Shown here: positions 1 through 64,000 of the stretch, in pieces | How positions within the stretch are numbered: the stretch's first letter is position 1 | Layout of the letters: the number at the start of each line of letters is the position of its first letter | Origin: Escherichia coli | GTDB taxonomy: Bacteria > Pseudomonadota > Gammaproteobacteria > Enterobacterales > Enterobacteriaceae | Strand: one strand, 5' to 3' | Assembly (NCBI RefSeq): GCF_030384885.1 | Contig: NZ_CP128613.1 | DNA length: 64,000 nucleotides | Translations under genes and position numbers: made by a program | Notes under the pieces: model-generated | What the model was told of the DNA's origin: nothing | What the model saw: the letters and a program-made list of their open reading frames with translations, nothing else | Databases searched by the model: none

Positions 1-507
1 GCGTAGAAGTGTGTTGTCCTTCCAGAAATAGTGGTGTGCCAGTGCAGCCGCAGCGTGCAACCCGATGACAAAATATCCCAGATTCGCCAGCGTCTCATGC
101 CACCACTTTAAGCTATCAACCCGTTCGAAATTGGCCTCTGCTGCATAAGGCATTGTCATACCAAACGCAAACCACGGGTTGCCCCGGTTATACATCATCA
201 CCAAACCAATCACTGGCAGCGCAATAAACAGGAGATAAATCACCAAATGTCCCAAATGTGCCAGTCCCGTCATCATCGGTTTTGGTTTAGGTACAATCGG
301 CGGAGTTGGGTATTTAAGCCTTAACAAAAGACGAACAACCATCAGCACGAGAATTGTGATGCCACAGGAAACATGAATCATGTTGATGAGCGGCCGATCG
401 CTACGTGGGAAGAAACCACGAAACTCCATTGCGCAATACGCTGCGATAACCAGCAAAAAGACCAGCCAGTGAATGCCGATTTGTAACCTTGAATATTTAC
501 TTTCCAT
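1..507 (-). CDS. cybB: cytochrome b561, 3' end runs off the window
   Basis: Minus-strand ATG at 507..505; frame stays open to position 1; translation starts MESKYSRLQIGIHWLVF and reaches ...HHYFWKDNTLLR at the window edge. Confidence 0.75.
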   Translation of the reverse strand, partial: MESKYSRLQIGIHWLVFLLVIAAYCAMEFRGFFPRSDRPLINMIHVSCGITILVLMVVRLLLRLKYPTPPIVPKPKPMMTGLAHLGHLVIYLLFIALPVIGLVMMYNRGNPWFAFGMTMPYAAEANFERVDSLKWWHETLANLGYFVIGLHAAAALAHHYFWKDNTLLR

Positions 508-695
508 AACATTTCCTGCTTTAACATAATTTTCCGTTAACATAACGAGCTTTTCTTAAAATTTCATTAAATATTGTTCACCCGTTTTCAGTACGTTACG
601 TTTCACGGCAAGAATGTAGATTGCCCATCCCGCCATCCTGGTCTAAGCCTGGAAAGGATCAATTTTCATCCGAACGTTCCTGACAGGAGAAGACC

Positions 696-1697
696 ATGAG
701 TAAAGTTGGTATTAACGGTTTTGGTCGTATCGGTCGACTGGTGTTGCGTCGATTACTTGAAGTCAAAAGCAACATAGACATTGTCGCTATTAATGATCTC
801 ACTTCCCCAAAAATTCTCGCCTACCTGCTGAAACATGATTCAAACTACGGACCGTTCCCCTGGAGCGTTGATTTTACGGAAGATTCACTTATCGTTGATG
901 GAAAAAGTATCGCGGTTTACGCCGAAAAAGAGGCTAAAAATATTCCATGGAAAGCGAAAGGCGCAGAAATCATTGTCGAATGTACTGGCTTTTATACCTC
1001 CGCCGAGAAATCGCAGGCGCACCTTGATGCTGGTGCGAAGAAGGTGTTGATTTCCGCCCCTGCCGGTGAAATGAAAACCATCGTTTATAACGTCAATGAC
1101 GACACACTGGATGGCAACGACACCATTGTTTCCGTGGCGTCATGCACCACTAACTGTCTTGCACCGATGGCCAAAGCCTTGCACGACAGTTTCGGAATAG
1201 AAGTCGGCACGATGACGACCATTCATGCCTATACTGGCACCCAGTCACTGGTGGATGGCCCGCGAGGTAAAGATCTACGCGCTTCACGTGCAGCGGCAGA
1301 AAATATCATTCCCCACACTACAGGCGCGGCAAAAGCCATTGGTCTGGTGATCCCAGAACTGAGCGGCAAACTGAAAGGTCATGCGCAACGCGTACCCGTG
1401 AAAACAGGTTCGGTGACTGAACTGGTGTCTATTCTTGGAAAAAAAGTGACTGCCGAAGAGGTGAACAACGCGCTTAAAAACGCGACAAACAATAACGAGT
1501 CATTTGGTTATACCGATGAAGAAATAGTCTCTTCTGATATCATTGGCAGCCATTTCGGGTCGGTGTTTGATGCCACGCAAACCGAAATTACCGCCGTGGG
1601 CGATTTACAACTGGTGAAAACGGTCGCCTGGTATGATAACGAATATGGCTTCGTCACGCAGCTTATTCGCACCCTCGAAAAATTCGCTAAACTCTGA
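696..1697 (+). CDS. gapC: glyceraldehyde-3-phosphate dehydrogenase C, intact 333 aa
   Basis: NAD-binding N-terminus [10 protein letters not shown] and active-site SCTTNCLAP; uninterrupted 333-codon ORF. Confidence 0.9.
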
Positions 1698-1738
1698 CGA
1701 GCAAAGGCGGAGGGAAAAGCCTCCGCCTCTTTCACTCA

Positions 1739-3178
1739 TTACGACTGTAAATAAACCACCTGGGTCTGCAGGTATTCATGCAAGCCATGTTTGCCATCTG
1801 CGCCGCCAATACCGGATTTACGCCATCCGGCGTGGAATCCTTGCATAGCTTCGAAGTTTTCACGGTTGATGTAAGTTTCACCAAACTTCAGCCCTTTAAT
1901 AGCTTTCATCGCGACGTTCAGATTTTGGGTATAGAGTGATGAGGTCAGGCCGTAATCACTGTCATTAGCCATTGCGATAGCCTCTTCCAGCGTGTCAAAT
2001 GCGACCACTGGCAGCACCGGGCCAAAGGTTTCCTCGTGCATAATCGACATTTCCTGACGAACATCCAGCAGCAAAGTCGGCGGATAATAATATCCTTTCC
2101 CCTCAACCGCTTTGCCCCCCAACGCTACCCTCGCCCCCTCTTCGACTGCGCGCGCCACTTTTTGCTCGACCCTTTCCAGCGCCGCGGCGTTAATCAACGG
2201 CCCCATCGCAATGTCGTTGCGTTCAGCGGGGTTACCAAATTGAACCGCCTGCATCGCTTCACCCAGCCGATTGACGAACTGATCATAAATGCCTTTCTGT
2301 ACATAAACACGTTCTGCACAGTTACACACTTGCCCACTATTAATGACGCGTGAATCAACGATGGCTTTGACTGCCAGTTCAAGATCGGCATCGTCCATTA
2401 CGATAGCTGGTGCTTTACCACCCAATTCCAGACACACTTTTGTGATATTTTTTGCTGCAGTCGCCATGATCTTTTCACCTGCAGAGACGCTGCCTGTCAT
2501 ACTGACCATTGCGACCTTTGGGTTACCCGCCAGTTCTTGCCCAACGGTTTCACCACGCCCCAGCACAAGGTTAAACACACCGCGTGGAAGGCCTATTTCA
2601 TCGACAATTTTGGCAAAAGCAATCGCATTGTTTGGCGTAAATTCACTGGGTTTAATGACGATGGTATTACCGGTCAAAAGAGCGGGAGCCATTTTGCGGG
2701 CAATGAGGAAGAACGGGAAGTTCCACGGCAGAATGCCGGTAGTCACGCCAAGCGCACGTTTAAAGAGAAGAATATTTTCTCCTGGACGATCGCTTTGAAT
2801 AATCTCACCTTCGTAACGCCGCGCCCACTCTGCCATGTAATCGATATAATCCGCAGTAAATGCCACCTCAACTTCGGCCAGCTGCTGGATCTTGCCCCCT
2901 TCTTCAACAATCAGCGCACTGATTTCACTGGCGCGTTCGCGGATCCCGGCGGCGATTTTGCGCAACCAACTGGCGCGTTCAATGGCAGGCAATGCTTCCC
3001 ATTCTGGCTGCGCGCGCTCTGCGGCGTCGATTGCTTTGCGAGCATCTTCAGCCTGACCATCGGGAATGCGGGAAATCACCGCCTCTGTTGCGGGGTTAAC
3101 CACATCAATCCATGCGTCTCCACGCCAGGTAACAAACTGTCCATCGATATACATAGGATGTTGAACGGGTACTGACAT
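1739..3178 (-). CDS. aldA: lactaldehyde/glycolaldehyde dehydrogenase (NAD-dependent aldehyde dehydrogenase)
   Basis: 479-aa ORF with aldehyde dehydrogenase hallmarks (ELGGKAP, catalytic Cys region GQVCNCAERVYV). Confidence 0.93.
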   Translation of the reverse strand: MSVPVQHPMYIDGQFVTWRGDAWIDVVNPATEAVISRIPDGQAEDARKAIDAAERAQPEWEALPAIERASWLRKIAAGIRERASEISALIVEEGGKIQQLAEVEVAFTADYIDYMAEWARRYEGEIIQSDRPGENILLFKRALGVTTGILPWNFPFFLIARKMAPALLTGNTIVIKPSEFTPNNAIAFAKIVDEIGLPRGVFNLVLGRGETVGQELAGNPKVAMVSMTGSVSAGEKIMATAAKNITKVCLELGGKAPAIVMDDADLELAVKAIVDSRVINSGQVCNCAERVYVQKGIYDQFVNRLGEAMQAVQFGNPAERNDIAMGPLINAAALERVEQKVARAVEEGARVALGGKAVEGKGYYYPPTLLLDVRQEMSIMHEETFGPVLPVVAFDTLEEAIAMANDSDYGLTSSLYTQNLNVAMKAIKGLKFGETYINRENFEAMQGFHAGWRKSGIGGADGKHGLHEYLQTQVVYLQS

Positions 3179-3371
3179 GGGAGACTCCTGTGATTAATGT
3201 GTGTATTTGGTAAATTATTTGTTAATTAATATCAATCATCATAGAGACAGCATCTTGAAAGGACAAATCTGTGAAGAGCTTCATAAAAAGAAGGGTAAAA
3301 GGAATAAAAGGCAGAAAAAAAAGTAAGGAGTCATGCCCGTTTGCAAACAGTTATTCTCAAACGGGCAATTT

Positions 3372-4172
3372 TCAACGTAGCGAACGACTTTCCATCGCCT
3401 CGATAAGCACAGCATCGTGTTTCAGCGTTTGCCATGCCTGGGTGACTTCTGCAGGAAAATCAACGTGAACGATAAAATCTCGCCCACGGGGACCATAGCC
3501 ATCACTATCATCGCGTAAACGTGGCAGCTCGCCAGTGAGTAGTGAGAGATAACGCTCAACCGGCCATAATCCTTCTAACTGGTTAATAAAGATTACACTG
3601 TCTTCGTTGTTTCCTAGCTGAGGAACGAATCCGGGATAACTTAACCAGCGAGGTGCATCTGGATTGTCCCCGGTCATACGGCGGAACGTCGCCATCGTGC
3701 GCCGCTGCATGGTGGGGTCCTGAACAACGATAGCCGTATGAACTCTTTCTACGGCCTGATTCAATAGCGCGATGCTAAAGCGTGCGTTTTCACCGCAGTT
3801 TGTTGACTGGTCTTCAATCCAGATTTTTTCATGCGGAATGTGCCAGAACTGATGAGCGATATCCGCCAGGATGGTAGCTTCTGCTCTGCCAGTGGTGCGG
3901 ATAGTGTTGTAGTGCGGATGCTGTGCGATGGCGCTATACAAAAAAGTTGTCGAGTGACCGATACCACCACTAATCAGTAGAGGAATTTGCTGATCGCGGG
4001 CAATCTTACATGCCGCATCGATAGTCGGTATAACCGCATTGCCTGCAAGGATCACGCAATCGGCCTGATACGGCACCTCACCGGAGAAATCATCCTGCGC
4101 CAGCCACTGACCGATAACATTTATGGCATCTATGGTTGCCGGCGAAAGCGTCGGAAACGGGGTAATGTTCAT
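3372..4172 (-). CDS. ydcF: DUF218-family protein YdcF
   Basis: 266-aa ORF in the syntenic position between aldA and hrpA. Confidence 0.8.
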
Positions 4173-4443
4173 GGTTCCTCCTTATCGTTCCCTTAAGAAT
4201 ACTGCGTGAGATAATAATGAGAAGCGGAGCACTCTGAAAGGAGGAAGTCGTATTTCCTTAACCGCCACTCCGCAAGCCTGACATATCTTTTAAGGAAATG
4301 CTGTAGATAAACATTATTCATCTTGCAGCAGAGAATTGTATTTTTCTGAATTCCTGAATTTTTGCCCTTACCGTTTTAGAATTAATAAAAAACCCGGCGC
4401 TAAATGCTTACCGGGTTTTAGATTTATCAGGCAAATAGCAGCG

Positions 4444-7400
4444 TTAACCGCTAATCTGCTCCATCGCCTGTAGAATACGCTTATCTGAAATCGGATAAGG
4501 TGTACCGAGTTGTTGGGCAAAATAGCTGACGCGCAACTCCTCTATCATCCAGCGTATCTCTTTCACGTCTTCATCCTCACGACGTGCAGGCGGCAGTTTG
4601 TTGATCCATTGCTGCCACGCCTGCTGGACGTTTTCAACTTTCAGCATCTGAGCACGGTCACGGTGCGGGTCAACCGCCAGTTTTTCCAGACGCTTTTCAA
4701 TCGCCTGCAAATAACGCAGCGTGTCGCCCAGGCGTTTGAAGCCATTACCAGTGACAAAACCGCGATACACCAGCCCACTCATCTGCGCTTTAATGTCAGA
4801 AAGCCCCAGCGCCATGGTCATATCCACCCGCCCTTTCAGGCGTTTGTTGATATTGAACACCGCCGTAAGGATTTGCTCTACCTGCTTCGCAATATCCACC
4901 ACCGTGTCGTTCAGTTCAGCGCGGACTTTTTCATGAAGCGCAGCAAAGCCCTCTTCCGTCCAGACCGGGCCGCCCGCCTCATCAATCAACTTATCAACAC
5001 CGCAGGAGATGCAGTCGTCAATGAGATCCAGCACTTTACCGTACGGGTTAAAGTAGAGACCAAGCTTCGCTTTGTTCGGCAGTTTCTCATGCAGATATTT
5101 AATTGGCGACGGAATATTCAGCAGCAGCAAGCGACGCAAACCACGCCACATAGCCTGCTGTTGTTCCTGCGGGTTATCAAAAAGCTTAATCGCTACGCTG
5201 TCACGCTCATCCACCAGCGCAGGCCAGGCCTTCACTTTGTAGTTGCCACGTTTCTGCTCGTAGTGATCCGGTAAATTACCGAAGCTCCAGATATGTAACC
5301 CGCTTTGCTCAATACCATCATCGGCAACGGCGGAAAGCGTTTCCTGCACTTTGCCTTTCAGGGCGTCTTTCAGATCCTGTAATGAGCGCCCTTCTTTTAG
5401 CTTCTTATTTTTGTCATCCACCACACGGAAGGTGATTTTCAGGTGATCGGGCACCTGATCCCAGTGCCAGTCTTCGCGGTCAACGGTAACGCCGGTCATC
5501 CGCCGTAGCTCGCGCTCAAGGCTGTCGAGCAACGGCAGTTCCAGCGGCGTGACGCGACCTAAAAACGCTTCGGCGTAGTTTGGCGCGGGCACAAAATTAC
5601 GCCGTACCGGTTTCGGCAACGATTTGATTAGAGCAATCACCAGTTCACGGCGCAGGCCGGGGATCTGCCACTCAAACCCGCTTTCCTCAACCTGGTTAAG
5701 TAATGGCAGCGGAATATGCACGGTCACACCGTCAGCATCCGCCCCCGGCTCAAACTGATAGCTTAAACGCAGCTTGAGATTGCCCTGATGCCAGAAGTTC
5801 GGGTAATCCAGCTTGCTGATTTTTTCCGCCCCTTCTTTGATCAACATGCTCTTTTCAAAGTTGAGCAAATCAGGTGTTTCGCGGCTGACTTTTTTCCACC
5901 AACTATCAAAGTGACGTGCAGAGATCACATCATGGCTGATGCGCTGGTCGTAAAACTCAAACAACGTTTCGTCATCCACCAGAATATCGCGGCGACGTGA
6001 TTTGTGTTCCAGTTCTTCCACTTCTGCCCGTAGTTTCAGGTTTTCACGGAAGAATGCGTGACGCGTCTGCCAGTCACCTTCCACCAGCGCGTGGCGAATA
6101 AAAAGTTCACGACACAGCGCCGGATCAATCTGGCTGTAGTTGACCTTACGCGCAGCAACAATCGGCAACCCGTAAACGGTGACTTTTTCAGTTGCCATCA
6201 CCGCGCCCTGCGCCCGTTCCCAGTGCGGTTCGCTGTAGGAGCGTTTAATCAAATGCTGGGCAACTGGCTCTACCCATTCTGGATCGATGCGTGCCGCAAT
6301 GCGCCCCCACAGGCGGCTGGTTTCTACCAGTTCCGCCACCATTGCCCATTTCGGCGGCTTCTTGAATAAACCAGAACCGGGGAAGATGGAGAAACGCGCG
6401 TTACGTGCGCCGGTATATTCCTGTTTATCGGCATCTTTCATCCCGATATGCGAAAGCAAACCGGTCAGTAAGGCGATGTGAATTTCGCGATACTCCGCCG
6501 GTTCGCTGTTAACCGGAATGCCAAGTTCTTTCACCACCTGGCGCAACTGGGTGTAGATGTCCTGCCATTCGCGCACGCGCAGATAGTTAAGGTAATCGGT
6601 ACGGCAAAGGCGACGGAAGGCGTTTGAAGAGAGCGCCTTTTGCTGCTCGCCGAGATAATTCCACAGATTTACAAACGCCAGGAAGTCGGATTCTTTATCG
6701 TGGAAGCGACGATGTTTTTCGTCCGATGCCTGCTGCTTGTCCATTGGCCGCTCACGCGGGTCCTGAATAGAGAGCGCGGAAGTGATAATCATCGCCTCAC
6801 GCACGCAGCCATGTTTCTGCGCTTCCAGCACCATTCGCGCCAGACGAGGATCGACTGGCAGTTGCGAGAGCTGGCGACCGAGCGGCGTCAGTTTATAGGC
6901 GCTGGCCTGTTCATCAGTGGTGATCGCGCCCAGCTCTTCGAGCAGACGCACGCCATCCTGGATATTGCGTTTATCCGGCGCTTCTACAAACGGGAACGCA
7001 GCGATATCGCCCAGCCCCAGCGCGGTCATCTGCAAAATAACCGAGGCCAGGTTGGTACGCAGAATCTCCGGATCGGTAAACTCCGGGCGCGAGAGGAAAT
7101 CGTCTTCGGAATAAAGACGAATGCAGATCCCTTCTGACACACGACCACAGCGGCCTTTACGCTGATTAGCTGAAGCCTGCGAAATGGGCTCAATCGGCAA
7201 ACGCTGCACTTTGGTGCGATAGCTGTAGCGGCTGATACGCGCCGTACCTGGGTCGATAACGTATTTAATCCCCGGCACGGTCAGCGACGTTTCCGCGACG
7301 TTAGTCGCCAGCACAATGCGCCGTCCGCTGTGCGACTGGAAGACGCGGTTCTGCTCGCTGTTCGAAAGCCGTGCATAAAGCGGAAGAATTTCCGTATGGC

Positions 7401-8346
7401 GTAAGTTCAGCTTGTTCAGCGCATCGGCGGTATCGCGAATTTCTCGCTCGCCGCTCATAAAAATCAGAATGTCGCCGGGGCTTTCCTGGCTCAGTTCGTC
7501 TACGGCGTCAAAAATCGCCTGCAACTGGTCGCGCTCGGTGTCATCAGCTTCTTCAACAATCGGGCGATAGCGCACCTCCACCGGATAGGTACGACCGGAG
7601 ACTTCGATAATCGGCGCATTATTAAAGTGGCGCGAAAAGCGTTCCGGGTCGATAGTCGCGGAAGTGATAATGATTTTTAGGTCAGGACGCCGCGGCAGCA
7701 ACTCTTTCAAATAACCGAGGAGAAAATCGATATTCAGGCTACGTTCGTGCGCTTCGTCAATAATGATAGTGTCGTACTGCATCAGCAGGCGGTCTTGCTG
7801 GATCTCTGCCAGCAGGATACCGTCGGTCATCAGTTTGACCATCGTGTTATCACTGACGTGATCGCTGAATCGGACTTTATACCCGATGCAACCGCCCGGC
7901 TCCGTTTTCAGCTCTTCCGCGATCCGGTTCGCCACCGTTCGTGCCGCCAGACGACGCGGCTGGGTATGGCCGATCAGCCCTTTAATCCCGCGCCCCAGCT
8001 CCATACAGATTTTCGGTAGCTGAGTCGTTTTACCGGAACCCGTTTCCCCGGCGACGATCACCACCTGGTGATCACGGATTGCTTCGAGAATGTCCTGCTT
8101 TTTCTGACTAACCGGCAAATTGTCTGGATAAGTGATTTCCGGTCGTGCTGCTTCACGCAGCAGGACTTTCCCTGCCGCCTGGTCAATCTCTTTCGCCATC
8201 TCCTGGAAAATGGCCTGTTGTGCATCAGGATTTTTAACCTTCTTCACACCATGCAGACGGCGGGAAAAACGCAGTCTGTCACGCAGCATCAGCGAATCCA
8301 ACCGTTGCTGCAAGGCCGTAAAGGTCAATTTTTGTTGTTCTGTCAT
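4444..8346 (-). CDS. hrpA: ATP-dependent RNA helicase HrpA (DEAH-box)
   Basis: 1300-aa ORF; Walker A GETGSGKTTQLP, DEAH box IIIDEAHERS, motifs SAT and QRKGRCGR. Confidence 0.95.
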   Translation of the reverse strand: MTEQQKLTFTALQQRLDSLMLRDRLRFSRRLHGVKKVKNPDAQQAIFQEMAKEIDQAAGKVLLREAARPEITYPDNLPVSQKKQDILEAIRDHQVVIVAGETGSGKTTQLPKICMELGRGIKGLIGHTQPRRLAARTVANRIAEELKTEPGGCIGYKVRFSDHVSDNTMVKLMTDGILLAEIQQDRLLMQYDTIIIDEAHERSLNIDFLLGYLKELLPRRPDLKIIITSATIDPERFSRHFNNAPIIEVSGRTYPVEVRYRPIVEEADDTERDQLQAIFDAVDELSQESPGDILIFMSGEREIRDTADALNKLNLRHTEILPLYARLSNSEQNRVFQSHSGRRIVLATNVAETSLTVPGIKYVIDPGTARISRYSYRTKVQRLPIEPISQASANQRKGRCGRVSEGICIRLYSEDDFLSRPEFTDPEILRTNLASVILQMTALGLGDIAAFPFVEAPDKRNIQDGVRLLEELGAITTDEQASAYKLTPLGRQLSQLPVDPRLARMVLEAQKHGCVREAMIITSALSIQDPRERPMDKQQASDEKHRRFHDKESDFLAFVNLWNYLGEQQKALSSNAFRRLCRTDYLNYLRVREWQDIYTQLRQVVKELGIPVNSEPAEYREIHIALLTGLLSHIGMKDADKQEYTGARNARFSIFPGSGLFKKPPKWAMVAELVETSRLWGRIAARIDPEWVEPVAQHLIKRSYSEPHWERAQGAVMATEKVTVYGLPIVAARKVNYSQIDPALCRELFIRHALVEGDWQTRHAFFRENLKLRAEVEELEHKSRRRDILVDDETLFEFYDQRISHDVISARHFDSWWKKVSRETPDLLNFEKSMLIKEGAEKISKLDYPNFWHQGNLKLRLSYQFEPGADADGVTVHIPLPLLNQVEESGFEWQIPGLRRELVIALIKSLPKPVRRNFVPAPNYAEAFLGRVTPLELPLLDSLERELRRMTGVTVDREDWHWDQVPDHLKITFRVVDDKNKKLKEGRSLQDLKDALKGKVQETLSAVADDGIEQSGLHIWSFGNLPDHYEQKRGNYKVKAWPALVDERDSVAIKLFDNPQEQQQAMWRGLRRLLLLNIPSPIKYLHEKLPNKAKLGLYFNPYGKVLDLIDDCISCGVDKLIDEAGGPVWTEEGFAALHEKVRAELNDTVVDIAKQVEQILTAVFNINKRLKGRVDMTMALGLSDIKAQMSGLVYRGFVTGNGFKRLGDTLRYLQAIEKRLEKLAVDPHRDRAQMLKVENVQQAWQQWINKLPPARREDEDVKEIRWMIEELRVSYFAQQLGTPYPISDKRILQAMEQISG

Positions 8347-8537
8347 AACGTTAGTGGGCAGCAGGCTGCCTGATTAATTTTCTTTTAAATGATAGATATA
8401 GAGTACCACATCGCGGCTTTCTATGCGTTGTTCAATAAATTCGAACATAGGCTTCGATTTATTGCGCTATCTCTGTGGCAGGATTGTGAATAAAGTGTCA
8501 ACAAGCAACGGGGCATCGCCCATTCAAACATCTATAA

Positions 8538-9152
<615 letters not shown>

Positions 9153-9205
9153 CCGGACACTATTTTGATGTGGACTGTAGATATTCAGTCCACATCTCAA
9201 TCCAC

Positions 9206-12269
<3,064 letters not shown>

Positions 12270-12284
12270 TTTCTCTATTTTCCT

Positions 12285-13181
12285 TCAGTAACAGCAGTAG
12301 CGAATAAAATAAAAAAATACCGGAGCGGTGAAAATTAATGAGTCAATCCTGTCAAGGAGTCCGCCATGTCCTGGTAATAGTTTTCCGCTATCTTTAACAC
12401 CAATATCTCGTTTGATGGCTGACATCACTACATCGCCGCAAAAACCACTAATACCAATTAACAAACCCGCTAATAATGCCTGTAATGTATCTAGCGGTGT
12501 CAGCAACGGTCCAATAATCAGTGACGCAATCATGGTGGTGATTACGCCGCCCATCAGACCTTCCAATGTTTTTCCCGGGCTGACTTTAGGGACCACTTTT
12601 CTTCTGCCGCAGGATTTTCCCCATAAATACTGTGCAATATCGTTTGACTCGGTTAATGCCAAAAGAAATAACACCAGTAACGCCCCGCCCTGGATATTTG
12701 TGGTTGGCAACATTAATAACCAGGCGGCATGACTCAAGGCGAAAACGGTCATTATCCAGCCCCAAAAAATGGCGCTCACGGTATGCAGAAAACCGGAGGG
12801 GTCACCCACAAAAACTCGCCAGGTGGCTAATATCAGAAACCCAGCCAAAGGTATAAATAACAGAAACAGCTCAAAGCAATTAAAACCGATAAGCAAATAG
12901 TTAAGAGGAATAACCCAATATAACCAACGCGGAAAATGTACGAATACAAGCGTACAATATTCTTTCAATGCCATAAAACTTATCAGCGCAAAAAACGTCA
13001 ATGTCATCAAGCGTGGACCTGAAATCACTAGTGAAAAACAAATAACGATGCTCCACCAGGTACGAATACGTAATGTAACTTCATCTCCTTTTCTCTCCGG
13101 TAACCGCCATACCAGAAAACGGTTTATCAGCGTTGCTAAAATTAACAACACGAAAAGTATTGCCAGAGATTTTTCCAGCAT
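12285..13181 (-). CDS. ynbB: CDP-diglyceride synthetase-like membrane protein YnbB
   Basis: 298-aa polytopic membrane ORF; its start overlaps the ynbA stop (operon arrangement). Confidence 0.85.
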   Translation of the reverse strand: MLEKSLAILFVLLILATLINRFLVWRLPERKGDEVTLRIRTWWSIVICFSLVISGPRLMTLTFFALISFMALKEYCTLVFVHFPRWLYWVIPLNYLLIGFNCFELFLLFIPLAGFLILATWRVFVGDPSGFLHTVSAIFWGWIMTVFALSHAAWLLMLPTTNIQGGALLVLFLLALTESNDIAQYLWGKSCGRRKVVPKVSPGKTLEGLMGGVITTMIASLIIGPLLTPLDTLQALLAGLLIGISGFCGDVVMSAIKRDIGVKDSGKLLPGHGGLLDRIDSLIFTAPVFFYFIRYCCY

Positions 13182-13786
13182 TACTTTTCAGCGCTCATAA
13201 GGAGCACGCTTCGACAACGATTAATCGCAGTCCAGAGAAGCAGAATTGAAGCAATGCTCCATAAAAGATTATTCCATTGCATCCACTGGGGATAAATGGC
13301 AACGGCCAGCCCCCACAAACCAAATATTAACGCACGATCGCTTTTGCCAAATGGACCGGCATAACTGCGAATACCGTTAATCGTCTGCGCGAGTAAACCG
13401 CAAAACTCAGTCAATATGGTGCAAAATAACATGAGTATTACGAGTGATGCGTTACTTTCCGGTAAAAATAAAAACGGTAAATAAAGCGCAATATCGGAAA
13501 TAACATCGCCAGTTTCATTCAAAATCGCCCCCAGACGTGTTTGCTGATTGCACTCACGCGCCATCATGCCATCCAGCGCATTGAGTGCCATACGGACAAA
13601 AAGCACGATGGGCAATAGCAAAAAGAGGATGGGTCGTGCCACCAACATCAACAGCAATCCGATAAGAAGAGAAAGCGCCAGTGCCGCAAGAGTGATGTGA
13701 TTCGCTGTAACGTGGTGCTTATAAAGCCAAAACATCGTCGGCCTTAACAGCGACTGAAAGAGCGGTTTTATCTGGTAGAGCGTCAT
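13181..13786 (-). CDS. ynbA: CDP-alcohol phosphatidyltransferase family protein YnbA
   Basis: Membrane ORF with CDP-alcohol phosphatidyltransferase-like motif (DGMMARE...G...ETGD); the open frame extends two codons further, to 13792. Confidence 0.85.
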   Translation of the reverse strand: MTLYQIKPLFQSLLRPTMFWLYKHHVTANHITLAALALSLLIGLLLMLVARPILFLLLPIVLFVRMALNALDGMMARECNQQTRLGAILNETGDVISDIALYLPFLFLPESNASLVILMLFCTILTEFCGLLAQTINGIRSYAGPFGKSDRALIFGLWGLAVAIYPQWMQWNNLLWSIASILLLWTAINRCRSVLLMSAEK

Positions 13787-13956
13787 TATCAATCCTTGAT
13801 AATTCGGTTTGCGCTATGGTGCATCAATTCCCCTGACGGAGATATCGCAACACGCCGCTTCATTAAAAATTCAGAATATATCAAGGTATTGGGGACTCAC
13901 TGCCAGGAATGATTATCCCCAATTAATCAAATGGTTAAGAAAAATTACGTTGTGGA

Positions 13957-24095: not shown

Positions 24096-26731
24096 TGTTT
24101 TTCCTCACACCTTTTTCCTTGCGGACAGCCATTTTCCGGCAGACGCGCGTTCTGCTCCAACCATGCCTGGAGATTATCGCCAAAGCGTAAACTGCGCCAC
24201 AGGGTAAAAATATTCTCTTCATGATGGTAATTAAGGTTTACCGTACCACTTTTACCGTCGACGCGACTGGTACCTGTAATATTGGCCTGCATGGTTAACA
24301 CACCGAGATTATCTAAATTAATTTTTGTCGATGAACGGCTAATTTCCATATAGCGCAACCAGTTAATCGCAGAACCCGCGGTCATATTGTCTTTCACCAC
24401 CGCATCTGCGGTGTCTTTATCCAGCCGCAAGGTCATTGGTCCGCTATTTGCCAGCCAGCCGTCTTTAACTATCCATTTTTCATTGTTCAGCCATAAAGGC
24501 AATGCCCCACTAAATGCCCCGGACATGGCGAATTGTTTCGGATTGACGGCGCTAACCAGTTCGCTGGATGAGAGATTATTCAGCCGCAACAGCGCCGGGT
24601 CATGTTGCGGCATGCGTAATTGTTTCATCAGCACGTTACCGCCTAACACATCGACGCTAACATCGGTCAACAACAATGGTTCGTCTTCACTCCACGGATA
24701 ACGCCCTTGCAAATCAGCCGTAATATTTTTCGCTGTCACAAGATTAATCACTTCGGCAATTCGCAACGTAACGGGGCCGCGAGTCCCCAGATGCCAGGCT
24801 CCATCGGCAAAACGGAAAGGCAGGACAAAATCGACACCGTTAACCTGATTATCTGGCATCCAGGCACTACCGCCTTTCAACACACCGTGCCCTCCCGCGC
24901 GGAATCCTTGTTCAGGCGCAGCAGAAAATGCGACCTGGGCATACAGTTCGCCATCGCGTAAGTTCATCTTCCAGTCGGGTGGCACCAGCGGCTGGAATAC
25001 GGTCAGTGATTGTTTAGGCCACCAGGCGTTACCGCGCAGACGAATACCGTCCCAGCGACCATTTACCCGAACCGGGCCAATCTCACCAGCATGTAAATCG
25101 CCTTTAAAGAGGAAATACGTCGGATCGCGTCCATCGACGCTAAATTTTAAGGTTGATGGCGGTAACACACTGCCACCCGTGAACAGCGTTTGCCCGGCGT
25201 CCAGTGACAGCGCGCCGCTAAAGGAGGGATGCTGTGCGTCACGTACCCAGACGACGGGCTTGTCGAGAATTAATCGCGGCTTTTCTACCGTCATCGTACC
25301 GTATTGTAACTGGTCGAAACCGGTTGAGAGATCGGTCAGCGTAATCGTGCTGTCATGCCACTCACCTTTTCCTGCGACATCCCAGGTGGCATTCATCGGT
25401 GTAAAACTCCCTTTTCCCCAGTAGCGCCACTGCCAGCGGCCAGCGTCAGGGAGAAAATCATTCGCCAGCCCATCCATATGCAGTACGAAATCGCCCAGTT
25501 CATTTTCATGCGCCTGCAAAATGGCCTGCAAACGCCCGTCAACACCACGTTGGGTGACTTTTACACCCGCTAAAGGCCAGCGGATTTCATCGATGTCCAG
25601 CGAATCGATGACTCTTCCCTTCGAACGTAATAACGCGCCTGGCTCAAAGGCCAGCGTTGGGTCAGTCAGACTTCCGCTTAGCTGCGCAGGTAAACGGGCA
25701 TATAAAATGAGGTCCGCCTGTTTCGCTTCACCGGTCAGTTGCAAAGGCAGCTGGCTGTTATCCATACTTAATTTTCCTGGGCCAAAATTTAGCACCGCGT
25801 TGCCCTTACCCGCTTGCCCCTGGGTCAGCACACTCAGTCGTCCGCTGACCAGAGCGTTCTCAAGCCCTGCCTGCCAGTTGTCGACTTTGACACCCAGTCG
25901 TCCACTCAAAGGAAAACCTGCATACGGCCAGCTCCAGCGACCATCGCTTACGGTCAATTGTTGGCGAGTAATTTGCCACGGCAGATCGAGCAACGGATCG
26001 CCGTTATCCCGTGCCAGCACAATCAATTGCCCGCTATTTTCCTGCCAGTCCAGCTCGGCATCCACCAGTGAAGGCTCCTGCGGCAAGTTTAACGTCGCAG
26101 TAGCATGACCACTTACAGGAAGTCCATCCGGCACTAGCGGCATAGTAAATTCCCCCACCAGTTTAACTGGCGGCTGATTTTCAAACGCGACGACATCCAG
26201 TTCGCTGACTGTAAGTTGTTGCCCTTTCAGCTGGCCTTGAAATTTAACTTTTTCGCCCTGATAACGCAGTTGCTGGATATCGGAGTTTAATGCGAGAGAG
26301 AGTTTTCCCTGCCATTCCTGCCAGGGAGAAAAAATCAGTTTATCGATATTGATCCAGGTGTTAGGCAACATGGCCTGCCACTGCGCGAGGGTTTTTGGAG
26401 CGGCTGGCGATTGCTCCGTCTGCGGCAATTTCGCCAGACAAGCAGAGTCAAGTTCTACCGTGCCGACGTTCAATAACCAGCGGCTGGGATGAGAAAGGCT
26501 GGCGTTTGTGATATGTGCAAGCTGACAATCGCCCACCAGATAACGGAGATCGGGAATGATTAAACCTTTACGCGTAATGCGTGGGCTTTCATCTAATGCA
26601 ATACGTGTCCCGAGCGGTAGCCAGATGCCCGCCAGCGTGGGAACCCACAAGCCGAGCGTCATCAGCAGCGTCAACGGCACAAGAATAATCAGTAATAACA
26701 GCGCGAGAACGGCTTTATATTTACCCAGCAT
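24092..26731 (-). CDS. ydbH: AsmA-like large envelope protein YdbH
   Basis: 879-aa ORF with N-terminal membrane anchor; first gene of the ydbH-ynbE-ydbL operon. Confidence 0.88.
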   Translation of the reverse strand: MLGKYKAVLALLLLIILVPLTLLMTLGLWVPTLAGIWLPLGTRIALDESPRITRKGLIIPDLRYLVGDCQLAHITNASLSHPSRWLLNVGTVELDSACLAKLPQTEQSPAAPKTLAQWQAMLPNTWINIDKLIFSPWQEWQGKLSLALNSDIQQLRYQGEKVKFQGQLKGQQLTVSELDVVAFENQPPVKLVGEFTMPLVPDGLPVSGHATATLNLPQEPSLVDAELDWQENSGQLIVLARDNGDPLLDLPWQITRQQLTVSDGRWSWPYAGFPLSGRLGVKVDNWQAGLENALVSGRLSVLTQGQAGKGNAVLNFGPGKLSMDNSQLPLQLTGEAKQADLILYARLPAQLSGSLTDPTLAFEPGALLRSKGRVIDSLDIDEIRWPLAGVKVTQRGVDGRLQAILQAHENELGDFVLHMDGLANDFLPDAGRWQWRYWGKGSFTPMNATWDVAGKGEWHDSTITLTDLSTGFDQLQYGTMTVEKPRLILDKPVVWVRDAQHPSFSGALSLDAGQTLFTGGSVLPPSTLKFSVDGRDPTYFLFKGDLHAGEIGPVRVNGRWDGIRLRGNAWWPKQSLTVFQPLVPPDWKMNLRDGELYAQVAFSAAPEQGFRAGGHGVLKGGSAWMPDNQVNGVDFVLPFRFADGAWHLGTRGPVTLRIAEVINLVTAKNITADLQGRYPWSEDEPLLLTDVSVDVLGGNVLMKQLRMPQHDPALLRLNNLSSSELVSAVNPKQFAMSGAFSGALPLWLNNEKWIVKDGWLANSGPMTLRLDKDTADAVVKDNMTAGSAINWLRYMEISRSSTKINLDNLGVLTMQANITGTSRVDGKSGTVNLNYHHEENIFTLWRSLRFGDNLQAWLEQNARLPENGCPQGKRCEEKQ

Positions 26732-26938
26732 GGGTAGTTAATATCCTGATTTAGCGAAAAATTAAGCATTCAATACGGGTATTGTGGCATGTTTAACCGT
26801 TCAGTTGAAGGTTGCGCCTACACTAAGCATAGTTGTTGATGAATTTTTCAATATCGCCATAGCTTTCAATTATATTTGAAATTTTGTAAAATATTTTTAG
26901 TAGCTTAAATGTGATTCAACATCACTGGAGAAAGTCTT

Positions 26939-27928
26939 ATGAAACTCGCCGTTTATAGCACAAAACAGTACGACAAGAAGTACCTGCAACAGGTGAACGA
27001 GTCCTTTGGCTTTGAGCTGGAATTTTTTGACTTTCTGCTGACGGAAAAAACCGCCAAAACCGCCAATGGCTGCGAAGCGGTATGCATTTTCGTAAACGAT
27101 GACGGCAGCCGCCCGGTGCTGGAAGAACTGAAAAAGCACGGCGTTAAATATATCGCCCTGCGCTGTGCCGGTTTCAATAACGTCGACCTTGACGCAGCAA
27201 AAGAACTGGGGCTGAAAGTAGTCCGTGTTCCAGCCTATGATCCAGAAGCTGTTGCTGAACACGCCATCGGTATGATGATGACGCTGAACCGCCGTATCCA
27301 TCGCGCATATCAGCGTACGCGTGACGCCAACTTCTCTCTGGAAGGTCTGACCGGCTTTACCATGTATGGCAAAACGGCAGGCGTTATCGGTACTGGTAAA
27401 ATCGGTGTGGCGATGCTGCGCATTCTCAAAGGTTTTGGTATGCGTCTGCTGGCGTTCGATCCGTATCCAAGTGCGGCGGCGCTGGAACTCGGTGTGGAGT
27501 ATGTCGATCTGCCAACCCTGTTGTCTGAATCAGACGTTATCTCTCTGCACTGCCCGCTGACACCGGAAAACTACCATCTGTTGAACGAAGCCGCCTTCGA
27601 TCAGATGAAAAATGGCGTGATGATCGTCAATACCAGTCGCGGTGCATTGATTGATTCTCAGGCGGCAATTGAAGCGCTGAAAAATCAGAAAATTGGTTCG
27701 TTGGGTATGGACGTGTATGAAAACGAACGCGATCTGTTCTTTGAAGATAAATCCAACGACGTAATCCAGGATGACGTATTCCGTCGTCTGTCTGCCTGCC
27801 ACAACGTGCTGTTTACCGGGCACCAGGCATTCCTGACAGCAGAAGCTCTGACCAGTATTTCTCAGACTACGCTGCAAAACTTAAGCAATCTGGAAAAAGG
27901 CGAAACCTGCCCGAACGAACTGGTTTAA
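26939..27928 (+). CDS. ldhA: fermentative D-lactate dehydrogenase
   Basis: 329-aa ORF; D-isomer 2-hydroxyacid dehydrogenase NAD-binding GVIGTGKIG. Confidence 0.95.
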   Translation: MKLAVYSTKQYDKKYLQQVNESFGFELEFFDFLLTEKTAKTANGCEAVCIFVNDDGSRPVLEELKKHGVKYIALRCAGFNNVDLDAAKELGLKVVRVPAYDPEAVAEHAIGMMMTLNRRIHRAYQRTRDANFSLEGLTGFTMYGKTAGVIGTGKIGVAMLRILKGFGMRLLAFDPYPSAAALELGVEYVDLPTLLSESDVISLHCPLTPENYHLLNEAAFDQMKNGVMIVNTSRGALIDSQAAIEALKNQKIGSLGMDVYENERDLFFEDKSNDVIQDDVFRRLSACHNVLFTGHQAFLTAEALTSISQTTLQNLSNLEKGETCPNELV

Positions 27929-28038
27929 TCTTGCCGCTCCCCTGTACGCCAGGGGAGCTTATTCAGATAATCCCCAAAGATATTTCATCCTCTATTCTTA
28001 AAATATTCCTCAGTCAGAAACCGTAATTGAGAACCACA

Positions 28039-28461
28039 ATGAAGAAAGTAGCCGCGCTTGTTGCGCTAAGCCTGCTGATGGCGGGATGTGTAAGTAATGA
28101 CAAAATTGCTGTAACCCCAGAACAGCTACAGCATCATCGCTTTGTGCTGGAAAGCGTAAACGGTAAGCCCGTGACCAGCGATAAAAACCCGCCAGAAATC
28201 AGCTTTGGTGAAAAGATGATGATTTCCGGCAGCATGTGTAACCGCTTTAGCGGTGAAGGCAAACTGTCTAATGGTGAACTGACAGCCAAAGGGCTGGCAA
28301 TGACCCGTATGATGTGCGCTAACCCACAGCTTAATGAACTCGATAACACCATTAGCGAAATGCTGAAAGAAGGTGCACAAGTGGATCTGACCGCGAACCA
28401 GTTAACGCTGGCGACCGCGAAACAGACATTAACTTATAAGCTGGCGGATTTAATGAATTAA
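28039..28461 (+). CDS. hslJ: heat-shock lipoprotein HslJ
   Basis: 140-aa ORF starting MKKVAALVALSLLMAGC (lipobox). Confidence 0.9.
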   Translation: MKKVAALVALSLLMAGCVSNDKIAVTPEQLQHHRFVLESVNGKPVTSDKNPPEISFGEKMMISGSMCNRFSGEGKLSNGELTAKGLAMTRMMCANPQLNELDNTISEMLKEGAQVDLTANQLTLATAKQTLTYKLADLMN

Positions 28462-28724
28462 TAGCTGCCACAGCTCCCGGCGGCAAGTGACTGTTCGCTA
28501 CAGCGTTTGCCGTTGGGTAATGCACACATCCCAATCGCCGTACCATCCAGTTGACGGGCAACAGAAAGCGAACCGCCGATCATTGCACAATTTGCTTCTC
28601 CACTACTGGACATCGACGCTTTTAAACCTGGCGCTACGTGCGCCGCAGTCGCCTGCTGAACAGGTTCACTACTACACGCCGACAATAATAAAGCGGCACA
28701 CCCTACCCAAAACGCTGCTCGCAT
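28458..28724 (-). CDS. ydbJ: small lipoprotein YdbJ (DUF333)
   Basis: 88-aa ORF with lipobox LLLSAC. Confidence 0.8.
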   Translation of the reverse strand: MRAAFWVGCAALLLSACSSEPVQQATAAHVAPGLKASMSSSGEANCAMIGGSLSVARQLDGTAIGMCALPNGKRCSEQSLAAGSCGSY

Positions 28725-28961
28725 CTTTTCTTCCTCTGATCTTCAAGCCAAACGACACCGCCATAAATAATAGGCAGCACAGAGGGCGGCGTCGAGAGCT
28801 GTCCTGCGCGTTGCCCCGCATTTTTACTTTTTTATGGCTATTTTTTTGCCCTCTGTTTGATCAAAACATTCATTACGCTGATGTGGGGGACACAAAAGCG
28901 AAAATGCAGAAGAAAGCCATTTGCTAAAATTGAAAGATAACTACTGGGCGCGCAGCAATTT

Positions 28962-28988
28962 CGTGCGCCCCTCATTTGCGCAATGTAA
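28962..28988 (+). promoter_or_regulatory. stem-loop in the ydbK 5' leader
   Basis: Inverted repeat gggcgcgca / tgcgcccc ending about 10 nt before the ydbK ATG. Confidence 0.3.
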
Positions 28989-28997
28989 GGGTGTCAT

Positions 28998-31900
28998 ATG
29001 ATTACTATTGACGGTAATGGCGCGGTTGCTTCGGTGGCGTTTCGCACCAGTGAAGTTATCGCCATCTACCCTATTACCCCCAGTTCCACGATGGCAGAAC
29101 AGGCTGATGCATGGGCCGGAAACGGCTTGAAAAACGTTTGGGGAGACACACCACGCGTGGTTGAAATGCAGTCGGAAGCGGGTGCTATCGCTACCGTGCA
29201 TGGTGCTTTGCAAACTGGCGCCCTCTCAACATCGTTTACGTCATCGCAGGGTTTGCTGCTGATGATCCCAACGCTGTACAAACTGGCAGGCGAACTGACG
29301 CCGTTTGTCCTGCATGTTGCGGCTCGTACCGTTGCCACACATGCACTCTCTATTTTTGGCGATCATTCCGACGTCATGGCAGTGCGCCAGACGGGTTGCG
29401 CGATGTTGTGTGCAGCAAACGTCCAGGAGGCGCAAGACTTTGCTCTCATTTCGCACATTGCGACGCTGAAAAGTCGCGTGCCATTTATTCATTTCTTTGA
29501 TGGTTTCCGCACGTCCCACGAGATCAATAAAATTGTCCCGCTGGCCGATGACACTATTCTTGAACTGATGCCGCAGGCAGAAATTGATGCTCATCGCGCC
29601 CGTGCACTCAACCCGGAACATCCGGTGATCCGCGGTACGTCCGCCAATCCTGACACTTATTTCCAGTCTCGCGAAGCCACCAACCCATGGTACAACGCAG
29701 TCTATGACCATGTTGAACAGGCGATGAATGATTTCGCTGCCGCGACAGGTCGCCATTATCAGCCCTTTGAGTATTACGGGCATCCACAAGCGGAACGGGT
29801 GATTATCCTGATGGGCTCTGCCATCGGCACCTGTGAAGAAGTGGTTGATGAATTGCTGACCCGAGGCGAAAAAGTGGGCGTGCTAAAAGTTCGTCTGTAC
29901 CGCCCCTTCTCCGCCAAACACTTGCTACAAGCTCTGCCGGGATCCGTACGCAGCGTGGCGGTAGTGGACAGAACCAAAGAACCGGGTGCCCAGGCAGAAC
30001 CGCTCTATCTGGATGTGATGACCACACTGGCTGAAGCCTTTAATAATGGCGAGCGCGAAACCCTGCCCCGTGTCATCGGCGGGCGCTATGGTCTTTCATC
30101 CAAAGAATTTGGCCCGGACTGTGTTCTGGCAGTATTTGCCGAACTCACTGCAGCTAAACCGAAAGCGCGCTTTACGGTTGGTATTTACGATGATGTGACC
30201 AATCTGTCACTGCCGTTGCCGGAAAACACCCTGCCAAACTCGGCGAAACTGGAAGCCTTGTTTTATGGTCTTGGTAGTGATGGCAGCGTTTCCGCGACCA
30301 AAAACAATATCAAGATTATCGGTAATTCCACGCCGTGGTACGCACAGGGCTATTTTGTTTACGACTCCAAAAAGGCGGGCGGCCTGACGGTTTCTCACCT
30401 TCGCGTGAGCGAACAGCCGATTCGTTCCGCTTATCTCATTTCCCAGGCTGATTTTGTTGGCTGCCACCAGTTGCAGTTTATCGATAAATATCAGATGGCT
30501 GAACGTTTAAAACCTGGCGGCATTTTCCTGCTCAACACGCCGTACAGCGCAGATGAAGTATGGTCGCGCTTGCCGCAGGAAGTTCAGGCCGTGTTAAACC
30601 AGAAAAAAGCGCGCTTCTATGTGATTAACGCGGCGAAAATCGCCCGTGAATGTGGCCTGGCGGCCCGTATTAATACCGTCATGCAGATGGCTTTTTTCCA
30701 TCTGACGCAAATTCTGCCTGGCGACAGCGCCCTGGCCGAATTGCAGGGCGCGATTGCCAAAAGCTACAGCAGCAAAGGCCAGGATCTGGTGGAACGCAAC
30801 TGGCAGGCTCTGGCACTGGCGCGTGAATCCGTAGAAGAAGTTCCGCTACAGCCGGTTAATCCGCACAGCGCCAATCGACCGCCTGTGGTTTCCGATGCTG
30901 CTCCTGATTTCGTGAAAACCGTTACCGCTGCGATGCTCGCCGGACTTGGCGATGCTCTCCCCGTTTCGGCGCTGCCGCCAGACGGCACCTGGCCGATGGG
31001 TACCACACGCTGGGAAAAACGCAATATTGCCGAAGAGATCCCCATCTGGAAAGAGGAACTCTGTACTCAATGTAACCACTGCGTCGCCGCTTGCCCACAC
31101 TCAGCTATTCGCGCCAAAGTGGTGCCGCCTGAAGCAATGGAAAATGCCCCTGCCAGCCTGCATTCGCTGGATGTAAAATCGCGTGATATGCGCGGGCAGA
31201 AATATGTCTTGCAGGTAGCTCCGGAAGATTGCACCGGCTGTAACCTGTGCGTCGAAGTTTGCCCGGCGAAAGACCGTCAGGATCCAGAGATCAAAGCTAT
31301 CAATATGATGTCACGTCTGGAACATGTAGAAGAAGAGAAAATCAATTACGACTTCTTCCTAAATTTACCAGAAATCGATCGCAGCAAACTGGAACGTATT
31401 GATATTCGTACATCGCAACTGATTACACCGCTGTTTGAATATTCAGGTGCTTGCTCTGGTTGTGGCGAGACGCCGTATATTAAATTGCTGACTCAGCTCT
31501 ATGGCGATCGGATGTTGATCGCTAACGCTACGGGTTGTTCTTCAATTTATGGTGGTAACCTGCCCTCCACACCATATACCACCGATGCCAACGGTCGTGG
31601 ACCGGCATGGGCGAACTCGCTGTTTGAAGATAACGCCGAATTTGGCCTTGGTTTCCGCCTGACGGTCGATCAACACCGTGTCCGCGTGCTGCGTCTGCTG
31701 GATCAATTTGCCGATAAAATCCCGGCTAAATTACTAACTGCGTTGAAATCAGACGCCACGCCAGAGGTTCGTCGTGAACAGGTTGCAGCTTTACGCCAGC
31801 AACTCAACGATGTTGCTGAAGCACATGAACTGCTGCGTGATGCAGATGCACTGGTGGAAAAATCAATCTGGCTGATTGGTGGCGATGGCTGGGCTTACGA

Positions 31901-32522
31901 TATTGGCTTTGGCGGTCTGGATCATGTATTGAGTCTGACGGAAAACGTCAACATTCTGGTGCTGGATACGCAATGCTATTCCAATACCGGTGGTCAGGCG
32001 TCAAAAGCCACGCCGCTTGGCGCGGTGACTAAGTTTGGCGAGCACGGCAAACGTAAAGCGCGTAAAGATCTTGGCGTCAGTATGATGATGTACGGTCATG
32101 TTTATGTGGCGCAGATTTCTCTCGGCGCGCAGCTCAACCAGACGGTGAAAGCGATTCAGGAAGCGGAAGCGTATCCGGGGCCATCGCTGATCATCGCTTA
32201 TAGCCCGTGTGAAGAGCATGGTTACGATCTGGCACTCAGTCACGACCAGATGCGCCAACTCACTGCTACCGGCTTCTGGCCGCTATATCGCTTTGATCCG
32301 CGTCGTGCCGATGAAGGCAAACTGCCGCTGGCGCTGGATTCACGCCCGCCGTCAGAAGCACTGGAAGAAACGTTACTTCACGAGCAGCGTTTCCGTCGTC
32401 TGAATTCGCAGCAGCCAGAAGTGGCAGAACAGTTATGGAAAGATGCCGCAGCTGATTTGCAAAAACGCTATGACTTCCTGGCACAAATGGCCGGAAAAGC
32501 GGAAAAAAGCAACACCGATTAA
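28998..32522 (+). CDS. ydbK: pyruvate:flavodoxin/ferredoxin oxidoreductase
   Basis: 1174-aa ORF; two 4Fe-4S ferredoxin motifs CTQCNHCVAACP and CTGCNLCVEVCP; thiamine-diphosphate domain region GGDGW. Confidence 0.95.
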   Translation: MITIDGNGAVASVAFRTSEVIAIYPITPSSTMAEQADAWAGNGLKNVWGDTPRVVEMQSEAGAIATVHGALQTGALSTSFTSSQGLLLMIPTLYKLAGELTPFVLHVAARTVATHALSIFGDHSDVMAVRQTGCAMLCAANVQEAQDFALISHIATLKSRVPFIHFFDGFRTSHEINKIVPLADDTILELMPQAEIDAHRARALNPEHPVIRGTSANPDTYFQSREATNPWYNAVYDHVEQAMNDFAAATGRHYQPFEYYGHPQAERVIILMGSAIGTCEEVVDELLTRGEKVGVLKVRLYRPFSAKHLLQALPGSVRSVAVVDRTKEPGAQAEPLYLDVMTTLAEAFNNGERETLPRVIGGRYGLSSKEFGPDCVLAVFAELTAAKPKARFTVGIYDDVTNLSLPLPENTLPNSAKLEALFYGLGSDGSVSATKNNIKIIGNSTPWYAQGYFVYDSKKAGGLTVSHLRVSEQPIRSAYLISQADFVGCHQLQFIDKYQMAERLKPGGIFLLNTPYSADEVWSRLPQEVQAVLNQKKARFYVINAAKIARECGLAARINTVMQMAFFHLTQILPGDSALAELQGAIAKSYSSKGQDLVERNWQALALARESVEEVPLQPVNPHSANRPPVVSDAAPDFVKTVTAAMLAGLGDALPVSALPPDGTWPMGTTRWEKRNIAEEIPIWKEELCTQCNHCVAACPHSAIRAKVVPPEAMENAPASLHSLDVKSRDMRGQKYVLQVAPEDCTGCNLCVEVCPAKDRQDPEIKAINMMSRLEHVEEEKINYDFFLNLPEIDRSKLERIDIRTSQLITPLFEYSGACSGCGETPYIKLLTQLYGDRMLIANATGCSSIYGGNLPSTPYTTDANGRGPAWANSLFEDNAEFGLGFRLTVDQHRVRVLRLLDQFADKIPAKLLTALKSDATPEVRREQVAALRQQLNDVAEAHELLRDADALVEKSIWLIGGDGWAYDIGFGGLDHVLSLTENVNILVLDTQCYSNTGGQASKATPLGAVTKFGEHGKRKARKDLGVSMMMYGHVYVAQISLGAQLNQTVKAIQEAEAYPGPSLIIAYSPCEEHGYDLALSHDQMRQLTATGFWPLYRFDPRRADEGKLPLALDSRPPSEALEETLLHEQRFRRLNSQQPEVAEQLWKDAAADLQKRYDFLAQMAGKAEKSNTD

Positions 32523-32550
32523 ATGCTCTGGATAAGGATTATCCAATTCT

Positions 32551-32660
32551 AAAAAAAAGCCCGGACGACTGTTCGGGCTTGTCTTTTTATATGTTGGAAA
32601 ATCAGTGGCAATGCAATGGCCCAACAGAAAATAAAATCTGTGACAATAAAGGCATATAAC
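32551..32660 (-). ncRNA. micC: MicC sRNA (Hfq-dependent repressor of ompC)
   Basis: Reverse complement of this interval matches the recalled MicC sequence GTTATATGCCTTTATTGTCACAG...GCCCGAACAGTCGTCCGGGCTTTTTTTT, including its intrinsic terminator. Confidence 0.85.
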
Positions 32661-32887
32661 CCGCGCAGAATAACGTATAGCAAATTAAAAGTATAATTTT
32701 TATTTTGTATGTATTACCTTCAATACATTCACCATACTTATTATCATTTCATAAGAATTATTTGATTAAGATTTAACTTAAGGCGTAACAAATGATATTT
32801 ATCGGCTAACGGAACTTCTCCTTTAGGATGTTTTTACTCCCCGAAGCCGGGGTAAAAGGCAAATAAAATAACTAAAGGATTTATTCA

Positions 32888-34021
32888 ATGAAAAGCAAAG
32901 CACTGGCACTCTTAATTCCGTCCCTGCTTGCAGCAGGTGCTGCACATGCAGCCGAAGTTTATAATAAAGACGGCAACAAATTAGATCTGTATGGCAAAGT
33001 TGATGGCCTGCATTATTTTTCTGATAATTCAGCGAAAGATGGCGACCAGAGCTATGCGCGTCTGGGTTTTAAAGGCGAAACCCAAATTAACGATCAACTT
33101 ACTGGCTACGGTCAATGGGAATACAATATTCAGGCAAACAACACTGAATCTTCAAAAAACCAGTCATGGACCCGTCTGGCATTTGCCGGACTGAAATTTG
33201 CAGATTACGGTTCTTTCGATTACGGACGTAATTATGGCGTAATGTACGACATCGAAGGCTGGACCGATATGCTGCCTGAATTTGGCGGTGACTCTTATAC
33301 CAATGCAGACAACTTTATGACTGGTCGTGCCAATGGCGTCGCGACTTATCGTAACACTGATTTCTTCGGTCTGGTAAATGGTCTGAACTTCGCGGTGCAG
33401 TATCAAGGTAACAACGAAGGAGCCAGTAATGGTCAGGAAGGCACCAACAACGGACGTGATGTTCGCCATGAAAACGGTGACGGCTGGGGTCTTTCCACAA
33501 CATATGATTTAGGCATGGGCTTTAGCGCTGGTGCGGCATACACCTCTTCTGACCGCACCAATGACCAGGTTAACCATACTGCGGCGGGTGGTGATAAAGC
33601 AGACGCGTGGACTGCTGGGCTAAAATACGATGCTAACAATATTTACCTGGCAACCATGTATTCAGAAACGCGTAATATGACCCCGTTTGGCGACAGCGAT
33701 TATGCTGTTGCAAACAAAACCCAGAACTTTGAAGTCACTGCACAGTACCAGTTTGATTTTGGTCTGCGTCCGGCAGTCTCTTTCCTGATGTCTAAAGGCC
33801 GTGACCTGCACGCTGCCGGTGGTGCAGACAACCCGGCAGGTGTTGATGATAAAGATCTGGTAAAATACGCCGATGTTGGCGCGACTTACTATTTCAATAA
33901 AAATATGTCCACTTACGTTGACTATAAAATCAACCTGTTGGATGAAGATGACAGCTTCTACGCTGCCAACGGCATCTCTACCGATGATATTGTCGCTTTA
34001 GGTCTGGTTTATCAGTTCTAA
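32888..34021 (+). CDS. ompN: outer-membrane porin OmpN
   Basis: 377-aa ORF with signal peptide and porin C-terminus ...GLVYQF. Confidence 0.92.
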
Positions 34022-34026
34022 ATCCT

Positions 34027-34054
34027 CCTGCCCGCTGTTATGGCGGGCTTTTTC
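34027..34054 (+). terminator. ompN intrinsic terminator
   Basis: Hairpin gcccgctgttatggcgggc followed by TTTTT. Confidence 0.7.
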
Positions 34055-34080
34055 TGCTTATTCTTCCTCCTTTGATCTAA

Positions 34081-34596
<516 letters not shown>

Positions 34597-34602
34597 CACT
34601 AA

Positions 34603-34629
34603 CGCCCGCACATTGCTGCGGGCTTTTTG
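34603..34629 (+). terminator. uspF intrinsic terminator
   Basis: Hairpin cccgcacattgctgcggg followed by CTTTTTG. Confidence 0.7.
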
Positions 34630-34771
34630 ATTCATTTCGCAAATGTGCTGACATTTTCCCCTCTAATCCGTACCATACACGCCACAGTTTTTATATCAGA
34701 TTTCTTATGCTGGGCGTTCCGGCATGACGCATACTCTTCTGATGCCATATAACGAATTGAGTCGCTTTTAA

Positions 34772-35707
34772 ATGTCGCAAAATCAAGAAATTAGTAAGAA
34801 AGAACAATACAATCTGAACAAATTACAAAAACGTCTGCGTCGTAACGTGGGCGAAGCCATTGCTGACTTCAATATGATTGAAGAAGGCGATCGCATCATG
34901 GTTTGCCTCTCCGGGGGTAAAGACAGCTATACCATGCTGGAGATTCTGCGCAATTTGCAGCAAAGCGCGCCAATCAATTTTTCGCTGGTGGCTGTTAACC
35001 TCGATCAAAAGCAACCGGGCTTCCCGGAACACGTTCTGCCCGAGTATCTTGAAAAGCTGGGCATTGAGTACAAGATTGTGGAAGAGAACACTTACGGTAT
35101 CGTGAAAGAGAAGATTCCGGAGGGCAAAACCACTTGCTCACTGTGTTCTCGTCTTCGTCGCGGAATTCTTTACCGTACCGCAACGGAACTGGGAGCGACG
35201 AAGATCGCGCTGGGTCACCATCGTGACGATATCCTGCAAACGTTGTTCTTAAATATGTTCTACGGCGGCAAGATGAAAGGTATGCCTCCGAAACTGATGA
35301 GCGATGATGGCAAACATATTGTGATTCGTCCGCTGGCCTACTGCCGCGAGAAAGATATTCAGCGCTTTGCCGATGCAAAAGCGTTCCCGATTATTCCGTG
35401 CAACCTGTGCGGTTCACAACCTAACCTGCAACGTCAGGTGATTGCTGACATGTTGCGTGACTGGGATAAACGTTATCCGGGGCGTATCGAGACGATGTTC
35501 AGCGCGATGCAGAATGTGGTGCCGTCGCATCTGTGCGATACCAACCTGTTCGATTTCAAAGGCATTACCCACGGTTCTGAAGTGGTTAACGGGGGTGATC
35601 TGGCGTTTGATCGCGAAGAGATCCCTCTACAACCGGCGGGTTGGCAGCCTGAAGAAGATGAAAATCAGTTGGATGAGTTACGACTGAATGTGGTTGAAGT
35701 GAAATAA
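34772..35707 (+). CDS. ttcA: tRNA 2-thiocytidine(32) synthetase TtcA, prophage-free allele
   Basis: 311-aa ORF with PP-loop SGGKDS and Cys motifs; the N-terminus [14 protein letters not shown] differs from the recalled K-12 Rac-lysogen form MQENQQITKKEQYN. Confidence 0.9.
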
Positions 35708-35788
35708 CCCGGATAGCGCCCGATGCGCAAGCTTATCGGGCTACTCTTATGGAGGCCGGATAAGACGCGGCCAGCGTCGCATCCGGCA
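35708..35788. repeat. REP/BIME element (two REP units)
   Basis: cccggatagcgcccgatgcgcaagcttatcgggcta and gccggataagacgcggccagcgtcgcatccggca between the convergent ttcA and dbpA. Confidence 0.7.
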
Positions 35789-35835
35789 ATCCCGAAGAAG
35801 ATGTTTACTCTTGCACCCTGCGATTCAACATTTCA

Positions 35836-37209
35836 TTATTTTAATAACCGCACCCGGCACGTTTTTCCTTTAATCTTCCCGCCCTGTAACTGTTTCCATG
35901 CTTTATGAGCAACAGCCTGACGCACCGCAACATAGACATGCGCCGGATGCACGGCGATTTTGCCAATATCTGCGCCATCAAGCCCGATATCTCCTGTCAG
36001 CGCACCTAATACATCACCCGGGCGCATTTTGGCTTTTTTCCCGCCATCGATACATAACGTTGCCATTTCTGCTTCCAGCGGCACAATGGAACTATTAACT
36101 GGCGGCGTTTGCCAGTTAAGTTTTATCTGCAACATGTCAGAAATGATATTGGCCCGCTGTGCTTCTTCCGGGGCACAGAAACTGATCGCCAGACCGCTAT
36201 TTCCTGCACGCGCTGTACGCCCGATGCGATGTACATGAACTTCAGGGTCCCACGCCAGTTCAAAGTTCACTACCAGCTCAAGCGATTTAATATCAAGACC
36301 ACGCGCAGCAACATCCGTCGCAACCAGCACACGAGCGCTACCGTTAGCAAAACGTACCAGGGTCTGATCGCGGTCACGTTGCTCCAGATCGCCATGTAAC
36401 GACAATGCACTTTGCCCTATGTCATTCAGCGCGTCGCAGACAGCCTGACAATCTTTTTTGGTATTGCAAAACACCACGCAAGAGGATGGCTGATGCAAAC
36501 TTAATAACCGTTGCAACAGCGGAATTTTGCCTTTGCTGGATGTCTCATAAAATTGTTGTTCAATGGGAGGCAGAGCATCTGTTGAGTCAATTTCAATCGC
36601 CAATGGATCGCGTTGCACTCGTCCGCTGATTGCGGTGATGGCTTCCGGCCAGGTTGCCGAAAACAGAAGCGTCTGTCGAGATGCTGGCGCAAAACGGATA
36701 ACATCATCAATGGCATCGCTAAATCCCATATCCAGCATGCGATCGGCTTCATCCATCACCAGCATATTCAACGCATCCAGTGATACCGTGCCTTTTTGCA
36801 GATGGTCCAGCAAACGACCCGGGGTTGCCACGATAATATGCGGCGCATGTTGCAACGAATCACGCTGCATACCGAACGGTTGACCACCGCACAAAGTCAA
36901 AATTTTGGTATTTGGCAGAAAACGCGCCAGCCGACGCAATTCACCTGCCACCTGATCCGCCAGTTCACGCGTAGGGCACAGCACTAAAGCCTGGGTCTGA
37001 AATAGCGACGCATCAATTTTCTGTAGCAGCCCGAGGCCAAAAGCCGCCGTTTTGCCGCTGCCGGTTTTCGCCTGCACGCGAACATCTTTTCCGGCAAGGA
37101 TCGCCGGAAGCGCGGCGGCCTGCACCGGCGTCATAGTTAAATAACCCAACTCATTAAGGTTCGTGAGTTGGGCGGGAGGCAAAACATTCAGGGTAGAAAA
37201 AGCGGTCAC
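35836..37209 (-). CDS. dbpA: ATP-dependent DEAD-box RNA helicase DbpA
   Basis: 457-aa ORF, GTG start; Q-motif, Walker A AKTGSGKT, DEAD box VMDEAD, SAT. Confidence 0.93.
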   Translation of the reverse strand: MTAFSTLNVLPPAQLTNLNELGYLTMTPVQAAALPAILAGKDVRVQAKTGSGKTAAFGLGLLQKIDASLFQTQALVLCPTRELADQVAGELRRLARFLPNTKILTLCGGQPFGMQRDSLQHAPHIIVATPGRLLDHLQKGTVSLDALNMLVMDEADRMLDMGFSDAIDDVIRFAPASRQTLLFSATWPEAITAISGRVQRDPLAIEIDSTDALPPIEQQFYETSSKGKIPLLQRLLSLHQPSSCVVFCNTKKDCQAVCDALNDIGQSALSLHGDLEQRDRDQTLVRFANGSARVLVATDVAARGLDIKSLELVVNFELAWDPEVHVHRIGRTARAGNSGLAISFCAPEEAQRANIISDMLQIKLNWQTPPVNSSIVPLEAEMATLCIDGGKKAKMRPGDVLGALTGDIGLDGADIGKIAVHPAHVYVAVRQAVAHKAWKQLQGGKIKGKTCRVRLLK

Positions 37210-37239
37210 AATCTGTTCTCGTGGTCATCGACGCAAAAA

Positions 37240-37413
37240 TTAGCAAGCGCGTATCCTCGCAGATCTACGCTCACGATGCGACAATTTAATCGGTTCTTCA
37301 TCGGGTGGTGGGTCAGGCATGGGTTGCGGGCGAGGGATTGGATCGGGCACTGGAACAGGATCGCCAGGAATCGGTTCAGGGACAGGAATTTGCAAATAAA
37401 TGAGTGTCGTCAT
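37240..37413 (-). CDS. 57-aa proline-rich small protein upstream of dbpA (absent from the ORF track)
   Basis: ATG at 37413 preceded by GGAGGG with ~5 nt spacing; hand translation MTTLIYLQIPVPEPIPGDPVPVPDPIPRPQPMPDPPPDEEPIKLSHRERRSARIRAC*; stop 28 nt before the dbpA start. Confidence 0.5.
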   Translation of the reverse strand: MTTLIYLQIPVPEPIPGDPVPVPDPIPRPQPMPDPPPDEEPIKLSHRERRSARIRAC

Positions 37414-37470
37414 ATTTCCCTCCGGTCATTGGGTGGACTCTTAAAGGGTAGACGCTGATATATAACAGGC

Positions 37471-37592
37471 AAAAAAAAGCCGACTCATCAAAGTCGGCGT
37501 CGTACGAATCAATTGTGCTATGCAGTAATTCAAAAAAGGAAGTAAGACAATATGGAGCGCAACGCCCATCGCTTGACGTTGCATTCACCTGC
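37471..37592 (-). ncRNA. fnrS: FnrS sRNA (FNR-activated, Hfq-dependent)
   Basis: Reverse complement matches the recalled FnrS sequence GCAGGTGAATGCAACGTCAAGCGATGGGCG...GACGCCGACTTTGATGAGTCGGCTTTTTTTT, with its terminator. Confidence 0.85.
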
Positions 37593-37627
37593 AAGAGAGA
37601 TATTGCCCTGAATGGGTAGAGAGTTTA

Positions 37628-37641
37628 TTGACTTCGCTCAA
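37628..37641. promoter_or_regulatory. FNR-binding site of the fnrS promoter
   Basis: TTGACttcgCTCAA, close to the FNR consensus TTGAT-N4-ATCAA, centred about 42 bp upstream of the inferred FnrS 5' end. Confidence 0.65.
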
Positions 37642-37687
37642 ACTTTGCGGCGTTTTTGTATACAGATAGTAGGGAAAATTGCTGTTG

Positions 37688-38692
<1,005 letters not shown>

Positions 38693-38925
38693 TTATTTTG
38701 TAGTCTAGCCTTCTGGCCCTGTTACGCAACATCTCATCACCCCATTACCCTGAAATGATTAATAAAATTCTGTCTAAATTGAATACAAAAAGCAAAATGC
38801 TTTTCCATATACAAACCGTGTGAAGTGTTAAATAGCGTCTATCATTATCAGAATTATCTGATCATATGACGTGGCTTTATTGCGATCGGATAGCAACAAA
38901 AATTGATAAAAATAACGGGATCTCA

Positions 38926-40158
38926 ATGATTACGCACAACTTCAATACCCTGGACTTACTCACCAGTCCTGTCTGGATCGTTTCGCCCTTTGAGGAACAG
39001 TTAATTTATGCCAACAGCGCGGCGCGACTGTTGATGCAAGACCTCACGTTTAGTCAGCTACGAACCGGTCCCTATTCCGTCTCCTCACAAAAAGAACTGC
39101 CGAAATACCTCTCCGATCTGCAAAACCAACACGATATTATCGAAATCCTCACCGTTCAACGTAAAGAAGAGGAAACAGCATTAAGCTGTCGGCTTGTTTT
39201 GCGAGAGCTGACAGAAGCAGAACCGGTGATTATTTTCGAAGGTATCGAAGCACCGGCAACGCTGGGTTTAAAAGCCAGTCGCTCGGCAAATTATCAGCGC
39301 AAAAAACAAGGTTTTTATGCGCGCTTTTTTCTGACTAACTCTGCACCAATGTTGTTGATTGACCCCTCACGAGATGGCCAAATCGTCGATGCTAACCTCG
39401 CCGCGCTCAATTTCTATGGTTATAACCATGAAACGATGTGCCAGAAACATACCTGGGAAATTAATATGCTCGGGCGTCGCGTCATGCCTATCATGCATGA
39501 AATCTCGCATTTACCCGGTGGTCATAAGCCTTTGAATTTTGTTCATAAACTGGCGGATGGTTCGACTCGTCATGTGCAGACCTATGCTGGGCCGATTGAA
39601 ATTTATGGCGACAAGCTCATGTTATGTATTGTGCATGATATTACGGAGCAAAAACGGCTGGAGGAGCAGCTGGAACATGCTGCCCACCATGACGCGATGA
39701 CCGGATTACTGAATCGGCGCCAGTTTTATCACATTACCGAGCCAGGCCAAATGCAGCACCTCGCCATCACTCAGGATTACAGCTTATTGCTCATCGACAC
39801 CGATCGTTTTAAACACATTAACGATCTCTATGGGCATTCTAAAGGTGATGAGGTGTTATGCGCCCTCGCCCGCACTCTCGAAAGTTGCGCTCGCAAAGGC
39901 GATTTGGTGTTTCGTTGGGGAGGCGAAGAGTTTGTCTTATTGCTACCAAGAACCCCACTGGATACCGCGCTTTCGCTGGCTGAAACTATCCGCGTAAGCG
40001 TGACAAAAGTGAGTATTTCGGGCTTACCACGCTTTACCGTCAGCATTGGTGTGGCGCATCACGAAGGAAATGAAAGCATCGATGAACTGTTTAAACGCGT
40101 TGATGATGCTTTGTATCGGGCGAAAAATGATGGACGCAACCGCGTGCTGGCGGCATAA
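38926..40158 (+). CDS. dgcM: diguanylate cyclase DgcM (PAS-GGDEF)
   Basis: 410-aa ORF starting MITHNFNTLDLL; GGDEF active site RWGGEEF; the listed ORF carries a 20-codon upstream extension. Confidence 0.9.
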   Translation: MITHNFNTLDLLTSPVWIVSPFEEQLIYANSAARLLMQDLTFSQLRTGPYSVSSQKELPKYLSDLQNQHDIIEILTVQRKEEETALSCRLVLRELTEAEPVIIFEGIEAPATLGLKASRSANYQRKKQGFYARFFLTNSAPMLLIDPSRDGQIVDANLAALNFYGYNHETMCQKHTWEINMLGRRVMPIMHEISHLPGGHKPLNFVHKLADGSTRHVQTYAGPIEIYGDKLMLCIVHDITEQKRLEEQLEHAAHHDAMTGLLNRRQFYHITEPGQMQHLAITQDYSLLLIDTDRFKHINDLYGHSKGDEVLCALARTLESCARKGDLVFRWGGEEFVLLLPRTPLDTALSLAETIRVSVTKVSISGLPRFTVSIGVAHHEGNESIDELFKRVDDALYRAKNDGRNRVLAA

Positions 40159-40178
40159 GCCGCGGATGCGTCTCGAGA

Positions 40179-40742
40179 TCAACGACTGCGCTTAGCGTGG
40201 CGCTCCCAGTTTTCTTGCTTTGCCTGCGCCGTTTTACGTAGTGCGACGTAACACGCCCCGCTGCCGCCATGATGCGGTAGCGCGGTACAATATGCCTGGA
40301 CATCATCAAATTCGGTCAACCAGCGCGCCACATAGCTGCGGACAATATTGGCATGCGATTTATCTTCCCGCCCTTTACCATGAATAATCAGCACATTACG
40401 CAAACCATCCGCCAGGGCTTGTTGAATGAAACTGAACACCATTTTGCGGCACTCTTCCACCGGCTGGCGCAAAAGATTCAGGCTCGCCTGTTGCGGATAT
40501 TTACCACTGCGCAGCTTATCCAGCACCCCATGTTGCAACCCTTCCCGCCGAAACTCCAGCGGCTGGCTTAGCGGGATGATGTCGAGAAATCCGGTGGTGA
40601 GGAAATTATCAAGTTGCAGCGTGTCGATACGCTGCGGCGCACGTTGGTTACGCGTTGGATGCCAGTGGACATCTGTAGCACGTTTCAGCGGCTGGACATC
40701 TTCCATGGCGTCAAGAAACAGCGATTTGTCGTCAAGGTTCAT
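40179..40742 (-). CDS. smrA: Smr-domain DNA endonuclease SmrA
   Basis: 187-aa ORF with Smr domain (LIIHGKGR). Confidence 0.85.
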   Translation of the reverse strand: MNLDDKSLFLDAMEDVQPLKRATDVHWHPTRNQRAPQRIDTLQLDNFLTTGFLDIIPLSQPLEFRREGLQHGVLDKLRSGKYPQQASLNLLRQPVEECRKMVFSFIQQALADGLRNVLIIHGKGREDKSHANIVRSYVARWLTEFDDVQAYCTALPHHGGSGACYVALRKTAQAKQENWERHAKRSR

Positions 40743-40969
40743 GTTACATCCTCCCGCAATTAAGAGCGCGATATGATAACCAGACCGGGTCGGTCCAACA
40801 ACGTATTACCCAAAATTCCAGTAATAAGTTCCAAATGTTGCCGATATTTTAAGCAAAATGCTTATGCATGATTATTCATTCACGATATTAATAATGTAAC
40901 TTATATTTTCGTGAAATCTGTCACTGAAGAAAATTGGCAACTAAAGGTTAAAACCGTTATAACACAGTC

Positions 40970-41063
40970 ACCGGCGCAGAGGAGACCATGCCGGATTTAA
41001 GACGCGGATGCACTGCTGTGTGTACTGTAGAGTCTGGCGGATGTCGACAGACTCTATTTTTTT
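40970..41063 (+). ncRNA. mcaS: McaS sRNA (formerly IsrA/IS061)
   Basis: Matches the recalled McaS sequence ACCGGCGCAGAGGAGAC...GTAGAGTCTGGCGGATGTCGACAGACTCTATTTTTTTAT with terminal hairpin and T-run. Confidence 0.8.
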
Positions 41064-41071
41064 ATGCAGTT

Positions 41072-41980
41072 TTAACTTTGCAGATAGCCGCATTCTCGCC
41101 GAAATTGCGTGATTAATGACGCGGTCAGTGGTGTCTGGCGACTATCACGCCGCTGAATCAAATAATAGGCCGCTTTCGGTAAAATTTCGCTAACCGGCAA
41201 CATCACCAGCCCCTGTCCGTGCAAGGGATCGCAGCCCATTTCTTCAGGTAGTATGCTGAGAAAATCGCTTTTTGCCACCAGACTGATACAGGCTGAAAAC
41301 GTCTCGCAGACTACGCCGACCTGTGGCGTTTGCGCCTGATCGTCAAGCAATTCACTCAACTGTTTGTAGTAGCTGCCGTGTGGCGTCGGCATTGTCCAGC
41401 TGTAGTCCAGTAACTGTTTGATCGAACGGGCACCAATGGCGGGATGTCCCGGGCGGCAAAAGATCGCGAATTGCTTTTCCAGTAATTTCTCAAAAGTAAA
41501 TTCGTGGTCGTAGGGTCCCTGATAATAGGTATTGATGGTGAAATCCAGTTCTCCCTGGCGCAATTCATTAATCATCGACACCAGTTGCCCTTCCATAATG
41601 CGTACTTTTACCTGCGGATGCTGCTGATGAAAACGAGATATGACAGCTGGCATCAGACTGCGGGAAATACTGGCCCCCATGCCGATATTAATTTGCCCTG
41701 CCAGTTGCCCTTGTCGTTGGCGAATATCCTCTTGCGCTGCGCGCAGCTCTTCAAGAATAAGACTGGCGTGCTGATAAAAACTTTCGCCGGCATCAGTTAA
41801 CGTCACGCCTTTACTACGGCGAAAAAAGAGTTGCGCCGCTAACCCTTCTTCCAGCTCCTGAATAGATTTACTCAGTGCCGGTTGCGACATATTCAACATG
41901 CGGCTCGCTCCGCGAATGCTGCCCTGACGAGCCACTTCAACAAAAGCCCGAATTTGATGAATTTTTACCTGAAAAGCCAT
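41072..41980 (-). CDS. abgR: LysR-type transcriptional regulator AbgR
   Basis: 302-aa ORF with N-terminal LysR helix-turn-helix; divergent from abgA. Confidence 0.9.
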   Translation of the reverse strand: MAFQVKIHQIRAFVEVARQGSIRGASRMLNMSQPALSKSIQELEEGLAAQLFFRRSKGVTLTDAGESFYQHASLILEELRAAQEDIRQRQGQLAGQINIGMGASISRSLMPAVISRFHQQHPQVKVRIMEGQLVSMINELRQGELDFTINTYYQGPYDHEFTFEKLLEKQFAIFCRPGHPAIGARSIKQLLDYSWTMPTPHGSYYKQLSELLDDQAQTPQVGVVCETFSACISLVAKSDFLSILPEEMGCDPLHGQGLVMLPVSEILPKAAYYLIQRRDSRQTPLTASLITQFRRECGYLQS

Positions 41981-42155
41981 GACGCCACCGATAACCGTTA
42001 TTTATCAGACCAAAGAAACTGGCATCTACTTTAATGCAGATGATTATGTCAGGGTAATTTATGAACGGTTAAAACTGTGAAAAATCAGTTAGTGATAAGT
42101 AAAAACTATCGCTACGTGAACCGGGTCACACTTTTTACTGATGACGGGAAAGGTT

Positions 42156-43466
42156 ATGGAGTCTTTGAATCAATTTATTAATTCGCTTGCCCCAAAATTA
42201 TCGCACTGGCGACGTGATTTTCACCACTATGCAGAGTCTGGCTGGGTGGAATTCCGCACTGCCACCCTTGTTGCGGAAGAATTGCACCAGCTCGGTTATT
42301 CACTGGCGCTGGGCCGCGAAGTCGTTAATGAAAGTAGCCGGATGGGATTACCTGATGAATTCACTCTACAACGCGAATTCGAGCGCGCTCGTCAACAGGG
42401 GGCGCTAGAACAATGGATTGCGGCTTTTGAAGGCGGTTTCACTGGCATCGTCGCCACCCTGGATACCGGTCGCCCCGGTCCGGTGATGGCTTTCCGTGTC
42501 GATATGGACGCGCTGGATCTCAGTGAAGAACGGGATGTCAGCCATCGCCCCTACCGCGACGGTTTTGCGTCATGTAACGCCGGAATGATGCATGCCTGTG
42601 GTCATGATGGACATACCGCTATTGGGCTTGGGCTGGCGCACACCCTTAAACAGTTCGAGTCCGGACTTCACGGCGTCATCAAACTGATTTTTCAGCCTGC
42701 AGAGGAAGGTACGCGTGGCGCGCGGGCGATGGTCGATGCAGGTGTAGTGGATGATGTTGATTATTTTACTGCTGTGCACATTGGCACTGGTGTACCTGCG
42801 GGCACAGTAGTGTGCGGCAGTGATAATTTTATGGCAACAACCAAATTTGACGCGTACTTCACCGGGACCGCCGCTCACGCAGGCGCAAAACCAGAAGATG
42901 GTCACAATGCCTTACTGGCGGCAGCACAAGCAACTCTTGCACTGCATGCAATCGCCCCGCACAGCGAAGGCGCTTCCAGAGTAAACGTGGGCGTTATGCA
43001 GGCAGGAAGCGGTCGTAATGTGGTTCCTGCCTCGGCGTTGCTGAAAGTTGAAACTCGAGGGGTCAGCGACGTCATCAATCAATATGTTTTTGACCGTGCA
43101 CAACAAGCGATTCAGGGCGCAGCAGCCATGTATGGTGTCGGCGTTGAAACTCGGCTGATGGGTGCAGCTACCGCCAGTTCTCCTTCGCCGCAATGGGTCG
43201 CATGGTTACAAAGCCAGGCGGCTCAGGTCGCGGGGGTCAATCAGGCCATTGAACGTGTTGAAGCGCCTGCGGGTTCCGAAGATGCCACATTAATGATGGC
43301 CCGCGTGCAGCGACATCAAGGGCAAGCCTCCTACATGGTATTTGGCACACAGCTGGCGGCAGGTCATCACAACGAAAAATTCGATTTTGACGAGCAGGTT
43401 CTCGCTATTGCCGTCGAAACGCTGGCGCGCACCGCGCTTAATTTTCCCTGGACGCGAGGTATCTGA
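42156..43466 (+). CDS. abgA: p-aminobenzoyl-glutamate hydrolase subunit A (M20 peptidase)
   Basis: 436-aa ORF starting MESLNQFINSL; M20 metal-binding motif MHACGHDGH. Confidence 0.9.
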   Translation: MESLNQFINSLAPKLSHWRRDFHHYAESGWVEFRTATLVAEELHQLGYSLALGREVVNESSRMGLPDEFTLQREFERARQQGALEQWIAAFEGGFTGIVATLDTGRPGPVMAFRVDMDALDLSEERDVSHRPYRDGFASCNAGMMHACGHDGHTAIGLGLAHTLKQFESGLHGVIKLIFQPAEEGTRGARAMVDAGVVDDVDYFTAVHIGTGVPAGTVVCGSDNFMATTKFDAYFTGTAAHAGAKPEDGHNALLAAAQATLALHAIAPHSEGASRVNVGVMQAGSGRNVVPASALLKVETRGVSDVINQYVFDRAQQAIQGAAAMYGVGVETRLMGAATASSPSPQWVAWLQSQAAQVAGVNQAIERVEAPAGSEDATLMMARVQRHQGQASYMVFGTQLAAGHHNEKFDFDEQVLAIAVETLARTALNFPWTRGI

Positions 43467-44911
43467 TGCAGGAAATCTATCGTTTTATCGACGATGCGAT
43501 TGAAGCCGATCGCCAACGTTATACCGATATTGCTGATCAAATCTGGGATCATCCAGAAACACGTTTTGAAGAGTTCTGGTCAGCGGAACATCTGGCTTCG
43601 GCGCTGGAATCTGCAGGCTTCACCGTGACTCGCAACGTAGGCAATATCCCAAATGCCTTTATTGCTTCGTTTGGTCAAGACAAACCGGTTATCGCCTTGC
43701 TGGGGGAATATGACGCCCTGGCAGGTTTAAGTCAGCAAGCAGGTTGCGCGCAGCCTACATCCACGACGCCCGGTGAAAATGGTCACGGTTGCGGACACAA
43801 TTTGCTGGGAACCGCCGCTTTTGCCGCAGCAATAGCCGTCAAGAAATGGCTGGAACAATATGGGCAAGGCGGCACGGTGCGCTTTTATGGTTGTCCTGGC
43901 GAAGAAGGCGGCTCGGGAAAAACGTTCATGGTCCGCGAGGGGTTATTTGATGATGTGGATGCGGCACTCACCTGGCACCCGGAAGCCTTTGCCGGTATGT
44001 TCAATACCCGCACGCTGGCAAATATTCAAGCATCATGGCGCTTTAAAGGGATCGCAGCACATGCTGCAAATTCCCCTCATTTGGGACGCAGCGCCCTTGA
44101 TGCCGTAACGTTGATGACCACTGGCACCAACTTCCTCAACGAACATATTATTGAAAAAGCGCGCGTACACTATGCCATCACAGATAGCGGCGGGATCTCG
44201 CCCAACGTGGTCCAGGCGCAGGCAGAAGTGCTTTATCTTATCCGCGCCCCCGAAATGACCGATGTGCAGCATATTTATGATCGGGTCGCCAAAATCGCCG
44301 AAGGTGCGGCATTGATGACCGAAACCACGGTTGAATGCCGCTTTGACAAAGCCTGTTCCAGTTATCTCCCGAATCGCACCTTAGAAAATGCCATGTACCA
44401 GGCCCTATCCCATTTTGGTACTCCGGAATGGAACTGCGAAGAACTGGCTTTTGCGAAACAAATTCAGGCTACGCTCACCCCCAACGATCGGCAAAACAGT
44501 CTGAATAATATCGCCGCAACCGGTGGCGAAAACGGCAAGGCTTTTGCACTACGTCATCGTGAAACGGTACTGGCGAATGAAGTCGCTCCATATGCCGCCA
44601 CCGATAACGTGCTTGCGGCATCAACTGATGTCGGCGACGTCAGTTGGAAACTGCCTGTTGCCCAGTGTTTCAGCCCCTGTTTCGCCGTCGGTACACCGCT
44701 ACATACGTGGCAACTGGTTAGCCAGGGGCGAACGTCTATTGCTCATAAAGGAATGCTGCTGGCGGCGAAAACTATAGCAGCAACCACACTTAATCTCTTC
44801 ATTGATTCAGGGCTATTGCAAGAATGCCAACAAGAGCATCAGCAAGTTACGGACACGCAACCGTATCACTGCCCTATTCCGAAAAACGTGACACCGTCAC
44901 CTTTAAAATAA
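43466..44911 (+). CDS. abgB: p-aminobenzoyl-glutamate hydrolase subunit B (M20 peptidase)
   Basis: 481-aa ORF; HGCGHNL motif; start overlaps the abgA stop. Confidence 0.9.
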   Translation: MQEIYRFIDDAIEADRQRYTDIADQIWDHPETRFEEFWSAEHLASALESAGFTVTRNVGNIPNAFIASFGQDKPVIALLGEYDALAGLSQQAGCAQPTSTTPGENGHGCGHNLLGTAAFAAAIAVKKWLEQYGQGGTVRFYGCPGEEGGSGKTFMVREGLFDDVDAALTWHPEAFAGMFNTRTLANIQASWRFKGIAAHAANSPHLGRSALDAVTLMTTGTNFLNEHIIEKARVHYAITDSGGISPNVVQAQAEVLYLIRAPEMTDVQHIYDRVAKIAEGAALMTETTVECRFDKACSSYLPNRTLENAMYQALSHFGTPEWNCEELAFAKQIQATLTPNDRQNSLNNIAATGGENGKAFALRHRETVLANEVAPYAATDNVLAASTDVGDVSWKLPVAQCFSPCFAVGTPLHTWQLVSQGRTSIAHKGMLLAAKTIAATTLNLFIDSGLLQECQQEHQQVTDTQPYHCPIPKNVTPSPLK

Positions 44912-44947
44912 CAACAACAACGCAAACACAACAATCGAGGAATGCCC

Positions 44948-46474
44948 ATGAGTATGTCATCCATACCGTCGTCCTCCCAATCCGGGAAGCTCTATGGCTG
45001 GGTCGAAAGAATTGGTAACAAGGTTCCCCATCCTTTTTTGCTCTTTATCTATTTGATTATCGTACTCATGGTGACGACGGCAATTTTGTCGGCCTTTGGC
45101 GTCAGTGCGAAAAACCCGACCGATGGTACACCAGTGGTCGTGAAAAACCTGCTCAGTGTGGAAGGATTACACTGGTTTTTACCCAATGTGATTAAAAACT
45201 TTAGCGGTTTTGCCCCACTAGGCGCGATCCTGGCGCTGGTTTTAGGTGCTGGTCTGGCGGAACGCGTCGGCTTACTGCCAGCGCTAATGGTTAAAATGGC
45301 ATCGCATGTTAATGCCCGCTATGCCAGTTATATGGTGTTGTTTATTGCTTTTTTTAGCCATATATCATCCGATGCGGCGTTAGTTATCATGCCACCGATG
45401 GGCGCATTGATTTTTCTGGCGGTGGGCAGGCATCCAGTGGCAGGTTTACTGGCCGCCATTGCAGGCGTCGGTTGCGGCTTTACGGCTAATTTACTGATTG
45501 TCACAACCGACGTGTTGCTGTCGGGGATCAGCACGGAGGCTGCGGCTGCGTTCAATCCGCAAATGCACGTCAGTGTAATTGATAACTGGTATTTTATGGC
45601 CAGCTCCGTAGTCGTACTGACGTTTGTTGGCGGCCTGATAACCGACAAAATCATTGAGCCACGGTTAGGTCAATGGCAGGGAAACAGCGATGAGAAACTG
45701 CAGACATTGACCGAAAGTCAGCGTTTTGGTTTACGCATATCAGGTGTCGTATCGCTACTTTTTATTGCCGCAATTGCGCTGATGGTGATCCCGGAAAATG
45801 GGATATTGCGCGATCCGATTAATCACACCGTGATGCCATCCCCCTTTATTAAAGGTATCGTGCCACTGATCATTCTCTTTTTCTTTGTGGTTTCGCTGGC
45901 TTATGGCATCGCTACCCGCACAATTCGACGTCAGGCGGATTTACCGCATTTAATGATTGAACCGATGAAAGAGATGGCGGGATTTATCGTGATGGTTTTT
46001 CCCCTGGCCCAGTTTGTCGCCATGTTTAACTGGAGCAACATGGGGAAATTCATCGCTGTGGGGCTGACCGATATACTCGAAAGTTCAGGGCTTAGCGGCA
46101 TCCCGGCGTTTGTCGGTCTGGCGTTGCTTTCCTCTTTCTTATGCATGTTTATCGCCAGCGGTTCCGCAATCTGGTCGATTCTGGCCCCCATTTTTGTACC
46201 AATGTTTATGCTACTTGGCTTTCACCCGGCATTTGCGCAAATCCTCTTTCGTATTGCCGACTCATCCGTATTGCCTTTAGCACCGGTATCTCCTTTTGTT
46301 CCACTGTTTCTTGGATTCCTGCAACGCTACAAACCAGACGCGAAACTGGGTACTTACTATTCGTTAGTTTTGCCCTATCCACTTATCTTTTTGGTGGTAT
46401 GGCTGCTGATGTTGCTGGCGTGGTATCTTGTCGGTCTGCCGATAGGTCCGGGGATTTACCCTCGTTTGTCTTAA
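44948..46474 (+). CDS. abgT: p-aminobenzoyl-glutamate transporter
   Basis: About 508-aa polytopic membrane ORF (AbgT family). Confidence 0.9.
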
Positions 46475-46484
46475 GAGAGAACGG

Positions 46485-47000
46485 ATGCTGAGATTACTTG
46501 AAGAAAAAATTGCCACGCCACTAGGTCCACTGTGGGTGATTTGCGATGAGCAATTTCACTTGCGGGCGGTTGAATGGGAAGAGTACAGCGAACGCATGGT
46601 GCAGCTGCTGGACATCCATTACCGCAAAGAAGGCTATGAACGCATTTCTGCCACAAACCCAGGTGGTTTAAGCGACAAGCTTCGTGAATATTTTGCCGGT
46701 AATCTTAGCATTATTGATACGCTTCCCACTGCCACGGGGGGGACGCCATTTCAGCGCGAAGTCTGGAAAACATTACGCACAATCCCCTGCGGGCAGGTAA
46801 TGCATTACGGCCAACTGGCTAAACAATTGGGCCGCCCCGGCGCGGCGCGTGCCGTAGGTGCGGCAAATGGATCGAATCCCATCAGCATTGTTGTGCCTTG
46901 TCATCGGGTCATTGGCAGAAACGGTACCATGACCGGATATGCAGGCGGAGTTCAGCGAAAAGAGTGGTTATTACGCCACGAAGGTTATCTTTTGCTGTAA
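46485..47000 (+). CDS. ogt: O6-methylguanine-DNA methyltransferase
   Basis: 171-aa ORF with active-site PCHRVIG. Confidence 0.93.
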
Positions 47001-47161
47001 ACCTTATACAATTTGTGCCAGCTTGTTCACACTTTTATGTAAAGTTACCCTTAACAACTTAAGGGTTTTCAAATAGATAGACATATATTTACATCTAATA
47101 TCGGAATTCTCTGCTGTTAAGGTTTGCTTAGACTTACTTGCTCCCTAAAAAGATGTTAAAA

Positions 47162-47175
47162 TTGACAAATATCAA
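47162..47175. promoter_or_regulatory. FNR autoregulatory site in the fnr promoter
   Basis: TTGACaaatATCAA, a near-perfect FNR consensus, about 20 bp upstream of the fnr ATG. Confidence 0.7.
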
Positions 47176-47194
47176 TTACGGCTTGAGCAGACCT

Positions 47195-47947
47195 ATGATC
47201 CCGGAAAAGCGAATTATACGGCGCATTCAGTCTGGCGGTTGTGCTATCCATTGCCAGGATTGCAGCATCAGCCAGCTTTGCATCCCGTTCACACTCAACG
47301 AACATGAGCTTGATCAGCTTGATAATATCATTGAGCGAAAGAAGCCTATTCAGAAAGGCCAGACGCTGTTTAAGGCTGGTGATGAACTTAAATCGCTTTA
47401 TGCCATCCGCTCCGGTACGATTAAAAGTTATACCATCACTGAGCAAGGCGACGAGCAAATCACTGGTTTCCATTTAGCAGGCGACCTGGTGGGATTTGAT
47501 GCCATCGGCAGTGGTCATCACCCAAGCTTCGCGCAGGCGCTGGAAACCTCGATGGTATGTGAAATCCCGTTCGAAACGCTGGACGATTTGTCCGGTAAAA
47601 TGCCGAATCTGCGTCAGCAGATGATGCGTCTGATGAGCGGTGAAATCAAAGGCGATCAGGACATGATCCTGCTGTTGTCGAAGAAAAATGCCGAGGAGCG
47701 TCTGGCTGCATTCATCTACAACCTGTCCCGTCGTTTTGCCCAACGCGGCTTCTCCCCTCGTGAATTCCGCCTGACGATGACTCGTGGCGATATCGGTAAC
47801 TATCTGGGCCTGACGGTAGAAACCATCAGCCGTCTGCTGGGTCGCTTCCAGAAAAGCGGTATGCTGGCAGTCAAAGGTAAATACATCACCATCGAAAATA
47901 ACGATGCGCTGGCCCAGCTTGCTGGTCACACGCGTAACGTTGCCTGA
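47195..47947 (+). CDS. fnr: anaerobic global regulator FNR
   Basis: 250-aa [32 protein letters not shown]... with N-terminal Fe-S Cys cluster and C-terminal HTH. Confidence 0.97.
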
Positions 47948-48098
47948 TTTTTCCGCATCACTCACTATCCTTCTGTCATATCATTAAATTTTTCTGATTT
48001 ATTGATCTGGCAGAAGGTTCATCACTGTTTCATTCACCAGATATGGGTTAATCTTTTAATTACAAACTGCGTTGACAGTTGTTGTAAGGAGACCCTGT

Positions 48099-49049
48099 AT
48101 GGCTATGTATCAGAACATGCTCGTTGTTATCGATCCTAACCAGGACGACCAACCAGCATTGCGGCGAGCTGTTTATTTACATCAACGGATTGGTGGCAAA
48201 ATTAAAGCCTTTTTGCCGATCTATGACTTCTCATACGAAATGACCACCCTGCTCTCCCCGGACGAACGTACCGCTATGCGTCAGGGCGTCATCAGCCAGC
48301 GAACAGCCTGGATCCACGAGCAGGCAAAATATTATCTCAATGCTGGCGTTCCCATTGAAATTAAAGTGGTCTGGCATAACCGTCCATTCGAAGCCATCAT
48401 TCAGGAAGTGATCAGCGGCGGACACGATTTGGTGCTAAAAATGGCGCACCAACATGACCGTCTGGAAGCGGTGATTTTTACGCCAACGGACTGGCATCTG
48501 TTACGCAAATGCCCAAGCCCGGTGTGGATGGTGAAAGACCAGCCGTGGCCGGAAGGGGGTAAGGCGCTGGTGGCGGTGAATCTCGCCAGTGAAGAGCCGT
48601 ACCATAATGCGCTCAATGAAAAACTGGTTAAAGAGACGATCGAACTGGCGGAACAAGTTAATCATACCGAAGTTCATCTGGTTGGCGCTTATCCGGTAAC
48701 GCCAATTAATATCGCGATTGAACTGCCGGAATTTGATCCGAGCGTTTATAACGATGCCATTCGTGGGCAACATTTGCTGGCTATGAAAGCCCTGCGGCAG
48801 AAATTCGGTATTAATGAAAACATGACACACGTTGAAAAAGGTCTACCAGAAGAGGTGATTCCTGATTTGGCGGAGCACTTACAGGCGGGGATTGTGGTTC
48901 TGGGAACGGTCGGACGCACCGGTATTTCAGCAGCATTCCTCGGCAACACGGCGGAACAGGTGATTGATCATCTTCGCTGCGACCTGCTGGTCATTAAACC
49001 TGACCAGTATCAGACCCCCGTTGAACTGGATGACGAAGAAGACGATTAA
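48099..49049 (+). CDS. uspE: universal stress protein E (tandem Usp domains)
   Basis: 316-aa ORF starting [18 protein letters not shown]. Confidence 0.93.
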
Positions 49050-49069
49050 CGACTCTTCAATAACTGACA

Positions 49070-49099
49070 AGGCCCGAGTTAACGGGCCTATTTTTTACT
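49070..49099. terminator. bidirectional intrinsic terminator between uspE and ynaJ
   Basis: Hairpin ggcccgagttaacgggcc flanked by an A/T run on each side. Confidence 0.65.
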
Positions 49100-49356
49100 T
49101 ACTGCTCTTCGCCGCCAAGGAAATAAATTCCCAACGGGATTGCCAGCAACACAGTAAAGACCAGGCTATAAACAAAAATCATTGATGACTGAATCACATA
49201 CATTGATGTCGTCCACTCAGACAGCGGAATATTGTACTGTTCTATCACGCCGCCGATGGTCGCGCGAGTCACAACCGACGCCGCAATAATGAAAACCGCC
49301 AACAAACCAAAGAGAAATTTCTTCCCTTTCGCTGACTTCAGTTTCGCCATAATCAT
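49099..49356 (-). CDS. ynaJ: small inner-membrane protein YnaJ
   Basis: 85-aa ORF with two hydrophobic helices. Confidence 0.8.
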   Translation of the reverse strand: MIMAKLKSAKGKKFLFGLLAVFIIAASVVTRATIGGVIEQYNIPLSEWTTSMYVIQSSMIFVYSLVFTVLLAIPLGIYFLGGEEQ

Positions 49357-49599
49357 GATGTAATCCTTGTGCAGACAAATTTCTTGTTACCTAACAGTAA
49401 CAATACCATGACATTTCACCGTTGTCTGCTCTGAAAACCTCACCTCTTAGCTGGATTTACAATCAACGCATTGATTAGTTAGCTAATGTTGCTACTTCCT
49501 TCCCTGACTATTGATGATCTGAATGAATTGTCGCGGTAAAATAGCCCCGCCAGGGGTTTCCGGCATGACGACAATTATCTGGAGGAGCCTGATAAAACA

Positions 49600-50631
49600 A
49601 TGATCGCTGAACTGTTTACAAATAATGCGCTTAATCTGGTCATTATTTTCGGTAGCTGCGCAGCATTGATTCTGATGAGCTTTTGGTTTCGCCGCGGAAA
49701 TCGTAAAAGAAAAGGATTTTTATTCCATGCGGTGCAATTTTTAATCTACACCATAATTATCAGTGCTGTTGGTAGCATCATTAATTATGTTATAGAAAAC
49801 TACAAACTCCAATTTATCACTCCAGGCGTTATCGATTTTATCTGTACGTCCCTGATTGCGGTTATTCTGACGATTAAGTTATTTCTGCTGATTAATCAGT
49901 TTGAAAAACAGCAGATTAAAAAAGGTCGCGATATCACCAGTGCGCGGATTATGTCGCGTATCATCAAAATCACCATTATTGTGGTACTTGTTTTGCTTTA
50001 TGGCGAACATTTCGGTATGAGCCTTTCTGGCTTGTTGACCTTTGGTGGTATTGGTGGTCTGGCTGTCGGTATGGCCGGTAAAGATATTTTGAGTAACTTC
50101 TTTTCCGGGATTATGCTCTATTTCGACCGTCCTTTTAGTATTGGCGACTGGATCCGTTCACCGGACAGAAATATCGAAGGTACAGTAGCGGAAATTGGCT
50201 GGCGAATTACCAAAATTACGACCTTTGATAATCGTCCGTTATACGTCCCGAACTCGCTGTTTTCGTCTATCAGCGTAGAAAACCCGGGGCGAATGACCAA
50301 CCGACGTATTACCACGACAATCGGTTTACGTTATGAGGATGCGGCAAAAGTGGGAGCCATTGTCGAAGCCGTACGTGAGATGCTTAAAAATCACCCAGCC
50401 ATCGACCAGCGACAAACCTTACTGGTTTATTTCAACCAGTTTGCTGACTCGTCATTGAATATTATGGTTTATTGCTTTACCAAAACCACAGTATGGGCTG
50501 AATGGCTTGCCGCCCAGCAGGATGTTTATTTGAAGATTATCGATATTGTACAGTCACACGGCGCGGATTTCGCGTTCCCAAGCCAGACGCTGTATATGGA
50601 TAACATTACACCACCAGACCAGGGTCGTTAA
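49600..50631 (+). CDS. ynaI: MscS-family mechanosensitive channel YnaI
   Basis: 343-aa ORF; N-terminal TM helices followed by an MscS-like beta domain. Confidence 0.9.
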
Positions 50632-50676
50632 TTCAGACATCACTGGCGTTACCCACAAGGGTAACGCCAGTTCACA

Positions 50677-52290
50677 TCAATGTTTCACAATATACATAGT
50701 CCGGCTATACGCCACATCTTCCGGGTTATTAATGGGATAACCTTTCAGCCACGGCTTGATTAATCGTCCATTGGTATATTGATAAATTGGTGCAATCGGT
50801 GCTTGCTCCATGAGGATTTTTTCTGCCGCGTTGTAATCGGCATTACGCGCTTTAACGGTATTTTCCGTCGATGCCTGGGCCAAAACTTTGTCGTAGGCCG
50901 GGTTGTTAAAACGTGAAATGTTCCCTGAATGCGTTGACGTTAATAATGTCAGGAAGGTGGAGGGTTCATTATAATCCCCCACCCACGAGGCGCGGATAAC
51001 ATCAAAATTACCTGTATTACGACTATCGATATAGGTTTTCCATTCCTGATTTTGCAGTTTGACATCTACACCAAGGTTCTTTTTCCACATCGATGCCACA
51101 GCAATCGCAATTTTTTGATGGTTTTCTGAAGTATTATACAAAAGCGTCAGCTTCAGCGGTTTTTGCGGACCATAACCGGCTGCGCTCAACAAAGTTTTTG
51201 CCTGCGCATTCAGTTCTTCCTGACTCATTTGTTCAAACGGCGAAGGCTCCGGCGTGAATCCGGCAGTAACATCTGGCGTAAAATGCCACGCTGGTTTTTC
51301 GCCCGTCCCCAACACTTTTTCGGTCATCAGGCGGCGATCTATCGTCATACTTAATGCCAGACGAACGCGCTGATCTGCCGCCGGCCCTTTTTGCGTGTTA
51401 AACGCATAATAATAGGTCCCGAGCTGCGGCGGTGTATAAACCTGCCCCGGAATATCCTTCAACAGCTTCTGATACATATTTTTGGGGAAGGATTCGGTGA
51501 TATCAATATCCCCCGCGAGATAACGCTTAGTGGCTGCGGATTCCTGATTAATTGGCAGGAAGGTCACTTTTTGCAACACCGTTTTGGCGTTATCCCAATA
51601 ATGAGTATTTGGCACCACGACCAGTTTTTCATTGACTACACGCTCTTTAAGAACATAAGCGCCATTGCCGACCAGATTTCCGGGTTTCGTCCACTCTTTC
51701 CCGCTTTCTACGTTAGCTTTTTGCACCGGGAAGAAGGCAAAATTGGCTGTTAAATTCACAAACCACGGCAACGGTTTATCAAGCTGGATTTTCAAAGTAC
51801 GGGCATCAACCGCGGTGACGCCTAGCTGATCAGGCGTAGCTTTACCATCAATAATCGCCTGTGCGTTGTTGATTCCCGCCAGCGCGGCAAACCAGGCAAA
51901 CGGCGACAACGTTTTTGGGTCAACCAGACGTTGCCAGCTGTAGACAAAATCCTGTGCCGTTACCGGTGTGCCATCCGCCCATTTTGCGTTATCGCGCAGG
52001 GTGAAAGTCCAGATACGGTTGTCATTACTTTTCCACTGAGTCGCAACGCCGGGGACAATCTCCCCTTTCTCGTTCTGATTCACCAGTCCTTCAAAAAGAT
52101 CGCGAATGACCTGAATCTCTGGCAGACCCACGGCTTTAGCGGGATCCAGCGACGCAGGCTCATCTTTAATATGGCGCACCAGCTCCTGCTTCTCTGCCAG
52201 TACTGTGCCGCTCGGAACTTCTGCAGCATACGAAAGAGAAATGCTGCTGACCAACAGCGCACAACACGTGACTGAAACAGAGTGCTTCAT
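50677..52290 (-). CDS. mppA: periplasmic murein tripeptide-binding protein
   Basis: 537-aa ORF with signal peptide; family-5 solute-binding protein, OppA paralogue. Confidence 0.93.
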   Translation of the reverse strand: MKHSVSVTCCALLVSSISLSYAAEVPSGTVLAEKQELVRHIKDEPASLDPAKAVGLPEIQVIRDLFEGLVNQNEKGEIVPGVATQWKSNDNRIWTFTLRDNAKWADGTPVTAQDFVYSWQRLVDPKTLSPFAWFAALAGINNAQAIIDGKATPDQLGVTAVDARTLKIQLDKPLPWFVNLTANFAFFPVQKANVESGKEWTKPGNLVGNGAYVLKERVVNEKLVVVPNTHYWDNAKTVLQKVTFLPINQESAATKRYLAGDIDITESFPKNMYQKLLKDIPGQVYTPPQLGTYYYAFNTQKGPAADQRVRLALSMTIDRRLMTEKVLGTGEKPAWHFTPDVTAGFTPEPSPFEQMSQEELNAQAKTLLSAAGYGPQKPLKLTLLYNTSENHQKIAIAVASMWKKNLGVDVKLQNQEWKTYIDSRNTGNFDVIRASWVGDYNEPSTFLTLLTSTHSGNISRFNNPAYDKVLAQASTENTVKARNADYNAAEKILMEQAPIAPIYQYTNGRLIKPWLKGYPINNPEDVAYSRTMYIVKH

Positions 52291-52472
52291 AAGTTACCCT
52301 CAAACCTGCGTTAATAATCATGCGTAATTATTTGTTTCGCCTTAAAGAAATGCAAACAACTTCCGGCAAAAAAGTGATACAAGATCGATAACATAGCGTT
52401 GAAGAAAAGGATTTGATAATCCGCAAAATTTGCACAACACTGCCTGTAATACTTCCTGAACCAGAGACGATC

Positions 52473-53201
52473 ATGACCGTAACTCGCCCACGCGCCGAAC
52501 GCGGCGCATTTCCGCCCGGTACAGAACATTACGGACGTTCATTATTGGGCGCGCCTTTGATCTGGTTTCCGGCCCCAGCCGCCAGTCACGAAAGTGGTTT
52601 GATTCTGGCTGGCACCCACGGTGATGAAAACTCTTCGGTCGTGACCCTCTCCTGTGCTCTGCGGACATTGACACCGTCTTTGCGCCGCCATCATGTGGTG
52701 CTGTGTGTGAATCCTGACGGCTGCCAGTTAGGGTTACGGGCCAATGCTAATGGCGTGGATTTAAATAGAAACTTTCCGGCAGCAAACTGGAAGGAAGGTG
52801 AAACGGTTTATCGCTGGAACAGCGCCGCTGAAGAACGTGATGTCGTTTTACTGACAGGTGACAAACCTGGCTCCGAACCTGAAACTCAGGCGCTGTGCCA
52901 GCTTATACATCGCATTCAACCTGCCTGGGTGGTCTCATTCCACGATCCACTGGCCTGTATTGAAGACCCCAGACACAGCGAATTAGGTGAATGGCTGGCC
53001 CAGGCGTTTGAATTGCCACTGGTCACCAGCGTCGGTTATGAAACGCCTGGCTCTTTCGGCAGTTGGTGTGCGGATCTCAACCTGCATTGCATCACCGCAG
53101 AGTTTCCGCCCATCTCCTCCGACGAAGCCAGCGAAAAATACCTCTTTGCGATGGCTAACTTGCTGCGCTGGCATCCTAAAGATGCAATGCGCCCGTCGTG
53201 A
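52473..53201 (+). CDS. mpaA: murein peptide amidase A (M14 zinc carboxypeptidase family)
   Basis: 242-aa ORF starting MTVTRPRAERG; contains HGDE (AGTHGDENSS). Confidence 0.88.
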   Translation: MTVTRPRAERGAFPPGTEHYGRSLLGAPLIWFPAPAASHESGLILAGTHGDENSSVVTLSCALRTLTPSLRRHHVVLCVNPDGCQLGLRANANGVDLNRNFPAANWKEGETVYRWNSAAEERDVVLLTGDKPGSEPETQALCQLIHRIQPAWVVSFHDPLACIEDPRHSELGEWLAQAFELPLVTSVGYETPGSFGSWCADLNLHCITAEFPPISSDEASEKYLFAMANLLRWHPKDAMRPS

Positions 53202-54141
53202 ATTGAAGCGCCGGTTCCACATCTACCGCCAGCCAGGTCGGTCCGTCAAGATCAGCAAAACTGACCTGCGGCACCAGCGGTAAAGCGGCGTTAATGGCAC
53301 GAGAGGTACACAACATGCAGCCCAGCATCAGACTGAAACCTTGTGCACGTGCTTCAGTCGCCAGCGCCAGCGCTTCCGTCAGGCCACCCGTTTTATCGAG
53401 CTTAATGTTAACCATCTCATAGCGCCCTTTCAGCGCCTTCAGATTGCTACGAGTATGACAACTTTCATCTGCACAAATCGGTAACGGATGAATAAAATTC
53501 TCCAACGCCGCATCGTCCTGCGCAGGAAGCGGTTGTTCAAGCATCGCAACGCCTAAATCCGCCAATAGCTGGCAACGCGCCGCCAACCCTTCTGCACGCC
53601 AGGATTCATTTGCATCAACGATTAGCGTCGCATCGGGTACAGCCGTGCGAATTGCTACCATCCGCTCACTGATAAGATGGTTATCCAGCTTCACTTTCAG
53701 TAATTTCGCGCCTGCCTGCCAGAGTGTTGATGCACTATTGGCCATCTGATCAGGCGTACCGATGACTACCGTCTGGGCAGTGGTGACTGTCTCGGGAAGC
53801 GTTATGCCGATCAAATCAGCCAGCGATTGCTGCTGTTTTCGCGCCGCCAGATCCCACAATGCACAATCCAGCGCATTACGTGCTGCGCCGGCAGGGAGAA
53901 TTTTTTGCAACTCCTCCCGTGTAAGCCCTTTCTCTAATTGCGGCACGACGCTCATAATTTGCGCCATTACCGAGGCATCACTTTCTCCATAACGCGGATA
54001 CGGCGTGCATTCACCGGTGCCTTTAATACCTTCTTCTTCCAGTTCAACCACCACCACGCGCGCTTCACTACGACTTCCCCGAGCAATCACAAACGGGGTA
54101 TGTAAGGGCCAGGCTTCCTCAAATACCTTAACGGTTCTCAT
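53176..54141 (-). CDS. ycjG: L-Ala-D/L-Glu epimerase (enolase superfamily)
   Basis: 321-aa ORF starting MRTVKVFEEAWPLH; the open frame extends 14 codons further upstream, to 54183. Confidence 0.88.
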   Translation of the reverse strand: MRTVKVFEEAWPLHTPFVIARGSRSEARVVVVELEEEGIKGTGECTPYPRYGESDASVMAQIMSVVPQLEKGLTREELQKILPAGAARNALDCALWDLAARKQQQSLADLIGITLPETVTTAQTVVIGTPDQMANSASTLWQAGAKLLKVKLDNHLISERMVAIRTAVPDATLIVDANESWRAEGLAARCQLLADLGVAMLEQPLPAQDDAALENFIHPLPICADESCHTRSNLKALKGRYEMVNIKLDKTGGLTEALALATEARAQGFSLMLGCMLCTSRAINAALPLVPQVSFADLDGPTWLAVDVEPALQFTTGALHL

Positions 54142-54259
54142 CTTTACTCCTTGTTGTCGCGGTGGTCTGCGGATTAAGCGCAAATAGCGTTTGCTGTGTT
54201 ATTGACAGTTAGCATAAACTAGGTGTGACGTTAACTATATGTAAACAGGAAAGATAATC

Positions 54260-54763
54260 ATGTCACAAACCGTTCATTTCCAGGGCAACCCGGTTACAGT
54301 CGCCAATTCCATCCCGCAGGCGGGTAGCAAAGCGCAGACTTTTACTCTCGTGGCAAAAGATCTGTCTGACGTCACCCTCGGTCAGTTTGCGGGTAAACGC
54401 AAAGTGCTGAACATTTTCCCGAGTATTGATACCGGTGTTTGCGCCGCATCAGTACGTAAGTTTAACCAACTGGCAACCGAGATCGACAACACCGTTGTGC
54501 TGTGTATCTCTGCCGATCTGCCGTTCGCCCAGTCTCGTTTCTGCGGCGCAGAAGGTCTGAACAACGTTATCACCCTCTCCACTTTCCGTAACGCTGAATT
54601 CCTGCAAGCCTACGGTGTGGCAATTGCTGATGGCCCACTGAAAGGTCTGGCAGCGCGTGCCGTTGTGGTTATCGATGAAAATGACAATGTGATTTTCAGC
54701 CAGCTGGTTGATGAAATCACCACCGAGCCGGATTACGAAGCAGCTCTGGCTGTACTGCGCTAA
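54260..54763 (+). CDS. tpx: thiol peroxidase
   Basis: 167-aa [20 protein letters not shown]... with peroxidatic Cys (SIDTGVC). Confidence 0.95.
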
Positions 54764-54778
54764 ACAACTGTGCCGTTC

Positions 54779-54818
54779 ACTGAATCACCACCGGTGAACG
54801 GCAGTTTTTGATCTACCA
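54779..54818 (+). terminator. tpx intrinsic terminator
   Basis: Hairpin gccgttcac...gtgaacggc followed by AGTTTTTG. Confidence 0.7.
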
Positions 54819-54907
54819 GTCCCATTATTTTCCAGAGTTCCTGCCACTATTCCCCCTAACCGTTGTGCATTAAGATTGCTCTTTGCCATTATTGGCCCAG
54901 CGGAGTG

Positions 54908-56959
54908 ATGACTATTATGGATGATAAACAAATTACGGTCTGGCTTAAACACAATTGCTGTTCAACGGACATTCCTGCCATTGCCGAGGCACTAACGAAC
55001 CATGCAGAATGGCTTTTAGAGCTAGCGCCAGATCCTATTGAACAAGGTTGTTCATGTTTACCGCCGACAGCTGCAGCCGGTATTTTTCTTGGCGCAGCGG
55101 CGATGGTTCACTGCGGCGAGGCTAGTGGTGCAGAAACCTGGCTCGAAGCAGCCATTACTGATTACCATTTCTTTAATCCAAATGGATATAGTTCATGGAG
55201 AGGCAGTACGCCTGTTTTTACAGCATTATCGCGTTACCCGGCATTAAGAATGGTGTTATTTAACGCCGCTTGCGCAATGGAAGACTGGAATAAAGCATCC
55301 GCTGTTCTTGAATCGCTTTTCCATGCCAGCGATGTAACGGAAGATAACCCTGTCGCCCCCAATTTTACCCCTTATGCGCTGAAAGCGTTTATCGCGGATT
55401 ACCACCCGTTAGGGCCTGCTTATTATGATGAAACCTGGTTGCTGGCAAAACAAGCGTGGTTAATTAATGCGGGCGTTCTGGATGAGCGAACCTGTAATAC
55501 CTGGAAGCAATATACCCGCCATTTGCGCCATTTGATCCATAATGCACAGTTTTCCGATGCGATCTCTTTTGTACGCAGTAAAAAAGAACCATTAAATCAT
55601 ATCCATACCTACTCAGACTTTTATCTCTATGCGATTGGTTTATTTTCTTCTACTGATCAGCTAAGTGAAGCGCTAACCTGGGTAAAACAATTAATCCGCA
55701 ACAATGATGGTCATTTCCATGATCTTTTCGTTTCAACTGGCGCAAAGCGCCGAATAAAGCCTGAACTTAGTACCTTGCTGAATAATCTCTTGTACAGCGC
55801 AGAGTTTCAGGCGTTGCAGGATAAATATCTCACCGTCGGACATGATGTTGTGCATTCTGGTCCCTTCATGTCACTTTATGAAAAGGTTCTTGGCGGTAAG
55901 TCCCGAAAGCGCTGCGCGATTAGTCGAAAATTAATCTCACCCGGCGAAGCGGTTTATGAATATCGTCAGCTGGATAGTGTGGAATATATTGCAGCGAAAG
56001 CGGCCTTTCAGACATCTGAGCTAAATAATATCGCCCACCGGCATCATAATGATAGTTATCAGTGGCATGAATTTGCCGTCCAATGGCCTCGTCGGGGTTC
56101 ACTTTCTCACCCAGATATTGCCCGTTATTTGTTTGAGCGCCAGGAAGGAAAATGCTTTGATGCCGCAGAGTTTATACAACTGATTGCGGAACCGTTTGTC
56201 TTTCCGATGCGTTTCATATGGGTTGCCGGGTTGTCCTTTGAATTACATCAGTATCCGGATGCCTATTTCGTAAATGACAATATGGCGGGTGAATTTGTTA
56301 ATCTCTGCTGGATGGCTATGAAATGCGGACATGCTGGCGACATTTTCAAACAACTGGCCCACGAGCCGCATGACGTTGCTGACCCTATTTACGCCATGCT
56401 CGCCACGTTTGACCGCGCTGATTGCCGTAGCGCCGCCGCCGCGCACTTTGGACAACCGGAACTACCGGAAATAATGGCACTGGCTTTCAGTTCGAGGTTA
56501 TCGCTCGACAGCGTCCTTACCATCGCTGAGTTTGGTAAAAATCAGCCGCGATTTTCACATGCGCTAGCAACGGCCCTCCTGCGTTACAACCTGCACATCT
56601 ACTCAAACTATATGCCGCAGGTTAACTGGTACCTTCAGGGGCTGGAACACTATGCTTTGGCAAAAGGCGGTCAACTTTTAAATTTCTTTGTGCATATTCC
56701 AGAACAAATTCCCGTTCTGGCGACCATGCTGGAACATGGCGTATTAGTGCGTGGGATCGGTGAAGGTGCCTATGATGGTTATGATAATTCAGCAAATTCA
56801 TTTCATCATGCCGCCGTGATGCACTGCCTCACGCACGCGCCGGAAAAAGTCCGCTACTGGATGGAAACACCCTGGATTCAGAACTATTTAGTGAATGCGC
56901 CGCTGCGTCAAACGGCGCGCCATGTGGAAGCCTGGCATAAAAAGTTTGGCATCAAATGA
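54908..56959 (+). CDS. uncharacterised ~680-aa protein encoded between tpx and tyrR; no family recognised
   Basis: Uninterrupted frame 54863..56959 (TTG at 54863; likely ATG at 54908 or 54917, with GGAG at 54902). No signal peptide, TM segment or Walker A seen; His/Cys-rich patches (HNCCSTD, GCSCLPP, RHLRHLIHN, HRHHNDSYQWHEF, KCGHAGD). Confidence 0.7.
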   Translation: MTIMDDKQITVWLKHNCCSTDIPAIAEALTNHAEWLLELAPDPIEQGCSCLPPTAAAGIFLGAAAMVHCGEASGAETWLEAAITDYHFFNPNGYSSWRGSTPVFTALSRYPALRMVLFNAACAMEDWNKASAVLESLFHASDVTEDNPVAPNFTPYALKAFIADYHPLGPAYYDETWLLAKQAWLINAGVLDERTCNTWKQYTRHLRHLIHNAQFSDAISFVRSKKEPLNHIHTYSDFYLYAIGLFSSTDQLSEALTWVKQLIRNNDGHFHDLFVSTGAKRRIKPELSTLLNNLLYSAEFQALQDKYLTVGHDVVHSGPFMSLYEKVLGGKSRKRCAISRKLISPGEAVYEYRQLDSVEYIAAKAAFQTSELNNIAHRHHNDSYQWHEFAVQWPRRGSLSHPDIARYLFERQEGKCFDAAEFIQLIAEPFVFPMRFIWVAGLSFELHQYPDAYFVNDNMAGEFVNLCWMAMKCGHAGDIFKQLAHEPHDVADPIYAMLATFDRADCRSAAAAHFGQPELPEIMALAFSSRLSLDSVLTIAEFGKNQPRFSHALATALLRYNLHIYSNYMPQVNWYLQGLEHYALAKGGQLLNFFVHIPEQIPVLATMLEHGVLVRGIGEGAYDGYDNSANSFHHAAVMHCLTHAPEKVRYWMETPWIQNYLVNAPLRQTARHVEAWHKKFGIK

Positions 56960-56967
56960 ACGTTGCC

Positions 56968-56990
56968 GCTGCGCCTGAACGGCGCAGCCA
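56968..56990. terminator. bidirectional hairpin between the convergent unknown ORF and tyrR
   Basis: gctgcgcc tgaac ggcgcagc perfect inverted repeat. Confidence 0.5.
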
Positions 56991-56996
56991 GCACAA

Positions 56997-64000: not shown

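Follow-up and report, generated by a model that had tools for sequence, protein, structure and literature searches.

GapA is the housekeeping glyceraldehyde-3-phosphate dehydrogenase (GAPDH) of Escherichia coli and is constitutive and highly expressed. The gapC locus is flagged as a pseudogene (b4493) in the annotation of K-12 MG1655, and the two K-12 pieces appear in older papers under the names gapC_1 (b1417) and gapC_2 (b1416) (PMC4447067, PMC2759082). According to the literature, isolates from the environment have an unbroken gapC, and laboratory strains a truncated one. UniProt entry P58072 is the intact GapC of O157:H7, and gapC serves as a qPCR marker for E. coli (PMC10614358).

The nearest described enzyme is EcGAPDH1 (7C5F series), which has been purified, found to be active, and crystallised, and which is 99% identical to the GapC protein considered here (PMC8615399). 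The wild-type enzyme has a Km for glyceraldehyde-3-phosphate (G3P) of 0.73 mM, assayed at 50 degrees C and pH 10; the C150A mutation abolishes activity, and H177A and C150S lower it 8,000- to 38,000-fold, the figure for H177A being about 8,000-fold. Structures of its complexes with NAD, G3P, BPG, and the thioacyl intermediate have been determined (PMC8615399).

Here we describe the gapC gene in a 64,000-nucleotide stretch of E. coli DNA, referred to below as the window. In our reading, which we regard as very likely to be correct, this gene is an intact orthologue of gapC that encodes a phosphorylating, NAD-dependent type I GAPDH, the second such enzyme beside GapA, and is transcribed from the region between cybB and gapC.

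The gapC locus in the window and in K-12

The earlier note had described an uninterrupted 333-codon frame carrying the sequence motifs of a GAPDH, and the open reading frame bears this out: it opens with ATG, has zero internal stops over its 333 codons, and places the NAD-binding motif at residues 5-14 and the catalytic SCTTNCLAP motif at residues 149-157. It is not a chance frame, since its product matches a PDB protein with E = 5e-218 and scores 446 bits against the TIGR01534 model (cut-off 367). The frame is the E. coli gapC orthologue, at its locus between cybB and aldA, and the gene order cybB-gapC-aldA-ydcF is the same in the window, in K-12 MG1655, and in strain 2013C-4282. Window positions 600-1750 are 100% identical in DNA sequence to E. 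coli strain 2013C-4282, with which the annotated gene coordinates also agree, and PGAP labels the identical DNA of that strain as an intact 'gap' gene (WP_000048645.1, 'type I glyceraldehyde-3-phosphate dehydrogenase'). The features of the locus are collected in Table 1.

Table 1. Features of the gapC locus, in window coordinates
Feature	Position	Strand	Remarks
cybB (cytochrome b561 / superoxide oxidase), 5' part	1..507	-	Divergent upstream neighbour, cut by window start
cybB-gapC divergent intergenic region	508..695	.	Presumed location of the gapC promoter
Shine-Dalgarno AGGAG	685..689	+	6 nt before gapC ATG; read from sequence
gapC CDS	696..1697	+	ATG start, 333 codons + TGA; type I NAD-dependent glyceraldehyde-3-phosphate dehydrogenase (ORF listing)
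Codon 39	810..812	+	AAA (Lys) in window; TAA stop in K-12
Catalytic Cys150 codon TGC	1143..1145	+	From alignment with GapA and PDB protein
Catalytic His177 codon CAT	1224..1226	+	From alignment with GapA and PDB protein
A7 run, codons 248-250	1439..1445	+	A6 in K-12, giving a frameshift
9-bp GC-rich hairpin	1705..1728	.	After gapC stop, between convergent gapC and aldA
aldA (aldehyde dehydrogenase A)	1739..3178	-	Convergent downstream neighbour
ydcF	3372..4172	-	Beyond aldA

The statement in the earlier note that K-12 gapC is split agrees with its pseudogene flag, with the naming of its two pieces, and with the two lesions that separate it from the window gene. Codon-by-codon comparison with MG1655 gapC gave 39 differences in the coding sequence (96.1% nucleotide identity). 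One of these is a nonsense change in K-12, in which the AAA codon of K39 has become TAA (window nucleotide 810), and in another the A7 run (window 1439-1445) is shorter by one A, which shifts the reading frame after codon 248. K-12 gapC also carries R18G. The window gene has neither of the two lesions, nor does it have R18G, and the alignment proposed in the earlier note thus came out in favour of an intact gene. Of the remaining 36 differences, 32 are synonymous, and the rest give I29V, N262Q (two bases), and N265T. The K-12 pseudogene is at the orthologous locus, and its upstream region and Shine-Dalgarno sequence are conserved with those of the window. We also considered whether gapC might be a recombination hotspot or a foreign allele, and rejected this: cybB, aldA, and ydcF are equally divergent from K-12, at 95.5-96.5% identity, and the 4% divergence of gapC from its K-12 counterpart is therefore not specific to gapC.

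Three other parts of the window attracted our attention. An intact autotransporter gene (17395..22932, minus strand) encodes a protein of 1,845 amino acids with a BigA/YdbA N-terminal barrel and BigA beta-sandwich domains. Its orthologue ydbA is an IS-disrupted pseudogene in K-12, so that the autotransporter gene would join gapC as a gene of the window whose K-12 counterpart is broken. The genes uspF and ttcA are direct neighbours (34162..35707). In K-12 the Rac prophage adjoins ttcA, and the prophage therefore appears to be absent from the present strain. Between tpx (54260-54763) and tyrR (56997-58565, minus strand) lies an intact open reading frame of 680-698 amino acids (54863/54917..56959, plus strand), inside which the GC content falls to 0.43. 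It is labelled 'hypothetical protein' in strain 2013C-4282 (NZ_CP027579.1), to which window positions 54700-57100 are 99.5% identical, as against 100% at gapC, and it had no match in Pfam, NCBIfam, PADLOC, PHROGs, or the PDB sequences. The lower identity here suggests that the window probably derives from a close relative of 2013C-4282 and not from that very assembly, or else that this gene varies more than its surroundings. The frame is present in only 30 of 5,426 complete E. coli genomes; in the rest, tpx directly joins tyrR. This reading frame is a rare single-gene insertion of a family without assignment.

Family membership, catalytic residues, and substrate

GapC matches the NCBIfam model for GAPDH-I (TIGR01534, EC 1.2.1.12) with 446.2 bits, where the curated cut-off is 367.2, and its residues 3-325 align with positions 1-330 of the 330-position profile. 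Both Pfam domains of the family are present far above their gathering scores, Gp_dh_N (PF00044) at residues 3-102 and Gp_dh_C (PF02800) at residues 155-313. The best matches in the PDB are the E. coli GAPDH entries 7C5F, 7C5H, 7C5P, and 7C7K (E = 5e-218), which are identical to GapC at 330 of 333 residues and differ from it only by I29V, N262Q, and N265T (window to PDB protein). The likeness of the window gene to E. coli GapC P58072 and EcGAPDH1 (PDB 7C5F, 7C5G, 7C5H) extends to the cybB-gapC-aldA locus, the protein length, the C150/H177 pair, and the PGAP label. The three substitutions that set the window allele apart from EcGAPDH1 (I29 for V, N262 for Q, and N265 for T) are conservative or lie at the surface, and all three are natural polymorphisms found in other intact E. 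coli gapC alleles. Other bacterial GAPDH chains in the PDB matched GapC with 410-480 bits, and the lowest score among the 60 matches listed was 302 bits. None of these 60 listed matches appears to be a GapA chain.

GapA (b1779) has the same fold, domains, catalytic and NAD-binding residues, and reaction as GapC, although the two proteins are only 48% identical and are encoded at separate loci. Their alignment showed that GapC has lost no catalytic residue: the GxGxxG motif (G8, G10, G13), D34, S149, C150, H177, T180, R195, R198, T209, G210, R232, and N315 are common to both. The catalytic pair sits in the expected motifs, C150 in S-C-T-T-N-C and H177 in H-x-x-T. We take the roles of such residues in the Ps and Pi sites and in NAD binding (T180, R195, R198, D34, and others) from established knowledge of GAPDH structures. 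The earlier suggestion of a second, possibly active GAPDH paralogue in this strain is accordingly supported, in that the catalytic residues are kept and GAPDH activity has been measured for EcGAPDH1, which departs from the window protein at only 3 of 333 residues.

If GapC works as the nearly identical EcGAPDH1 does, Cys150 would attack the aldehyde of glyceraldehyde-3-phosphate with His177 acting as the base, hydride would then pass to NAD+, and phosphate would cleave the thioester to release 1,3-bisphosphoglycerate. GapC would in this way act as a second GAPDH isoenzyme alongside the housekeeping GapA. By analogy with that enzyme, the product of the window gene is most likely an active NAD-dependent GAPDH with the standard Cys-His thioester mechanism, and we infer that the exact allele (I29, N262, N265) is expressed and active in this strain.

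A different main role for GapC, outside glycolysis, also has to be weighed. The protein might act on another substrate, such as erythrose-4-phosphate, as Epd does, or one in an arsenate-linked pathway, or it might moonlight as a surface or secreted protein. E. coli already has in Epd (GapB, erythrose-4-phosphate dehydrogenase) a paralogue that serves a different substrate and that shares its superfamily and architecture with GapC; the neighbouring aldA encodes an aldehyde dehydrogenase; and GapC gives matches to the models for Epd and for the ArsJ-associated GAPDH. Those matches are below threshold, however. Against the Epd models TIGR01532 and NF010058, GapC scored 277.4 (cut-off 530.55) and 279.9 (cut-off 539), and against the model for the ArsJ-associated GAPDH (NF033735) it scored 307.3 bits (cut-off 450), so that TIGR01534 is alone in being passed at its curated cut-off; moreover, no arsJ gene is adjacent, the neighbours being cybB and aldA. 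EcGAPDH1, 99% identical to GapC, oxidises G3P with NAD, and its crystal structures include complexes with G3P, BPG, and a thioacyl intermediate (PMC8615399). We therefore regard a main role other than that of a glycolytic GAPDH as extremely improbable.

Intact and inactivated gapC in E. coli

Of 5,426 complete E. coli genomes, 5,417 have the gapC locus, and in 5,408 at least 80% of the query matched at 90-100% identity. Three short sequences were used to follow the alleles through this set. A 71-mer with an intact codon 39 occurs exactly in 2,908 genomes, the corresponding TAA-bearing 71-mer of K-12 occurs exactly in 1,152, and a 31-mer spanning the A6 frameshift occurs exactly in 1,140; in the last search exact matches represent the K-12 allele, whereas the matches at 96.9% over spans of 32 nt also take in A7 alleles whose flanks resemble those of K-12. 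The length of the matched span (1150 versus 1151 nt) is an imperfect proxy for the frameshift, as AR13438 shows: its coding sequence is intact, and it is the gapC-aldA spacer that is one base short. No fewer than about 21% of complete genomes thus carry the K-12 null haplotype (R18G, K39*, and the frameshift); the set includes laboratory derivatives, so that the share among natural isolates could be lower. Our frequency figures, which come from exact-match counts and from a sample of 17 genomes, are lower bounds.

The sample was systematic, its 17 genomes being drawn from the ranking at regular intervals. For 15 of these, O157:H7 and O145 strains among them, the PGAP annotation shows an unbroken gapC of 1,002 nt. 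The gapC gene of strain 720632, isolated from human stool in Pakistan, shows zero differences from the MG1655 pseudogene allele. In CUPS05, a separate 1-base deletion has occurred in an A4 run at position 208 of the coding sequence, and the gene is otherwise that of an intact allele. Beyond this sample, an IS1-associated deletion in SCPM-O-B-7615 (seen at 2597-4774 of its locus record) has cost gapC and aldA alike their 3' parts. At least three independent events have therefore inactivated gapC in E. coli, those that gave rise to the K-12 haplotype, the CUPS05 frameshift, and the IS1 deletion, and the repeated loss of the gene indicates that it is dispensable in at least some niches. Since the K-12 allele recurs base for base in the wild isolate 720632 and its diagnostic sequences recur in at least 1,140-1,152 genomes, K-12 must have inherited a haplotype that exists in nature, and its gapC state is no artefact of the laboratory.

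The rarity that the earlier note had implied for an intact gapC is wrong. Most E. coli have the intact gene, as do 15 of the 17 sampled genomes, and earlier publications describe it. For the species, intact gapC is the normal wild type and K-12 is the exception, which was already known.

The intact alleles bear the mark of strong purifying selection on the protein. Among 15 intact alleles the mean dS is 0.102 and the mean dN is 0.0044, giving a dN/dS of 0.044, and the segregating sites at codon positions 1, 2, and 3 number 10, 4, and 69, respectively. Only 13 amino-acid positions vary among these alleles, and the catalytic and cofactor-binding residues given earlier are not among the 13. A dN/dS of about 0.04 among intact alleles implies that selection preserves gapC and that there must be conditions in which the gene is expressed.

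The upstream region and expression of gapC

The proximal 146 nt upstream of the gapC start (window 550-695) are almost invariant across 14 E. coli lineages and are more conserved than synonymous sites, and the AGGAG Shine-Dalgarno sequence is invariant in the same 14 lineages. Over its whole 188 nt, the cybB-gapC intergenic region is 95.7% identical to that of K-12. A scan of the cybB-gapC region with the sigma-70 consensus gave one match (501-530), with 1.8 expected by chance, and because this sole sigma-70-like match is no better than chance we claim no position for the gapC promoter. Downstream of the gene, the hairpin between gapC and aldA folds with an energy of -20.2 kcal/mol (z = -3.9), which not one of 200 shuffled sequences equalled. 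It is a probable bidirectional terminator for gapC and aldA; a scan for the terminator consensus missed it because of its weak T-tract (UCUUUCAC).

Published data speak to the expression of gapC in other strains. In K-12, a ChIP peak for sigma-S RNA polymerase lies within the gapC-cybB intergenic region (PMC4447067), and in a K-12 derivative gapC transcripts are rpoS-dependent and are induced by carbon limitation (PMC2759082). In enteropathogenic E. coli (EPEC), RNA-seq detects gapC transcripts, which are lower in a csrA mutant (PMC6333774). Preferential expression of gapC in fresh water has also been published. In the mechanism that we propose, gapC would be translated from its strong Shine-Dalgarno sequence and transcribed from the conserved cybB-gapC intergenic region, the region that binds sigma-S RNA polymerase in K-12 and whose promoter is reportedly activated in fresh water and under carbon limitation.

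The evidence on selection and on expression bears on a further possibility, namely, that gapC in this strain is intact and yet silent or cryptic, with no meaningful expression, and that this lineage has simply not yet acquired a disabling mutation. Such a state would fit the lack of a sigma-70 promoter above chance in the cybB-gapC region, the three or more independent inactivations of the gene within the species (K-12 haplotype, CUPS05 frameshift, IS1 deletion), and the established position of GapA as the housekeeping enzyme. It is at odds, however, with the ratio of dN to dS seen over a dS of about 0.10 and with the third-position location of 69 of the 83 segregating sites, a pattern that needs selection on the protein. 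An upstream region and Shine-Dalgarno sequence more conserved than synonymous sites argue against it as well, as do the published transcripts and promoter activity (PMC6333774, PMC2759082). We consider a silent gapC highly unlikely. Overall, gapC is probably expressed in this strain in stationary phase or under environmental conditions, from the conserved region that separates it from the divergent cybB.

For this strain, an intact gapC means little beyond correct annotation. At the level of the species, one might tentatively suppose that gapC is under niche-dependent selection, being strongly conserved in most lineages, repeatedly and independently knocked out, and represented by one null haplotype that persists in natural isolates; we think this possible but less likely than not. 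If it is true, then the K-12 state, which the literature phrases as a laboratory artefact, would be a natural polymorphism that is widespread and that selection may favour in some lineages adapted to hosts. Metabolic models and engineering based on K-12 count one GAPDH, GapA, whereas most natural and pathogenic strains, this one included, encode a second, and GapC may contribute under stationary-phase, low-temperature, or aquatic conditions.

Follow-up and report, generated by a model that had tools for sequence, protein, structure and literature searches.

The small RNA MicC of Escherichia coli has reportedly been known since 2004. In a later account MicC is described as a 109-nt RNA that represses OmpC by forming a 22-bp duplex with the 5' UTR near the start codon, which inhibits the binding of 30S subunits (PMC5745476, citing Chen et al. 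2004), and its association with Hfq is reported in the same place (PMC5745476). MicC is encoded opposite ompN, an arrangement found equally in the window analysed here (i.e. the whole stretch of 64,000 nucleotides of E. coli DNA), and the two genes share their response to beta-lactams, to depletion of sigma-E and to the loss of H-NS; a micC-lacZ fusion was driven by a 184-nt fragment of K-12 whose last base immediately precedes the annotated start of micC (PMC5745476). In Salmonella, MicC is regulated by OmpR, and ompD is a further target, reached within its coding sequence (at codons 23-26) and by way of RNase E (PMC3333887). The RNA MicF (RF00033, K-12 b4439) resembles MicC in being Hfq-dependent and about 100 nt long, and in lying divergent from one porin gene (ompC, a layout that is seen in K-12) while repressing another (ompF) at the ribosome-binding region (PMC5745476), but it differs in having an unrelated sequence, another target and another locus, and the RNA described below scores as MicC, not MicF.

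An earlier note on this DNA had read a short minus-strand interval as MicC, lying between ydbK and ompN and divergent from the latter, and the Rfam MicC model had been set beforehand as the test that could overturn this reading. When the whole window was scanned with Rfam 15 at gathering thresholds three matches were obtained, of which that to RF00121 (MicC) runs from 32663 to 32543 on the minus strand and scores 125.3 bits, well over the gathering score of 90 (E = 2e-19); it spans model positions 1-123 of 123 and is not truncated. The other check, a pairwise alignment over 400 bp with K-12 MG1655, places the annotated start and end of b4427 at 32660 (nucleotide 1 of micC) and 32551 (the terminal U of its tail), exactly the coordinates that the earlier note had given, and the sole difference between the two RNAs is in the T-run, with 8 residues in the window against 9 in K-12. 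In full, the minus strand of the interval reads GUUAUAUGCCUUUAUUGUCACAGAUUUUAUUUUCUGUUGGGCCAUUGCAUUGCCACUGAUUUUCCAACAUAUAAAAAGACAAGCCCGAACAGUCGUCCGGGCUUUUUUUU, opening with GUUAUAUGCCUUUAUUGUCACAG and closing with AAGCCCGAACAGUCGUCCGGGCUUUUUUUU; the GC hairpin and T-run that had been noticed at its end are indeed there, as a G+C-rich hairpin followed by 8 U. Both of the flanking genes that the earlier note had named were likewise found (see Table 1).

The experimentally characterised K-12 copy (b4427, NC_000913.3 1437121-1437231, annotated as ncRNA between ompN, b1377, and ydbK, b1378) thus has, T-run apart, the same RNA sequence as the window, and it shares with it the neighbours and their order (ydbK/nifJ-micC-ompN), the orientation, the 60 bp upstream of the micC +1, the seed, the middle hairpin and the terminator. 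Further upstream the two are separated by 13 substitutions, all of them between -57 and -192 relative to the start of micC, in the ompN-proximal half of the intergenic region, and within the aligned part of the window (32500-32900) every difference from K-12 falls in this ompN-proximal part, none of them substituting micC itself. The interval is almost certainly, on these sequence comparisons, the known small RNA MicC, present as an intact standard allele at its standard locus. Nothing in the sequence contradicts this identity, and because the gene lies in its usual place and is nearly identical to the laboratory-strain copy it must be regarded as an ordinary, already explained feature; MicC is already known, and this copy of it is not a new discovery.

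Table 1 Features at the micC locus, with coordinates counted from the first nucleotide of the window.
Feature	Position	Strand	Basis
ydbK/nifJ, pyruvate:flavodoxin oxidoreductase, 1174-aa ORF	28998..32522	+	ORF; annotation in the identical strain and in K-12
micC gene, 110 nt	32551..32660	-	Rfam RF00121; identity to K-12 b4427
Rho-independent terminator	32551..32583	-	Fold; Rfam structure; pairing in 31 sequences
Middle hairpin, variable loop	32592..32626	-	Rfam consensus structure; paired columns in 31 sequences
5' seed, MicC nt 1-16 (GUUAUAUGCCUUUAUU), target-pairing region	32645..32660	-	Complement of the K-12 ompC leader
Candidate micC promoter (inferred)	32667..32706	-	Manual, conservation-based reading of the 30-genome upstream alignment
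ompN, quiescent porin, 377-aa ORF	32888..34021	+	ORF; porin OmpN in the identical strain and in K-12

With its start at 32888 on the plus strand, ompN is divergent from micC, at a distance of 227 bp, while ydbK, which has its stop at 32522 on the same strand, is convergent with micC across a gap of 28 bp. In the strain that is identical to the window, the RefSeq name for ydbK is nifJ. Identity of 100% over the 601 bp from 32400 to 33000 was found in just one of 5414 matching E. coli records (2013C-4282, NZ_CP027579.1), and identity of at least 99% in five of the 5414; most records lie at about 96.7%. Several observations on the surroundings may be recorded here in their own right. The ompN leader contains a small G+C hairpin (32839-32852) in which four adjacent positions are unlike K-12, the minus strand reading CCCCGGCTTCGGGG in the window and TCCCCATTTCGGGGA in K-12, and in which the hairpin is still formed. 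Past uspF the window is again unlike K-12, having an intact ttcA (311 aa, 34772-35707, plus strand) directly followed by dbpA (35836-37209, minus strand), whereas K-12 has the Rac prophage and a ttcC remnant at this point (34772-37209 of the window); the strain from which the window comes is therefore without Rac at that point. Adjoining dbpA is a full-length Rfam match to FnrS (RF01796; 37475-37592, minus strand, 134.8 bits, E = 4.4e-24), an FNR-activated small RNA, and a full-length match to McaS/IsrA (RF00115; 117 bits, E = 3.9e-21) lies at 40970-41065 on the plus strand.

Within the species, the 110-nt micC query had a match in 5412 of the 5426 complete E. coli genomes, the identity to the window's gene being at least 99% in 3707 of these, 95-99% in 1201, 90-95% in 2 and 80-90% in 502. 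The last of these groups (about 502/5426) represents a divergent allele, in which the middle region differs and the seed and terminator are kept; examples are MS1050 (locus L036, 1501-1605, 86.4% identity) and loci L010 and L014. Separately, an IS1 element was seen to split micC near nt 52-56 in two strains, EM18-18-42 (L034, 3290-4055) and E08 (L035, 4001-4765), in the former of which the loss extends to the 5' half of micC and the beginning of ompN.

An exact search with the first 21 nt of MicC, using one genome per species, extended the comparison to 30 loci in Escherichia, Citrobacter, Salmonella, Superficieibacter, Pseudocitrobacter and a Raoultella-labelled MAG, giving 31 sequences in the alignment. 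In tblastn searches with the window's YdbK and OmpN proteins, nifJ adjoins micC in every locus for which that flank is available, and the opposite flank, where it is of sufficient length, contains an OmpN-like porin, with the exception of two Salmonella loci. These (L012 and L030, from Salmonella enterica subsp. diarizonae and arizonae) have micC beside nifJ and no OmpN-like porin within 3-4 kb on the other side. The MicC of Salmonella enterica shares with the window the 5' 21 nt, the terminator and the position beside nifJ, but differs in its middle region and in having no ompN within 3-4 kb in the two loci examined. In the MAFFT alignment as a whole the seed is invariant (by construction, given the search), the middle region is variable and contains indels, and the terminator is almost invariant.

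The RNA contains two helices in a Rfam-like structure. In the stem of the middle hairpin nt 35-40 (UGUUGG) pair with nt 64-69 (CCAACA), while the terminator is a stem-loop of nt 78-106 with one A.C mismatch, which is present in K-12 also, followed by the 8-U tail. Over the 31 sequences 95.0% of the cells in these two helices are paired, as against 29-56% when the partners are slid by 1-3 columns, and five helix pairs are changed on both sides. Four of the five belong to the middle helix, where pairing reaches 87.7% of cells and both sides have changed in 4 of the 6 pairs, pairing here having been counted after specifying the helix from the Rfam consensus; the terminator has 98.6% of its cells paired and one compensatory pair (C:G to U:A). 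RNAalifold run on the MAFFT alignment recovered the terminator only. As a whole the RNA folds with -23.3 kcal/mol, which is just modestly more stable than shuffled sequences (z = -1.75); small RNAs whose seed is left open usually show such a modest z-score. An A/U-rich stretch, AUAUAAAAAGAC, precedes the terminator, and this together with the hairpin and the 8 U makes up the set of features usually linked to Hfq binding; the terminator hairpin and U tail are presumed, by analogy, to be a 3' module that binds Hfq.

The same hairpin may be viewed from the other strand. A consensus scan called 32557-32580 a plus-strand terminator, 35 nt past the ydbK/nifJ stop, and on that strand the mismatch is closed by G-T pairing and the hairpin is followed by a T-rich run; the terminator thus looks bidirectional, and it is probably common to both convergent genes, ending the ydbK/nifJ transcript as well as that of micC. 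Given this call, and a hairpin palindromic enough to serve in both directions, one might suppose that the interval holds the terminator of ydbK/nifJ only, with the remainder being intergenic DNA that resembles MicC by accident. That supposition is scarcely conceivable, however, since the Rfam match extends beyond the terminator to all 123 model positions, the first 21 nt, at a distance of 80-100 nt from the hairpin, show exact conservation across six genera and are complementary to ompC (see below), and the middle helix shows compensatory changes; a minus-strand transcript beginning at the nucleotide equivalent to 32660 is, besides, documented for the identical sequence of K-12. Moreover, a terminator that works in both directions agrees with the presence of micC and does not compete with it as an explanation.

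A further question is whether the interval might encode a small peptide, and so be an mRNA or a dual-function RNA. An AUG lying 5 nt from the 5' end, at nt 6, does open a frame of 17 codons (MPLLSQILFSVGPLHCH), and the list of open reading frames includes two more over the interval on the minus strand, of 44 aa (32549-32683) and 63 aa (32433-32624). However, the first of these frames ends after anything from 8 to 36 codons in the 31 orthologues (one remaining open for at least 40 codons, to the end of the 125-nt extract), and the peptides are unrelated past their first five residues, which are themselves fixed by the search pattern. The mean length of 17.8 codons compares with 19.9 in shuffled downstream sequence, the frame is without a Shine-Dalgarno sequence, the middle region has indels whose lengths are not divisible by three, and the 44-aa frame begins upstream of the transcription start. 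Peptide coding was rejected on the grounds that the frame is conserved in neither length nor sequence and is no longer than in shuffles, and the chance that it accounts for the interval is put at next to nothing.

Returning to MicC as a regulatory RNA, its known target ompC lies outside the window, and the K-12 ompC leader was used in its place. Nucleotides 1-16 of MicC are the exact reverse complement of AAUAAAGGCAUAUAAC, which occupies -30 to -15 from the ompC start codon and lies directly upstream of the AGAGGG ribosome-binding site. Over 130 nt around this site at least 99% identity was found in 5358 of 5426 complete E. coli genomes, and the source strain can therefore be expected, with high probability, to have the site too. 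Taking the first 30 nt of MicC as query, a duplex of nt 1-22 was predicted with -26.5 kcal/mol, as against -13.5 +/- 2.6 for shuffled seeds, of which 0 in 1000 reach this value. Such energies need to be read with care: full-length RNAduplex of MicC against the ompC leader gives -59.8 kcal/mol for an unrealistic all-over duplex, and because 30-nt windows slid along MicC score similarly to the seed against the leader, duplex energy alone is undiscriminating and it is the perfect 16-nt complement that is the informative result. Repression of ompC translation by the window's MicC would fit both this complementarity and the literature.

It could alternatively be proposed that MicC acts mainly on its divergent neighbour, through the ompN leader, rather than on ompC. 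There is a 12-nt site in that leader with 2 mismatches to the seed complement (32856-32867, plus strand; -32 to -21 of ompN), and the reported co-induction of micC and ompN (PMC5745476) might be taken in the same sense. The predicted duplex, however, has only -10.8 kcal/mol where shuffled seeds give a mean of -11.6, with 616 of 1000 being at least as good, and it is no better than those with shuffled leaders; 7 such sites occur window-wide where 5.0 are expected; and mutation of hfq left an ompN-lacZ fusion unaffected (PMC5745476). An antisense relation does not arise, as the two genes do not overlap. Seed pairing with the ompN leader, being no better than chance, was rejected, and a main action on ompN is exceedingly improbable.

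One feature of the minimum free energy fold bears on how MicC would present its seed to ompC. In this fold nt 2-8 of the seed (UUAUAUG) pair with nt 68-74 (CAUAUAA; the helix spans 32587-32659 on the minus strand), and across the six genera 77.6% of the cells in these columns are paired, compared with 30-59% in slid controls, a figure to be read with the 5' side being fixed by the search. As this side was fixed by the way in which the sequences were collected, covariation of the helix is not assessable, and in most species an A.A mismatch falls in its middle. That free MicC masks its seed in this way seems, on the modelled fold, decidedly unlikely; if it were true, MicC would need Hfq or some other factor to open the seed.

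Turning to the region upstream, a consensus scan for sigma-70 promoters between 32400 and 33000 found none, so that any micC promoter put forward here is a manual, conservation-based proposal only. In an upstream alignment (110 bp, 30 genomes, six genera) there is an invariant A-rich block, AAAATAAAAATTATAC, at 32691-32706 of the window, together with a G+C-rich discriminator and a conserved TATTCT at 32667-32672 (-12 to -7 from the micC start); GTGAATG, GATAAT and AATAATTC are conserved as well (all within 32667-32770). TATTCT may be read as the -10 element and TATACT (32690-32695; TATACA in most genera) as a weak -35 element, and the best manual candidate agrees with the consensus at 7 of 12 positions only. 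The last 60 bp of the 184-nt K-12 fragment mentioned at the outset are identical in the window. The conserved upstream blocks may be promoter or regulator sites held in common with ompN, and they may include binding sites through which the published regulation of micC and ompN is exerted.

Sequence identity, structure, conservation, genomic context and target complementarity are thus matters of observation for the window's micC; if expression, Hfq dependence and the block to ribosome binding are taken from the literature, and the promoter position as inferred above, the following course of events would be expected. The gene would be transcribed on the minus strand from about 32660, ending at the hairpin and U-run at 32551, to give a trans-acting RNA of 110 nt. 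Its single-stranded 5' end (nt 1-16, possibly to 22) would pair with the ompC leader just upstream of the Shine-Dalgarno sequence, with the outcome that 30S binding would be blocked and less OmpC porin made, while the 3' hairpin and U tail would end transcription and likely act as an Hfq handle, as in other RNAs of this class.

Under micC, the RefSeq (PGAP) annotation carries no feature in any non-K-12 record seen, the ncRNA feature being present in K-12 MG1655 alone, and since RefSeq leaves the gene unlabelled in this way, a scan that recovers it is both correct and useful for annotation. As a discovery this copy of MicC has little value, and its practical value is for annotation. As regards the organism, MicC has an effect on the level of OmpC and, through it, on how permeable the outer membrane is and how antibiotics are taken up (PMC5745476, PMC7177473), and a 2026 preprint ties it to the fitness of extraintestinal pathogenic E. 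coli (10.64898/2026.07.27.741068).

Follow-up and report, generated by a model that had tools for sequence, protein, structure and literature searches.

The 5' end of ttcA is an attachment site for Rac-family phages, and an Escherichia coli genome in which uspF and ttcA are immediate neighbors raises the question of whether such a junction is an ancestral site or the trace of an element that once resided there. The original prediction for the assembly GCF_030384885.1 took the former view and described the locus as the ancestral, prophage-free allele of ttcA. The window analyzed here is a whole stretch of 64 kb of contig NZ_CP128613.1, in which the flanks of the junction follow the K-12 order, with nifJ/ydbK and ompN on one side, dbpA and zntB on the other, and the small RNAs MicC, FnrS and McaS. 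An orphan gene at 54917-56959 in the same window had no match in PADLOC, NCBIfam or Pfam.

The uspF-ttcA junction as an attachment site

The genes and attachment-site elements of the junction are the following:
34162..34596, plus strand: uspF coding sequence, with the stop codon TGA at 34594-34596 (annotation of the closest genome; NCBIfam UspF equivalog)
34604..34628, plus strand: intrinsic-terminator-like hairpin of uspF (34604-34623) plus a T-run (terminator scan)
34772..35707, plus strand: ttcA, encoding tRNA 2-thiocytidine(32) synthetase, in the TtcA' allele of the unoccupied site (open reading frame listing, NCBIfam)
34779..34821, no strand assigned: imperfect homology common to both K-12 att arms (both K-12 flanks align across this 43-bp overlap)
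34781-34793, minus strand: putative match to the IHF consensus, TAANNNNTTGATW (read from the sequence; consensus from PMC8407004)
34796..34821, no strand assigned: att core, AAGAAAGAACAATACAATCTGAACAA, 26 bp, present in a single copy (exact-match search)

The products of both genes were scored by NCBIfam above the respective cut-offs (303 bits against 166 for UspF and 513 bits against 272 for TtcA), and the genes are contiguous, with a spacer of exactly 175 bp between them. The hairpin that follows uspF has a 7-pair stem including 6 G-C pairs and a loop of 6, and runs into TTTTT, which agrees with the terminator claimed earlier at 34603..34629; the spacer length and the gene calls likewise bear out the claim of a 175-bp gap that contains no integrase or phage genes.

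In K-12 MG1655 (NC_000913.3), a 23,060-bp feature annotated as ‘cryptic prophage Rac’ (intR...ynaE/ynaM) lies between ttcA and ttcC, a 17-codon pseudogene adjoining uspF, and the TtcA protein starts with MQENQQITKK. Both the ~23 kb of Rac (intR…ynaE) that had been placed between ttcA and uspF and the N-terminus that had been ascribed to the lysogen are therefore found in the K-12 record. When the 35-kb K-12 locus (L001) was aligned with the window by megablast, positions 1-6942 matched window positions 41721-34779 and positions 29960-35001 matched 34821-29782, with nothing between the blocks, so that the two K-12 flanks meet in the window in an overlap of 43 bp. No Rac interior DNA was detected in the whole 64-kb window (blastn, word 11). 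In an anchored three-way comparison, the window followed the K-12 attR arm as far as the core and the attL arm from there on. The two K-12 cores, at L001 6900 and 29960, mark the ends of the annotated Rac feature (L001 6900-29959), and the phage Rac-SA53, which has an annotated 26-bp attP, intR and a surrogate of the ttcA 5' end, is arranged in the same way as K-12 Rac. The core follows the pattern AAGAAAGAACAATACAA[C/T]CTGAACAA, in which the variable position corresponds to 34813; the window has T at this position and both K-12 attL and attR have C, a synonymous difference in the codon for Asn14.

Compared with K-12 attL and attR, the left arm of the window is arranged as the K-12 uspF-ttcC arm, including the integrase relic described below, and the right arm is the K-12 ttcA gene from the core on, whereas the 23-kb prophage between the arms is missing. 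The intR-type gene directly upstream of ttcA and the MQENQQITKK-type N-terminus that characterize a Rac lysogen are both lacking in the window; instead, uspF and ttcA are contiguous and the core occurs once, with the attR bacterial arm on its left and the attL bacterial arm on its right. The attachment site used by Rac-family phages at the start of ttcA is unoccupied here, and the gene is present in its TtcA' form; the seamless join of the arms around a single core, as seen in the alignment with K-12 attL and attR, upholds the prediction of an unoccupied attB. The TtcA protein of the window differs from that of K-12 at residues 2, 3, 6 and 8, which belong to the phage-borne part (S2Q, Q3E, E6Q and S8T in the direction from the window to K-12), and additionally by I98V and G290C, and its N-terminus is identical to the product of the 17-codon ttcC remnant of K-12 (alignment and anchored comparison).

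The absence of Rac and the TtcA' state of the window are ordinary and have already been published. Contiguous uspF and ttcA were found in 2488 of the 5426 complete E. coli genomes, and an integrase-ttcA junction in 2909. In Liu et al. (2015, Sci Rep 5:16074, PMC4632033), excision of Rac is described as changing four N-terminal residues of TtcA, and strains that lack rac are reported to have the TtcA' N-terminus, termed the ‘ancient copy’, with CFT073 given as the exception. With the TtcA' variant described there, the window shares the gene, the 26-bp core and all four N-terminal residues that set TtcA' apart from the lysogen form; the synonymous T at core position 34813 is an additional difference. 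In a later paper, only Q6E and T8S are given as changes after Rac excision (PMC11014345), whereas all four differences are present in the window. CFT073 resembles the window in that an integrase fragment lies directly upstream of ttcA with no functional prophage, but it differs in having a lysogen-type N-terminus instead of TtcA' and a remnant of ~2.3 kb that comprises an annotated integrase pseudogene of 231 bp along with other, unrelated pseudogenes, whereas the window keeps only ~75 bp.

The complete genome closest to the window is that of E. coli 2013C-4282 (NZ_CP027579.1), which is 100% identical over 25 kb around the site. Across the full 64 kb the identity is 99.81% (119 mismatches and a single gap, nearly all of them beyond 55 kb), which assigns the window to the lineage of this strain or to a very close relative. 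The second-ranking genome reaches 98.9% identity, and K-12 ~97%. An 801-bp anchor from the window was joined to short Rac probes, and the places matched in the 2013C-4282 record were counted as follows:
anchor alone: 1 place
anchor with intR and recE: 1 place
anchor with trkG: 2 places
anchor with kilR: 2 places
anchor with intR, recE, kilR, racR and trkG: 3 places

These counts indicate that one kilR-like and one trkG-like sequence are located elsewhere on the 2013C-4282 chromosome; the intR, recE and racR probes gave no match elsewhere in this record. The claim that Rac-encoded functions are missing thus stands for the locus itself but does not extend to the whole of the closest genome, where the kilR and trkG probes do match. 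The inclusion of rnlAB among the Rac systems was mistaken, because the annotation of Rac in NC_000913.3 includes neither rnlA nor rnlB.

An integrase gene relic in the spacer

The description of the allele as prophage-free does not hold, because the 175-bp spacer contains the following feature:
34641..34715, plus strand: relic of a Rac-family tyrosine-integrase gene, not an intact gene (tblastn, blastn, family HMM)

The relic has the same orientation as ttcA and translates to KCADIFPSNPYHTRHSFYIRFLMLG, which aligns with residues 345-369 of IntR (KRAGIRRRNPYHTRHTFACWLLTAG) and includes the NPYHTRH box. The tblastn match scores 26.9 bits with 13 identities in 25 positions, which is more than any dinucleotide-shuffled version of the spacer attained (500 shuffles; mean 15.2, maximum 23.9). 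By blastn, spacer positions 45-95 are 76-86% identical to integrase genes located upstream of ttcA in dozens of species. An intact integrase gene in the spacer was ruled out, given that only ~25 codons are recognizable and Pfam detects no catalytic domain. Pfam returned no match for the 51-aa relic frame even at E<=10, and the PF00589 domain was not recognized, because the fragment is too short for the domain model.

The distribution of the relic was explored in a scan that employed one genome per species and the conserved ttcA codons 10-21, and that yielded at least 120 Enterobacterales loci (L006-L125). An integrase-family HMM matched nearly every listed species at ~341-374, in forward frames and 40-120 nt before the ATG. 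Recognition of relics through the most conserved motif of the integrase is partly a matter of detection bias. Among the loci listed, those with IntR-like sequence directly upstream of ttcA mostly encode an N-terminus of the form MQ[EDQ]NQ..., and those with UspF encoded directly upstream (E. whittamii, Escherichia sp. E1V33 and several Citrobacter) encode MSQNQ[DE]ISK. The distance from the relic motif to the ATG is 86 nt in E. whittamii, Escherichia sp. E1V33 and seven Citrobacter loci (L006, L009, L054, L085, L087, L092 and L102, with 87 nt in L085), as it is in the window, and the Escherichia and Citrobacter spacers are 84-86% identical, so that the relic is orthologous in these genera.

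Taken at the level of sequence homology, these comparisons demonstrate that the relic derives from an integrase gene. The same relic is carried by the K-12 attR arm and must therefore be older than K-12 Rac and not derived from it. Remnants of Rac attL or attR in this interval had been named beforehand as evidence against an ancestral allele; the relic is such a remnant in spirit, although not one of K-12 Rac.

The remainder of the spacer also shows a likeness to phage DNA. Window positions 34727-34771 resemble the int-ttcA spacer of elements with full-length integrases in Pseudescherichia vulneris and Hafnia; the P. vulneris element encodes MSQNQEVNK, and its junction resembles the last ~45 nt of the window spacer together with the first ttcA codons. 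In view of these resemblances, the DNA between ~34640 and the att core most likely represents a decayed attL arm, with an internal deletion, left by an older element of the Rac family, and we infer that the MSQNQEIS codons of the window may themselves be of older phage origin. The presence of MSQ-type N-termini with no detectable relic in Kosakonia, Yokenella and Phytobacter counts against phage-derived first codons.

Promoter form and conservation of the relic

Within and downstream of the relic, the following elements were identified:
34648..34653, plus strand: -35-like hexamer CTGACA, corresponding to CTGGTA at -36..-31 in K-12 (promoter scan)
34671..34676, plus strand: -10-like hexamer TACCAT after a 17-nt spacer, at -13..-8 of the K-12 transcription start site (TSS) (promoter scan)
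34684..34771, plus strand: predicted ttcA transcription start (A at 34684) and 88-nt 5' UTR (homology to the K-12 TSS)

The TACCAT hexamer is composed of the former Tyr-His codons of the integrase box, and together with CTGACA and the 17-nt spacing it takes the form of a sigma-70 promoter. The match of the hexamers to the consensus is moderate (4/6 for -10; 5/6 for -35 in the window and 4/6 in K-12). CTGACA-17-TACCAT has 9 of 12 consensus matches; the scan of the region found 3 sites of this kind where 2.4 were expected. A sigma-54 element (TGGCA) was considered and rejected, with GG at -34/-33 instead of -24 and no GC at -12.

From the codon usage of the element, described below, the start of K-12 ttcA was predicted at ~1412160 on the minus strand, ~212 nt upstream of the ATG, before the TSS table was consulted. 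In Supplementary Data 2 of the SMRT-Cappable-seq study (Yan et al. 2018, PMC6131387), in which column 2 gives the operon TSS, operon b1344 has its TSS at 1412160 (reverse strand). This position lies in codon 359 of the 411 codons of intR, 8 nt beyond the final base of TACCAT. The TSS 1435097, predicted for the relic copy in the K-12 attR arm upstream of ttcC, was not found in the SMRT-Cappable-seq tables, and no match for a ttcA start was found in the TSS supplements for Salmonella SL1344. In the data of Kim et al. (2012), K-12 ttcA has weak starts at -111 (8 reads) and -114 (15 reads); as these differ from -212, at least one of the data sets is incomplete or there are two promoters. No synonymous site is fixed in the -111/-114 region, and the spacer of the window does not retain this region. 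By analogy with K-12, the relic is probably an active ttcA promoter in this strain, with the start at ~34684, and the predicted leader of 88 nt derived from the relic would contrast with the 212-nt leader of K-12 ttcA, which starts inside intR. A limited search of the open-access literature found no earlier description of the embedded promoter or the relic; the passages of Liu et al. 2015 on promoters, the ancient copy and CFT073 mention neither a ttcA promoter nor an integrase relic, and the paper uses the word ‘promoter’ for flhDC alone.

The codons of the integrase box are strongly restricted. Among the loci listed, the Pro codon is CCG in nearly all of the 94 motif-bearing sequences, the Tyr codon is TAC in 90 of the 94, and the first His codon is CAT in 92 and never CAC, whereas the next His codon, which serves as a control, is CAT in 51 and CAC in 33. 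In 14 non-redundant open integrase genes, synonymous third positions are fixed in 8 of 110 codons, and the fixed positions are exclusively -44, -41, -35, -29, -17, -14, -11 and -8. The same interval is retained in 32 non-redundant short relics, in which identity to the intact consensus is at background (~0.25-0.35) outside -44..+8 and amounts to 0.75-1.0 within it, with 0.78-1.0 over -36..-29 and 0.91-1.0 over -19..-6. The element is present in ~99 of the 120 species loci listed, relaxed matches included, and the listed loci that lack it belong chiefly to Morganellaceae, which also have shorter TtcA N-termini. As far as sequence comparison can establish it, the element is constrained at the DNA level beyond the coding need.

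Origin and meaning of the empty site

We consider it likely that the empty site is the scar of a decayed Rac-family element and that a promoter within the integrase relic supplies ttcA. Under this explanation, the integrase genes of the Rac family would carry a sigma-70-type promoter inside the codons for V-K-R-A-G-I-R-R-R-N-P-Y-H, which would point out of the prophage into ttcA. Integration would sever ttcA from its prior promoter and its first codons, and the phage would supply substitutes for both. As the prophage decays, deletions would remove all but the ~50-bp promoter, which would be kept because the expression of ttcA depends on it; in the window, the relic lies ~10 nt past the uspF terminator and would start ttcA transcription at ~34684.

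That the allele was instead never lysogenized, the spacer being ordinary bacterial DNA with the native ttcA promoter and the likeness to an integrase being due to chance or irrelevant, appears improbable. The seamless site with no phage gene, the uspF-ttcA adjacency and MSQNQ[DE]ISK N-terminus shared with outgroup Escherichia and Citrobacter, the term ‘ancient copy’ used by Liu et al. and the lack of an integrase domain in the Pfam search all fit such a history. Nevertheless, the IntR match exceeds those of all 500 shuffles and is collinear, in frame and in the attL orientation, and the relic recurs at the same integrase positions in ~100 of the species listed. Moreover, the motif overlapped by the element, NPYHTRH[T/S]F, presumably resembles the conserved His-x-x-Arg region of tyrosine recombinases, which argues for an origin of the element in an integrase gene; on this ground, the converse possibility, that a phage copied a host promoter into int, was rejected.

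The remaining alternatives accept phage involvement of a different kind. The element is located on the int side and within ~250 bp of the core, in a region where arm sites of lambdoid att sites can lie, and it might be an accessory site for attP/attL recombination (arm-type Int, Xis or IHF), the survival of the relic then reflecting chance or recent decay; the fixed synonymous sites reveal a function at the DNA level and not the kind of function. This account appears unlikely when set against the primary transcript of K-12, which starts 8 nt after the last TACCAT base, the -35/-10 geometry of the conserved blocks with their 17-nt spacer, and the more than 30 independent decayed copies that keep the element at 26-124 nt from the core, where a role in recombination would be useless. 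According to the other scenario, the lineage once contained Rac or a Rac-like phage at ttcA, and precise excision restored attB. Rac does excise precisely and restore the TtcA' sequence (PMC11014345 and PMC4632033), 54% of E. coli genomes are occupied, and kilR- and trkG-like DNA is found elsewhere in the closest genome. On the other hand, the close relatives among the matches listed (98.3-98.9% over 25 kb) are all contiguous, and the T at 34813, in place of the C of both K-12 arms, implies that the core of the window does not come from a K-12-type lysogen; precise excision leaves no trace, so that the sequence cannot tell it apart from a site that was never occupied. We regard such a secondary loss as unlikely, too, and retain the decayed element with its embedded promoter as the preferred explanation.

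On balance, although with somewhat less assurance than for the window itself, we favor the extension of this explanation to most Enterobacterales, in which the ttcA promoter, and possibly the first eight codons, would be a domesticated integrase fragment that became the sole promoter after repeated integration and decay. The closest known parallels are e14 and phage 21 at icd and the phages of tRNA genes, in which the displaced part of the gene is duplicated by the phage so that the gene remains functional, and excision can change a few residues (PMC6379469), as it does at ttcA. However, these phages replace the 3' end of the gene and need no promoter, whereas at ttcA the 5' end is replaced, and a promoter must therefore be supplied as well; in a further difference, the ttcA promoter appears to lie within the integrase reading frame and to outlive the prophage. 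The putative promoter in the integrase relic adds a modestly novel variation to a known principle, namely that the genes into which phages integrate are repaired by them.

For this strain, the absence of Rac and the TtcA' form are strain bookkeeping only, from which recET, ralR/ralA and racR are predicted to be absent from the locus and the empty site would be available as a landing site for Rac-family phages. The embedded promoter accounts for the 212-nt leader of K-12 ttcA that starts inside intR, and synonymous recoding of the eight codons would be a simple handle on dual coding and on the co-dependence of host and phage. The relic illustrates how a phage may target the 5' end of an expressed gene and avoid silencing it, namely through a promoter that overlaps essential integrase codons. 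An attB that looks pristine can be a scar left by earlier integrations, and att sites should be called ‘ancestral’ or ‘prophage-free’ only with caution.

Remnant in CFT073 and the lysogen-type TtcA

A second class of occupied sites between uspF and ttcA is represented by E. coli CFT073, in which the interval is filled by the following feature.

NZ_CP058222.1 2735452-2737689 (CFT073 locus L002): degraded remnant of 2.3 kb between uspF and ttcA

The remnant comprises a pseudogene for a metal ABC permease plus fragments from DUF1627 and from an integrase, the latter 231 bp long, and its breakpoint corresponds approximately to window position 34668. In Liu et al. (PMC4632033), CFT073 is listed as an exception, with a TtcA of the lysogen type at a ttcA site without rac; this status is explained by the degraded remnant. 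The published accounts of the residues altered upon Rac excision differ: four in Liu 2015 (PMC4632033) versus only Q6E and T8S in PMC11014345.

The probable relic promoter in the K-12 attR arm and ttcA start sites

The sigma-70-type promoter form that the window carries in the relic of a Rac-family integrase gene is also found in the K-12 attR arm.

L001 (K-12 MG1655 Rac locus) 30009-30140; NC_000913.3 ~1435008-1435139, minus strand: copy of the probable relic promoter upstream of the ttcC pseudogene

This copy faces the right end of Rac, toward ynaM and ynaE, and its transcription start site (TSS) is predicted at 1435097, a position that was sought and not found in the SMRT-Cappable-seq tables consulted. 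For K-12 ttcA itself (L001 6949-7161), the reported TSSs are discordant, at -212 in SMRT-Cappable-seq versus -111/-114 in Kim et al. 2012.

Closest genome and other differences from K-12

Across 64 kb, the window differs from NZ_CP027579.1 (E. coli 2013C-4282, the closest complete genome) by 119 mismatches and one gap, with only 6 mismatches in the first 50 kb and almost all differences at 55000-64000. The DNA comes from a close relative, or from another assembly of strain 2013C-4282, possibly with a recombined tract. Outside the region of the window, the NZ_CP027579.1 chromosome yields one match to the kilR probe and one to the trkG probe, and no match elsewhere on it to the intR, recE or racR probes. 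Three further features of the window are listed below.

17395-22932, - strand: intact autotransporter gene (1845 aa; annotation of NZ_CP027579.1) at the ydbA position
50677-53201: mppA directly adjoining mpaA
54917-56959, + strand: 'hypothetical protein' of 680 aa between tpx and tyrR

In K-12, ydbA is a pseudogene disrupted by an IS, and ymjC, ycjY and pgrR lie as extra genes between mppA and mpaA. The 680-aa protein belongs to no family in PADLOC, NCBIfam or Pfam; its gene has a GC content of 47% versus 51-52% in its neighbours. Among 5426 complete genomes of E. coli, only 30 carry this gene, and the others have a tpx-tyrR gap of ~214 bp.

Integrase genes upstream of ttcA across Enterobacterales

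The species survey covered at least 120 Enterobacterales ttcA loci (L006-L125). Among the matches listed, Proteus, Providencia, Moellerella and Xenorhabdus have no integrase gene or fragment directly upstream of ttcA, and their TtcA N-termini are 4-5 residues shorter. According to a published ortholog table, orthologues of intR/xisR adjoin ttcA in K. pneumoniae MGH 78578. Integrase genes or their fragments directly upstream of ttcA are, among the matches listed, the rule in Enterobacteriaceae, Erwiniaceae, Yersiniaceae, Pectobacteriaceae, Hafniaceae and Budviciaceae.

Follow-up and report, generated by a model that had tools for sequence, protein, structure and literature searches.

The 57-codon, proline-rich reading frame between fnrS and dbpA in Escherichia coli is a genuine and already catalogued gene, ynaL, for a 57-residue cytoplasmic small protein. 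Comparison of the locus across Enterobacterales supports ynaL as a self-contained gene that is tied to fnrS, not a device for the control of dbpA. Judging from the pattern of selection, its functional unit is an acidic X-Pro repeat core of about 30 residues, and not the N-terminus or the basic tail. We favour, with moderate confidence, the reading that ynaL is an autonomous unit, the core of which most likely acts as a free, partner-binding peptide, any effect on dbpA being secondary. The finding of the gene itself matters little, since RefSeq, Pfam and papers on small proteins already cover it; what is new is the fnrS-anchored comparative picture of a gene previously known.

Identity of the ynaL gene

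The window is the whole 64,000-nucleotide stretch of E. coli DNA that was analysed, and the features discussed are listed in Table 1. The start, frame, translation and stop of the minus-strand ORF, together with its GGAGGG Shine-Dalgarno (SD) sequence, all agree with the original prediction, and its placement between the fnrS terminator and dbpA is confirmed by the Rfam match, the terminator scan and the position of the dbpA GTG (37209). The distance from the ynaL stop codon to this GTG, given earlier as 28 nt, is 30 nt in the window (37239-37210) and 29 nt in K-12, the latter because of a 1-nt indel. The ORF had been described as unlisted, simply because the first-stage ORF track leaves out frames below 60 aa. 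RefSeq has the gene as ynaL, "proline-rich small protein YnaL", both in an identical record, where the gene order is zntB - ynaL - dbpA - ttcA, and in a K-12-lineage record; the YnaL of the window and that of K-12 carry the same protein accession, WP_001296046.1. The two genes differ at three positions, all of them synonymous, and the 1-nt indel lies just after the stop codon. In K-12, the gene occupies coordinates 1,409,308-1,409,481. Of 5426 complete E. coli genomes, 5392 have ynaL annotated in RefSeq; the variants within the species include an in-frame deletion of 11 codons.

YnaL is the founding member of the Pfam family PF23677 ('Protein YnaL-like'). The profile covers positions 1-57 of 57 (E = 2.2e-40, 136.8 bits) and is carried by 120 of 120 homologues among the matches listed; the protein of the window thus has both a full-length match to the profile and the orthologous position between fnrS and dbpA. 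According to VanOrsdel et al. 2018 (PMC6001520), an SPA tag placed in the chromosome allowed the K-12 protein, which is identical in sequence, to be detected, and tetracycline ribosome profiling gave a positive signal for it. That this protein is translated in K-12 has therefore been shown by others and, with PF23677, the small-protein option of the original prediction proves to have been established already.

In a literature search on YnaL function and on RpoS or EF-P dependence, VanOrsdel et al. 2018 was the sole mention found. A profile search of 1.84 billion protein representatives returned just 39 YnaL matches, all of them small proteins with no additional domain attached, and a wider distribution or domain fusions were rejected; the longer of the 39 result from starts mis-called through fnrS or from frameshifted alleles. 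A defence-system or phage origin was rejected on the basis of zero matches for the locus in PADLOC and PHROGs. A sequence search of the PDB with YnaL gave no match.

Table 1 Features of the ynaL locus (positions are those of the window).
Feature	Position	Strand	Description
ynaL CDS	37240..37413	(-)	57 codons + TAA; start ATG 37413-37411, stop TAA 37242-37240; product MTTLIYLQIPVPEPIPGDPVPVPDPIPRPQPMPDPPPDEEPIKLSHRERRSARIRAC; RefSeq and Pfam match
ynaL Shine-Dalgarno, GGAGGG	37418..37423	(-)	4-nt spacer (AAAT) to the ATG
Acidic X-Pro repeat core, codons 13-42	37288..37377	(-)	EPIPGDPVPVPDPIPRPQPMPDPPPDEEPI; purifying selection (codon alignment of 98 ORFs)
Pro35-Pro37, CCA CCA CCC	37303..37311	(-)	D-PPP-D motif, the single positionally conserved one; predicted EF-P-dependent pause site
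fnrS small RNA gene	37475..37592	(-)	Rfam RF01796, 134.8 bits, E 1.4e-25; conserved upstream neighbour of ynaL
fnrS intrinsic terminator	stem 37498-37479, then T-run	(-)	terminator scan
Promoter-like box, C-TACCCT-TTAA	37441..37451	(-)	sigma-S-type extended -10, 9/11 against KCTAYRCTTAA; putative function
-35-like hexamer, TTGCCT	37467..37472	(-)	16-nt spacer to the -10 box; abuts the fnrS terminator T-run
Invariant block 1, codons P41-R47	37278..37293	(-)	CCGATTAAATTGTCGC; junction alignment, 44 dbpA-adjacent species
Invariant block 2, 21 nt	37246..37266	(-)	AGATCTGCGAGGATACGCGC(T/C); encodes RSARIRA of the YnaL tail; conserved as DNA/RNA before dbpA
dbpA, ATP-dependent RNA helicase DbpA	35836..37209	(-)	GTG start; weak SD-like GAGAA 37220-37216; 30 nt past the ynaL stop

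Linkage to fnrS and selection on the core

Loci anchored on fnrS were compared in 120 species of Enterobacterales. A proline-rich ORF with a strong SD follows the fnrS terminator by about 60 nt in approximately 100 of the 120, whether dbpA is present or not. The frame is open with a conserved SD and ATG in about 95 species-level genomes, and the SD is of the GGAGG or GGAG type in nearly all of the 100 orthologous loci; many orthologues (Pantoea, Erwinia, Cedecea, Buttiauxella and other genera) are uncalled as genes. Two classes of loci were distinguished: class A, in which ynaL is adjacent to dbpA (44 species), and class B, without dbpA. In Escherichia, Salmonella, Citrobacter, Enterobacter and Klebsiella, dbpA sits between ynaL and ttcA. 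In about half of the ynaL-bearing species, dbpA is absent downstream and ynaL is followed by ttcA, in convergent orientation in most of them; in a few Erwinia, ttcA shares the strand of ynaL and lies 116-181 nt beyond it. In 51/52 class B loci, a GC-rich hairpin bearing A- and T-runs begins some 7-8 nt past the ynaL stop codon; it is a bidirectional terminator common to ynaL and the convergent ttcA. In Kluyvera, the SD, start codon and core of ynaL are deleted and dbpA is retained. From these gene orders, the stable partner of ynaL is fnrS with its terminator, and not dbpA.

In the codon alignment, dN/dS for the core is 0.18 over all sequences and 0.09 when class A is taken alone, and that of the N-terminus is about 1, indicating neutral evolution. 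The variability at codon positions 1, 2 and 3 is 0.21, 0.21 and 0.49, respectively, and all four CCN codons occur in the invariant proline columns. As the frame and the SD are kept in about 95 species while silent sites vary, the ORF is far beyond chance; the Ka/Ks and frame-conservation check suggested with the original prediction thus comes out in favour of a coding sequence.

The core also has a distinctive composition. There are about nine PxP motifs per YnaL sequence, compared with 2.7-4.2 in shuffled sequences (a 2-3 fold enrichment), while PP dipeptides are overall depleted two-fold relative to the shuffles; PPP is nevertheless present in 91% of the sequences against 54% of the shuffles. 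PDPPPDE is found in 36 of the 44 class A sequences, and 33 of 51 class B sequences have a second D-PPP exactly two residues ahead of the stop codon. The net charge of the core is -6 in E. coli and the whole-protein mean in class B is -5. An AlphaFold model from the single sequence, with a low pTM of 0.26, has no secondary structure in residues 1-45 and a short helix at 46-56. The earlier remark that polyproline stretches cause ribosome stalling that needs EF-P is reasonable. YnaL tends to avoid runs of proline, yet holds one [D]PPP at a conserved position, where EF-P dependence is predicted from general findings on polyproline stalling (PMC4176338, PMC5021804). YnaL is not among the entries listed in the accessible part of one EfpL/EF-P dataset supplement.

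Upstream of ynaL, the motif CTAnnCT occurs in 92 of 100 loci, compared with 1.4% of background windows, and the end of its hexamer lies at a fixed distance of 30-32 nt from the ATG across the loci. The letters C-T-A and C-T of the box are at least 95% conserved in an alignment of about 100 loci; the -35-like hexamer is TTGCCT, TTGCCA or TTGGCT in most of them, with a 16-nt spacer in 56 of 92. The box resembles the sigma-S extended -10 consensus KCTAYRCTTAA (cited in PMC5650638): that of the window, TCTACCCTTTA, matches at 9 of 11 positions and has the C at -13, while those of Klebsiella (TCTACGCTTAA) and Pantoea (CTATGCTTAA) match CTAYRCTTAA at every position, Pantoea having C in place of the K. 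At the R position, most class A species have C. A sigma-70 consensus promoter was rejected, as none passes in a scan of 37100-37800, and the conserved box surfaced only through the comparative alignment. The literature searched yielded neither mapped transcription starts nor rpoS-mutant results for ynaL. The conservation of the box suggests that ynaL probably has its own stationary-phase-type promoter, and the match to the consensus points to a possible use of sigma-S there.

In the reading that we favour, a weak promoter set against the fnrS terminator, consisting of the TTGCCT -35 hexamer, the 16-nt spacer and the sigma-S-like C-TACCCT-TTAA box, would give rise, from a predicted start around 37438-37436 (about 7 nt past TACCCT), to a ynaL mRNA with a 5' UTR of about 25 nt, translation of which would be driven by the strong GGAGGG SD. 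The core, approximately 30 residues of alternating X-Pro with Asp/Glu and a net charge of about -6, is predicted to adopt an extended, polyproline-II-like rod without a globular fold; it would most likely act as a free peptide, presumably by binding a partner. Synthesis of YnaL should need EF-P at the one conserved D-PPP site, while the first 8-20 residues are evolutionarily free. In the five genera named above with dbpA between ynaL and ttcA, the ORF simply reads on into the invariant element upstream of dbpA, giving the basic tail RSARIRAC. An influence on dbpA, if any, would be secondary and restricted to lineages in which dbpA lies between ynaL and ttcA; it could be exerted by ribosome traffic through the element, or by Rho-dependent polarity on the C-rich mRNA should ribosomes stall at PPP. 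Such a lineage-specific side effect on dbpA, via polarity or coupling, is possible. For experimenters, the comparison indicates which residues to mutate, and species without dbpA allow the function of the peptide to be separated from effects on dbpA.

The region upstream of dbpA and alternative roles for ynaL

The junction alignment of the 44 dbpA-adjacent species contains two invariant blocks. Homology to the loci without dbpA stops directly after CCGATT in block 1. Block 2 is invariant even at synonymous sites, persists in 10 species that have the ynaL stop codon ahead of it, and is retained in Kluyvera without ynaL; it has no match in Rfam. Since block 2 stays where ynaL ends earlier or is lost, the tail is not selected as protein. 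Protein-level selection on RSARIRAC was therefore rejected, the conservation being at the nucleotide level and independent of translation, and the tail dN/dS of 0.73 is uninformative. Based on this pattern, the tail is best described as ynaL read-through of a nucleotide-invariant element belonging to the upstream region of dbpA. A possible resemblance of the element (GGAUACGCG) to 23S rRNA near helices 90-93 (GGUACGCGAG) is too short to mean anything. The element is separate from ynaL and uncharacterised, and dbpA regulation is best studied through it.

The alignment also has a conserved cGAGA 8-9 nt ahead of the dbpA GTG. Depending on the species, the ynaL stop codon precedes the dbpA start by 57-62, 27-30 or 14-19 nt, or the two overlap. 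The usual class A geometry, with the stop 27-30 nt from a weak-SD GTG, could support coupling. A hidden +1-frame ORF (37301-37206) ends in GTGA on the dbpA start, and most species have an open +1 frame (9 stops, where about 21 would be expected). Such an ORF, or a +1 frameshift after CCC, was rejected as the ORF lacks a conserved ATG, at least 12 of the 44 species having GAC instead; the GTGA overlap arises only where dbpA happens to be in frame 0.

The original prediction had also raised the possibility of a translational leader affecting dbpA. As the main role of ynaL, this would have ribosomes pause at D-PPP-D whenever EF-P or prolyl-tRNA runs short, such that dbpA expression tracks translation capacity: paused ribosomes would uncouple from RNA polymerase, and either Rho would load on the C-rich mRNA or the start region of dbpA would remain base-paired to the invariant element. 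We consider this unlikely, as most of the comparative observations point away from a role centred on dbpA. The PPP motif is indeed positionally conserved and the ORF is C-rich and G-poor (C/G 1.63; 42 C and 18 G in the core), a rut-like composition, and the proline-codon leaders mgtL and mgtP are known precedents; selection on ynaL, however, spans about 30 residues of the peptide, beyond what proline codons or mere translation would require. A possible ynaL-dbpA operon was suggested by VanOrsdel et al. (PMC6001520), but about half of the species with ynaL lack dbpA and have a terminator after the ynaL stop codon instead, and Kluyvera has dbpA and the element without ynaL. Although the stop lies 27-30 nt before the weak-SD GTG in 30 of the 44 dbpA-adjacent species, its position varies over about 110 nt among them and the relative reading frames of the two genes split 15/15/14, which is random. 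DbpA protein, moreover, is enriched in exponential phase, whereas the ynaL promoter box is sigma-S-like.

At the level of the RNA, the rut-like composition is the one positive sign of a leader. RNAalifold proposes a pairing between the invariant element and GUGACCGCUUUUUC at the start of dbpA, at -3.9 kcal/mol and with zero covariation because every column is invariant; this modelled long-range pairing may be regarded as a weak lead. A stable or unusual mRNA structure across ynaL-dbpA was rejected, the fold being not above that of shuffles (minimum free energy -55.4 kcal/mol versus -61.2, z = +1.2). The terminator scan flags a hairpin and T-run at the ynaL stop codon (37260-37243), which was rejected as an intrinsic terminator or attenuator: the T-run stems from an indel/substitution confined to the lineage of the window (K-12 has TAACTTTGC) and is not conserved across species. 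The 44-species junction alignment has no conserved terminator or attenuator between ynaL and dbpA.

The selection pattern taken alone is also compatible with an action in cis, because about 30 conserved residues before PPP would fit an arrest peptide in the ribosome tunnel. YnaL would then sense translation capacity as a cis-acting arrest peptide, the 26-30 residues before PPP tuning an EF-P-dependent arrest; the output would be on its own mRNA or on neighbouring transcription (the 3' end of fnrS, antisense ttcA or dbpA), with no free peptide. The ribosome exit tunnel holds a peptide of roughly the length of the core (about 30 residues), and the conserved core ends at the fixed D-PPP. The second D-PPP of class B, two residues before the stop, has the terminator hairpin 7-8 nt beyond. 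The reach of a ribosome is, however, estimated at roughly 15 nt 3' of the P-site codon, by which one positioned on the class B PPP would extend to about the stop codon, short of the hairpin. Polyproline stalling is described as being modulated by the upstream sequence (PMC4176338). Against an arrest, no conserved alternative RNA structures were found, class B has no downstream cistron, and conservation extends throughout to residues other than proline (D, I, R, Q), as would rather be expected of a binding surface. As the SPA-tagged full-length product is reported to accumulate to detectable levels in wild-type cells, any arrest is not strong when EF-P is present. We regard this explanation as improbable.

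A combination of the two is about equally doubtful. Here, the core and D-PPP would serve as an arrest-type gauge of proline-translation/EF-P capacity, located beside fnrS across Enterobacterales, and the Escherichia-Salmonella-Klebsiella lineages would have co-opted the passage of ribosomes through ynaL and the 21-nt element to set the level of DbpA. If true, this would create a feedback loop between the capacity for peptide-bond formation and 50S assembly, as DbpA matures the peptidyl-transferase-centre region of 23S rRNA.

That the ORF is non-functional as a coding sequence and conserved only through other DNA or RNA signals (the fnrS 3' region, dbpA regulation) accords with the unconstrained N-terminus and with the YnaL-independent, nucleotide-level conservation of the last third of the ORF, but is scarcely credible given free silent sites with fixed amino acids in the core (dN/dS 0.09-0.18), the SD and ATG conserved in about 95 species, the ORF kept in 5392 of 5426 E. 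coli genomes, and the reported detection of the protein in K-12 (PMC6001520).

Comparison with known systems

Returning to the autonomous peptide that we favour, ynaL can be compared with several characterised systems. As in the proline-codon leaders mgtL and mgtP of Salmonella, and in EF-P-dependent transcription-translation coupling (Elgamal et al. 2016, PMC5021804), ynaL of the Escherichia group is a short C-rich ORF with a strong EF-P-type motif located upstream of another gene. Unlike these leaders, it is without a conserved terminator/antiterminator or alternative structures, and half of the species with ynaL lack a downstream gene, so that there is no consistent downstream cistron. About 30 residues of YnaL are under selection, compared with a few regulatory codons in the leaders, and dbpA survives the loss of ynaL in Kluyvera. 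As in SecM, TnaC and MifM, a conserved segment of approximately tunnel length ends at a proline-based, stall-prone site; in contrast to these, no downstream ribosome-binding site is demonstrably sequestered or released, and full-length YnaL accumulates.

The alternating X-Pro sequence of YnaL and its predicted extended, polyproline-II-like conformation resemble the proline-rich spacer of TonB. YnaL, however, has no membrane anchor or C-terminal domain, is only 57 aa long, and the match spans only the proline-rich stretch. The TonB matches are weak (NCBIfam NF008084, E = 2.9e-4, 20.8 bits against a cut-off of 315; Pfam TonB_N, E = 0.75). Homology to TonB, internalin or PARP was rejected, these matches being compositional and far below the cut-offs. 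The proline-rich antimicrobial peptides oncocin, Bac7 and apidaecin, which bind the ribosome tunnel or DnaK, are strongly cationic; YnaL is likewise short and rich in PxP/PRP, and contains PRPQP, but its core is strongly acidic. The closest counterpart is the YnaL of K-12, with which the protein of the window shares its amino acid sequence, the position between fnrS and dbpA, the SD and the start codon, with no difference at the protein level.

Identity of the reading frame as ynaL

The 57-codon proline-rich reading frame between the fnrS sRNA gene and the dbpA helicase gene is ynaL, an already known gene. Translation of the frame reproduces exactly the peptide of the original prediction, whose placement between the fnrS terminator and dbpA is also correct; its sole inaccuracy was the gap to dbpA, put at 28 nt, which is 30 nt in the window and 29 nt in K-12. 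A 601-nt query around the ORF gave one match in each of 5392 of the 5426 complete E. coli genomes and the ORF alone was found in the same number (5392/5426). The annotated feature beneath the matches is "ynaL: proline-rich small protein YnaL" or "protein YnaL", whose CDS has the protein accession WP_001296046.1 both in E. coli 2013C-4282, the record with 100% identity, and in a K-12-lineage record. The window and K-12 alleles have three differences, all third-position synonymous. Pfam holds a dedicated family, PF23677 ("Protein YnaL-like"), to which the peptide aligns end to end (E 2.2e-40), while NCBIfam has no YnaL HMM and its matches were compositional (e.g. the TonB proline region, 20.8 bits against a cut-off of 315). 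VanOrsdel et al. (2018, PMC6001520) place ynaL, with the exact 57-aa sequence, between fnrS and dbpA, describe a chromosomal SPA fusion of YnaL seen by immunoblot in LB cultures, mention a further positive result for ynaL from ribosome profiling with tetracycline and remark on a possible ynaL-dbpA operon. Beyond that paper, the searchable literature yielded no mention of YnaL.

Positions 37100-37700 of the window have at least 99% identity to only 16-18 of the 5392 E. coli genomes (95-99% to the others), which places the window in a less common E. coli lineage (best match, strain 2013C-4282). In 34 E. coli genomes the ynaL locus is missing, and six of the records that carry it are labelled plasmid. 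YnaL of E. coli E69 (locus L064) has lost 11 codons in frame (PEPIPGDPVPV), probably by repeat slippage, and a few database alleles (entries among P0161, P0163, P0167) are frameshifted after the core. Another tiny ORF of the neighbourhood, 15 codons long and situated 13 nt upstream of zntB, is annotated by RefSeq as "protein YnaN" under the gene label ydaN (469-516 of locus L001); the equivalent position in the window is around 38.7 kb on the minus strand.

Features of the ynaL locus in the window
Feature	Position	Strand	Remarks
fnrS	37475-37592	-	Rfam RF01796, 134.8 bits; directly upstream of ynaL
fnrS terminator hairpin	37498-37479	-	terminator scan; followed by eight T
-35-like TTGCCT	37472-37467	-	
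-10-like TACCCT	37450-37445	-	C at 37451, TTAA at 37444-37441
ynaL ATG	37413-37411	-	context ...CCGGAGGGAAATATG...
ynaL core, codons 13-42	37288-37377	-	acidic X-Pro repeat
Invariant block	37278-37293	-	CCGATTAA[AG][AT]TGTCGC, 44/44 class-A species
Second invariant block	37246-37266	-	AGATCTG[C/A]GAGGATACGCGCC, 44/44 class-A species
ynaL stop TAA	37242-37240	-	ends the 57-codon frame
dbpA start GTG	37209	-	

Distribution and conservation of YnaL

Because a peptide search would select intact frames, the comparative sample was assembled by locating 20 invariant nucleotides of fnrS in one genome per species, giving 120 Enterobacterales loci, four of which were too short to judge for the ORF. About 100 of the 120 contain a proline-rich ORF with a GGAGG-type Shine-Dalgarno (SD) sequence, starting ~60 nt after the fnrS terminator. 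The ORF was absent at the fnrS loci of Dickeya, Brenneria, Lonsdalea, Symbiopectobacterium, Serratia marcescens, Entomohabitans and Erwinia endophytica, and at two of Pectobacterium.

Two classes were recognised. In class A (44 species of Escherichia, Salmonella, Citrobacter, Enterobacter, Klebsiella, Lelliottia, some Kosakonia and others) dbpA follows ynaL and the peptide ends in ...PDPPPDEEPIKLSHRxRRSARIRAC. Class B (~50 species of Pantoea, Erwinia, Mixta, Winslowiella, Cedecea, Buttiauxella, Pluralibacter, Siccibacter, Mangrovibacter, Atlantibacter, Trabulsiella and others, with Pectobacterium more distant) has no dbpA at the locus and a peptide ending in ...DPDPxPIIDPPPH(R/M). The next gene in class B is ttcA, on the opposite strand and 30-60 nt away in most species; a few Erwinia have a ttcA-like gene on the same strand, 116-181 nt downstream of ynaL. 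At 51 of 52 class-B loci a GC-rich hairpin with flanking A-run and T-run, beginning ~7-8 nt past the ynaL stop, is a bidirectional terminator. In half of its range, therefore, ynaL forms a whole transcription unit on its own, and no gene is there for it to lead. With the outgroup family Erwiniaceae falling in class B, the arrangement fnrS, ynaL and convergent ttcA is probably ancestral and the presence of dbpA between ynaL and ttcA derived. Enterobacter sp. BIGb0383 (L010) has a class-A-like YnaL tail (...PDPPPEEVPYKLSRV), no dbpA and a convergent ttcA 44 nt downstream, which points to secondary dbpA loss or to an intermediate arrangement.

A set of 15 billion predicted proteins lacks four of five class-B orthologues tested, those of Cedecea, Erwinia sp. 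S63 (whose sequence is Pantoea-type), Erwinia and Pluralibacter (e.g. loci L044, L096, L019 and L028), which were therefore never called as genes; the fifth, from Pectobacterium, is present as a "hypothetical protein". PF23677 detects 29 of 49 class-B proteins, via the core only. Many database entries of 68-135 aa (P0002, P0003, P0007, P0137, P0149, P0150 and others) are ynaL with the start mis-called upstream, their N-terminal MQRQAMGVALHIVLLPF... being translated fnrS. A record labelled Martelella alba, an alphaproteobacterium, bears an enterobacterial fnrS-ynaL-ttcA locus, and "Enterobacter cancerogenus M004" and "Enterobacter ludwigii EnVs2" have a Pantoea-type YnaL (loci L122, L102 and L109); these assemblies are probably mislabelled or contaminated.

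Conservation and Ka/Ks across relatives had been named as a check in the original prediction; the frame is kept in ~100 species and the Nei-Gojobori dN/dS of the core is 0.18 (for class A alone 0.09, for class B alone 0.18). The class-B tail gave 0.26 and the first 8-20 residues a pN/pS of ~1.0-1.16. These figures are pairwise and take account of neither phylogeny nor the uncertain alignment of a peptide of low complexity, but there is no ambiguity in the pattern across codon positions: in the 98-ORF codon alignment, core positions 1 and 2 are almost invariant while position 3 is off the majority base in ~50% of sequences, and invariant proline columns use CCG, CCC, CCT and CCA. As judged from this pattern, what is conserved in the core is the amino-acid sequence, not an RNA motif or a mere open frame.

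PxP occurs ~9 times per sequence, compared with 2.7-4.2 in composition-preserving shuffles, in which PP dipeptides are two-fold more frequent than in YnaL. One [D]PPP stands at a fixed place. In class A it reads PDPPPDE, PPP being present in 91% of sequences compared with 54% of shuffles; in class B it reads xDPPPH(R/M)-stop, and 33 of 51 sequences have it two residues before the end. The net charge of E. coli YnaL is -6 in the core and +5 in the tail, and that of class-B proteins averages -5. The AlphaFold model (single sequence, pLDDT 83, pTM 0.26) has no secondary structure in residues 1-45 and a short helix at 46-56, and YnaL is accordingly predicted to be an extended chain rather than a fold. 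A sequence search of the PDB found no matching chain. A profile search of 1.84 billion cluster representatives returned 39 proteins, all small, the longer matches being starts mis-called through fnrS or frameshifted alleles; none of the 39 has the module fused to another domain.

The relation of ynaL to dbpA

Both blocks upstream of dbpA are invariant at synonymous positions too in the 44 dbpA-adjacent species, and are separated by ~11 nt of free sequence but fixed length. In ten species the ynaL stop (TAA, TAG or TGA) precedes the second block, which is unchanged. In Kluyvera (L033, L085) a deletion, at about 150-205 nt of the fnrS-anchored slice, runs from just after a promoter-like box to CCGATTAA, removing the SD, ATG and proline core and fusing the CTACCCT box to the element, so that Kluyvera offers a natural knockout of ynaL in which both the element and dbpA are kept. 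Where dbpA has another location, e.g. in Erwinia endophytica, the element is missing. Its persistence whether or not ynaL is translated through it, together with these two cases, suggests that it belongs to dbpA, probably as a promoter, operator or 5'-UTR element. The basic tail (RSARIRAC) is a nucleotide element read through by ynaL in most class-A species, not a selected peptide. Rfam gave no match for the element. RNAalifold pairs GAGGA..CGCGC with the dbpA start GUGACCGCUUUUUC, which is only a lead, as the energy is small and all columns are invariant, with no covariation.

The original prediction offered two readings, a small protein or a translational leader affecting dbpA. The former is upheld by protein-coding selection in the core, YnaL family identity and detection of the K-12 product. 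Points in favour of a leader role are the strong, conserved EF-P-type motif, an ORF that is C-rich and G-poor, as Rho substrates are (57 C and 35 G overall, 42 and 18 in the core), and the dbpA GTG start, with its weak SD (GAGAA), 30 nt after the ynaL stop. Against it, about half of the range lacks dbpA and has a terminator after ynaL, selection acts on the amino-acid sequence of the core, and element and dbpA persist in Kluyvera without ynaL. Moreover, the ynaL stop lies 57-62, 27-30 or 14-19 nt upstream of dbpA, or overlaps it, the frame relation is random (15/15/14), and neither a conserved terminator between the genes nor unusual RNA structure was found. Leading dbpA is thus not sustained as the primary role and is secondary and lineage-specific at best. 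An arrest peptide pure and simple is improbable: the core is about exit-tunnel length, ends at PPP and has a compatible selection pattern, but class B offers no identifiable output and full-length YnaL accumulates.

A +1-frame 31-codon ORF (37206-37301, minus strand), from just after the PPP codons to a TGA overlapping the dbpA GTG (GTGA), was considered and rejected: its ATG is unconserved, and the overlap requires one particular frame relation, whereas the relation varies at random between species. Most class-A species have the +1 frame open as far as the dbpA start, with 9 stops observed where ~21 were expected.

The likeliest mechanism, and one we consider reasonably probable, is that ynaL would be transcribed and translated autonomously, that its acidic X-Pro peptide would act in trans and that YnaL synthesis would depend on EF-P; the steps past identity and conservation are those we infer. 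Several by-products may be useful for bench work on YnaL or dbpA regulation: the linkage of ynaL to fnrS, the box that resembles a promoter, the invariant element close to dbpA and the numerous class-B orthologues that are not called as genes.

A promoter-like box upstream of ynaL

The alignment contains one conserved box between the fnrS terminator and the SD, C-T-A-Y-S-C-T-(T/A)-A-A. CTAnnCT is found at 92 of 100 loci compared with 1.4% of control windows, and the distance from the end of the hexamer to the ATG is 30-32 nt. At 16 nt further upstream, a TTGCCT-type hexamer immediately follows the T-run of the fnrS terminator. Overlap of the putative ynaL promoter with the fnrS terminator would be a simple possible reason for the tight fnrS-ynaL linkage. 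A generic sigma-70 scan found no promoter. The sigma-S extended -10 consensus, given as KCTAYRCTTAA where PMC5650638 quotes Weber et al. (2005), is matched at 9 of 11 positions by the box in the window, and CTAYRCTTAA at every position in Klebsiella and Pantoea/Erwinia, consistent with the putative use of sigma-S. DbpA protein is reported at higher levels in exponential phase than after prolonged stationary phase (PMC13393375), which, if ynaL is sigma-S-driven, argues against simple co-regulation of ynaL and dbpA.

Follow-up and report, generated by a model that had tools for sequence, protein, structure and literature searches.

FnrS has been characterized since 2010. The K-12 RNA was reportedly described by Durand and Storz in 2010 and by Boysen et al. 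in 2010. Its synthesis sets in when cells become anaerobic and is controlled by FNR; anaerobic expression was seen by northern blot. As one of the Hfq-dependent small RNAs, it pairs directly with the 5′ UTR of iscR with the assistance of Hfq, and both translation and the mRNA level fall. The published K-12 targets include sodB, gpmA, cydDC, and iscR. An RNA of about 120 nt has been detected downstream of zntB in Yersinia pestis. In K-12, FNR ChIP-seq gave a peak upstream of fnrS, with a site at -42.5 and direct activation (Myers et al. 2013). The same study defined class II sites as those at -41.5 ± 4, and attributed to FnrS the indirect repression by FNR of 11 operons, gpmA and cydDC among them (Myers et al. 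2013).

We analyzed a stretch of 64,000 nucleotides of E. coli DNA (contig NZ_CP128613.1; hereafter the window), in which the segment 37471..37592 on the minus strand is almost certainly the fnrS gene of E. coli, encoding the FNR-activated, Hfq-dependent small RNA FnrS. The segment matches the K-12 FnrS sequence exactly (122/122 nt). In the curated record of K-12 MG1655, fnrS (b4699) is likewise a 122-nt noncoding RNA, at 1409129..1409250, flanked by zntB and ynaL. The whole window was scanned with Rfam 15 at gathering thresholds, which gave three matches in total. One of these was RF01796 (frnS/FnrS) at 37475..37592 on the minus strand, covering model positions 1-119 of 119 and scoring 134.8 bits (gathering score 60; E = 4.4e-24).

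An initial annotation, made from the letters of the window, had placed a terminator-ended 122-nt FnrS transcript on the minus strand between zntB and dbpA and had proposed Rfam as a check. The strand, the identity, and the terminator are all borne out, by the exact K-12 match, by the terminator scan, and by a full-length Rfam match at more than twice the gathering score. The flanks need a small correction. zntB is indeed the neighbor on one side; ynaL intervenes on the other, so that the minus-strand order is zntB, fnrS, ynaL, dbpA, followed by ttcA on the plus strand. When the zntB-ynaL intergenic region was aligned with that of K-12, the two were identical from about -73 through the terminator. 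Five substitutions lie in the first 21 nt past the zntB stop codon, upstream of the fnrS promoter, and two lie downstream of the fnrS terminator. The coordinates of the locus and of related genes are collected in Table 1.

Table 1. Features of the fnrS locus and related genes in the window, with positions relative to the fnrS transcription start (+1) and, for promoter segments, conservation across the fnrS loci compared.
Feature	Window coordinates	Strand	Position relative to +1	Remarks
MicC	32543..32663	-		Full-length Rfam match, 125.3 bits (gathering score 90)
dbpA	35836..37209	-		Beyond ynaL
ynaL	37240..37413	-		57 codons; immediate downstream neighbor of fnrS
fnrS	37471..37592	-		122-nt sRNA; +1 = G37592; 3′ end in the U-tail at 37471
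Intrinsic terminator	37471..37498	-		Hairpin 37498..37479 plus eight U
Second stem-loop	37506..37531	-	nt 62-87	Rfam structure; mostly paired across genera
Seed, C/U-rich, CUUACUUCCUUUUUU	37532..37546	-	nt 47-61	Unpaired in the Rfam consensus and in the predicted minimum-energy fold
5′ stem-loop	37547..37592	-	nt 1-46	Rfam consensus structure; includes G4 and G5
-10 hexamer, CAATAT	37600..37605	-	-13..-8	No recognizable -35
FNR site, TTGAGCGAAGTCAA	37628..37641	-	-49..-36	Centre -42.5, class II position
A-tract	37653..37657	-	-65..-61	Moderately conserved; local peak in unconserved upstream DNA
zntB	37688..38671	-		Stop 95 nt upstream of fnrS +1
McaS/IsrA	40970..41065	+		Full-length Rfam match, 117 bits (gathering score 42)
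fnr	47195..47947	+		9.6 kb from fnrS
-10 region			-14..-7	1.25 bits/column
Box-to-(-10) spacer, 21 bp			-35..-15	0.39 bits/column
FNR half-site			-40..-36	1.67 bits/column
FNR half-site			-49..-45	1.50 bits/column
Far upstream			-90..-50	0.28 bits/column

The FNR box at 37628..37641 reads TTGACTTCGCTCAA on the plus strand and TTGAGCGAAGTCAA on the minus strand. It matches TTGAT-N4-ATCAA at 8 of the 10 consensus positions, and both cores (TTGA and TCAA) are intact. With +1 at 37592 its centre falls at -42.5. The initial annotation had given about 42 bp as the distance from the box to the 5′ end, which was right, and had read this as class II spacing. That reading holds as well, -42.5 being within 4 nt of -41.5 and equal to the published K-12 value. 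The position of the site, the intact cores, a weak -35, and a usable -10 together predict a class II FNR-dependent promoter at fnrS. A scan for the sigma-70 consensus found no complete promoter at fnrS, as expected of an activator-dependent promoter that lacks a -35. Since such a scan is uninformative for an activator-dependent promoter, we used conservation instead.

A box with two mismatches is not by itself beyond chance. The window contains 58 sites within two mismatches of TTGATN4ATCAA, and the core TTGAN6TCAA, present four times against 1.47 expected, is weakly enriched (4 was reached in 9 of 100 shuffles). These four cores are the fnrS site, the fnr promoter site, and two others, at 14699 and 20537, which fall within genes, ydbD and one for an autotransporter, and are most likely due to chance. 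The fnr gene and its box at 47162..47175 had also been pointed out in the initial annotation, which put the gene 10 kb away; both were confirmed. The box, TTGACAAATATCAA, is autoregulatory and ends 20 nt before the fnr ATG, and in the K-12 ChIP-seq study the fnr promoter has an FNR site at -0.5 that acts in repression (Myers et al. 2013). These counts leave room for the idea that the box at fnrS is itself a fortuitous resemblance and that another regulator drives the small RNA.

To follow conservation, a collection of species-representative genomes was scanned with a pattern located inside the 5′ stem-loop, which yielded at least 120 fnrS loci. The genera of Enterobacterales represented include Escherichia, Citrobacter, Enterobacter, relatives of Klebsiella, Yersinia, Serratia, Pantoea, Erwinia, Dickeya, Pectobacterium, Photorhabdus, Edwardsiella, Hafnia, and Arsenophonus, among others. 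Twenty bases within nt 5-33 were set by the search pattern, which makes conservation there partly circular; no such constraint applies to the promoter or to nt 34-122. There were 119 usable sequences, namely 116 loci from other genomes, the window, E. coli 2013C-4282, and K-12. Promoter sequences were anchored at +1 without gaps, and the best FNR-like site was sought in the 90 nt upstream. Among the 119 loci listed, this site was centred at -42.5 in 113 and at -41.5 in three (116/119). At that position the other three carry a GTCAA half-site, and sites elsewhere tie with it or slightly beat it on mismatches. The core positions of the box are 93-100% conserved across the genera listed. Of the 117 distinct sequences listed, 114 retain the A at -12 of the -10 hexamer and 114 its T at -8, and the 21 bp separating the box from the -10 are not conserved. 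The fnrS promoter is therefore a clean phylogenetic footprint, in which the box and the -10 stand at a fixed spacing and the DNA between them drifts freely.

The spacing from the box to +1 is thus kept in essentially all 119 loci listed, in otherwise unconserved surroundings, and the ChIP-seq peak for FNR lies on an identical K-12 sequence. Against these observations we consider a chance box extremely improbable, despite the number of two-mismatch sites and the weak enrichment of the core motif in the window. It is its position and its conservation across genera that make the FNR box convincing. The A-tract farther upstream is possibly a docking site for the C-terminal domain of the RNA polymerase alpha subunit upstream of FNR. 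Within the species, 5392 of the 5426 complete E. coli genomes contain the 171-bp interval from the terminator to the box, never more than once, and 5015 of them have it with at least 99% identity; strain 2013C-4282, the closest record among the matches listed, agrees with the window at every position (100%) of a 501-bp segment around fnrS.

The predicted architecture of the RNA is that of the Rfam FnrS family, with a 5′ stem-loop, a seed, a second stem-loop, and a terminator. The terminator stem (37498..37479) has eight pairs, five of them G-C, and a 4-nt loop, and is followed by TTTTTTTT at 37478..37471. A comparable terminator is present in 114 of the 116 other loci listed. A terminator hairpin with a U-tail is the usual Hfq-binding 3′ module of such small RNAs, and the terminator and U8 tail of fnrS are typical in this respect. 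We aligned 106 distinct RNA sequences with MAFFT and projected the Rfam consensus structure on the alignment. Standard pairs occupied 90% of the structure cells in these 106 sequences, and the seed (nt 47-61) was about 70-99% conserved. In stem 1, both partners vary at pairs 10:35, 11:34, 17:28, and 18:27. In the second stem, changes on both sides were found at pair 64:85, those at 66:83 being mostly one-sided. Compensatory changes were abundant and strong in the terminator, at pairs 99:110, 100:109, and 101:108. The single-sequence fold was not significantly more stable than those of shuffled sequences (z = -1.67; 14 of 200 shuffles fold as well), so that the support for the structure comes from covariation and not from energy.

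Among the published mutants, fnrS-III alters G4/G5, and the pairing mutants fnrS-II and fnrS-I, both within the seed, concern C47, U48, and U49 and U57-U59, respectively. For the mutants so described, G4/G5, C47-U49, and U57-U59 fall exactly on those bases in the window, which provides an independent check of the +1 numbering.

We also considered the possibility that the transcript encodes a small protein rather than being purely a regulatory RNA. Two minus-strand open reading frames do overlap fnrS, one at 37441..37584 (ATG, 47 aa) and one at 37376..37594 (TTG, 72 aa). Yet, the conservation tracks the helices and the unpaired seed, not codons. Moreover, both frames extend beyond the 3′ end at 37471, so that the 122-nt RNA contains no stop codon for either of them; a small-protein reading of these frames was therefore excluded. 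That the transcript encodes a small protein is, in our estimation, extremely improbable.

The relationship of fnrS to its upstream neighbor raised another question. In 110 of the 120 loci listed, zntB precedes fnrS on the same strand, mostly at a distance of 71-139 nt, and the position of fnrS just downstream of zntB is thus conserved in these loci and in Y. pestis. No terminator-like hairpin was found between the zntB stop (37688) and the fnrS +1 (37592), i.e., in 37593..37688 on the minus strand, and 111 of the 116 other loci listed likewise showed no terminator in the 160 nt preceding fnrS. Since zntB has no terminator of its own, its mRNA probably ends at the fnrS terminator. Five loci, from Rahnella, Rouxiella, and relatives, have a different arrangement, in which zntB faces fnrS from 22-32 nt downstream on the other strand; in all five the FNR box of fnrS is kept at -42.5.

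FnrS could then also, or instead, be the 3′ end of the zntB mRNA, read-through to the fnrS terminator being followed by processing that frees FnrS without FNR. The absence of a zntB terminator, here and in 111/116 listed loci, where the small RNA's own terminator is found in 114/116, fits this idea, as does the gene order in the 110 loci with zntB upstream on the same strand. However, the conserved FNR box and -10 show an independent promoter, FnrS is induced in the literature on an anaerobic shift under FNR control, and fnrS and its box persist in the Rahnella/Rouxiella group even though zntB is convergent there. We therefore regard release from zntB mRNA as unlikely and, if it occurs, as at most a minor addition to transcription from the fnrS promoter, not a replacement for it. 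There is a small chance that zntB mRNA carrying fnrS as its 3′ UTR gives low, FNR-independent levels of FnrS by processing, or that FNR bound at the fnrS promoter affects the formation of the zntB 3′ end. If true, either would link zinc transport and an anaerobic small RNA via a shared terminator.

On the downstream side, ynaL encodes a proline-rich small protein of 57 residues that has been verified, and the published sequence is identical to that of the open reading frame in the window. It begins 58 nt past the fnrS terminator. Its Shine-Dalgarno sequence is GGAGGG, and the consensus scan showed no promoter-like site for it. Among the loci listed, only those from genera close to Escherichia have a recognizable ynaL 3′ of fnrS. 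A conserved coupling of fnrS to ynaL-dbpA was considered and rejected: dbpA lies within 300 nt downstream in 28 of the 120 listed loci, all from genera close to Escherichia.

In every respect tested, the FnrS of this strain was already known, and nothing new was found about it. The evidence computed here covers the identity of the gene, the geometry of its promoter, its terminator, and the conservation of the box, the -10, the seed, and the helices. FNR occupancy, anaerobic induction, Hfq dependence, and targets are predicted here from published work on K-12, in which the sequence is identical. The finding has little value as a discovery; its practical value is for annotation. In the PGAP record NZ_CP027579.1, the closest genome among the matches listed, FnrS is unannotated, as are MicC and McaS, the two other Rfam matches in the window, and all three are likewise missing from the PGAP annotation of other E. 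coli records among the matches listed. An annotation-based scan consequently sees an 'empty' intergenic region at fnrS.

Other features of the window deserve mention. At 32888..35707, ttcA is directly followed by uspF and ompN. K-12 has the 23-kb Rac prophage beside ttcA, and we take this strain to have an empty Rac attachment region, which would explain why MicC and FnrS are just 5 kb apart here. The autotransporter gene (17395..22932, minus strand) is intact over its 5.5 kb, with pdxI and ydbL on either side; its K-12 counterpart, ydbA, is a pseudogene broken by insertion sequences. Finally, a gene for a 680-aa 'hypothetical protein' is present at 54917..56959 on the plus strand, with tpx and tyrR on either side. 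The protein had no Pfam or PADLOC match. The gene was found in 32 of 5426 complete E. coli genomes, always beside tyrR and with 90-99.5% identity, and strain 2013C-4282 is only 99.5% identical to the window over the 2.2-kb tpx-tyrR interval, so that the window stems from a close relative and not from the 2013C-4282 assembly. The GC content inside the gene falls to 0.43. It is a rare, uncharacterized accessory gene.

On the preferred reading, that of an FNR-activated small RNA with its own promoter, an FNR dimer would bind TTGAGCGAAGTCAA at -42.5 when oxygen is absent. Bound at this class II position, FNR would overlap the missing -35 and recruit RNA polymerase to the CAATAT -10. Transcription would start at G37592 and stop at the intrinsic terminator to give the 122-nt RNA. 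Together with Hfq, the seed (nt 47-61) and the 5′ end are expected to base-pair with the translation-initiation regions of messages dispensable without oxygen, so that translation would be blocked and mRNA levels lowered. Because FnrS represses its targets, FNR, an activator, would gain a repressing arm.

This scheme has parallels in other small RNAs. Like FnrS, RyhB provides a transcription factor with an arm of opposite sign through an Hfq-dependent small RNA, and the targets named for both include sodA, sodB, marA, and the isc operon. In contrast to FnrS, RyhB has an unrelated sequence, its regulator is Fur, and its signal is iron. AniS of Neisseria is an anaerobically induced small RNA under a regulator of the FNR family; it has no sequence relationship to FnrS and is an analogue, not a member of the family. 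With respect to the promoter, fnrS resembles the class II FNR-activated promoters of dmsA, narG, nirB, ydhY, and others: a single FNR site lies no more than 4 nt from -41.5, the -10 is good, and the -35 is poor. Its site lies 1 bp further upstream than the commonest class II position, -41.5, and coincides with that of ydhY, also at -42.5. Unlike the promoters of the dmsA, narG, and nirB type, which drive operons for respiratory enzymes, fnrS makes a noncoding RNA. The comparison with K-12 fnrS (b4699) is the closest of all: both loci have the same 122 nt and the same terminator, share the promoter from about -73 with its box at -42.5, and lie between zntB and ynaL, and the gene is without any difference.

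Follow-up and report, generated by a model that had tools for sequence, protein, structure and literature searches.

What does a plus-strand terminator end when both genes around it are read from the opposite strand? The question arises in a 64,000-nt stretch of an Escherichia coli genome (hereafter the window), where a hairpin followed by a run of T residues lies between the minus-strand genes smrA (40179..40742) and abgR (41072..41980). An earlier note on this DNA had read the arrangement as the 3' end of a small RNA, McaS (also named IsrA), placed at 40970-41063 with csgD, flhD and pgaA as regulated genes.

Identity and location of the small RNA gene

When the whole window was searched against Rfam 15 at gathering thresholds, three matches were returned, among them one to the McaS/IsrA family (RF00115) at 40970..41065 on the plus strand, with 117 bits (E 3.9e-21) against a gathering score of 42. 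The match runs over the entire model, from position 1 to position 96 of 96. In the genome of E. coli K-12 MG1655, mcaS (b4426, 'small regulatory RNA McaS', 94 nt) is annotated between abgR and smrA, and this 94-nt gene aligns to 40970..41063 of the window; the Rfam feature is 96 nt long, and the K-12 annotation ends at 41063. The RNA of the window and that of K-12 are identical at 95 of 96 nt, with one substitution, and have the same neighbours. For these neighbours, the list of open reading frames (ORFs) agrees with what RefSeq annotates on an identical stretch of 501 bp: smrA is the divergent upstream neighbour of mcaS and abgR the convergent downstream one, in the same order and orientation as in K-12. 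No plus-strand gene is located between smrA and the hairpin; the nearest one, dgcM, lies beyond smrA and ends at 40158. We conclude that the locus is almost certainly mcaS (isrA, IS061), the gene for a trans-acting small RNA of ~95 nt. The name given in the earlier note is thereby borne out by a full-length family match well above the gathering score, its coordinates coincide with the extent of the 94-nt K-12 annotation, and its placement of the RNA between two minus-strand genes, with no plus-strand coding sequence upstream, agrees with both the ORFs and the annotation.

As a known gene in its known place, mcaS in its usual position between smrA and abgR, the locus is an ordinary one that was already known. 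Its discovery value is small: the characterisation of McaS as a regulator of the motility-biofilm switch dates back to 2012-2013, and both Rfam and the K-12 annotation include it. In the RefSeq/PGAP records of E. coli, every row among the matches listed gives 'none' as the feature at mcaS, and the gene is named only in the curated K-12 record. The mcaS locus would look like an empty intergenic region in a scan that relies on RefSeq/PGAP records.

Two other small RNAs have full-length Rfam matches in the window. FnrS (RF01796, 134.8 bits), an FNR-activated small RNA, is found at 37475..37592 on the minus strand, between ynaL and zntB as in K-12, and MicC (RF00121, 125.3 bits) at 32543..32663 on the minus strand, upstream of ompN as in K-12. 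The distance between micC and fnrS is 4.8 kb in the window (about 32600..37500) versus 27.9 kb in K-12, where the 23-kb cryptic prophage Rac (1411899-1434958) adjoins ttcA. In the window, as in strain 2013C-4282, ttcA lies directly beside uspF, and the window is therefore devoid of the Rac prophage at the ttcA site.

The terminator and its relation to abgR

The 3' part of the RNA forms an intrinsic terminator (41027..41063, plus strand) composed of a 10-bp outer stem (41027-41036 with 41048-41057) and two inner pairs (41038-39 with 41045-46), that is 12 pairs between RNA positions 58-67/79-88 and 69-70/76-77. Its arms agagtctg (41029-41036) and cagactct (41048-41055) are followed by one A and then by seven T residues (41057-41063), and the description of this element in the earlier note agrees with both the sequence and the RNA fold. 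The 3' 40 nt of the McaS RNA fold with -15.8 kcal/mol. In an alignment of 15 sequences, 100% of the cells of the terminator helix are paired, and RNAalifold recovers the terminator as the sole helix. A simple scan for consensus terminators gave no match at mcaS, which reflects a limit of the scanner and is not counter-evidence, since the scanner accepts only unbroken stems with loops of 3-8 nt and the outer stem encloses 11 nt here. Transcription would thus be expected to stop at 41027-41063. A terminator with a U-tail is the usual 3' Hfq-binding module of small RNAs of this kind, and one is present at the 3' end of McaS.

The same hairpin might be seen as the terminator of the convergent abgR gene only, or as a bidirectional terminator, with no independent small RNA at the locus. 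The abgR stop codon (41072-41074, minus strand) is indeed 15 nt from the hairpin, and a symmetric, GC-rich stem could presumably halt a polymerase arriving from either side. On the minus strand, however, the hairpin is followed by CAGTACACACAG, which lacks a U-tract, and the 57 nt that precede the hairpin on the plus strand match the McaS model and carry both a seed for pairing with csgD and GGA motifs. The promoter of mcaS is moreover conserved, and ~1,300 genomes in which abgR has decayed to a remnant have kept the RNA gene together with this promoter. It is therefore very improbable that the hairpin serves abgR and nothing else. A secondary role as a (bidirectional) terminator of abgR is possible and would be compatible with McaS, which we retain as the primary product of the locus.

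Putative promoter and CRP site

Upstream of the RNA, a -35-like hexamer TTGGCA (5/6, 40934..40939) and a -10-like hexamer TATAAC (5/6, 40958..40963) can be read from the sequence on the plus strand, separated by an 18-nt spacer, the -10 hexamer lying 6 nt before the 5' end of the RNA. Transcription would start at ~40970 from this putative sigma-70-type promoter, with a CRP-like site upstream of it. The promoter scanner missed the TTGGCA/TATAAC pair as it requires a T at position 6 of the -10 hexamer, which ends in C here. The promoter that the scanner proposed (TTCACG/TATATT, 40879-40907) was rejected, as its start would fall ~55 nt too far upstream of mcaS.

The CRP-like site, CGTGA-aatctg-TCACT at 40910..40925, is a pattern match with two mismatches to TGTGA-N6-TCACA, and its centre is at -52.5. 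Classical CRP sites of class I and class II are centred at -61.5 and -41.5, respectively, and the site of mcaS corresponds to neither. The CRP consensus is not enriched in the window as a bare pattern (22 matches versus 27.9 expected). Since the bare pattern does not exceed chance and the position is non-classical, the assignment to CRP rests on the conservation of the site and on the literature, where reviews count McaS among the members of the CRP regulon (PMC3634460). Five E. coli sequences have identical promoter hexamers and an identical CRP-like site, and diverge upstream of ~40893. The TGGCA of the -35, the TATAA of the -10 and the CRP half-sites are retained in E. albertii, E. whittamii and Citrobacter amalonaticus, and the -35 columns T66, G67, G68 and A70 are invariant across 14 sequences. 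Hexamers and half-sites are thus conserved across genera amid diverging surrounding sequence. A better match to the CRP consensus (one mismatch, CGTGAACCGGGTCACA) is found at 42115..42130, in the divergent intergenic region of abgR and abgA, just upstream of abgA.

The 5' hairpin, GGA motifs and small reading frames

In the Rfam consensus structure, the RNA begins with a hairpin (40971..40994, plus strand) in which positions 2-7 pair with positions 20-25 around a 12-nt loop. McaS carries four GGA motifs, the motif bound by CsrA, at RNA positions 12, 24, 37 and 70. The first one (40981-40983) is found in the loop of the 5' hairpin, the second (40993..40995) at the 3' foot of this hairpin, the third (41006..41008) adjoins the csgD seed, and the fourth (41039-41041) is carried by the terminator loop. 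Four is also the number published for McaS (PMC10729762), and two of these motifs are mapped CsrA sites (PMC10729762, PMC4098024). The motifs at positions 12, 37 and 70 are retained in all 15 homologues, the third one (G37 G38 A39) being invariant in the 15 sequences, and the second is not conserved in three of the four Citrobacter sequences nor in the P. vulneris group.

The stem of the 5' hairpin persists in E. coli with altered pairs, the pair 7-20 being G-U, C-G or U-G. Column-wise covariation of the two 5' helices is weak in the MAFFT alignment of 15 sequences (score 0.101 versus 0.102 shuffled), partly owing to a register shift of the 5' hairpin between genera. Given this shift, we replaced the column-wise measure by folding each homologue alone, and found in all of them a 5' hairpin whose loop holds or adjoins the first GGA.

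The 5' part of the RNA also raises the question of a small protein, since the ORF list includes both a 42-codon frame on the plus strand (40988..41116) and an antisense 41-codon frame on the minus strand (40968..41093). The AUG of the former comes 3 nt after GAGGAG, and AGAGGAGACC-AUG resembles a ribosome-binding site. CsrA sites, however, mimic Shine-Dalgarno sequences, and the loop GGA corresponds to the published main CsrA site (PMC10729762). The plus-strand frame passes the terminator to reach its stop at 41116, 50 nt past the 3' end of the RNA, and would thus lack a stop codon within the transcript itself. In other E. coli, in E. albertii and in E. whittamii, AGG stands in place of its AUG, and a 1-nt indel at column 18 shifts both small frames in several Escherichia sequences. 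Readthrough of the terminator, loss of the AUG and the frameshifting indel led us to reject the coding readings on both strands, to which we would give next to no chance, and to treat the region as that of the McaS RNA.

Pairing with mRNAs and mode of action

McaS represses csgD and activates flhD, in both cases via base pairing (PMC3634460, PMC6061853), and its regulation of pgaA is indirect, through titration of CsrA by the GGA motifs (PMC4098024, PMC10729762). The three targets proposed in the earlier note can be divided accordingly: csgD and flhD agree with the literature, and the pairing with csgD is reproduced here, whereas pgaA is regulated by McaS, but indirectly via CsrA. The csgD-pairing seed UGCACUGCUGUGUGUA (41009..41024, plus strand; RNA 40-55) is a 16-nt perfect complement of positions -96..-81 in the 5' UTR of K-12 csgD; 500 dinucleotide-shuffled versions of McaS gave complements of at most 11 nt. 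In a scan with 25-nt windows, RNA 35-55 forms a local duplex of -33.9 kcal/mol with csgD -96..-73, and none of 200 shuffles was as low. The csgD 5' UTR used here is that of K-12, to which 4,744 of the 5,426 complete E. coli genomes are at least 99% identical. The predicted pairing fits the published distal 'binding site 1' of csgD, a site that is needed in vivo for the RNase E-dependent cleavage of csgD mRNA (PMC6061853).

Pairing of McaS with flhD, for which two regions of the 5' UTR are expected to be involved, is known experimentally (PMC3634460). In simple duplex predictions, the best duplex with the flhD 5' UTR has -20.6 kcal/mol, and 35 of 200 shuffles do equally well, so that the predicted flhD pairing does not stand out from chance here. 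Whole-length RNAduplex predictions of McaS against the csgD and flhD UTRs gave z of about -1.4 and are uninformative, as unrestricted duplexes disregard intramolecular structure; we therefore used the longest-complement test and the 25-nt window scans.

Two modes of action can be proposed for the RNA of the window. In a base-pairing mode, which is Hfq-dependent according to the literature, RNA ~35-55 (a single-stranded stretch and the region of hairpin 2) would pair with the far-upstream part of the csgD 5' UTR, leading to cleavage by RNase E and to a reduced synthesis of curli; McaS would also pair with the 5' UTR of flhD, resulting in more flagellar expression. In a sponge mode, exposed GGA motifs would bind CsrA and might thereby relieve the repression that CsrA exerts on pgaA and other targets. 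Family membership, synteny, anatomy, csgD complementarity, GGA motifs and conservation come from the present analysis, and the dependence on Hfq, CsrA and RNase E, the control by CRP and the phenotypes from the literature.

A different route has been put forward, in which McaS acts, besides or instead of Hfq and CsrA, via the RNA polymerase (RNAP) core and ribonucleoprotein particles, and so links transcription to the fate of mRNAs. In one published study, IsrA/McaS is reported to associate specifically with the RNAP core in vivo and in vitro (PMC4824073). Yet the conserved csgD seed, the GGA motifs and the U-tailed terminator are the features expected for the Hfq and CsrA routes, and sequence analysis offers nothing that bears on binding to RNAP. 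We regard this route as unlikely for McaS, and favour action through Hfq-dependent pairing and CsrA titration.

Distribution and conservation

Sequences that cover at least 80% of the 96-nt RNA occur in 5,362 of the 5,426 complete E. coli genomes. Grouped by identity to the RNA of the window, 362 genomes carry exactly the same allele, 3,702 are 95-99% identical (the K-12 allele included) and 1,303 are 90-95% identical. Beyond E. coli, we scanned species-representative genomes with a pattern in which the terminator loop and a few stem bases are the sole fixed positions, and obtained 32 loci, 12 of which are enterobacterial. All 12 are full-length RF00115 matches (75-109 bits) and come from E. 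coli, E. albertii, E. whittamii, two further Escherichia, Citrobacter amalonaticus, a Citrobacter MAG, Pseudescherichia vulneris and an Enterobacteriaceae MAG. The 20 non-enterobacterial matches, in GC-rich genomes, are assumed to be due to chance. Across the 15 aligned sequences, hardly any change is seen at positions 37-93, and the 5' third is variable. Positions 44-67 of the RNA are invariant or nearly so (in at least 14 of 15 sequences), and the search pattern specified only 61, 63 and 65 of those. The csgD seed falls within the near-invariant positions 37-93 although it is absent from the search pattern.

The surroundings of mcaS differ in some of these genomes. About 1,300 complete E. 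coli genomes carry the 90-95% variant, in which the 5' hairpin has another loop and a stem with compensating changes, and both flanks of the gene are remodelled there, with the small RNA, its promoter and the CRP-like site kept intact. On one side, genes for an MFS efflux permease, an HlyD-family protein and an AraC-family regulator lie between smrA and mcaS; on the other, abgRABT is deleted to a 196-bp abgR remnant that adjoins ogt. E. coli ZJ3920 (L003 / L040) is an example of this arrangement, with mcaS at L040:6001-6086. In E. coli FDAARGOS_943 (L004, 601-790), the match to mcaS breaks off within the terminator loop, RNA position 71 being the last base covered. A gene for an IS4-family transposase comes next, and mcaS was probably truncated there by an insertion sequence.

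A natural variant in the 5' hairpin loop

The sole departure from K-12 mcaS is found at RNA position 18 (40987 in the window), which is C here and A in K-12, and belongs to the 12-nt hairpin loop at the 5' end without being part of the GGA. The 362 genomes with the exact allele of the window, among the 5,426 complete ones, share this C18. In ViennaRNA ensembles, the canonical 5' hairpin has a probability of 0.86 with A18 and of 0.24 with C18, and G12 (in the first GGA) is unpaired with a probability of 0.71 in K-12 and of 0.12 in the window allele, the energy margin being ~2-3 kcal/mol in a model that leaves out co-transcriptional folding and protein binding. C18 adds a C18-G41 pair to a predicted alternative fold, and the predicted MFE structure changes, the MFE of the window allele being an alternative 5' structure of -33.1 kcal/mol versus -30.2 kcal/mol for the Rfam structure. 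Should the predicted fold hold in vivo, the natural C18 variant might shift the balance of McaS between CsrA sponging and csgD pairing, a suggestion that we consider a long shot.

Comparison with known systems

The gene of the window is most directly compared with McaS/IsrA/IS061 of K-12, which it resembles in the full-length match to the model, the neighbours and their orientation, the promoter region, the four GGA motifs, the csgD seed and the terminator, and from which it differs by A18C in the 5' hairpin loop. With CsrB and CsrC, McaS has in common that GGA motifs presented in loops titrate CsrA (PMC10729762, PMC4098024). CsrB, however, has 22 GGA motifs versus the four of McaS, and unlike CsrB and CsrC, McaS binds about two CsrA in vitro and also pairs with mRNAs in an Hfq-mediated manner (PMC10729762). 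CsrB and CsrC are not sequence relatives of McaS, the Rfam match at the locus being to McaS alone. A second group for comparison consists of RprA, GcvB, OmrA/B, RydC and RybB, which are, like McaS, Hfq-associated small RNAs that repress csgD by pairing in its 5' UTR; two of them, RprA and GcvB, further resemble McaS in that they trigger cleavage within the same A/U-rich stretch of csgD (PMC6061853). The sequences, promoters and signals of these RNAs are unrelated to those of McaS, and the site of pairing is a further difference: McaS pairs far upstream in csgD, at -96..-73 here, and not at the ribosome-binding site.

Follow-up and report, generated by a model that had tools for sequence, protein, structure and literature searches.

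The ynaJ-ynaI spacer and the IS5F locus of K-12

IS5 always duplicates its 4-bp target. The closest described counterpart of the locus analysed here is the IS5F/insH4 locus of Escherichia coli K-12, in which the MG1655 chromosome (NC_000913.3) carries an annotated 'insertion sequence:IS5F' at 1396044-1397238 (1195 bp), including insH4 (b1331), between ynaI (b1330) and ynaJ (b1332). BW25113 contains 11 IS5 copies, and the copy between ynaI and ynaJ is among them and is 100% identical to wild-type IS5 (2024, PMC11677980). The wbbL::IS5 insertion (rfb-50) and the other BW25113 copies (PMC11677980) are likewise K-12 IS5 elements seated at CTAA/CTAG in sites that are empty elsewhere in E. coli, although IS5F differs from other K-12-specific IS5 insertions in being intergenic and disrupting no gene. 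The same study constructed a K-12 strain from which IS5F is precisely deleted. The earlier note on this DNA had placed an IS5 (insH) between ynaJ and ynaI in K-12, and the annotation and the published inventory both agree with it.

The stretch of E. coli DNA under study (the window, 64,000 nt in full) contains the same flanking genes and the same spacer, which makes the target tetramer identifiable to the base; it differs from the K-12 IS5F locus in lacking the element and in having a single CTAA where K-12 has two. The local gene order is abgT, ogt, fnr, uspE (+), ynaJ (-), ynaI (+), mppA (-), with the abgT-mppA stretch running in the reverse orientation of the K-12 map. The 243 bp of the spacer is the exact distance from the ynaJ start codon (ATG at 49354-49356 in a reverse-strand ORF) to the ynaI start codon (Table 1). 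No ORF of at least 40 aa was found within the spacer, and the two ORFs touching it sit mostly in ynaJ. The description in the earlier note of 243 bp of intergenic DNA, with no transposase ORF and no IS5, was thus exact in its coordinates and in agreement with the ORF list and with the blastn and tblastn searches. Relative to K-12, YnaJ shows 0/86 and YnaI 3/344 amino-acid differences; the spacer is 0.8% different at the nucleotide level, and ynaI and mppA are about 4% different, nearly all of it synonymous. Spacer identity across E. coli ranges from 95 to 100% and reaches 100% with the closed genome NZ_CP027579.1.

Removal of IS5F and one CTAA from the K-12 flanks yields the window spacer with 241/243 identical positions, the two differences being the adjacent bases 49395-49396. 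Global alignment of the K-12 flanks with the spacer required a single 4-bp gap, located at the junction, and blastn of the K-12 region against the window returned two pieces overlapping by 4 bp at 49479-49482, an overlap that has the form of a target-site duplication signature. The alignment to the K-12 ynaI-insH-ynaJ region that had been suggested as a check therefore came out as both flanks aligning and overlapping by exactly the 4-bp duplication. At the junction, K-12 reads AGCTAA[IS5F]CTAACTAATC and the window reads AGCTAACTAATC; in longer context, K-12 reads ...ATTAGCTAA[IS5F]CTAACTAATC... and the reverse strand of the window reads ...ATTAGCTAACTAATC... The flanks are joined around a single copy of the duplicated tetramer, as in an unoccupied insertion sequence target, and no excision scar was seen at the site. 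The hallmarks of an IS5 insertion were absent: CTAA occurs once at the target rather than as a 4-bp duplication (YTAR) around an element, and no element of about 1.2 kb that is bounded by inverted repeats GGAAGGTGCGAA... and encodes an InsH DDE transposase is present.

The CTAA/TTAG tetramers reported earlier in the spacer are real and number five, namely, CTAA at 49391 and 49483 and TTAG at 49447, 49475, and 49479. They are about six times as dense as in the window on average, and five or more occur in only 0.4% of 243-bp tiles. The enrichment is not significant, since spacers shuffled at the local 42% G+C give similar counts (mean, 3.4 tetramers; 25% reach five). The relevant point is that one of these tetramers is the exact K-12 target, rather than how many there are.

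Table 1. Features of the ynaJ-ynaI locus and of the ydbA locus (window positions)
Feature	Position	Strand	Description
ydbA-locus gene	17395-22932	-	Single uninterrupted 1845-aa ORF; BigA_N and BigA_beta domains
ynaJ	49099-49356	-	85 aa; DUF2534 membrane protein; Pfam PF10749, E 4.5e-41
ynaJ-ynaI divergent intergenic spacer	49357-49599	.	243 bp, uninterrupted; from ORFs and annotation
Inverted repeat GCAGACAA/TTGTCTGC	49371-49429	-	8-nt arms at 49371-49378 and 49422-49429; just upstream of ynaJ start
Tetramer cluster TTAGTTAGCTAA	49475-49486	.	Three IS5-type target tetramers clustered; last eight bases form a perfect palindrome
FDAARGOS_943 insertion point TA(G)	49476-49478	.	Unoccupied in the window; FDAARGOS_943 junctions (slash marks the element boundary) GATTAG/GCTGTGTCCC... 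and ...GGGACACAGCC/TAGTTAGC
K-12 IS5F target tetramer CTAA (TTAG on +)	49479-49482	-	One copy, unoccupied; CTAA duplicated by IS5F in K-12
Inverted repeat AATTGTCG/CGACAATT around CCCCGCCAGGGG	49526-49576	+	Arms at 49526-49533 and 49569-49576; upstream of ynaI Shine-Dalgarno GGAGGAG
ynaI	49600-50631	+	343 aa; MscS-family mechanosensitive channel; Pfam MS_channel 1st, 2nd, and 3rd domains

Distribution of the empty and occupied sites

Two probes were used to count the empty site in 5426 complete RefSeq genomes of E. coli: the one of 120 nt, with the site in its middle, was uninterrupted in 5057, and the one of 281 nt, spanning the whole spacer, in 5055. The empty site, present in about 93% of the genomes, is the normal state for E. 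coli, and the genomes that carry it are diverse, with O157:H7, O111:H8, O6:H16, APEC O2:K1:H7, and many others represented. The left junction of the K-12 insertion (120-nt probe, at least 80% matched) was found in 355 genomes. The 74/355 junction-bearing genomes inspected comprised the 60 best-ranked left-junction genomes and 14 sampled right-junction genomes of full identity, and all 74 had K-12-like chromosomes of 4.17-4.79 Mb (4.46-4.74 Mb for the 14 right-junction genomes). Wherever their names were informative, they were K-12 derivatives (MG1655, W3110, BW25113, DH5alpha, DH1, C600, J53, NEB 5-alpha, and O16:H48). The count of 653 from a 54-nt junction-only probe was discarded, because the probe had also seeded on other IS5 copies beside CTAA and on a plasmid sequence of 88% identity; of its matches, only the 14 of full identity were retained. 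In about 12 further genomes the spacer was interrupted otherwise, and one of them (FDAARGOS_943) was characterised. The empty site is thus common and, among the 74/355 occupied genomes inspected, occupation is confined to one lineage.

These data indicate that the window almost certainly preserves the ancestral, unoccupied ynaJ-ynaI spacer and that K-12 is the exception. In the scenario that we favour, one IS5 copy (IS5F, insH4) would have transposed into the mid-spacer CTAA in the lineage leading to K-12 and duplicated these 4 bp, and the window strain would never have acquired it, retaining a single tetramer in a continuous 243-bp spacer that would hold the start regions of both divergently transcribed genes with nothing deleted. 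How the sequences relate, which tetramer was the target, and how frequent each state is among genomes are matters of direct observation; that the event was an insertion in K-12 and not a loss here we infer from the genome distribution and not from a rooted phylogeny. The argument is one of parsimony, as the empty site is widespread and the junction occurs in K-12 types.

Precise excision of an IS5 formerly present in the window lineage, restoring one CTAA, would yield exactly the observed sequence, so that sequence alone is not discriminating. Such an event is nevertheless extremely improbable, since it would require loss in essentially every other lineage where one gain in K-12 suffices: about 93% of genomes, from diverse lineages, are empty, all of the occupied genomes inspected are K-12 derivatives, and the window is without any IS5. 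An assembly artefact, in which a real IS5 copy was collapsed out as a repeat, might be considered on the grounds that short-read assemblers sometimes drop repeats. However, collapse of a K-12-like locus would keep both CTAA copies (CTAACTAACTAA), whereas the window has CTAACTAA, and the spacer matches thousands of independent closed genomes besides its perfect match in NZ_CP027579.1, which leaves this explanation scarcely any credibility. Precise excision and assembly collapse were both rejected. IS5F between ynaI and ynaJ is a known K-12-specific polymorphism, viewed here from the empty side. Its significance is very small and its practical use is as a strain marker, but K-12 is atypical at ynaJ-ynaI, which calls for caution in studies of ynaI and ynaJ regulation.

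Insertion sequences in the window and the ydbA locus

The earlier note had extended the absence of IS5 to an IS-free region, citing an intact ydbA in support. The window is indeed IS-free. Searches of the whole 64-kb window with K-12 IS5F by blastn gave only chance matches of at most 16 nt; tblastn with InsH (InsH4), IS2 InsD, and IS30 InsI gave no match; and no IS2, IS30, or IS5 DNA was found across it. The window is collinear over 64 kb with NZ_CP027579.1 (strain 2013C-4282; human stool, USA) at 99.81% identity with one 1-bp indel, and the PGAP annotation of that counterpart lists 49 genes and no transposase. The largest unannotated gap, 646 bp, is too small for an intact insertion sequence of the usual E. 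coli kinds.

The argument from ydbA held only in part. The gene at this locus is uninterrupted (Table 1), unlike K-12 ydbA, which IS2D and IS30C interrupt, but it is not simply K-12 ydbA minus its insertions. Its alignment to K-12 ydbA is limited to the final 1316 nt, at 86%, so it is a divergent allele and the K-12 IS2 and IS30 insertion points are without a nucleotide counterpart in it. Its predicted product is a BigA/YdbA-type autotransporter with the passenger domain of a different allele. Between ydbL and this gene (22933-23905), the K-12 fea/tynA/paa cluster is absent.

Putative regulatory features of the spacer

On the ynaJ side, the GCAGACAA/TTGTCTGC repeat encloses a perfect palindrome, TTGTTAC-N6-GTAACAA, at 49384-49403, and the RNA fold of 49440-49357 on the minus strand has a free energy of -22.7 kcal/mol (z, -3.25). 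This repeat may possibly represent a leader hairpin or an operator. Here the window lineage departs from most E. coli only by a CA/AC swap at 49395-49396, within the central 6 nt of the palindrome. The palindrome half-sites presumably bear a loose resemblance, judged by eye, to the TyrR box (TGTAAA-N6-TTTACA, with G-N14-C kept). The ynaJ-leader hairpin region was 95-99% identical in five other strains, a variation too low for covariation. On the ynaI side, the fold of the leader containing the second inverted repeat (Table 1) was no better than shuffles on either strand (z, -1.28). An Rfam scan of 48900-49900 on both strands at E <=1 gave no match to a structured RNA, and a simple sigma-70 consensus scan of 49000-49700 gave no promoter-like site; scanning of the same interval revealed a weak terminator-like hairpin at 49565-49548 on the minus strand, in addition to the uspE terminator. 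Taken together, the motifs suggest that the spacer consists of ordinary, putatively regulatory DNA.

A second insertion near the K-12 target and the question of expression

FDAARGOS_943 (NZ_CP065615.1), which is not a K-12 strain, carries in the same spacer a 915-bp IS5-family element, at 4059-4973 of the locus examined, whose transposase is frameshifted, whose inverted repeats are GGCTGTGTCCCTTAAT, and which has a duplication of 2-3 bp, TA(G). The element, which is absent from the window, has no similarity to IS5F and was inserted 1-3 bases away from the K-12 target within the same TTAGTTAG run. The same genome also has a 10-bp deletion corresponding to window positions 49510-49519 and IS4-family elements flanking the neighbourhood.

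That K-12 and FDAARGOS_943 carry unrelated IS5-family elements at points 1-3 bases apart raises the idea that the TTAGTTAGCTAA cluster is a recurrent IS5-family landing site at which insertions alter ynaI or ynaJ expression, so that the difference between the empty and the occupied state would be functional. We consider this unlikely. An interruption other than that of K-12 occurs in only about 12/5426 genomes, so the site is hardly a hot spot, and the tetramer count is no higher than composition predicts. With respect to expression, two points favour an effect: IS5 is an activator of adjacent promoters at bgl, glpFK, fucAO, and flhDC, and in K-12 the ATG codons of ynaI and ynaJ lie 121 and 126 bp, respectively, from IS5F. 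Against it, ynaI is still transcribed in K-12, its mRNA exceeding that of mscS by qRT-PCR although YnaI expressed from the chromosome escaped detection (PMC3508906), and no regulator-binding sites emerged from Reg-Seq of the K-12 ynaI promoter fragment (PMC7567609). A literature search found no paper tying IS5 to ynaI or ynaJ expression. That IS5F, by splitting a conserved ynaJ-ynaI control region, alters the expression of YnaI or YnaJ is therefore possible but unsupported, and we regard it as improbable. If it were true, K-12 data on YnaI abundance would be unrepresentative of natural E. coli with an intact spacer, and the conserved palindrome and hairpin that precede ynaJ would have a genuine cis-regulatory role.

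Other features of the window

Several further differences from K-12 were observed in the window. The Rac prophage is absent (34772-37209), and ttcA adjoins dbpA. In the mppA-mpaA spacer (52291-52472), the K-12 genes ymjC-ymjD-ycjY-pgrR (about 2.4 kb) are absent; a 30-nt stretch of the window at the junction (52348-52377) aligns to both edges of the K-12 ymjC-pgrR segment, which suggests a short repeat at this junction. Between tpx and tyrR, a 2.24-kb insert (54758-56998), in which G+C dips to 0.43, stands in place of 54 bp of K-12. It contains one 680-aa ORF (54917-56959, plus strand) that had no match in Pfam, NCBIfam, PADLOC, PHROGs, or PDB sequences, and the insert, found in only 30/5426 complete E. 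coli genomes, carries a rare accessory gene.

Over the 2.4 kb from 48400 to 50800, only 4/5422 genomes were at least 99% identical to the window and most were 96.5-97% identical, placing the window strain, on nucleotide identity, in a rare lineage at the ynaJ-ynaI locus. In the comparison with strain 2013C-4282, almost all of the 119 differences lie between about 55.5 kb and the 1-bp indel at about 61 kb, where the positional comparison ends, and this cluster of differences from about 55.5 kb looks like a recombination tract.

Follow-up and report, generated by a model that had tools for sequence, protein, structure and literature searches.

A 182-bp mppA-mpaA control region in Escherichia coli as the probable unoccupied form of the pgrR-ycjY insertion site

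Introduction

In Escherichia coli K-12 the murein-peptide genes mppA and mpaA are held apart by a spacer of 2628 bp, in which pgrR lies on the strand of mppA (minus) and ycjY and a pseudogene fragment of ymjC lie on the strand of mpaA (plus). PgrR has been reported to repress ycjY-ymjDC-mpaA, ycjG and ycjXF-tyrR in K-12 (table in PMC5934670, where the operon is written ycjY-ymfDC-mpaA, sic, for ymjDC; PMC3946193 gives ycjY-ymjDC). In the stretch of DNA analyzed here, 64,000 nucleotides of E. coli contig NZ_CP128613.1 (hereafter the window), the two genes are direct neighbors. The original prediction, made from the sequence alone, described the K-12 arrangement correctly and concluded that the regulation of mppA, mpaA and ycjG must differ in this strain. 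The question is whether the window strain has lost a regulator or whether K-12 has gained one.

Results

The spacer between mppA and mpaA extends over 52291..52472 (182 bp), from the ATG of mppA (52288-52290, minus strand) to the ATG of mpaA (52473-52475, plus strand), and the predicted divergent arrangement with about 180 bp between the starts was thus confirmed. Both genes are intact. The product of mppA (50677..52290, minus strand) is a murein tripeptide periplasmic binding protein of 537 aa, 99% identical in amino acid sequence to MppA of K-12 and with an SBP_bac_5 domain at 3.6e-94. The murein tripeptide amidase of 242 aa encoded by mpaA (52473..53201, plus strand) matches the NCBIfam equivalog NF007897 at 479 bits (cut-off 157) as well as Peptidase_M14; neither ycjY nor ymjC precedes the gene on its strand, only the 182 bp of the spacer. 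The gene ycjG (53176..54141, minus strand; L-Ala-D/L-Glu epimerase, 321 aa; NCBIfam NF011708 at 676 bits, cut-off 343) converges on mpaA, and so all three orthologs of the enterobacterial cluster for murein-tripeptide uptake and catabolism are present in the window. They are followed by tpx (54260..54763, plus strand; thiol peroxidase), by an ORF of 680 aa described below, and by tyrR (56997..58538, minus strand), which was placed by locus mapping and by the RefSeq annotation of E. coli 2013C-4282. This strain is the closest complete genome, with 99.8% identity over 50600-57100 (6.5 kb) and 100% over the junction; its RefSeq-annotated mppA is 100% identical to that of the window, and its RefSeq gene order (ynaI, mppA, mpaA, ycjG, tpx, hypothetical protein, tyrR) matches as well. 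An Rfam scan of the 182-bp spacer at permissive thresholds returned no match, so it contains no known sRNA or riboswitch.

The predicted lack of ycjY and pgrR was borne out. No homolog of note of PgrR or YcjY was found in the 64-kb window, where a LysR paralog at ~41.6-42.0 kb is only 26% identical. A search for pgrR elsewhere in the genome and an alignment to K-12 had been proposed as checks. On the chromosome of 2013C-4282 a chimeric query joining the 680-aa ORF to K-12 pgrR gave a single match, to the ORF, and pgrR is thus missing from this chromosome. In the base-level alignment, window 52000..52377 aligns to the mppA side of the K-12 locus and window 52348..52800 to its mpaA side, so that the 30 bases at 52348..52377 align to both. 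K-12 has kept the ancestral spacer in two parts, 95-99% identical to the window: 87 bp on the mppA side, which contain one copy of this 30-bp repeat, and 125 bp on the mpaA side (99% identical). Since there is one repeat copy in the window and two around the K-12 block, the window spacer represents the single-repeat, unoccupied form of the site in which K-12 carries the pgrR-ycjY island. From the PgrR-controlled ycjY-ymjDC-mpaA operon of K-12 the window has the intact mpaA, and neither pgrR nor ycjY.

Two further differences from K-12 were seen at a distance from this site. The Rac prophage of K-12 (~23 kb, uspF/ynaM to ttcA) is missing, and its K-12 flanks are joined directly at window ~34779..34821. 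Window 1..23580 had no megablast match to the K-12 segment before ydbL (feaR, feaB, tynA and the end of paaZ; ~6.8 kb compared), and over this segment the gene content upstream of ydbL appears to be different.

The single repeat copy of the window (52348..52377) reads AAATGCAAACAACTTCCGGCAAAAAAGTGA. In K-12 the island is flanked by 30-bp direct repeats of the form AAATGCAAACAACTTCC[GG/AT]CAAAAAAGTGA, the left copy having AT where GG stands; the window copy is of the GG form. One copy was found in the window and in every empty allele sampled, two around the cargo in K-12, NU14 and Escherichia sp. E1V33, and the insertion point falls directly after 52377. We considered that the repeat might be the end of the inserted cassette and rejected this, because it was absent when looked for near the cassette copies of Klebsiella and Kluyvera, and because the 30-bp sequence is conserved in the spacer of all genera examined. 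For the same reasons the repeat is native spacer DNA and represents duplicated target. The cargo itself occurs in unrelated contexts (Klebsiella, Kluyvera) and with discordant divergence (E1V33); no integrase or transposase is annotated in the E. coli versions of the island examined.

The cassette comprises a LysR regulator that faces two alpha/beta hydrolases and an NmrA-like reductase. Since ymjD is missing in NU14, and ymjD together with most of ymjC in K-12, the block is visibly decaying through internal deletions in E. coli. Homologs of PgrR with 87-89% identity are found in Klebsiella, Raoultella, Kluyvera, Enterobacter, Citrobacter and some Salmonella. The same four genes in the same order as in the E. 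coli island are present on plasmid-like contigs of Klebsiella variicola, flanked by PsiB, SSB and TacA/TacT (plasmid leading region), and on the chromosome of Kluyvera cryocrescens, where an integrase fragment adjoins them. Murein-peptide genes are not nearby in either case, and the flanks are unrelated to the E. coli site; the similarity to the E. coli block (79% nucleotide identity) begins exactly at the stop codon of pgrR and ends shortly after that of ymjC. In the distant Escherichia sp. E1V33 the island is ~97-99% identical to that of K-12 over most of its length, whereas its flanks are 85-90% identical; the cassette has thus passed from one Escherichia lineage to another, which indicates a recent transfer between species. 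The E1V33 block (3478..5877 of the extracted locus) is of the K-12 type, with pgrR-ycjY-ymjC' already truncated, and the divergence falls sharply at the right repeat. On this comparative evidence the cassette is a self-contained, mobile unit of a regulator plus enzymes. A second, more distant unit was noticed a few kb from the PgrR-type cassette on a plasmid-like contig of the Klebsiella variicola type (7696..11606), consisting of a LysR regulator facing an alpha/beta hydrolase, an NmrA-like reductase and an OYE-family oxidoreductase; it suggests that a family of regulator-plus-hydrolase cassettes may exist. In the literature searched we found no account of the cassette as inserted DNA.

Among 5426 complete E. 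coli genomes the contiguous empty junction was found in 172 (~3%), and the arrangement is hence not specific to this strain. A match to the pgrR-ycjY block was missing anywhere in 182 genomes of the same set, and 8 lack the locus altogether; these counts agree with empty-site genomes having no pgrR elsewhere. Across 23.6-60 kb the window is ~4% diverged from each of K-12, NU14 (B2) and O55:H7. As these three differ from one another by ~1-3% at the locus, the window lineage would seem to branch outside the main E. coli radiation, possibly as a cryptic clade.

Three empties from ordinary E. coli (CREC-544, FDAARGOS_497 and HCM-24C-3) are mosaics that resemble K-12 through mppA and 30 bp into the spacer and are 98-100% identical to the window from the repeat rightwards, over ~250-700 bp. 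With a chimeric query composed of the right end of the island and a window-like mpaA flank, one occupied genome, GF131, matched at 99.2%; the other full-length matches listed reached at most 98.2%. Because of the mosaic empties and this result, the empty allele appears to behave as one haplotype that is exchanged by recombination, with its breakpoint at the 30-bp repeat, rather than as the product of repeated fresh deletions.

For the ancestral state we relied on an MpaA scan of one genome per bacterial species, which gave 80 loci (79 evaluable), with the neighbors mapped by tblastn. In 76 of the 79 evaluable species mppA and mpaA are directly divergent, with a spacer of 138-316 bp, mostly 182-185 bp. 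These species include E. albertii, E. whittamii, three further non-coli Escherichia, Citrobacter, Enterobacter, Klebsiella, Raoultella, Kluyvera, Leclercia, Lelliottia, Kosakonia and others; the spacer length of 182 bp is the same in E. albertii, E. whittamii and other Escherichia, and the site of Escherichia sp. MOD1-EC7003 is likewise empty. The three exceptions are Escherichia sp. E1V33 with the pgrR-ycjY block and Salmonella enterica subsp. arizonae and diarizonae with cdtABC. Since short, directly divergent loci prevail to this extent, the compact spacer is on the evidence of its distribution ancestral for the family, and the K-12 arrangement derived. The window has this arrangement, with 182 bp and with the alignment columns that are invariant across 22 taxa.

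The spacer was aligned across 22 genera/species and searched for promoters by a sigma-70 consensus scan. The only promoter-like site returned by the scan is a predicted sigma-70 promoter of mppA (52327..52356, minus strand), with the -10 hexamer AATAAT at 52327-52332 and the -35 hexamer TTGCAT at 52350-52355 (or TTTGCA). The -35 hexamer TTGCAT falls inside the 30-bp repeat, and the blocks containing the predicted hexamers are invariant or nearly so in the alignment. No promoter of mpaA was called by the scan within the 182 bp. The invariant columns upstream of mpaA (52413..52443, plus strand), for which a regulatory function may be assumed, belong to two blocks, ATTTGATA at 52411-52418 with a candidate -35 TTGATA (52413-52418), and TTTGCACAACACTGC at 52429-52443 with a candidate weak -10 AACACT (52436-52441) or a regulator site. 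These blocks could form a weak TTGATA-17-AACACT promoter, serve as a regulator site, or do both. Two other candidates were discarded, a sigma-54 site at TTTGCACAACACTGC, in which the GC-to-GC spacing is one base short (by eye), and a CRP-like half-site near 52374, the sequence of which other genera do not conserve.

The original prediction had named the gene between tpx and tyrR, given as 54908..56959, as a second difference of the strain. The ORF is real, although it is a separate polymorphism, and RefSeq starts it at 54917 (54917..56959, plus strand, 680 aa), three codons after the in-frame ATG at 54908. It was brought in by an insertion of ~2.2 kb (~54758..56998), which takes the place of the terminator spacer shared by tpx and tyrR in K-12 and of the last two tpx codons. 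The Lys-Ala codons of K-12 are replaced by a single Arg codon (...VLR* vs ...VLKA*; 167 vs 168 aa), and the insertion brings hairpins of its own, with a new hairpin terminator after tpx at ~54775-54809. Roughly 32 of the 5426 complete E. coli genomes carry the ORF, in two alleles. Almost all of the ~16 genomes with the 97-99.5% allele are without a pgrR match, while those listed among the ~16 with the 93% allele have a second match, presumably pgrR; in one of them, 2013C-4974, the full pgrR island is present and the ORF sits at the same site. Because other E. coli carry the ORF together with the full island, its insertion is independent of the pgrR polymorphism, and rarer. Many genomes of Enterobacter, Klebsiella, Lelliottia and others have 0.6-1.5 kb more than the usual length between tpx and tyrR, so that this spacer, too, seems to be a variable spot across the family.

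Homology assigns no function to the 680-aa protein, which had no match in Pfam, NCBIfam or PADLOC. A word-indexed search found 8 clusters of homologs, and an exhaustive HMMER search 119 at 50% identity among 1.84 billion proteins; a few members of the family have N-terminal ankyrin repeats, and a distant homolog was found among small Sel1/TPR proteins. The AlphaFold model was poor with a 9-sequence alignment (pLDDT 60); with 38 sequences (pLDDT 88, pTM 0.88) it was confident and shows helical repeats in the N-terminal region, a small beta region around the conserved Cys333 and a helical C-terminal half. PDB searches with this model gave generic TPR matches only, to part of it. Alongside the Salmonella homolog, the island in which it lies contains a TsiV-type T6SS immunity gene, DUF4034, DUF1266 and IS remnants. 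A kinship of the ORF to the neighboring DUF4034 protein was considered and dropped after a negative hhalign comparison. Taken by analogy, these hints might tie the ORF to the world of polymorphic toxins and their immunity proteins.

Discussion

Our analysis makes it very probable that the mppA-mpaA region of the window is in its ancestral, unoccupied state, that a cassette was inserted in the lineage leading to most E. coli, and that mpaA of the window strain is expressed from its native promoter. According to this reconstruction, mppA and mpaA would be transcribed divergently from one compact 182-bp control region, which would carry, besides the mppA promoter (-35 TTGCAT, -10 AATAAT), the pair of conserved blocks on the mpaA side. 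The lineage to most E. coli would have received an accessory cassette directly after the position equivalent to 52377, made up of pgrR, ycjY-ymjD-ymjC facing it, and a remnant of queH. Later decay would have left ycjY-ymjC of it in B2 strains and, in K-12, ycjY-ymjC', next to pgrR. It is because the insertion duplicated 30 bp of the spacer that K-12 mppA would have retained its -35 region and the upstream A-tract, and mpaA ~125 bp of native upstream DNA. K-12 would then have an additional layer of control, read-through into mpaA from the PgrR-repressed ycjY promoter, and the window strain, with no PgrR and no such read-through, would express mpaA from the native promoter only.

A secondary loss of the cassette, by precise removal between the 30-bp repeats or by homologous replacement from a cassette-free lineage, would produce a similar picture, and we regard it as unlikely. 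The 28-30-bp direct repeats of the occupied allele are able to mediate precise excision that leaves one copy, and the single copy of the window fits such a loss, as it fits a site that was never occupied. The cassette is already decaying by internal deletions in E. coli, and recombination around the site is active, as the empties of CREC-544, FDAARGOS_497 and HCM-24C-3, mosaic at the repeat, demonstrate. The island in the distant E1V33 means that presence and absence do not cleanly match relatedness, a point that counts against our preferred explanation. However, the spacer and both flanks of the window are uniformly ~4% diverged from the occupied E. coli alleles, with no mosaic junction, and its repeat copy has the GG form found in the outgroups. 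The nearest relatives of the window, and Escherichia sp. MOD1-EC7003, are also empty. Furthermore, the empty allele goes closely together with a single right-flank haplotype (3/3 sampled E. coli empties), GF131 being the one close occupied match with a window-like right flank among those listed, and this association argues against recurrent de novo deletion.

That a rearrangement specific to this strain rewired the regulation of mppA, mpaA and ycjG in a peculiar way, as one might conclude from the absence of PgrR and the targets reported for it in the PMC5934670 table, is very improbable. The arrangement is common to the 172 complete E. coli genomes and to nearly every Enterobacteriaceae species sampled, the conserved blocks of the spacer are those found family-wide, and K-12 has the same promoter-proximal DNA on both sides. 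Still less credence, in fact next to none, can be given to an assembly artefact in which the cassette collapsed out between two 30-bp repeats. Apart from the fact that occupied alleles contain short repeats, nothing speaks for it; 30 bp are far too short for an assembly collapse, the same junction is seen in independent complete genomes (100% in 2013C-4282, 99.7% in four others), and pgrR is missing from the whole 2013C-4282 chromosome.

The never-occupied form remains our preferred reading, and the difference between the window and K-12 is an ordinary presence/absence polymorphism of accessory genes in which K-12, like most E. coli, has the occupied allele. The empty, PgrR-free state is the normal one at this locus in Enterobacteriaceae. 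The view that the strain departs from the norm has to be reversed, since the compact spacer is found in 76/79 evaluable species and 172/5426 E. coli and it is K-12 that is derived. The expectation of altered regulation holds in part. PgrR-dependent control cannot operate in the window strain because pgrR and ycjY are absent here and on the closest complete chromosome, and the reported effects of PgrR on ycjG and ycjXF-tyrR cannot apply. Since K-12 keeps both halves of the ancestral spacer, the core promoters of mppA and mpaA are probably the same in both strains, and the polarity of the comparison is the opposite of that assumed. An effect of PgrR loss on mppA, which had also been expected, finds no support in the PMC5934670 table, where mppA is not among the listed PgrR targets. 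The control of K-12 mpaA by PgrR may well be exerted by read-through from the ycjY promoter.

PgrR might be a local regulator belonging to a mobile hydrolase/reductase cassette, rather than one dedicated to peptidoglycan recycling; the cassette would have landed by chance in the mppA-mpaA control region of an E. coli ancestor, the control of mpaA being a by-product of read-through from the ycjY promoter; we consider the chances for and against this idea to be evenly balanced. If it is true, the window lineage and 3% of E. coli constitute natural PgrR-null controls. The cassette that encodes this regulator, whose name refers to peptidoglycan recycling, is accessory; it is missing here from most Enterobacteriaceae, and 3% of E. 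coli lack it altogether. The reference strain K-12 is atypical at the mppA-mpaA locus, which corrects the direction of the comparison; PgrR-based models of murein-peptide catabolism in K-12 should not be carried over to other enterobacteria, and natural PgrR-free strains can be used for comparison.

Compared with the K-12 locus mppA-pgrR-ycjY-ymjC'-mpaA (b1329-b1326), the window has the flanking genes ynaI, mppA, mpaA, ycjG, tpx and tyrR in the same order and orientation. It differs by the 2416 bp of cassette and the second 30-bp repeat copy, both of which are present in K-12 and missing here, and without PgrR and YcjY a transcript from ycjY into mpaA is impossible. The clusters of E. albertii, E. 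whittamii, Citrobacter, Enterobacter, Klebsiella and other Enterobacteriaceae show directly divergent mppA and mpaA, a spacer of ~180-190 bp and ycjG converging on mpaA, as the window does. They share with it the conserved blocks GTAATTATTTGTTTC, AAATGCAAA, AAAnTTGA, ATTTGAT and TTTGCACAACACTGC and differ from it in sequence divergence only, a structural difference not having been found. A different case is the mppA-cdtCBA-mpaA locus of Salmonella arizonae and diarizonae, where ~3 kb of foreign DNA occupy the same spacer (3449..5677 of one of the extracted loci). Its cargo, unlike the E. coli island, is a cytolethal distending toxin operon (CdtA, CdtB and CdtC by Pfam); the mpaA-proximal conserved blocks are kept, whereas those near mppA have been replaced, and a 30-bp duplication could not be detected. 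The comparison shows the mppA-mpaA spacer to be a recurrent landing place for foreign DNA, used by a toxin operon in Salmonella and by the pgrR-ycjY cassette in E. coli.

Follow-up and report, generated by a model that had tools for sequence, protein, structure and literature searches.

A rare single-gene insertion between tpx and tyrR of Escherichia coli encodes a candidate orphan immunity-type protein of an undescribed family

Introduction

A cognate immunity gene characteristically has a toxin gene immediately upstream of it. TsiV (DUF3396) has been established as an immunity protein by experiment (PMC9635880), and SUKH proteins, ankyrin and HEAT repeats, as well as TPR/Ank fusions, are known in immunity proteins and polyimmunity loci (PMC3482391). 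In Salmonella, the yegQ site is a published acquired interbacterial defence islet, SAIDI-1 (PMC7400221). Here, we analysed a gene lying between tpx and tyrR in a 64,000-nt stretch of E. coli DNA (the window), which had originally been predicted to be a one-gene insertion that varies between strains within a core interval, following the pattern seen for defence or toxin/immunity genes. This view is supported by its frequency of 0.6%, its fixed site, its lower GC content and the presence of its homologues in toxin/immunity islands.

Results

The gene and the segment that carries it

The uninterrupted frame predicted at 54863..56959 (+ strand) exists, and its likely start is the ATG at 54917, with a GGAG just upstream at 54902-54905, which defines a coding sequence for a 680-aa protein at 54917..56959 (+). 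The same start is picked by PGAP in a 99.4%-identical strain (WP_106907512.1), and the alternative upstream ATG at 54908 is missing from the second E. coli allele. The exact protein sequence has already been deposited for E. coli as 'hypothetical protein' (e.g. CAD6063418.1).

The gene resides in a strain-variable, unstranded segment of 2,239 bp (54758..56996), both junctions of which were aligned with a K-12 derivative. There, tpx and tyrR are direct neighbours, as originally noted for K-12, and they are so in about 5,400 other genomes. The segment displaces 52 bp of K-12-type sequence, namely the final two tpx codons, the stop codon and a 43-bp spacer that contains the hairpin shared by tpx and tyrR. 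The K-12 spacer is cleanly substituted, with neither a target-site duplication, IS ends nor an Rfam element found at the insert. Both predicted flanking structures are real. The tpx intrinsic terminator (54771..54809, +), a stem-loop followed by T5, is located on the inserted segment, its arms (54771-54780 and 54794-54803) forming 12 bp when folded (-20.6 kcal/mol, z -4.5). The palindrome at 56968..56988 (strandless, 8-bp stem, 5-nt loop) separates the stop codon of the 680-aa gene from that of tyrR (56997-56999) and can form a hairpin on each strand (-19.7 and -22.2 kcal/mol), but has no U-tract. No promoter above background was detected upstream of the gene.

The GC content of the gene is 47.2% and its GC3 44.9%, compared to 51-57% and 51-60%, respectively, in the flanking genes, which confirms the AT-richness noted by eye. 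The accompanying impression of unusual rare codons did not hold, their fraction being 3.1% in this gene and 3.3% in tyrR.

Distribution and selection in E. coli

The gene is carried by 32 of 5,426 complete E. coli genomes (0.6%), always at tpx–tyrR; 5,409 genomes match the flanks only, and 30 match the window segment at full length. The copies represent two alleles ~6% apart. Degenerate orthologues, as expected of a decaying remnant, do occur, with up to 10 of the 32 copies disrupted by a frameshift or IS600, but the frame is unbroken over 2 kb in the window and in 21 other copies. Moreover, dN/dS amounts to 0.32 in the comparison with the second E. coli allele and to 0.155 in that with Salmonella (0.01 for tyrR), and all four quarters of the gene fall within 0.15-0.32. 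Purifying selection acts on the family, which evolves fairly fast, and the gene in the window is a rare, intact and selectively maintained insertion.

An undescribed protein family

The 680-aa protein matched no family in Pfam, NCBIfam or PDB sequences, and 0 families in either PADLOC-DB v2 (E ≤ 1) or PHROGs. All its database homologues are named "hypothetical", and a Foldseek search of AFDB50 returned uncharacterised family members alone. The family is undescribed, standing outside Pfam and the described Imm families. It comprises about 90 cluster representatives from Proteobacteria, Bacteroidota, Listeria, Leptospira and others, with full-length homologues at 25-60% identity across phyla, a sporadic spread and many host-associated carriers. 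Only one copy is plasmid-borne, and none was found in phages or viruses, or on prophage-like contigs.

DUF4034, a label borne by AFDB matches only, is the UniProt name of two Rhizobium-type homologues. Membership in that family (PF13226) was rejected, as neither the window protein nor 48 family members matched it; the DUF4034 protein encoded beside the Salmonella homologue was dismissed as a relative too (hhalign with the family profile, probability 0.1%), and a literature search on DUF4034 found nothing. The same 48 members and the window protein left PF11876 unmatched, excluding membership in TsiV/DUF3396.

Domain architecture

The protein opens with an all-helical, putatively TPR-like solenoid (54917..55831, +; residues 1-305), its faster-evolving half, which in some relatives is replaced by ankyrin repeats. 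It is followed by a small beta subdomain (55865..56041, +; residues about 317-375) with the motif LGGKxxKRCxxSxxxIxPGxxVYRxR and a PARP-zinc-finger-like fold devoid of zinc ligands. A genuine PARP-type zinc finger was rejected, given that three of the four ligands are absent and PF00645 is not matched; by sequence, the relationship to zf-PARP is unconfirmed (hhalign E=0.23). The conserved C-terminal helical domain (56111..56956, +; residues about 399-680) bears the motifs KCG (470-471) and YxLHLYSNYxPxxNW (557-571), and occurs alone, as a protein of about 225-250 aa, in Leptospira and Rikenella.

The AF2 model depicts a wholly soluble fold of helices and small sheets, in which the C-terminal 370 residues are modelled with confidence and have no relative among solved structures; matches of a PDB profile search were confined to the helical-repeat part. 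In agreement with the original prediction, inspection of the translated sequence revealed no signal peptide or TM segment. Neither an ATPase, a nuclease nor another known effector domain was detected in the protein, and a Tle4-type lipase was rejected for want of an alpha/beta-hydrolase fold and a GxSxG nucleophile.

The His/Cys-rich patches highlighted earlier are present in the sequence but vary across the 48 family members, so that a metal site is unsupported and the idea of metal binding was rejected. The only conserved Cys and His residues are C333 (45/48) and H560 (43/47), both outside those patches, and, in part, C470 (29/48), the Cys of the KCGHAGD patch, which precedes the invariant G471. 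Other conserved polar residues are R350, D415, R504, R527, S563 and N564.

Genomic contexts of the homologues

A homologue is found within toxin-immunity islands in five independent lineages, ranging from Bacteroidota-like to Enterobacterales. At locus L035, a PAAR-like toxin and TsiV are followed by orphan toxin-C-terminus/TsiV cassettes and then by the homologue, the ATG of which lies 1 nt past the last TsiV stop. In Salmonella (L002-L005), an orphan TsiV gene is located 2.4 kb from the homologue, within a locus bounded by yegQ and a ~700-aa STM2135-like gene. At L009 and L011, the downstream genes encode a Tli4_C lipoprotein (spaced by 65 nt in L011; broken in L009, where the family gene is intact), a periplasmic ankyrin protein and tandem lipoprotein paralogues. 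At L031, the homologue is preceded by a DKNYY gene and followed, after 7 nt, by a SUKH_6/SMI1_KNR4 gene, and on a Sinorhizobium plasmid (L037) it lies near two SMI1/KNR4 and two DUF1963 genes. Hence, the established immunity families sharing an island with this family are TsiV (L002, L035), Tli4_C (L009, L011), SUKH_6/SMI1_KNR4 (L031, L037) and DUF1963 (L037).

In about 11 of about 16 distinct contexts, the gene is inserted on its own between housekeeping genes (E. coli tpx–tyrR, malM–ubiC, alphaproteobacterial chromosomes and others), and the neighbours of the alphaproteobacterial homologues are unrelated housekeeping genes. No conserved operon partner of the family gene was found; the two upstream ORFs at L006, considered as such, proved to be a tandem second copy of the same gene, split in two. 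A recognisable toxin gene directly upstream of the homologue was found in none of the about 16 distinct contexts (at L035, TsiV intervenes). Toxin domains were likewise lacking in the ORFs directly upstream (L002, L009, L011) and in the L035 cassette ORFs, which gave only weak matches to a PAAR-like tail, and no VgrG, Hcp or adaptor gene adjoins the family genes. One distant homologue is located about 5.5 kb from the type I restriction subunit HsdR.

Discussion

Because the family often sits among toxin-protection genes in other bacteria, we tentatively propose, with a probability of about 0.45, that the 680-aa protein is a cytoplasmic stand-alone ('orphan') immunity-type protein directed against an interbacterial toxin. 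It would shield its carrier from a toxin domain sent into the cytoplasm by competitors via T6SS, Rhs, CDI or related systems, with the variable N-terminal TPR-like (in relatives, ankyrin) solenoid possibly capturing the toxin and the conserved C-terminal domain serving as the core neutralising module. That neither a signal peptide nor a TM segment was seen and that the AF2 fold is soluble fits a toxin acting in the cytoplasm, while the Listeria homologues argue for specificity towards the toxin domain rather than the secretion system. The sporadic spread, the L006 duplicate, the inactivated copies (up to 10 of 32) and the fairly fast yet purifying evolution are behaviour typical of orphan immunity genes, and we also count in favour of this reading the absence from phages, the single plasmid copy and the lack of a match to defence models. 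That the protein binds or counteracts a toxin, and the identity of that toxin, we infer from its neighbours; the two independent co-occurrences with TsiV make a nuclease of the TseV / PD-(D/E)xK class the leading guess.

Several observations speak against the immunity reading. No recognisable toxin is encoded directly upstream in the contexts examined, which are mostly solitary insertions. Typical immunity proteins are small, and one of 680 aa whose C-terminal core is strongly conserved does not resemble them. In addition, the co-location with immunity genes could in part stem from shared integration hot spots. A more speculative variant, which we consider improbable, is that the family constitutes a new, broad-spectrum kind of immunity without a cognate toxin partner. 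Its C-terminal module (the zinc-less PARP-finger-like subdomain plus the helical domain of unassigned fold, with C333, H560 and YSNY) might recognise or repair damage or DNA structures hit by the structure-specific TseV/VRR-Nuc T6SS nucleases, or else inactivate these enzymatically, which would account for selection on a lone gene in genomes without a matching effector.

Among explanations unrelated to immunity, the one that fares best, although still rather unlikely, is an accessory cytoplasmic protein with no link to toxins, such as a scaffold, regulator or enzyme, that gathers in variable hot spots alongside immunity genes. In most contexts the gene is indeed a lone insertion beside ordinary genes for metabolism or transport, TPR and Ank are generic modules, and C333, R350, D415, R504, R527, H560, S563 and N564 could, judging from their conservation, form an active site. 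Yet the gaps to TsiV (1 nt), SUKH (7 nt) and Tli4_C (65 nt) are operon-like, and toxin/immunity neighbours in five lineages are, in our judgement, far above the expectation for such rare families.

A single-gene defence against phages or other mobile elements, in which a TPR sensor is coupled to a novel effector domain, appears improbable. A strain-variable one-gene island between core genes that is lower in GC, often lost and equipped with a repeat-type sensor domain would suit it, as would the HsdR gene in the vicinity of one distant homologue. Nevertheless, PADLOC provided no match, known effector domains, including ATPases and nucleases, were not found, the neighbours are interbacterial immunity genes and not restriction, CRISPR or Abi systems, and the family resides neither on phages nor on prophage-like contigs.

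Even less likely is a secreted effector, either a toxin carried as T6SS cargo or a TPR/Ank effector aimed at the host, which in some genomes would have its immunity partner in the Tli4-like or SUKH gene downstream. A known immunity-type gene does lie directly 3' at L011 and L031, and a protein of about 680 aa without a signal peptide, encoded by many host-associated carriers, is cargo-like. Conversely, nothing that could serve as an immunity gene lies downstream in E. coli, L012, L016 or L035, the GxSxG motif and alpha/beta-hydrolase fold that would suit a Tli4 partner are absent, Tli4_C proteins are periplasmic, and at L009 the Tli4_C gene is broken next to an intact family gene. Furthermore, VgrG, Hcp or adaptor genes are not adjacent, and the family is present in Listeria, which is not known to have a T6SS. 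Finally, a functionless remnant heading for loss is very improbable, for although the broken copies, the absence from 99.4% of genomes and the failure to detect a strong promoter upstream would be expected of it, 22 copies including that in the window remain intact, all four quarters of the gene are under constraint, and full-length homologues persist across phyla.

If the orphan-immunity reading is correct, a structurally novel, undescribed family that occurs in pathogenic lineages of E. coli and Salmonella would join the interbacterial immunity proteins, and lone orphan immunity genes could occupy core-gene intervals, out of reach of island-based searches. Studies of structure and mechanism have a target in the C-terminal 370 residues, and the recurrent link to TsiV offers a concrete candidate toxin class.

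Like the known orphan immunity genes (SAIDI-1 at yegQ, the Bacteroidales AID clusters and the Zhang-Aravind polyimmunity loci), the family is strain-variable, horizontally acquired and without a cognate toxin. It also resembles orphan-immunity islets in standing among TsiV, Tli4-like, SUKH and DUF1963 genes, with tandem paralogues and frequent pseudogenes (PMC7400221, PMC3482391, bioRxiv 10.1101/471110), and its Salmonella homologue is located at the yegQ locus of SAIDI-1 itself. However, its members are far larger (680 aa, three modules), none has been seen directly 3' of a toxin, and the E. coli gene stands alone, in contrast to islet and polyimmunity arrays. With TsiV (DUF3396, PF11876), the immunity protein to the PAAR-like/VRR-Nuc toxin TseV, the family is co-located twice (adjacent at L035, 2.4 kb away in Salmonella) and both are cytoplasmic, but they differ in size and fold and share no sequence relationship. 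Repeat-based immunity proteins (Imm-ank, HEAT-repeat and TPR/Ank fusions; PMC3482391) likewise combine an alpha-solenoid with a second domain and occur in heterogeneous immunity loci; what sets the 680-aa family apart from them is that its solenoid varies, whereas its undescribed 370-residue domain is conserved.

Results

As the original prediction stated, tpx and tyrR directly adjoin each other in a K-12 derivative, with 43 bp between them and one hairpin common to both. Alignment of both junctions shows that positions 54758-56996 of the window (2,239 bp) stand in place of 52 bp of the K-12 derivative, namely the two final codons and the stop of tpx together with the spacer, and that homology on the tyrR side restarts exactly at the tyrR stop codon. 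The flanks were matched in 5,414 of 5,426 complete Escherichia coli genomes, and the insert is present in 32 of the 5,426, chromosomal in all, which bears out the proposed strain-variable, single-gene insertion in a core interval. These copies form two allele groups, one (n = 16) at 96.6-99.4% identity to the window and the other (n = 16) at ~94%. Up to 10 of the 32 are disrupted; six disrupted copies are annotated as two ORFs (inspection of one of them showed a +1 A frameshift near nt 263), and four contain IS600. The gene had been expected to be missing from K-12, outside the core genome and without an assigned function, all of which held, and not to be degenerate, which did not hold for a third of the E. 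coli copies. No IS ends, target-site duplication or Rfam element were found at the insert. An imperfect 12-nt inverted repeat (11/12; CTGTGCCGTTCA at 54768-54779 and TGAACGGCGCAG at 56976-56987) lies ~10 nt in from both ends of the 2.24-kb insert, its two copies each belonging to a hairpin, and could be due to chance or be a relic of the insertion mechanism.

The open frame described earlier (54863..56959, + strand) is real, and its most likely start is ATG 54917, with GGAG at 54902-54905, yielding a protein of 680 aa. PGAP chose the identical start in strain 2013C-4282 (99.4% identical; WP_106907512.1, "hypothetical protein"), and the second E. coli allele has ATT in place of an alternative ATG at 54908. 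The identical protein is deposited on 58 contigs, again as "hypothetical protein". Both flanking structures noted from the sequence are likewise real: the 3′ hairpin of the upstream tpx (54260-54763) has a 12-bp stem (-20.6 kcal/mol, z -4.5) with T5 after it, and the 8-bp palindrome at 56968-56988, between the stop of the 680-aa gene and that of the convergent tyrR (56997), folds on both strands and lacks a U-tract. The lower GC content seen by eye was confirmed by calculation (GC 47.2%, GC3 44.9%, versus 51-57% and 51-60% in mpaA, ycjG, tpx, tyrR and ycjF), whereas the suspected enrichment in rare codons was not (3.1% versus 3.3% in tyrR).

Between the two E. coli alleles, the gene shows a dS of 0.13 and a dN/dS of 0.32, and against the Salmonella homologue a dN/dS of 0.155. 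dN/dS is below 1 in all four quarters of the gene, and the dN of the N-terminal half is about twice that of the far C-terminus. The intact copies are therefore kept by selection, albeit loosely compared with tyrR (dN/dS ~0.01).

Within the window, mppA and mpaA directly adjoin (50677-53201, junction ~52290-52473); in K-12, ycjY and pgrR presumably lie between them. Only 173 of 5,426 E. coli genomes share this uninterrupted junction (its mppA part is only ~95% identical to most genomes), which therefore constitutes a second rare structural variant at a distance of 2.5 kb from the insertion and suggests that the whole mppA-tyrR stretch may be a divergent haplotype. Compared with a locus carrying the second E. 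coli allele, dS is 0.205 for tyrR (56997-58538), 0.049 for tpx and 0.13 for the insert; for E. coli, such divergence in the tyrR flank is unusual. This is consistent with acquisition of the gene along with adjacent DNA from a divergent Escherichia lineage through homologous recombination. Elsewhere, uspF and ttcA adjoin (34162-35707, from the annotation of a near-identical strain), a junction that we take to be the empty attachment site of the K-12 Rac prophage, and an intact 5.5-kb autotransporter gene (~17395-22932) occupies the position of ydbA, which in K-12 is presumably interrupted by IS elements.

The 680-aa protein has no match in Pfam, NCBIfam, PADLOC, PHROGs or PDB sequences. Word-indexed searching of 5.8 billion proteins recovered eight clusters, from E. 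coli, Salmonella enterica and other Enterobacterales at 49-59% identity. Exhaustive HMMER searching of 1.84 billion representatives recovered 91 (35 of them at E<1e-30), among them full-length proteins of ~680-720 aa at 25-40% identity as well as ~500-aa proteins without part of the N-terminus. Named sources of homologues include Rhizobium, Azorhizobium, Roseomonas, Reyranella, Methylobacterium, Pigmentiphaga, Saltatorellus, Rapidithrix, Desulfovibrio, Rikenella, Leptospira and Listeria, and all of these homologues are labelled "hypothetical" or "uncharacterized"; the family is undescribed. DUF4034, a label on two homologues, was not reproduced for the 680-aa protein. Among 48 aligned members, no Pfam domain was detected except in two with an ankyrin-repeat N-terminus, and the conserved domain has no relative of solved structure. 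Conserved positions are C333, G343, R350, P399, G471 (invariant), F498, Y557, H560, Y562, S563, N564, W571 and W648; the His/Cys-rich patches initially highlighted show no conservation across the family. Stand-alone proteins of ~225-250 aa from Leptospira and Rikenella match at high TM-score and probably represent the far C-terminal helical domain, since representatives of 200-240 aa match residues ~450-655.

The functional signal for the family is its neighbouring genes. On a proteobacterial metagenome contig (58% GC), a full-length homologue (30% identical) is the last gene of a polymorphic array, in which a PAAR-like toxin and TsiV are followed by two or more orphan cassettes for toxin C-termini, each beginning at a common PAAR-like tail and followed by a TsiV of its own (recombination motif "MEGKPVTRLTDRML"); the ATG of the homologue lies 1 nt past the final TsiV stop. 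The array (positions 1-8000 of this contig) is a textbook example of its polymorphic-toxin kind and also holds a truncated TsiV fragment. TsiV (DUF3396) has been shown experimentally to be the immunity protein of TseV VRR-Nuc T6SS nucleases (PMC9635880).

In the Salmonella enterica loci L002-L005, an orphan TsiV lies 2.4 kb from the homologue amid small secreted ORFs and IS1 debris. The flanking genes, which encode a U32 peptidase of 453 aa and a DUF4034 protein of ~700 aa, correspond to yegQ and t0737/STM2135. This site was described by Barretto and Fowler as the "Salmonella acquired interbacterial defence islet", with a Paratyphi C variant (PMC7400221). The gene content of L002 (1-17878; TsiV, homologue, IS1 fragments) is unlike the published Typhi and Paratyphi C lists, and the locus looks like a further islet variant. 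In the Paratyphi C islet, the 'TPR' gene SPC1576 lies just 3′ of the Rhs gene SPC1575 (PMC7400221); SPC1576 might belong to the family and, if so, would supply a cognate toxin.

In two other Enterobacterales (L009 and L011), the homologue lies beside hrpA and is followed by a Tli4_C lipoprotein gene, intact in one and broken in the other, then by genes for a periplasmic ankyrin protein and for three lipoprotein paralogues in tandem. These lipoproteins (L009 13321-15971, L011 10148-12287) are ~280 aa long with 28-35% mutual identity, show a weak RHS_repeat signal without belonging to a Pfam family, and may be another undescribed periplasmic immunity-like family. On a low-GC contig, the homologue has a DKNYY protein on one side and a SUKH_6/SMI1_KNR4 gene starting 7 nt downstream, and on a Sinorhizobium plasmid it lies amid two SMI1/KNR4 and two DUF1963 genes.

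The remaining contexts are lone insertions amid housekeeping genes (E. coli tpx-tyrR, malM-ubiC and ydcY-ydcZ), on several alphaproteobacterial chromosomes and on further contigs. At ydcY-ydcZ on an enterobacterial metagenome contig (L006, 3305-7484), a more Salmonella-like second copy lies in tandem upstream, divided between ORFs of 358 aa and 344 aa; one member of this paralogue pair is decaying. No context examined has a recognisable toxin immediately upstream of the homologue. No copy of the 680-aa gene was found among 50,697 phage records or in IMG/VR contigs, and one of 72,556 plasmids carries it.

Discussion

The best-supported reading, to which we assign a probability of roughly 45%, is that the 680-aa gene takes part in the arms race over interbacterial toxins, as an orphan gene of the immunity type acting in the cytoplasm. 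It explains the operon-tight TsiV, SUKH and Tli4-like links in distant lineages, the scattered occurrence of the gene with its duplication in tandem and its frequent decay, and the combination of a variable solenoid with a conserved core. It also explains the occurrence in Gram-positive bacteria, which agrees with a specificity directed at a toxin domain and not at a secretion system. The protein would act by binding a toxin, for which a TseV-like nuclease is the first guess, given the two co-occurrences with TsiV.

The same neighbourhoods could instead reflect an unrelated accessory protein residing in hot spots common to immunity genes, which we consider rather unlikely. A single-gene anti-phage defence protein is improbable, and the absence of any defence-system or phage signal is explained by orphan immunity. 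A secreted effector would be hard to reconcile with the finding that in E. coli, as in most other loci, no partner lies downstream, and this idea is very improbable. That the gene is a decaying remnant is contradicted by its intact 2-kb frame and purifying selection, and scarcely deserves credence. The boldest reading, partner-independent immunity against structure-specific nucleases, possibly enzymatic or DNA-structure-binding, would be a long shot.

Orphan immunity, the most likely category for this protein, is already well known; heterogeneous polyimmunity loci, SUKH proteins and TPR/Ank fusions to immunity domains have been described (PMC3482391). At 680 aa and with three modules, the architecture is unusual for an immunity protein.
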